Source: Paraphysomonas bandaiensis
Taxonomy: Eukaryota; Protista; Chrysophyceae
Length of the DNA: 30,634 nt
Reading direction: 5' to 3'
Assembly (NCBI GenBank): GCA_965644295.1
Contig: CBFFRP010000438.1
Location: 1 to 30,634 of the forward strand
Positions 1 through 30,634 of the stretch are shown in pieces. How positions within the stretch are numbered: the first letter of the stretch is position 1; every line of letters begins with the position of its first letter. A program made the position numbers and the translations under genes. The notes below the pieces were generated by a model. The model worked only from the letters and a program-made list of their open reading frames with translations. It was not told the DNA's origin and did not search any database.

Positions 1-113
1 GCGCACCCCGCGAGCGAGGAACGAAGAATGACCGCACGCCAACACTGCCTCCCATCGGTTCCATTTCAGCAATTTCAGGTACTCTTTAACTCTCTTTTCA
101 AAGTTCTTTGCAT

Positions 114-147
<34 letters not shown>

Positions 148-367
148 CCACCAATATTTAGCTTTAGATGGAATTTACCACCCACTTAGAGCTGCAATCC
201 CAAGCAACTCGACTCATTGAAAGCCAGTCGTACACTCTCCATACCAGGCATAGACGGGACTATCACCCTCCATGGTGCAATTTTCTTAGAGACTTTGCCC
301 GGTACGTTGAGCTGACTTAGCTTCTCCAGACTACAATTCCGAAGATTTTCAGTCTGAGCTCTTCCCG

Positions 368-421
<54 letters not shown>

Positions 422-464
422 TATATGCTTAAATTCAGCGGGTAATCTTGACTGATTGGAGGTC
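1..464 (-). rRNA. 28S (LSU) rRNA 5' part (D1 region), running off the window start
   Basis: Reverse complement contains ACCCGCTGAATTTAAGCATATAACTAAGCGGAGGAAAAGAAACTAACCAGGATTCCCTCAGTAACGGCGAGTGAAGCGG and GAGACCGATAGCGAACAAGTACCGTGAGGGAAAGATG, which are conserved LSU motifs. Confidence 0.97.
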
Positions 465-668
465 CGAACGGATACTCACCGGGGCTCCTTTTACGCTAGA
501 GATGATGAAAGCGCGGTGCTTCAGAACCATAAGGTACTGTCACGTCGCGCCACCTAACTCAAGCAGAGCAGGGGCGAGTTCGGATTAGTGTCTCATCTAA
601 GCACATTGACTGGTAAAGCCAAAGGCCGACCCAGCTAAGCCAACAAGGATTAACTGTGGGGATGAACA
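465..668 (-). other. ITS2
   Basis: Lies between the 5.8S 3' end (GAGTGTC) and the LSU 5' end (GACCTC), which form the ITS2 proximal stem. Confidence 0.85.
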
Positions 669-760
669 GACACTCCAACAGACATACTCCCGAGTAACCG
701 GAAGTGCAAGTTGCGTTCAAAATTTTGATGACTCACTAAGATTTGCAATTCGCATTACGT
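669..760 (-). rRNA. 5.8S rRNA, 3' half only (5'-truncated)
   Basis: Minus strand reads ACGTAATGCGAATTGCAAATCTTAGTGAGTCATCAAAATTTTGAACGCAACTTGCACT. The expected upstream GATGAAGAACGCAGCGAAATGCGAT is absent and the sequence switches abruptly at 760/761. Confidence 0.9.
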
Positions 761-881
761 CTTACTGAATCCAATGTAGCTGACTCTCGTACTCTGTCAA
801 GAGCCTCCTCATTCGTAGTAATAACAATATAATTGAATAGCAATGAATATATAATAGTCAGCTACATTGGATTCAGTAAGA
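760..881. mobile_element. 122-bp cassette with perfect 26-bp terminal inverted repeats (MITE/foldback-like)
   Basis: TCTTACTGAATCCAATGTAGCTGACT (760-785) is the exact reverse complement of AGTCAGCTACATTGGATTCAGTAAGA (856-881). Confidence 0.6.
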
Positions 882-1594
882 ACAACCCTTAGGCTTATGC
901 TAGGAGGGCTGGATCCTTCCATTGTTAATGCCAATGAAGAGCAAATCCGAAATATCGGTATTGCTTTTGGCTTAAATAATGAAGAAGTAGAGATCCTGGT
1001 ATCTCAACGATAGCTTCCACTTTCGTATAGAGTTTCTCTCTAGCACCATATATAATGTTGTATTCGGAAAGTCCAGAACAAATAAGATACCCTAATTCGA
1101 GTATACTTCTTAACATATATTATACACGTGAATACAACAAAATACAATGCAATAAAAATCATTAGCAGACTATATAAGATACGTGACTAAATTACAAAAG
1201 GAAGAAATTCATGCCACCTTTCGTGTTGAGAAAATCTCCAAATGGCAGAAGAAAATTAGGGATGGGGTCTATACGTCAGAAACGAATCCCAAGAGGAGCC
1301 CATACGTCAGGAAGAGAAATGAAGACTAGTTATACAGCAAAATGCCAACGACGAAAATTTGCAGTGTTTTGAAGAGGGAAACAACTATCTATGGTTATTA
1401 ACCTCCAAATGAACCCATTCGACGACTACAAGACTATGATCAGGAGACTGAGAGCATTCGAGCATTCCACTGTAGACACCTTACTGACAGAATAGAGTAT
1501 ATGTCATCGTCACTTTTAGTAACACTTACTTCTATTCACACTTAGTAACAACTTAGTAACACTATATAGTATATAATAAATATATTGTCAATGT

Positions 1595-1885
1595 ATTGCA
1601 ATATATTAGTATGACTAATCAGTAGGTAAACACATTCGTAGATTTCATTTTCAGTATTAGTCATTAAGATCACATGACAACCAAACCAACTGCTGCTTAT
1701 AGCTACTAAAAATCCACCTCGTCCTCATCCTCTGAGCTCTGAGCCATCATCGATGAGGTCAACATCACCATATTCATCCACAGAATTAATTGAAATATGC
1801 TAGTATCCGGCCATAACTGTCGAATAGCGTTCAGAAACAACAGCATATTAAGTAGGATGGATACTTTTGCGCAACACTGATATAA
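1595..1885 (+). repeat. Diverged dispersed repeat, homologous to ~21220-21528
   Basis: Collinear shared blocks: ttgcaatat, taatcagta, aagatc(a/c)catga, gtcaacatcaccata, ttgaaatatgc, atccggc, tttgcgcaacactgat. Confidence 0.7.
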
Positions 1886-2186
1886 TATGTTATATATCTA
1901 TGAGCAGTTTATTTTCCAGTTTCATCGTCTATTATGTACTCAATGTGATGTAATCTAAGTGTTGCTCTGTTAATAACGCATACGGTATCGTGTGAAGGAA
2001 ATCTGAGCCTGAGTTTCTATCATATAAAAGAATTGTTCCATATCTACCCTACTCAGTATCATTCAAGTCAACTTCTTCATATATATATACATATATATAT
2101 GGTCTCCTTGTTCAGACATACGCTTAATAATGATATGATCTCCTACCTTTCCATCTACTGATTATCATATTGCTGTTATAAGTGTA

Positions 2187-2339
2187 TGCCCCATTCTGAG
2201 AGCGTACCCTAGTGAAGTGCTAGGAGTGTTGACTAAGCTAAGTAACGTATAGATTATTAAGAAAAACCTCAGCGTATTCTCTGTGTGCCGGCACCAAGAA
2301 AACTTGTTCAGCTAGATCTACACTATACTTGCATAGCCT
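2187..2339 (+). mobile_element. Truncated copy of the TGCCCCATTC-terminated MITE family
   Basis: Near-identical to 9741-9890; ends at a TATG tract. Confidence 0.75.
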
Positions 2340-2371
2340 GTATGTATGCACGTATGTATGTATGTATGTAT

Positions 2372-2872
2372 TGTGGTGGCTGATGCTCTAAGTCGAGTTT
2401 GTGGGGTGGACGCATCCGACGAGGTAGTGGAGCCTTTCCAGCATATTCGCGAGTGGGCTCGTGAAGTTCGCACCTTTCGAAATGTCAAGGATGTCATGGA
2501 CTGGGGTGCGGACCTCAAGTTGAGGCTAGAGAAGGAAGAAGGCTCATGGACATGGGAGGAGAACAAGGTTTGGATAGAGGATTTCAAACGTTCCCTCCGT
2601 ATTGATCTTCCGAGTTTGATCATGGAACGGAAGATCAATACGGAGGGAACGTTTGAAATCCTCTATCCAAACCTTGTTCTCCTCCCATGTCCATGAGCCT
2701 TCTTCCTTCTCTAGCCTCAACTTGAGGTCCGCACCCCAGTCCATGACATCCTTGACATTTCGAAAGGTGCGAACTTCACGAGCCCACTCGCGAATATGCT
2801 GGAAATGTTCCTCTACCTCGTCGGATGCGTCCACCCCACAAACTCGACGCACTAAGAGCATCAGCCACCACA
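2372..2872. repeat. Long palindrome: arms 2372-2612 and 2628-2872 with a 15-nt spacer, derived from a coding exon
   Basis: The inner ~178 bp are perfectly complementary; 3 substitutions and one ~4-nt indel occur distally. Both strands encode the same peptide (..QHIREWAREVRTFRNVKDVMDWGADLKLRLEKEEGSWTWEENKVWIEDFKRSLRIDLP). Confidence 0.95.
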
Positions 2873-2902
2873 GTATGTATGTACTGAGAGGTGTATATAT
2901 GC

Positions 2903-2971
2903 ATGTATGTATGTATGTATGTATGTATGTATGTATGTATGTATGTATGTATGTATGTATGTATGTATGTA
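2903..2971. repeat. (TATG)n microsatellite
   Basis: Direct tetranucleotide repeat. Confidence 0.97.
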
Positions 2972-5312
2972 TCCTACCACACAAGTCCAGAAAAATTAAT
3001 TCTGTTTTTTTGTATGGGAGTGTGTGTAGGGGGGGGGTTGAAGTGGAGATATTCTGGTCTGCAGAATTCTGCGTTTATGTACGTGATTCTGCGTTAATGT
3101 ACGTCCCTCTTAACGACCATATCGAGCGTATGGCTGCGTAAAAGTACTTATATATATATATAGTCTTGTAGAGGACTCTTATTACTACTATGTGCCTTAC
3201 TGACAATATCTACCGTGTGTAATCAGGTCAGTATTCCCAGTGAATAAGCGAACGTCATGAAATAACAAATATGTTCCAGTGGCCACCATAAGGCGCGATG
3301 ACAACACCTAAGAACTGTTTAAGTATCGATATCAGGCAGTCTAATATGCCATACCTCTCATTGGGTGGCTTCATACTCCACTACGTTTGCCATAAAGGTG
3401 TCTGGTATTACACTTACCAGGGTCAGTCAGAGCAGTGTAAATTGATTGATGATAATTAGAATTGTTGTAGTTTCTTAGAGCCGTGCACAAACTGGTGATG
3501 GGGGAGTACTTAATGCCTGTCACTTGTATTTTTTGCGAGCCGAGCCAGGAAATGCGTTGACTGTGGCCAAGCATTACTGCTTCGAATTGATTGGCAATCG
3601 AAGCAAGCCTTTGTAGTGCTACAGTTGAGAGACGTGTTGATGCGTATTCCGAACGGCAATGTCAGTGATACCGTCAAATTAGTTTTTAATGTTTGCATGT
3701 GTTGCAACGTTAAATATCGGGATGTACCGAAACCTTCATAAGATCAATTAGAAGCATATCTAGAGGACAAAACAAGAGTTATTATTGATAGTTATCCAAG
3801 TCAAGAACTATCCAGTATCAAGAATTATAGTCCAAAGCTTCATGGAATGTACAGCTTGTGAAAGGTTTAAACTTGGCACAAAGGTGTACATGAATTTCTA
3901 ATGAGAAAGCAAAGAAATTAACTTCGATTAGTTTGGATATATATATTTTTAGTAAGCCATTCGTGCCTATGATTATTATTTCCGTAATTAAGTGTTTGAA
4001 TCATCGCTTGGGGGTGTTGAAGTGCTGTCCGAGATAGTTTCCAGTAGTTTTAATATTTATAGATATTGTAGTGCGTATGTATTGTGTTATATCCACACAT
4101 TAAGCTACAACCAACTCCATAATGGGGTAATAATATAATAAAAGCATACCGGGGTACTGAGGGGAGGTTGTAAGGCACTGAGGTAGCATGCATGGGTGCC
4201 TTGGCTAGTGGCTATACCTAGGCAGTACGGAGAATTAGGAGAGAAGAGTGCATAATATTCAATTGTTATAAAACATATATATATATAATTTCAAGATTAT
4301 GAAAGCATTATAGACATAGCATAGAGTGTACTTTGATGCTTTGGTTTCCTCTGGGGGTGATATGGGGGCTGATGGGGTGGTGCATGTAAGTGCTTGTGAT
4401 TGGGGTATAATGTATAATTAGTAGTTGGTGTGATAAGAGTTTCCATACGCGTCAACATGTGTATAAAGCCAAAATATAGCTAAACATACAATGTTCATAT
4501 TGTATACAATGTACTTGTCATGTTTTTCATCATCTGGAGGTCACCTAACAGCCTCTGGTGGTTGACATATAGAGGAGAACTATATCTGTATTGGAATAGT
4601 AAACTACAAGCTTATTATTATTATTTCTTGGGTTATCTGCTGTCAACGTATATGTACTTATGATTTACTTGCTTTTACGGTGTCTATGAAGATGCACTCG
4701 GCTCAAGGGCTCACTGTGATGAATATTGGTGATATGCACATTAAGGGTGTGAGCGTGTGTCAATGTGTTTCAACTCTGTACATATTTTCATAATCTCACT
4801 ATAGAAAAGACAAAAGTTACACGCTCTATGAGTATAAATATACATAGACTCCGTATATTTAAGTCAACTTTTGGCCTTCTACTGCTCTTCTTCTTCATAC
4901 TTACCAGATCGCCTGCTTGCTCAATAAGATGCTTAATAACGACTGGAATGACCCACTTAATGATGCCACGAATAAACCTCGTTTTATATTTCCTTTAAAG
5001 GGTTGTGACATTGCTGTCTTATGTCGATATTGTCTTGTATTTGTTGCTATCTTTTAATGTGTCTATCATGTCTTTTATCTCTTCCACAGATAGAGCTCCA
5101 TTATTGGGGTAAACCGTATGCAATAAATTACCTTTTTTACATCTACCCTTTTCTCAATAGAATGCTGTATTTTTAGGGTAAAAATAGTAAAAATAGTAAA
5201 AATGGGAGAAAAAAATAAATTGCCGCCATCCTTTAATCTGAGGGTGTGAGGAATAGTGAGTGGTGATGATGAGTGAGAACTTTTCTCGTTTTTCTGGACT
5301 TGTCTGGTAGGA
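2972..5312. mobile_element. 2.34-kb non-autonomous TIR DNA element inserted in a (TATG)n tract
   Basis: 24-bp inverted repeats with 1 mismatch: TCCTACCACACAAGTCCAGAAAAA (2972-2995) and TTTTTCTGGACTTGTCTGGTAGGA (5289-5312). The same microsatellite abuts both sides; no intact ORF inside. Confidence 0.7.
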
Positions 5313-5493
5313 ATGTATGTATGTATGTATGTATGTATGTATGTATGTATGTATGTATGTATGTATGTATGTATGTATGTATGTATGTATGTATGTATGT
5401 ATGTATGTATGTAGGTATGTATGTATGTATGTATGTATGTATGTATGTATGTATGTATGTATGTATGTATGTATGTATGTATGTATGTATGTA
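5313..5493. repeat. (TATG)n microsatellite, ~180 bp
   Basis: Direct tetranucleotide repeat. Confidence 0.97.
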
Positions 5494-5657
5494 CGTACGT
5501 AGGTAGGTATCTGACTGCTAGGAAAATTCTTTTGTTTGGTTTGTGTCCTCGTAATATGTATGTCTAGTCGTACTCTGTGCCGTATATAATATATATACAT
5601 ACTCATCTGCTGTAACACTCTATTAGTCTCATATAAACTTTGAATCAGTGTTCATAT

Positions 5658-7203
5658 ATGTCGCATATATCAGTTCTTAATGATGATGTTCTTCATCTCA
5701 TTATCTCTATGATCCCACATGGAGCTCTCCTTCCAGTGAAACTGTCTTGTAAGAGATTTCACACTATGGTTGATTTTGCATACATCTCGCCAAAGTACTG
5801 GCACTTTTAAGGTTGCGTGGATAGGATATAAGCGGGTGATAAAATGGGTTCCTAACCCTCACTATTGTATTAACAACTCAATGGTCTCATGGGCTCTGTC
5901 TATGGGTTGCCCACATGTCGATCTAATGAGTACATGTGCACTATGCGGCAGACTAGAGCAGATGATACACCTCATGAGCCATATACGTACACATACACAC
6001 ACACACGACCCCACATACATATGGGGTCAGAGATTGACTGCAGCTAAAGCTGCACAGGGTGGACACTTGGATGTACTGAAGTGGCTTCGTTCACAGGACC
6101 CTCCATGTCCCTGGGGTAGAATCACTTGTATTAAAGCTGCAGAGGGTGGACACTTGGATGTTCTGAAGTGGCTTCGTTCACAGGACCCTCCATGTCCCTG
6201 GGGTAGAATCATTTGTATTAAAGCTGCACAGGGTGGACACTTGGATGTACTGAAGTGGCTTCGTTCACAGGACCCTCCATGTCCCTGGGATGTACTTACT
6301 TGCAGGTATGCTGCAGAGGGTGGACACTTGGATGTACTGAAGTGGCTTCGTTCACAGGACCCTCCATGTCCCTGGGATAGATGGACTTGCATTTGTGCTG
6401 CAAGAGGTGGACACTTGGATGTACTGAAATGGGTTCATTCACAGGACCCTCCATGTCCCTGGGTCTGGGATGCGGAAAGTTGCATTGGTGCTGCAGAGGG
6501 TGGACAATTGGAGGCATTGAAGTGGCTTCGTTCACAGGACCTTCCATGTCGATGGAATGAACAGACTTGCTATGCTGCTGCACAGGGTGGACACTTGGAG
6601 GTACTAAAGTGGCTTCGTTCACAGGACCCTCCATGTCCATGGAGTAAAACCTCTTGCGATTGTGCTGCAGAGGGTGGACACGTGGAGGTGCTAAAGTGGC
6701 TTCGTTCACAGGACCCTCCATGTCCCTGGGATGAAGAGACTTGCAAGGATGCTGCTTATTGTGGACACTTGGATGTACTGAAGTGGCTTCGTTCACAGGA
6801 CCCTCCATGTCCCTGGGATGAACTTACTTGCAGGTATGCTGCAGAGGGTGGACACTTGGATGTACTGAAGTGGCTTCGTTCACAGGACCCTCCATGTCCC
6901 TGGGATGAACTTACTTGCAGGTATGCTGCACAGGGTGGACACTTGGATGTACTGAAGTGGCTTCGTTCACAGGACCCTCCATGTCCCTGGGATGAACAGA
7001 CTTGCTTTACTGCTCTTATTGGTAAAAGATTGAATGTTCTGAAGTGGCTTCGTTCACAGGACCCTCCATGTCCCTGGGATGAATGGACTTGCACTACTGC
7101 TATCAGCTATGGATGGACAGTTGAATGTCCTGAATCGGCTTCATTCCCAGGACACAGGGAAATGTTGCTGCAGGACACAGGACACACAGAGAGGAGGAAG
7201 TAG
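5658..7203 (+). CDS. F-box-like protein with 12 ankyrin-like 29-aa repeats (GHLxVLKW...CPW type). Model: exon 5658-5768, 43-nt intron, exon 5812-7203
   Basis: 5658 ATG gives MSHISVLNDDVLHLIISMIPHGALLPVKLSCKRFHTM (F-box pattern L-x-DD-VL-x-LI...CKRF). A GT..AG intron at 5769-5811 joins it in phase 0 to ORF 5770-7203, which carries 12 x GGHLDVLKWLRSQDPPCPW. A frameshift is an alternative to the intron. Confidence 0.8.
6049..7150 (+). repeat. 87-bp tandem coding repeat, 12 full units plus a frameshifted 13th
   Basis: ggacacttggatgtactgaagtggcttcgttcacaggaccctccatgtccctggg recurs with period 87 (e.g. 6061, 6148, 6235); one unit has 6 extra bp. Confidence 0.97.
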
Positions 7204-7404
7204 GCAACCGGCGCTTGTGCTGCAAAGGCATCCCTCTTGCGCCGGGAAGGCGCTCCGTACAAAGTTTTATTATTCTTTCCTTATCACTCTAAGTTCTTAT
7301 CATAATAAGAGTAATACTATACTTTAAATAACAACTTATCAAGATTTGATATATCTTACGAATGGAATAAAATTAACACCTAATACTGAGAATTAGAAAT
7401 TATA

Positions 7405-7752
7405 ATCCATGTCTCATATCATTCACTAATTTCATGTTATCACTACAACCACTCTTCTCTCGTACGATATTACATCGTCACTATCCTCTCTGCATGACCA
7501 CAATATATCCGTTTTACGTTTCACTACTATATACTTAACTATATACTTAAGGTCATGGTGTAAGGGACAGTTGCACCATGGTGCCCGCAGCGATGCACAA
7601 GCAGTCACTAGTAGTATATAGCACGCCCAGTTATTAGTTAGCCTAGAGATGTAAAACTAGTTTCTGGACACAACTGTTCTCATGTAATAATCAGATATTC
7701 TTATATGGTCATGGTGTTAGATCTTATAATACGGTTAACCACTACTGTATAC
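7405..7752 (+). repeat. Old dispersed repeat family, also at ~16300-16545, ~16845-16875 and ~18050-18175
   Basis: Shared blocks: aatttcatgtt, gtacgat..ta(c/t)atcgtcactatc, gttaaccactact; aagcaaaactcaa/cagcaaaactcaa is shared by the 16.5 and 18.1 kb copies. Confidence 0.6.
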
Positions 7753-7770
7753 TTTGAGGGGCGGTATAGT

Positions 7771-9640
7771 TATATTTAACCACGGGCAATAAGGAGGTTA
7801 TATCGTCCCGCGCTCAAAATTTTGAAACGAGGGCGAAAAGCCCGAGTTTTAATATTATATTGAAAATATTGAAATTCTTATTATTTAGCAAGCGGCGTTA
7901 AAAATCTGCACCAATGTAGTGGCTAGTTGAATGCTAGACAGACTATTTAGACCTCTACCCATAACTAATCAGCACACACTTTTTTTATCCTACTATTTAG
8001 CGCTACAGAAGCTGCTTGTGCGTCGCCGCAAGCACCAAGGTGCGACCAAACCGTTCTTAATGTTGATTCTGAGGTTCGCCGTGATCGTGTGTCCTAGGAC
8101 TCACTGGCGGATGTGATCAGGGGGTCTCCCCCTGGGATGAGATTCCGCCGGGCTGTGTGGAGGCACAGGGTTCTGTAGTAAGGTTCTGAGTGTACCTAGC
8201 GTTAGGCGTGTGGTCTGAGAGGTGGGTGGAGGGGTGTAATGTGGTGCTGTGGCGGGAATATAATCAGTGAGCAAAGCAAGTGGTGGATCGGTCATTTTTG
8301 GAGATTTGGTTTGTCTAGTCCCCGTACATTTTTGCGGTCCGTCACCACTATTGTCGGAGGAAAATTCCTTCCCTTGGTGAGTGTATGAGGGGTAGTTGCA
8401 GGATTGTCGCTGTTGTGTCCTTTGAACTCCTCTGGACCTATATGGTGATTCCTTATGGAGACGAATGCTTACAAGTGTAGGAATTATTTCTAGCAGTGGA
8501 TGAAGCTTTTGCTGTCTTAGCCAGCGGCAGAGAACACATGCAAGAGAGTGTATAGCTGGACAGGAGTGGGATATGAGGGTCATCCGGTGTGTCCAGCAAC
8601 AGGGAGTCGAGAGGGAGTGTGATGATCCAAGATGAGGCACACTATCTGATTGAGGAGTGTGAGACTGTGTACTATAACTAGGTCTGCCAAGGTCGAGTAC
8701 TCTGATAGACCTATGCACGAGATGATCATGATGGTCTTGTGGAGAGACTCGGATGTCCTCAACTGCCCTTGTTAGTGTGTACGTTAATGCAGGGGGTACA
8801 GGCTGAGGCATATATAGTGTGCGTGGAAGAGAGATGACGGCAAGGTATCAGAGACGAAGGGAGGGGAGATAGTTTGTCTGGGGGTTTTTGAGGAGGAGGT
8901 AGAGTGTAAGGTGCGTGTGTACGACAGTGCAGTGGTGTTATGAGTGTGTTGGACAGAGAGAGAGAGAGCTGGTGATGTGTCCAACAGTACAGGTATACAA
9001 GTACATGTACATCACCCAATGAGGTGTGTATACTGTAGGGATGATAGGTAGGCAGGGTGATGGGGGAGGCTGCTAGGTTACTGCACCTCTGGCAAACCAT
9101 ATTGACTTGGCTTGTGTGGTTGTCAAGAGATAGTCCATTTGTACTATGGAATGGGGTCGATAAGAAGGAGGGGGTGCAGAGCATGTACGAGGAGGCAGTT
9201 TGTGATTACCTGTCCACGGGAGCCACGCTATAAATCGCTGTAACCGGAGAGATCGGTGTACTAAACGTGGGTGTCTACTAGGGTGGTAGTAGAGAGTAGG
9301 TTGCAGCGCTGCAGTGGTGCAGGCACATGATTTAACTGAGACAGTTAGGCAAAAGGGGAATTGCAATGCCAAGCAATGGAGCTTGGAATGTTTGGACAAG
9401 AGTTTTGTCGGTAAGGTGGTGGTGTGATACAAAATGCAGCAGTGTGTGCGGAGAAGATGCCATACTGGGCCTGGGCCAGCCAATGTAACACAGCCACGGT
9501 CTCAACTGAGACATAGAGCGTGGTGCGAGATGAAAAGATGTAACTTTTTGTTGGGCTATATTTTCAACCAGATCAAGGGAATTATCCCGAGTCTTAAAAG
9601 TTAGACAAGGGACGATACTCCTTATCCCTAGGTTTAATTG
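7771..9640 (-). mobile_element. Decayed element with imperfect inverted ends and a possible tyrosine-recombinase remnant (Crypton/DIRS-like)
   Basis: Left end ataaggaggttatatcgtccc plus hairpin gagggcgaaaagcccgag; right end gggacgatactccttat plus aagggaattatcccgag. The interior is GC-richer, with frame-broken minus-strand motifs RTSES, IGPEEFKGH and RQ*W*RTAKMY resembling YR R..HxxR..W..Y boxes. Confidence 0.4.
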
Positions 9641-9740
9641 CAGCTTATCCTCATGATGTTGAAAACTTAATAATATTAGATCGTAGAGCTATTAGAAGCT
9701 TGGTTTCTGTAATACGAAATAGGTGTTTCCTGATTAACAT

Positions 9741-10179
9741 TGCCCCATTCTGAGAGCGTACCCTAGTGAAGTGCTAGTGTTGACTAAGCTAAGTAACGTA
9801 TAGATTATTAATAAAAACCTCAGCGTATTCTCTGTGTGTTGGCACCAAGAAAACTTGTTCAGCTAGATCTACACTATACTTGCATAGCCTATATGAGATT
9901 ACGAGAAACCCCGCGCATTCTAGGGGAGGGAAGGGGGCGGCTAATGTCGCACTAGACCTATACTGAGTCATGCATGGTCACGAAAATCCCCGCGTAATCT
10001 TTGATAGGTAGTAATGGGAAGGTACACATGGTCCTACTAGAATCTGCGCGAATTATATCTATAAAAGTCATGCATAGTTATGAAAAATTCCTCATAATCT
10101 CAGCAAAGGTTAACACAAGAGTGAGGGGACAATAGAATCTGCGCGTGATCTATTTGGTCAGCTAAGTTGGTACATGGGG
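9741..10179 (+). mobile_element. MITE family copy (one TIR, other end truncated)
   Basis: Begins TGCCCCATTCTGAG and aligns over ~440 bp to the reverse complement of ~15440-15851; internal motifs agaatctgcgcg and ccccgcg are repeated. Confidence 0.75.
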
Positions 10180-10287
10180 CAGCTATCACACGTTTATAGC
10201 TATATGCATCTTGTCCAGCATAGCTCGAGCATATGCAGAGATAGTGTTCTCAACATCCTTTGTATATTTTTGTTCCAAGATGCCTCT

Positions 10288-10385
10288 AATATTGAGACAA
10301 CAATTTTGTGTATTCCATCTGTAGTTGCACTTCAGTAATATAGCACATTTTTGCTTCAATTTATTCCCGAAAAATAAGATGCATA
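10288..10385 (+). repeat. Dispersed repeat shared with ~23555-23650
   Basis: tattgagacaacaatt...tgtattcca...gtagtt...cagtaatatag...tgcttcaatttatt.ccgaaaaataagatg is present in both. Confidence 0.75.
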
Positions 10386-21903: not shown

Positions 21904-23422
21904 TTACTTCCATCTGCTGTCCTTGTATACAACAGGAAACACTTTCAGTTTCTCTCGCGCTCTCATGAGCTCCACCAAGTAACCTTTCAGACCGGGTCCT
22001 AAGCGCATGGTCTCTTTACCTTTAATTGGTTTCTTTTCACCAGTTCCCTTAATAGAACTGTAATAAAAAACATATATGAGTGAAACAAATAGATATGTAC
22101 AACAGAAAACTGTGGCACAGGGTAGTCAAACTCACATGGCACTGGAACTTGCACTTGAAGACGCCCCGCTAATGGATTGTGAAGAGGCATCAGCAGCACT
22201 ACAAAACGATTTAGGACGTATAAAATAGAGAGTATGTATGCACCTCTCAATCTTTGGGTAGCTATCAACAGGTACGTGATAGTCCACGACATTCACCACA
22301 CCAGTACGTATGGTCCTGAAGAAAGATAGAATTCAATACACATACCCTGTTGATTGCATATCTATCTTCTGCCCGTACACCACATAATGCAAACATACAT
22401 ATGTACATTCATAAACCATGTGATAAGAACAACGTTATTATACTGTGTAACATTACAACTCTACAATGGTCGGGAGTGGACGTACCCGCCTTGATGCATT
22501 TCCTGGTTGTACTCTTGCCATCCTAAGGTTCGACGAATGTTCAAGCGCTTAGCCTGAATTTCCAAGAGCTTCTTGATGGGCACGTAACTACGCGTAGAGA
22601 GTGACAAAAGTGTATACAGCTAACATGTACATTACTTATTGTCTGTCATTTCCTCGCGATTCTTCGTTGCTTTCTCCCAGTACTCCTTTCCTAGAAATTT
22701 CTTCCGTAGAACTTCTTGTAGTGCAGTAACAGGTTCTAAAATAACCCGATGTGTTCGACATATACCACAGAATATCTCCGCTGTAACCGCTAAATAATTG
22801 AGTTCATCTAGCTTATCATATGCTCTACGAAGATAGCATATCAAACCATTGCAGAAAAACTCCCACAAGGAACTCACTTTTTGGCTTGAGAGTTGTCCAT
22901 TAGGTCTCCGTGACAGAGTTCAGATATCAACAGTCGTACTTCGTCGAATTCGAATGTGCCATTCCCATCCAAATCATATATATCGAATAGTATATAGCCT
23001 ACATGCAAATACTTTAATTTAGTGTATAATAAACGATCATATGATACCTAAGGAAAGGATATCAATTGTACAAAAATTCCATAATATAAGTACAAATTCT
23101 CTAAAATCTATTAATCCAGTTTCATTTGGATCCATCATACCAAAAAGTCTTTCACTAAATTTAGTTCCTTTTAATTTCATTGTTGGAAATAAGGATGATA
23201 TCAATACTCGTTTAGGTCCTTTTTTATTAAATAATTTTGATGATATTTTAGCAATAGATCCAATATCTTTTTCAGGTATTAGAAGACAATCAAAATCTGT
23301 ATATAGTTATATATATTATATGTCTAGTAGTGTATGGTAGTGTCTATACCGCATCGTGCTTGTTCAGCCTCTGGATAAAATGAATAAATACGTGAATATT
23401 TGGACCAGATCTTGATAGACAT
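21904..23422 (-). CDS. EF-hand calcium-binding protein (calcineurin-B/recoverin-like), multi-exon
   Basis: Exons 23422-23350, 23296-23048, 22998-22878, 22824-22636 splice in frame. EF loops MDPNETGLIDFREFV and IYDLDGNGTFEFDEV. The 3' small exons are uncertain; the last exon ends ...VYKDSRWK* at 21904. Confidence 0.8.
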
Positions 23423-24972
23423 TATCTTTATTCAGGTTATATGATTGTAAACCCCTGTGAAGGTATGTTGTTAGGTGGTTTAATAGTGACGATATGGAAC
23501 AACAGTCTACACATATATAATGTGCCACTGCTGTATTGTATCGGCATCCTTTGTATATTGAGACAACAATTCCTCTGTATTCCAGCCGTAGTTCTATTGC
23601 AGTAATATAGAGGATTTATGCTTCAATTTATTTCCGAAAAATAAGATGATACGCATATATGTACACATGTACAGCAGCTTGTATACCTCTATAGTCTATA
23701 CGAGTACAATACAGTGTTGCTATGTATACAACTGGCTGTATGGTGTTTGTATAACAGATAACAGATATACAAAAGTTATCAAAACCCTGGTTTTCGGATC
23801 CAATAACATCGCTTTTGAGATACTACTCACTAATACCCCCGCTTTTTGGTATTGATAACACCGCTTTTATGGTTTGTCCATCTTTGGTCATCAAATATCT
23901 TCAACAATTGCACATGTGGCCATATATGCCTGTAACTCATAGATAGTCCTTGGCACATATACATCTCATGAATTGGATGTATAGAACCCATAATAATTTG
24001 ATTTTATTAAACAGCATGCAGTAGCTACACTAATATTGCATTCAGGTTTGCATTATCGGATCCTGCCACTAGAAACATGACCCCATGTCTTACAACTTTG
24101 TATTATTATCCCCATGTATTGTTTTCTTTCATCATTTCTTCCTAAAGCTCCTTTTTTCTGTTCAAACTCTTCACGTTCGTGAGAAAGCGCACCGATCTTT
24201 CCTCTCAACTTTCTGGCCTTGGTAAAGGATAACGTATCGTTGGAATATGTCAGCCCATTCCAATCCCATAGTCGTACAGGTAATGACCAATGAAAGCTAT
24301 TGTAGTGTTAAACTAGGATATGCATTATTTGGGATACTCTAATGTGTCTAGGCCTTGATGAGTCAGATTTATACGAGAAATACCGAATACTATGAAGTGT
24401 AGAATATTGTTTGAGCTGTTCAAACATCCTCATCACAATTTTTTCATTTTGATAGTTTTTAACCACGATGTTGTAGCAGTTGAGTAGAAACCAATATGTA
24501 CGGTATGCTTTTTAAAACAATTTTACTCTGAAATATGAAATAAATACAGAAGCTGAATGCTGTACTATGCGAAAACTCGTCGCAATAGTCAGTAGGTTCG
24601 TCTCTAAAGGCATAACGATTTCTCATGTAAAGAGTGTACTAGCTTATAATCGAAGTGACATATGTACAATAATTTACGGATGTGTTGATACTGTGGCCTT
24701 CTTGTAGTTTCAAAATAACTGCTATAATCTCATTACATCACTTTTAGCAGTGATCAACACTTTAATAAATCAAAAAGTCAACATAACTTGAAAGCTACTA
24801 CCGTACTTGATTCATAATTCCGACGGTTGTTAGGCAATGCAAAGTAACTAAGGAAGTGTATTACACATTGACGATAGTTTACACAACAGTAGTATCAACA
24901 CATAGCTAGACCCCACCTATAACGCAACCGCAAAAACACTATTGCAACAAACAGATCCAGTATGGTACTATC

Positions 24973-26003
24973 CTATTGATCATGATCCTTATCTACATAT
25001 CTATCTTGTCTATCGGACGTGTGCAGCTGCCTGGTTCCAGGTGTACAAGGGTGAGAACCAGAGACACCATTACAGTTGCTGTGATCTGAGCTAACAACAG
25101 CCCGATGATCATGCATTATCTGTGCATTTTTACGACTGGTTGCTTTCGTTTTTGGTGTCATGGAATGAGTAGTTCGGTTTTCAATGTCCTGTGTGATTTC
25201 TGACGCCTTGTTCTCCAGTTGGTGCGGATTATGCTCATCTGTTTCAATGAGAAACTTGCCTGTCGCAACTACCGCAAGGAAAAAAATACCAACTGCCTCC
25301 GCCCAGTGTACAGACGCTTGCCGTATGGATACAGATAGCACAAAGGTCGATGCGCTGGACATCCCTGATATCGCGGCCTCTCCTACTTGCTCAGGCTGAA
25401 TGTATGTGACATCGAGCAGGGAGGCGCCTATGAGAGTCAAATAGCCAAAGAGTTCAATGGCTAGACTTGGTATTCCTTCTGAGAAATATGATAAGTCTAG
25501 CAATGACATGCCTACAAACTCCAGCAACTCTGTGCAGAGGAGTTCCTGGTGGAATTTGTATGTAGGGTCCTTGACATCGAGCAGCATCCATCCACAAGTA
25601 TTTAGTATTGGGGCAGATGTAAGCATTGCCATTCCTAAATATGTCACGTCAGATGCAATATACTTCAACAATGCTGAAAATAACAAAAGTATTACCCATA
25701 TGTTCAATGGTTGGTAATCCCTCAAACGCAGCAGCATTTGCCATGACAAATATTAGCCCAAACACACAGAGCCAAAGACCAGAAAGCCAAAAGAATATAG
25801 TATAAGTATTCGAGGGATAATTCAAAGATAGGGGAGTCTCCCAGTCTTCCATACCTTCAAGTAATGTACTACCCACAATAATTGCAAGGGCAATACCATC
25901 TATAAGCATCTATAATATATATCATATTATGATTAATAATATAGAAATTATATACCAATATTCGAAAAACACCTGTATGAGATACAGTCGTGTGTGTGAC
26001 CAT
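24973..26003 (-). CDS. Uncharacterised multipass membrane protein with hydrophilic C-tail
   Basis: Exons ~26003-25956, 25909-25696 and 25634-24973 join through GT-AG introns; several hydrophobic segments (IDGIALAIIVGS, FFWLSGLWLCVFGLIFV, LAIELFGYLTLIGASLL, AVGIFFLAVVATG). Confidence 0.75.
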
Positions 26004-26408
26004 GATGTTTAATAATATCTAGTGTGTGTTATCTACAGTCTACTTAGAGCTATTGTAGGATAATGTTAGTAACACTATATATCTTTCATGATATTATAGA
26101 TAGAATTCAATTATATAATTGATAGATGTGTTTAACATACTTGTTAACTATCTAGATATGCTCATACAGGAGGCACGAGGTTACTTAATAATGACTTAAC
26201 ATACAGCAGTACATGTACATGTATATAGAGACAGCTGTGTACTTTTCAGACAAAAAAACTGCATAAAATAAACTGGATTTTTCAAGTTATAAAGCCTACC
26301 CTCTGTACATGGTGTACATACTGCTGTAAATGTACAAAGGAGGACATACGAAGTACAACAGCCTCGTACCACTCATAAATCAGTAGGAATTCCTACATAT
26401 CCAGTCGC

Positions 26409-26470
26409 CGTCAAAAGTCCGAACAAGTCAAAAGTCCGAACAACCGTTTTTTGATCAAAAGTCCAAAAAT
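26409..26470 (+). repeat. Subterminal direct repeats in the TIR (candidate transposase-binding sites), mirrored at ~30562-30623
   Basis: GTCAAAAGTCCGAACAA twice in tandem plus ATCAAAAGTCCAAAAA. Confidence 0.75.
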
Positions 26471-26723
26471 GTCGTTCGAAACTCTCATATTTCTCTCACT
26501 TCAGTGACATTGAAATCCAATTAACACAACACTTGAACTGACCTGACACTGGAGACTTATCATTCTATGGCAATCATGGACCACTGGACACGAATATGCA
26601 ACCAGATTTTCATTTCATACACTGCTTCTCTCAATATCACAAGGTTTCTTATATCGTTCCAATTCATCGAGTACCCCTCACATCCGGCACCATTTCTCAA
26701 AATCCCTACATTGAATTTTCAAC

Positions 26724-29195
26724 ATGACGATCTTAAAAGGTTTGTATACAGATGGACTCTCACATATATGAGTGCTGTGCAATTCCTACGACTTGTTTTT
26801 GAATAATGTCTGATTTGTGTTCTTTCAGTGACTCGTCTATGCGACTACAAGAATCTTCGCAAAAAGAACCGACAAGACGCCATAGACAAGCTCCGGGCAG
26901 CTAAATTTGCAAAAGCACAGTCGAAAGACAGCTATGGATCTGATGTTGACCTCAATGCTATTCTCGATGAATATGAAAAGGATAAACCTAGTAATGTTAG
27001 TGAGTTTTGTCGCAATCACAACATCACTCGTGGAGTGTTCTTCAGGTAACTCTTTATTGTCATAACATACGTATTTCTGATGGAATATCTGCTTTGTAGG
27101 GCCAAAGATAAACGAGAAAGAGGGCTAGATCCCAATCGTAGCTATCTTGGGCGCCCGACCTGGACGGACGAAGACGGTGTGGCAATGTTGTCCGACATGA
27201 GCCATGAGGCCACTGCAACTGGGAACTCATTCACTTCTGCATCCGATGGGGATTTTGTTAAAGCACTGACCAGTGCAGGGACTGTCAACAAGCAAGGGGG
27301 GAACTTCCTTAAGAATCGTAAGGCACCCTCAAATTCCACCATAGGCAGGTATTTGAAAAAGGTGTCACCTGAAAGTGTGGATGCTCCGTCCACAGTCAAT
27401 GCGCGAAGGCAGGAGGCCATCAATGATGCATTCAATCCCTTATCCAGCGTAGCCATAGTAGGTGCCATCTTAGGGGTATCACCAGAAAATCCTCAAGGCA
27501 ACCGATTTCATCCGTGGAACAAGACCAATTCGGATACTCACAACATCATGCTAGGATATAGTAAGCAGAGGCGGGCACGTTGTCCACAGGTATGTATAGT
27601 TGGCGATTCGTGGTTACTTTATTTACAAAATTTTGACATAGAATATGAAAAAACTGATGAAACTTAACCGTCTTTCTGTCGCCATTACCAACAAGAAGAA
27701 GATACGATCCGTTAAGTGCACGGCTACTATGAGTGCAGAGCCTGCTCTACTCAGCCATATTGTTGTCATCCGGGAACGAAAATGCAAGGAGTTGAAGTGT
27801 TTCAAGTTCAACATGAATGGATGGGTACAGAGCATTATTTTTCGTCCTGCACACAGGATCAAACAGTGCACTGAGAGCAAAACTACAGATGACGCTGAAA
27901 CAGTCTGGGAGGACGTTGATATGGAGGAGAGTGATGAAGCTATGCCGGGTTTGAAGGAAGTTGAGGGTAGTGATGAGAAGGAAGAAATTGCTCAAGATGA
28001 TAAAGGTTCAAAATGTAAAAGTAACGATGATAAAGGACTAAACCCAAGCGGAAATGGGGATGATTATTGCTCCGGTCCTGACTTGGACACACGGGATCAA
28101 ATGCGAGCCCTTCGGGAGCAGCATGACGACCGTGAATGTGATAAGCTGGAAGAGGCACATGCTACACAAAAGAAACCACTCAGTGCAGAGGCAACTTTCG
28201 GAATGTTTATTATTGATGAACACATTCTCCCTGTAGTTGTTAAAAACAGAGACCGAAAAGAGAGAACATTGAAGAAACTCGATGTGAATTACTCGAGTAT
28301 AGAGAAGCAGGTCCCTATTCTTTGGTCACTTGATGGCGAATATGGACTCATACGTGCTCTTATCGACGTACTAATGGAAAAATGGGGTTCTTTCTCCATC
28401 GAGTTTGTCAAGTTAGCAGCCGCATACACCATGTGTGCACAGCCTTGTGATCTCACGCGATGTTTTGCTTTGTGCAATGAGTATTGTAAGAAGGCGGAAT
28501 TTTACGACCCCAAGACGAAGGGCGCAACTCCTATCTTCCTTCCATACGTTGTCCAGTATATGAAGGACATCAAGATGGATAGCGACTCGATAACAACGTA
28601 TAGAAATTTCTTTCATCGCTTGCCTACAATGATCACCAAGTGTTACACTGGTGACAACATTATATCTGGCTTCGCCTCGGCCGCTTTCGAGCCGTTTGAT
28701 GCTGAAGTCCTGCTTCGGAAAAACCCTCATATCTGCCAACTTCCTGAAGAAGAAGCGTCCCGCCTTCTTAATAATGTTATACCAGAACTCATACAGCTTG
28801 CCAGCCTTCGCGGTCTAACACGTGATGATGACATCTCCGCAATCCTTACTAAGCATGACGTTAAGTTAGCTACACCTATGTTGAATTTGAACGAGCTTAG
28901 TATTATCCGCCAGAGAGCTGTATGGCTCAATCATAGCGTTGAGGTCGAAAGACGCAATGATATGCTACGTGCTTCTACCCGAGCCAAAGCTGAGAAAGCT
29001 GCTGAGAAGGAGCGCAAGAAGGCCGAGGCTGAGCACAAAAAGGCAGAGGCTGAGCACAAAAAGGCGGAAGCTATCAAGGCGAGAAAGCGTAAAAAAGAAG
29101 AGGCTGCCGAGAAGAGAGAACGAGAAAAGACAGAAAATGCTGTTGAAAGGGAGAGGAAGAAAGCAGAGGCTGCCAAGAAGATAGAACTAAAGTAA
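26724..29195 (+). CDS. pogo-like DDD transposase, 758 aa, 4 exons (26724-26739, 26829-27045, 27100-27589, 27642-29195)
   Basis: HTH-like SNVSEFCRNHNITRGVFFR, GRP linker, PSNSTIGRYLKK; D1 in PWNKTNSDTH; ATMSAEPALLSHIVVI; D2 in PILWSLDGE; D3 in IEFVKLAAAYTMCAQPCDLTRCF; NIISGFASAAFEPFD; K/E-rich coiled-coil tail. Splice phases are consistent. Confidence 0.85.
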
Positions 29196-29660
29196 AGACA
29201 ATTGTAAGATAGCTGTGCCACACTTGCCCCTCGCAGACGTAAGATCTTGTTGGGCCCTGTTCCGTGAAGTGTGCCACAGATACAAAGTATAGTTAGCTTA
29301 ATTATGTTGTTTTAATACGCTTATTTACGTTGTTTTAATACCGCTGATTTATGATTATTTTCTTCTTGTAGTGGTACACTAATAGCTATCGTCACTAAAT
29401 ATATTAGCAATCGTTATTGTATATTACTATAATAAAGTTAATTTTGTGCTGCTGCATGATATGTGTCGCATAGCTGGTAGTACAATCAAACGATTTTATG
29501 TAGCCACTGTCTGTTATCACCTATCATGATACCACAACCTAGCTAGCTATGTCTACAAATTCAAGAGAGTGGAGCATGAAGAAATAAAACTTACGAATTA
29601 ATCGGATTACCACTCCAGTTGTTAATAAGAATTCAGCAACGAATATGTAGATAGTACTAT

Positions 29661-30098
29661 CTAGTTCTTGTTTGCATTGTCTAATTTGGTCTTTAGGTAG
29701 AGTGATATTATCCAAGAGGTTATCATGAACTGCTTAAGAAACTTGCTCCCTTGAATGTTGACACTCTTTACACTCCTTCGTGTCTCTATGTAATCCCCGT
29801 AGGGCACAGAAGTGGACAAGATCACAGTAACAGCTTCCTCATACGCCTGGCCAGCCGGAACGAACACACGCGCTTCATTCTTCCAATTCTAGACCCGAAT
29901 AGCTACAATTACCATTTGTCTACGTCCTATAAGATAGATTGTTCCTCATAAATATGTATAAACGCATAGATAGACAAAAACAGCTACCTGAGGAGCACTC
30001 TTCGAGAAATATTTTGCTCTCAGCAGTACTGGTTCACACTGCTTAACTGCGCAACCTTGACCAACTAAAGTCATTATTGAGGTCAACATCTGATCCAT
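29661..30098 (-). CDS. Speculative second, convergent small ORF starting in the right TIR (exons 30098-29988 and 29888-29661, ~112 aa)
   Basis: Open frame MDQMLTSIMTLVGQGCAVKQCEPVLLRAKYFSKSAPQ ends at CAG|GTAGCT and can splice in phase 0 to TAG|NWKNEARVFVPAGQAYEEAV...; no homology recognised. Confidence 0.25.
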
Positions 30099-30634
30099 AG
30101 CTGTCTTTCGACTGTGCTTTTGCAAATTTAGCTGCCCGGAGCTTGTCTATGGCGTCTTGTCGGTTCTTTTTGCGAAGATTCTTGTAGTCGCATAGACGAG
30201 TCACTGAAAGAACACAAATCAGACATTATTCAAAAACAAGTCGTAGGAATTGCACAGCACTCATATATGTGAGAGTCCATCTGTATACAAACCTTTTAAG
30301 ATCGTCATGTTGAAAATTCAATGTAGGGATTTTGAGAAATGGTGCCGGATGTGAGGGGTACTCGATGAATTGGAACGATATAAGAAACCTTGTGATATTG
30401 AGAGAAGCAGTGTATGAAATGAAAATCTGGTTGCATATTCGTGTCCAGTGGTCCATGATTGCCATAGAATGATAAGTCTCCAGTGTCAGGTCAGTTCAAG
30501 TGTTGTGTTAATTGGATTTCAATGTCACTGAAGTGAGAGAAATATGAGAGTTTCGAACGACATTTTTGGACTTTTGATCAAAAAACGGTTGTTCGGACTT
30601 TTGACTTGTTCGGACTTTTGACGGCGACTGGATA

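Follow-up and report, generated by a model that had tools for sequence, protein, structure and literature searches.

The window analysed here is one entire contig of 30,634 nt (C438:1-30634), and at its end lies an autonomous cut-and-paste DNA transposon that has moved recently (26401-30631, 4231 bp). A preliminary description of this DNA had reported a near-perfect inverted repeat of 559 nt, and that repeat is real: 26398-26956 and 30076-30634 agree at 558 of 559 positions, with T at 26941 against A at 30091 as the sole mismatch, a match that cannot be due to chance. The boundary drawn for it was slightly too wide, because the window is the complete contig, which stops 3 nt beyond the element, and the apparent outer limit of the repeat was fixed by the contig end. 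As set by the other copies, the true arms measure 556 nt (555 of 556 identical), and the outer 3 nt on each side of the 559-nt repeat are part of a palindromic ATAT target duplication. The features, with support from the proteins P0002, P0003 and P0156 described below, are as follows.

26397..26400, no strand: left target-site duplication, ATAT; exact 4-bp repeats in seven of seven fully flanked copies
26401..26956, plus strand: left (gene-side) arm, 556 nt, starting CCAGTCGCC; terminus common to other copies
26410..26470, plus strand: three 17-nt direct repeats (26410-26426, 26427-26443 and 26454-26470), candidate transposase-binding sites
26724..26739, plus strand: exon 1, the ATG and 13 nt more, within the arm; P0156 starts MTILK, with a split codon for V across exons 1 and 2
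26740..26828, plus strand: intron 1, GT-AG, 89 nt, within the arm; splice sites confirmed, intron missing from P0156
26829..27045, plus strand: exon 2, with the N-terminal helix in the arm (to 26956) and the putative first helix-turn-helix (HTH) outside it; collinear with P0002, P0003 and P0156
27046..27099, plus strand: intron 2, GT-AG, 54 nt
27100..27589, plus strand: exon 3, with the putative second HTH and the putative first catalytic Asp, D223 (codon 27533-27535)
27590..27641, plus strand: intron 3, GT-AG, 52 nt
27642..29195, plus strand: exon 4 including the stop, with the remaining catalytic domain (putative catalytic codons D473 at 28332-28334 and D512 at 28449-28451; DD38D), an acidic insert and a K/E-rich tail
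29196..29731, no strand: unique, non-coding interior that presumably serves the transposase gene as its 3' UTR, without a selected open reading frame or gene-side similarity
29732..30075, minus strand: decayed inverted relic that covers the last part of exon 2, the whole of intron 2 and some 210 nt of exon 3; local alignment in register with the arm
30076..30631, minus strand: right arm, 556 nt, facing inward, with the upstream region, the ATG at 30308, the first intron and the initial 128 nt of exon 2
30632..30634, no strand: first 3 nt (ATA) of the right target duplication, the rest lost past the contig end

Copies, termini and target sites

Three full copies of the element, 99.98% identical, lie on separate contigs in unrelated flanks. 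Identical 4231-bp structures are internal to contigs of 587 kb and 178 kb, again with unrelated flanks and with matching 4-bp duplications. Three more copies represent one deletion derivative, which carries a common 1043-bp deletion with filler, sits at different sites with its own target duplications, and was mobilised in trans by the autonomous element. These numbers bear out the recent activity that had been suggested for the locus. Two full copies and the three deletion derivatives in large contigs have the same termini as the window element. The preliminary description had named two observations that would speak against it, inverted identity running on into the flanks and short terminal inverted repeats (TIRs) in other copies; in the copies within large contigs the identity does not extend into the flanks, and every copy of the window-element family is long-armed. 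The coincidence of contig end and repeat end is most likely a branching of the assembly graph at that point.

Insertion yields a 4-bp duplication, usually ATAT, and not the TA duplication that had been expected. Exact 4-bp direct repeats stand at the junctions of all seven flanked copies (ATAT four times, then ACAT, ATGT and ATAG), and in five of the seven the central dinucleotide is TA. We also considered a 2-bp duplication (TA, CA, TG), a reading that requires an additional coincidence at one copy, C258. Since a TA duplication with a preference for an A..T context would suit six of the seven copies, the 4-bp call rests on the ATAG copy and on parsimony. A search for empty sites recovered none: the left flank in the window is unique, and the flank of C258 proved to be the terminus of a different transposon, each copy of which has flanks of its own.

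A divergent transposase

The four exons encode a 758-aa transposase with an N-terminal helix, two probable HTH domains and an RNase-H-like domain bearing a DD38D triad. A public 759-aa protein, P0156, corresponds to the four window exons including both split codons, which supports the ATG at 26724 and the three GT-AG introns. P0156 could, however, be the depositor's spliced gene model on a genomic contig rather than an assembled transcript, in which case the support for the ATG would weaken. Two unbroken relatives, P0002 and P0003, are collinear across the exon junctions, and P0002 shares 39% identity with the window protein over exon 4 and is collinear with it over all exons. The window exons were searched one by one, with P0002 and P0156 serving as full-length stand-ins for the spliced protein. 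Across the exons dN/dS is 0.27-0.54. An AF2 model of P0002 (pLDDT 84) begins with a long N-terminal helix followed by an HTH.

By the P0002 model, the fold falls among known transposases. Its top Foldseek matches are all Mos1, and VIA-align returns SETMAR at Z 13.4 (rmsd 3.1 A, 192/197 residues), Mos1 at 12.9-13.2 and Sleeping Beauty at 12.0, with integrases as the next class at Z 7.3 or less. Residues 44-171 of the model form two helical bundles that weakly resemble the paired domain of Pax (Z 5.5), Tc3 (4.7) and the DNA-binding domain of CENP-B (4.2). The catalytic role of the putative triad D223, D473 and D512 is read from sequence: the second and third Asp (D416 and D455 of P0002) are invariant or nearly so in 47 relatives, and all three align to Asp residues of the genome's own DDE_1 proteins. 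Two motifs of the window transposase, QP.D at the third Asp and G-W...G..P beyond that residue, we take to resemble those of pogo-type (DDE_1) enzymes. The DDxD range applied to pogo includes a spacing of DD38D (PMC7325037), which is mentioned once elsewhere (PMC9219625).

Profile searches place the protein less firmly. A Pfam scan of the window open reading frames, P0002 and the 47 relatives detected no transposase family (DDE_1 PF03184, DDE_3, Transposase_1); P0003 bears PF13551, and HTH_psq appears in one of the 47 relatives (E 0.004). A six-frame DDE_1 search of the genome found 10 other loci and no copy of the window element, and the mariner model PF01359 has no match in the genome. Aligned by hhalign to the genome's own pogo proteins, the family scores 27-35 over 158-271 columns at a probability of 3-18%, weak but collinear; against Tc1 it scores 21-26 over 60-78 columns, and a pogo-Tc1 control, at 43, lies above both. 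Sequence searches of the PDB with P0002 and with profile A2 gave nothing meaningful. At a cut-off of E 0.001, a library of 1.8 billion proteins yields 396 relatives. In metagenomes, scans with P0002 and P0156 found no relative and a single low-complexity match to the tail, and two word-index protein searches gave two matches each, the K/E-rich tail having probably absorbed the words.

The best explanation for the modelled fold is that the transposase represents a deeply divergent branch of the Tc1/mariner/pogo group. The earlier label 'pogo-like' is only loosely supported: the fold does fall generally within that group, but neither the copies nor the 47 relatives match DDE_1, and the profile probability reaches only 18%. 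Like Mos1, Sleeping Beauty, Hsmar1/SETMAR and pogo/Tigger, the element moves by cut-and-paste, has TIRs, and encodes a single transposase with an RNase-H-like DDD domain and what may be an N-terminal bipartite HTH. It differs from them in making a 4-bp rather than a TA duplication, in carrying about 190-250 extra residues between its first two Asp, among them a long helix and an acidic disordered stretch, and in a gene with three introns encoding a protein of 758 aa.

Long arms and the proposed copying between them

The content of the arms is as first described: an upstream region, an ATG at 26724 mirrored at 30308, the GT-AG intron at 26740-26828 and 128 nt of exon 2, followed in the right arm by a reading frame that runs to NDFSWSRLRS and a stop at 30043-30045. 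The right arm is a full copy of all sequence upstream of codon 49. Beyond the inner boundary at 26956, inverted similarity continues at 60-75% identity out to about 27313 on one side and 29732 on the other (a local alignment scores 46, compared with 12.7 +/- 1.2 in shuffled sequence and 14 in a same-strand control), and past 27313 no homology was detected. Read in the gene's frame, this inner stretch has a 1-nt indel and an in-frame TGA in its exon-2 part; its dN/dS is 0.98-1.25 against the B and C copies, and in subfamily B it contains stop codons. These alignments indicate that the element's 5' end underwent an inverted duplication of about 900 nt, of which the perfect arm is only the young outer portion, homogenised afresh. 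The inner 345 nt or so (29732-30075) is no second gene but a relic, evolving neutrally, of sequence from exon 2, intron 2 and exon 3, and the arm boundary marks how far a copying tract reaches inside the longer, older duplication.

The 900-nt homology might alternatively be a composite, in which two diverged relatives, the one intact and the other truncated, came to lie with their left ends head to head and were later mobilised as a unit, after which the outer 556 nt were homogenised. We consider this origin rather unlikely, even though identity falls sharply from 99.8% to about 60% at a single point and the first 32 nt or so inside the boundary can scarcely be aligned. In favour of a composite, such transposases use any matching pair of ends, and a relic of a different original right terminus would not be required. 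Against it, neither an original right end nor the 17-nt motif has left an internal relic in the element, and the relic stays in register with the arm to within a few nucleotides over 345 nt. Later homogenisation of the arms is needed under both origins. C-type ends, which are 76%-diverged, contain the relic too, and either origin is therefore old.

Comparison with related copies shows that the two arms evolve in concert. Between lineages A and B, 37-40 substitutions are common to both arms and only 1-2 are arm-specific; among B copies the corresponding numbers are 5-13 and 0-2. The lineages are 7-8% apart, yet the arms are near-identical within each. In the non-autonomous subfamily B the arms are 650-690 nt long, against 556 nt in the autonomous family, and relic-type sequence stands at both ends, joined to the gene at about element position 631. 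There the gene side has been overwritten by relic-type sequence and the first HTH removed. The inner edge of identity has thus shifted between subfamilies, and the autonomous family keeps gene-type sequence on both ends.

We propose that the arms repeatedly copy one another, whether through gene conversion or through a polymerase template switch from one inverted arm to the other while an excision gap is repaired, and that in autonomous elements only copying events that spare the gene side would survive. Continual copying between the two ends would then account for the presence of the transposase gene's start within the arms, and the inward-facing cassette of presumed promoter, ATG and intron in the right arm would be mainly a by-product of copying, although it may give rise to antisense RNA. 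Simple arm-to-arm conversion is insufficient for one feature of the data, namely that the divergence between A and B is a mosaic: it is 27% over the opening 62 nt of exon 2 and 4.7% elsewhere in the arm, and it stands at 7.5% for the arms, 14% for the neutral relic and about 21% for the interior. This pattern needs either selection on the arms or exchange between elements. Intron 1 is the least diverged arm segment (0-2 differences in 89 positions against subfamily B, 13 in 89 against C-type copies), and its unusual conservation hints at some function within the arm.

At the tips of the arms, the three 17-nt subterminal repeats would serve as binding sites for the transposase. The motif is confined to the vicinity of the two termini (4 matches against 0.09 expected by chance), and with no inner copy in the element there is no IR/DR arrangement. 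A paralog, C159, has an analogous pair of tandem repeats; its arms are 143 nt long and end about 290 nt before the open reading frame. From these sequences, gene-containing arms appear to be specific to the family, those of the paralog stopping short of the reading frame.

Alternative roles for the right arm and related systems

The right arm could instead be a selected self-regulatory device. Its presumed inward-facing promoter, ATG and intron would generate convergent RNA complementary to the 3' end of the transposase mRNA, or read-through RNA would fold the two arms into a 556-bp hairpin; either would feed RNA silencing and limit transposition, and the arms would stay identical because identity is useful. 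That the right arm duplicates everything upstream of codon 49 fits such a role, as does the slower divergence of the arms than of the neutral relic between lineages, with intron 1 most conserved, and the same model is established for Sleeping Beauty and Tc1 (PMC3878927). Gene-side constraint spread by conversion would slow arm divergence equally, however, subfamily B retains the same arms with no gene to regulate, and the C159 paralog copes with its short arms; we judge selected self-regulation unlikely. An equally tentative extension holds that the arm is a functional unit at both ends, with convergent transcription from the right-arm cassette giving double-stranded RNA that limits transposase, and with intron 1 acting as a cis element, either a binding site or an enhancer, required at each end. 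If true, this would be a Tc1/mariner-type element with a built-in, sequence-encoded governor of copy number.

Two protein-based proposals fare worse. The right-arm frame could encode a functional 58-aa dominant-negative inhibitor, made of the N-terminal helix and 10 unrelated residues. The frame exists and corresponds to the long pre-HTH helix of the model, but the tail past the arm boundary is unconserved, B has an indel and a different stop, and between A and B no part of the arm changes faster than these N-terminal residues; we hold such a peptide to be very improbable. More improbable again is a MuDR-like two-gene element, in which the right arm would lead inward into another functional gene, a layout that the preliminary description had entertained. 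A 75-codon open frame on the minus strand (29664-29888) is homologous to part of exon 3, yet the region inside the right arm is neutral by its dN/dS, with stop codons in B, its exon-2 part is frameshifted, and the splice donor is gone in B. MuDR has long identical TIRs with inward-pointing expression signals at both ends; the element described here resembles it in the length and identity of its TIRs and differs in having no second gene, the right-arm reading being a neutral relic of the transposase's own 5' part. Finally, an assembly fold-back or a head-to-head pair of elements at the contig end, suggested by a right arm that halts 3 nt short of that end, is refuted by the same 4231-bp structure inside the 587 kb and 178 kb contigs, and its chance is practically nil.

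Among better-known elements, Galileo, of the P superfamily in Drosophila, varies its TIR length by recruiting internal sequence, including pieces of the transposase open reading frame, and its longest TIRs are found in non-autonomous copies (PMC3573991, PMC4168063). Subfamily B, which recruited the internal relic into arms of 652-690 nt against 556 nt in the autonomous element, behaves similarly. The present family belongs to a different superfamily; the piece of the frame described as recruited in Galileo is the 3' end, whereas here it is the 5' end together with the upstream region, the start codon and an entire intron; the recruitment is seen in an autonomous, apparently functional element; and here both the concerted change of the two arms and the decay of the inner relic could be measured directly. 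Bari3 and the IR/DR elements such as Sleeping Beauty have long TIRs with end-proximal direct repeats and a promoter in or overlapping the left TIR, and inward activity of both inverted repeats has been proposed as a source of sense and antisense RNA (PMC4120734, PMC3878927). The 256-bp TIR of Bari3 stops 99 bp before the ATG, whereas the arm here extends 233 nt past it, through the intron into exon 2; the repeat motif here lies only near the tip, with no inner direct repeat.

The element is an instructive variation on transposon behaviour already known and does not represent a novel element type. Taken together, we put the probability at about three in four that it is a divergent Tc1/mariner/pogo element whose homogenised arms overlie an older inverted duplication. 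Because its transposase family is unseen by current Pfam transposase models and it makes an apparent 4-bp duplication, such elements are likely missed or misfiled in the annotation of protist genomes. Within one small family, an old inverted duplication, a sharp edge of recent copying and concerted change of the arms combine to display how long terminal repeats of DNA transposons grow and persist, and subfamily B reveals the same copying process running in reverse, with a DNA-binding domain destroyed. Given these dynamics of growth and copying, TIR length is a poor classifier, and the family offers a tractable case in which to measure arm-to-arm conversion.

Limits of the element and the start of its gene

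The inverted repeat at 26398-26956 and 30076-30634 is present as the preliminary description had it, with a sole mismatch between the arms (26941/30091) that is synonymous in the frame of the transposase gene. The window spans the whole of a contig (C438:1-30634) in a eukaryotic assembly totalling 62.5 Mb, and because the right arm reaches the contig's last base, the outer boundary cannot be set from this copy alone. Two other full copies, on contigs C263 and C68, are 99.98% identical, and three copies on C211, C146 and C395 represent one shared internal-deletion derivative in which window positions 28307-29349 are missing and a short filler is present. All five lie within large contigs with unrelated flanks, which rules out both an assembly fold-back and a pair of elements inserted head to head, and in all five homology ends at identical bases. 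The element starts with CCAG and ends with CTGG, and an exact 4-bp direct repeat borders 7/7 fully flanked copies (ATAT four times, and ACAT, ATGT and ATAG). The target duplication is therefore 4 bp and not the TA first proposed; a 2-bp duplication would require an additional coincidence at the ATAG site on C258. Together, the shared termini and 4-bp repeats place the element at 26401-30631 (4231 bp). Its arms are long, as described, at 556 nt; the earlier figure of 559 bp counted 3 nt of the palindromic duplication at either end. Branching of the assembly graph at the repeat edge is the most likely reason that the contig stops there.

Features of the element in the window
26724-26739, exon 1 of the transposase gene
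26829-27045, exon 2
27100-27589, exon 3
27642-29195, exon 4
29732-30075, relic, a decayed inverted copy of the gene's 5' part, just inside the right arm

The three introns, all GT-AG, measure 89, 54 and 52 nt. The four exons reproduce P0156, a public protein of 759 aa that belongs to the same 90% cluster and is encoded on a 2886-nt JGI contig, including its MTILK start and two intron-split codons, with one additional K and one V-to-A change as the only differences; P0156 represents an assembled spliced transcript or, failing that, an independent spliced gene model. P0002 (620 aa) and P0003, two unbroken and more distant relatives, are collinear across the exon 2/3 and 3/4 junctions. The arm does take in the start of this gene. 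From 323 nt upstream of the ATG it runs through exon 1 and the whole of intron 1 and reaches 128 nt into exon 2, terminating just ahead of the first HTH; the residues it encodes correspond to a long N-terminal helix in the predicted model of P0002.

Two copies vary in other ways. The deletion derivative at C395:69787-72976 is 3188 bp long, against 3204-3205 bp in its two counterparts; the difference appears to lie within the terminal repeats of one end and would be copy-number variation of the putative binding site. An old copy of the autonomous family at C363:153245-156621, 89% identical and missing its right end, carries a 5-codon deletion that takes out the QPCDL motif bearing the third catalytic Asp.

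Concerted change in the two arms

A non-autonomous subfamily, B, with copies of about 3.5 kb and degraded ORFs on contigs C79, C232, C258 and C78, shows how the arms have evolved. Arms of B are 91-93% identical to those of the window and, within each B copy, 99.5-99.8% identical to each other. Between the autonomous family, A, and B, 37-40 substitutions are common to both arms and 1-2 are arm-specific; among B copies, 5-13 are on both arms as against 0-2 on one. Independent decay of the two arms cannot yield this pattern, and sequence must therefore have been copied repeatedly between them. The inner edge of the arm has shifted as well: the arms of B are 652-690 nt long and have relic-type sequence at both ends, so that on the gene side this sequence takes the place of the segment coding for the first HTH; copying thus goes in either direction. 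The likely mechanism, we propose, is gene conversion, or else a switch of template from one inverted arm to the other while excision gaps are repaired; the autonomous lineage would retain only those outcomes that leave the gene intact.

Inward of the right arm, about 325 of the next 345 nt align in register to the gene side, covering the last part of exon 2, then intron 2 and some 210 nt of exon 3, with a local alignment score of 46 (shuffled sequences, 12.7 +/- 1.2; same-strand control, 14). This relic is 60-75% identical to the gene side, 99.8% identity gives way to about 60% at one point, the inner edge of the arm, and past 27313 inverted homology is no longer detectable. Since homology continues inward of the arm, the perfect arm is the outer portion of a longer inverted duplication, about 900 nt in extent. 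The suggestion of a two-gene element fails here: in the gene frame the relic carries a 1-nt indel and an in-frame TGA in the HTH, and its one long open frame has a dN/dS of 0.98-1.25 against B and the more diverged C-type copies (0.27-0.54 for the transposase exons) and is broken by stop codons in B. By these sequence measures, the relic is a neutral remnant and no second gene.

A comparable recruitment of internal sequence is known from Galileo, in which internal and ORF segments have entered the TIRs and the longest TIRs occur in non-autonomous copies (PMC3573991, PMC4168063); in our element, it is the 5' end of a working gene on which such dynamics are seen.

Possible roles of the arm sequence

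The right arm presents a full inward-facing copy of any promoter that the left arm may contain, together with the ATG, intron 1 and 43 codons. Antisense or hairpin RNA from the arms, which might serve the self-regulation raised in the preliminary description, is therefore plausible; in Sleeping Beauty and Tc1 this is an established model (PMC3878927). In Bari3 the TIR ends 99 bp short of the ATG (PMC4120734), whereas here the arm contains it, together with intron 1 and the 43 codons.

Divergence along the arm between A and B is mosaic: it reaches 27% over the opening 62 nt of exon 2 and is 4.7% over the remaining arm (p = 9e-8). This hot spot (26829-26890; mirror 30142-30203) differs at 16-17 of 62 nt, changing about 10 of the first 15 exon 2 residues, and suggests either a mosaic history or a fast-evolving transposase N-terminus. 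Intron 1 (26740-26828; mirror 30204-30292) is the least diverged segment, with 0-2 differences over 89 nt from B and 13 from C-type copies (15%, against 30-37%; p = 0.004 and 6e-5), and is conserved above the flanking exons and the upstream region in every comparison. It may be a cis-acting element, and it contains no copy of the terminal 17-nt motif. Between lineages the arms as a whole have diverged more slowly (7.5%) than the neutral relic (14%), so that the arm may serve some function in cis, or elements may have exchanged sequence with one another.

Each arm also holds a 79-codon ATG-initiated ORF (26567-26806, plus strand; 30226-30465, minus strand) that extends across exon 1 and intron 1 in a different frame from the transposase. 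It is still open in B, has lost 8 codons by an in-frame deletion in the old C363 copy (L026), and may be open by chance, given the conservation of the stretch.

Affinities of the transposase

Neither the window ORFs nor P0002 nor any one of 47 relatives matches a Pfam family, and a six-frame DDE_1 search of the genome found 10 other loci and no copy of the element. Window exons were searched one by one, with P0002 and P0156 as full-length stand-ins for the joined protein. The K/E/A-rich C-terminal tail (28985-29192), with repeated KKAEAEH units that P0002 and P0003 lack, swamps word-based protein searches; the single metagenome match was a spurious one to this tail. When 1.84 billion representative proteins were searched with a profile, 396 relatives emerged at E 0.001 or better, and an alignment of 150 of them gave an AlphaFold2 model of P0002 with a pLDDT of 84. 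The seven best Foldseek matches to this model are all Mos1 mariner transposase. In VIA-align the catalytic domain matches SETMAR (Z 13.4, rmsd 3.1 A, 192/197 residues), Mos1 (Z about 13) and Sleeping Beauty (12.0), with integrases next at no more than 7.3, and the acidic triad D223, D473 and D512 is DD38D. Profile-profile comparison with the genome's own pogo proteins is weak (score 27-35, probability 18%), though collinear with the three Asp aligned; Tc1 proteins score lower (21-26), and a pogo-versus-Tc1 control scores 43. The predicted fold thus places the family within the Tc1/mariner/pogo group, yet the profile scores put it farther from pogo and from Tc1 than these are from each other. 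"Pogo-like" remains acceptable as a nickname; membership does not follow, given the lack of a DDE_1 match and the low profile score.

Distant paralogs occur in the same assembly. One, at C159:116836-120613, has an intact, intron-free 611-aa open frame, two tandem subterminal repeats of ~17 nt, and arms of 143 nt; these arms share 85% identity, begin TA|ATTCTAGAGG and end about 290 nt before the ORF. Such ordinary arms indicate that the long, gene-entering arm is specific to the family of the window element. Many short paired derivatives of the C159 arms elsewhere (e.g., C362:149471-152308 and C141:77612-79995) look like a MITE family, and the B copy on C258 (78240-78245) is inserted within a few bases of a C159-type element's terminus, a case of nesting at the edge of a distant relative. 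Two further paralogs, at C432:428905-430680 and C428:13983-15521, have long open frames (628 and 669 aa), with inverted matches of only 55-61 nt nearby. Host genes lie upstream of the window element at 5770-14540; among them are genes for an ankyrin-repeat protein, for a TIR-domain protein (10842-12584) and, on the minus strand, for a zinc-type dehydrogenase (13500-14540). The element itself combines a Pfam-invisible DD38D transposase of predicted Tc1/mariner/pogo fold with a 4-bp target duplication.
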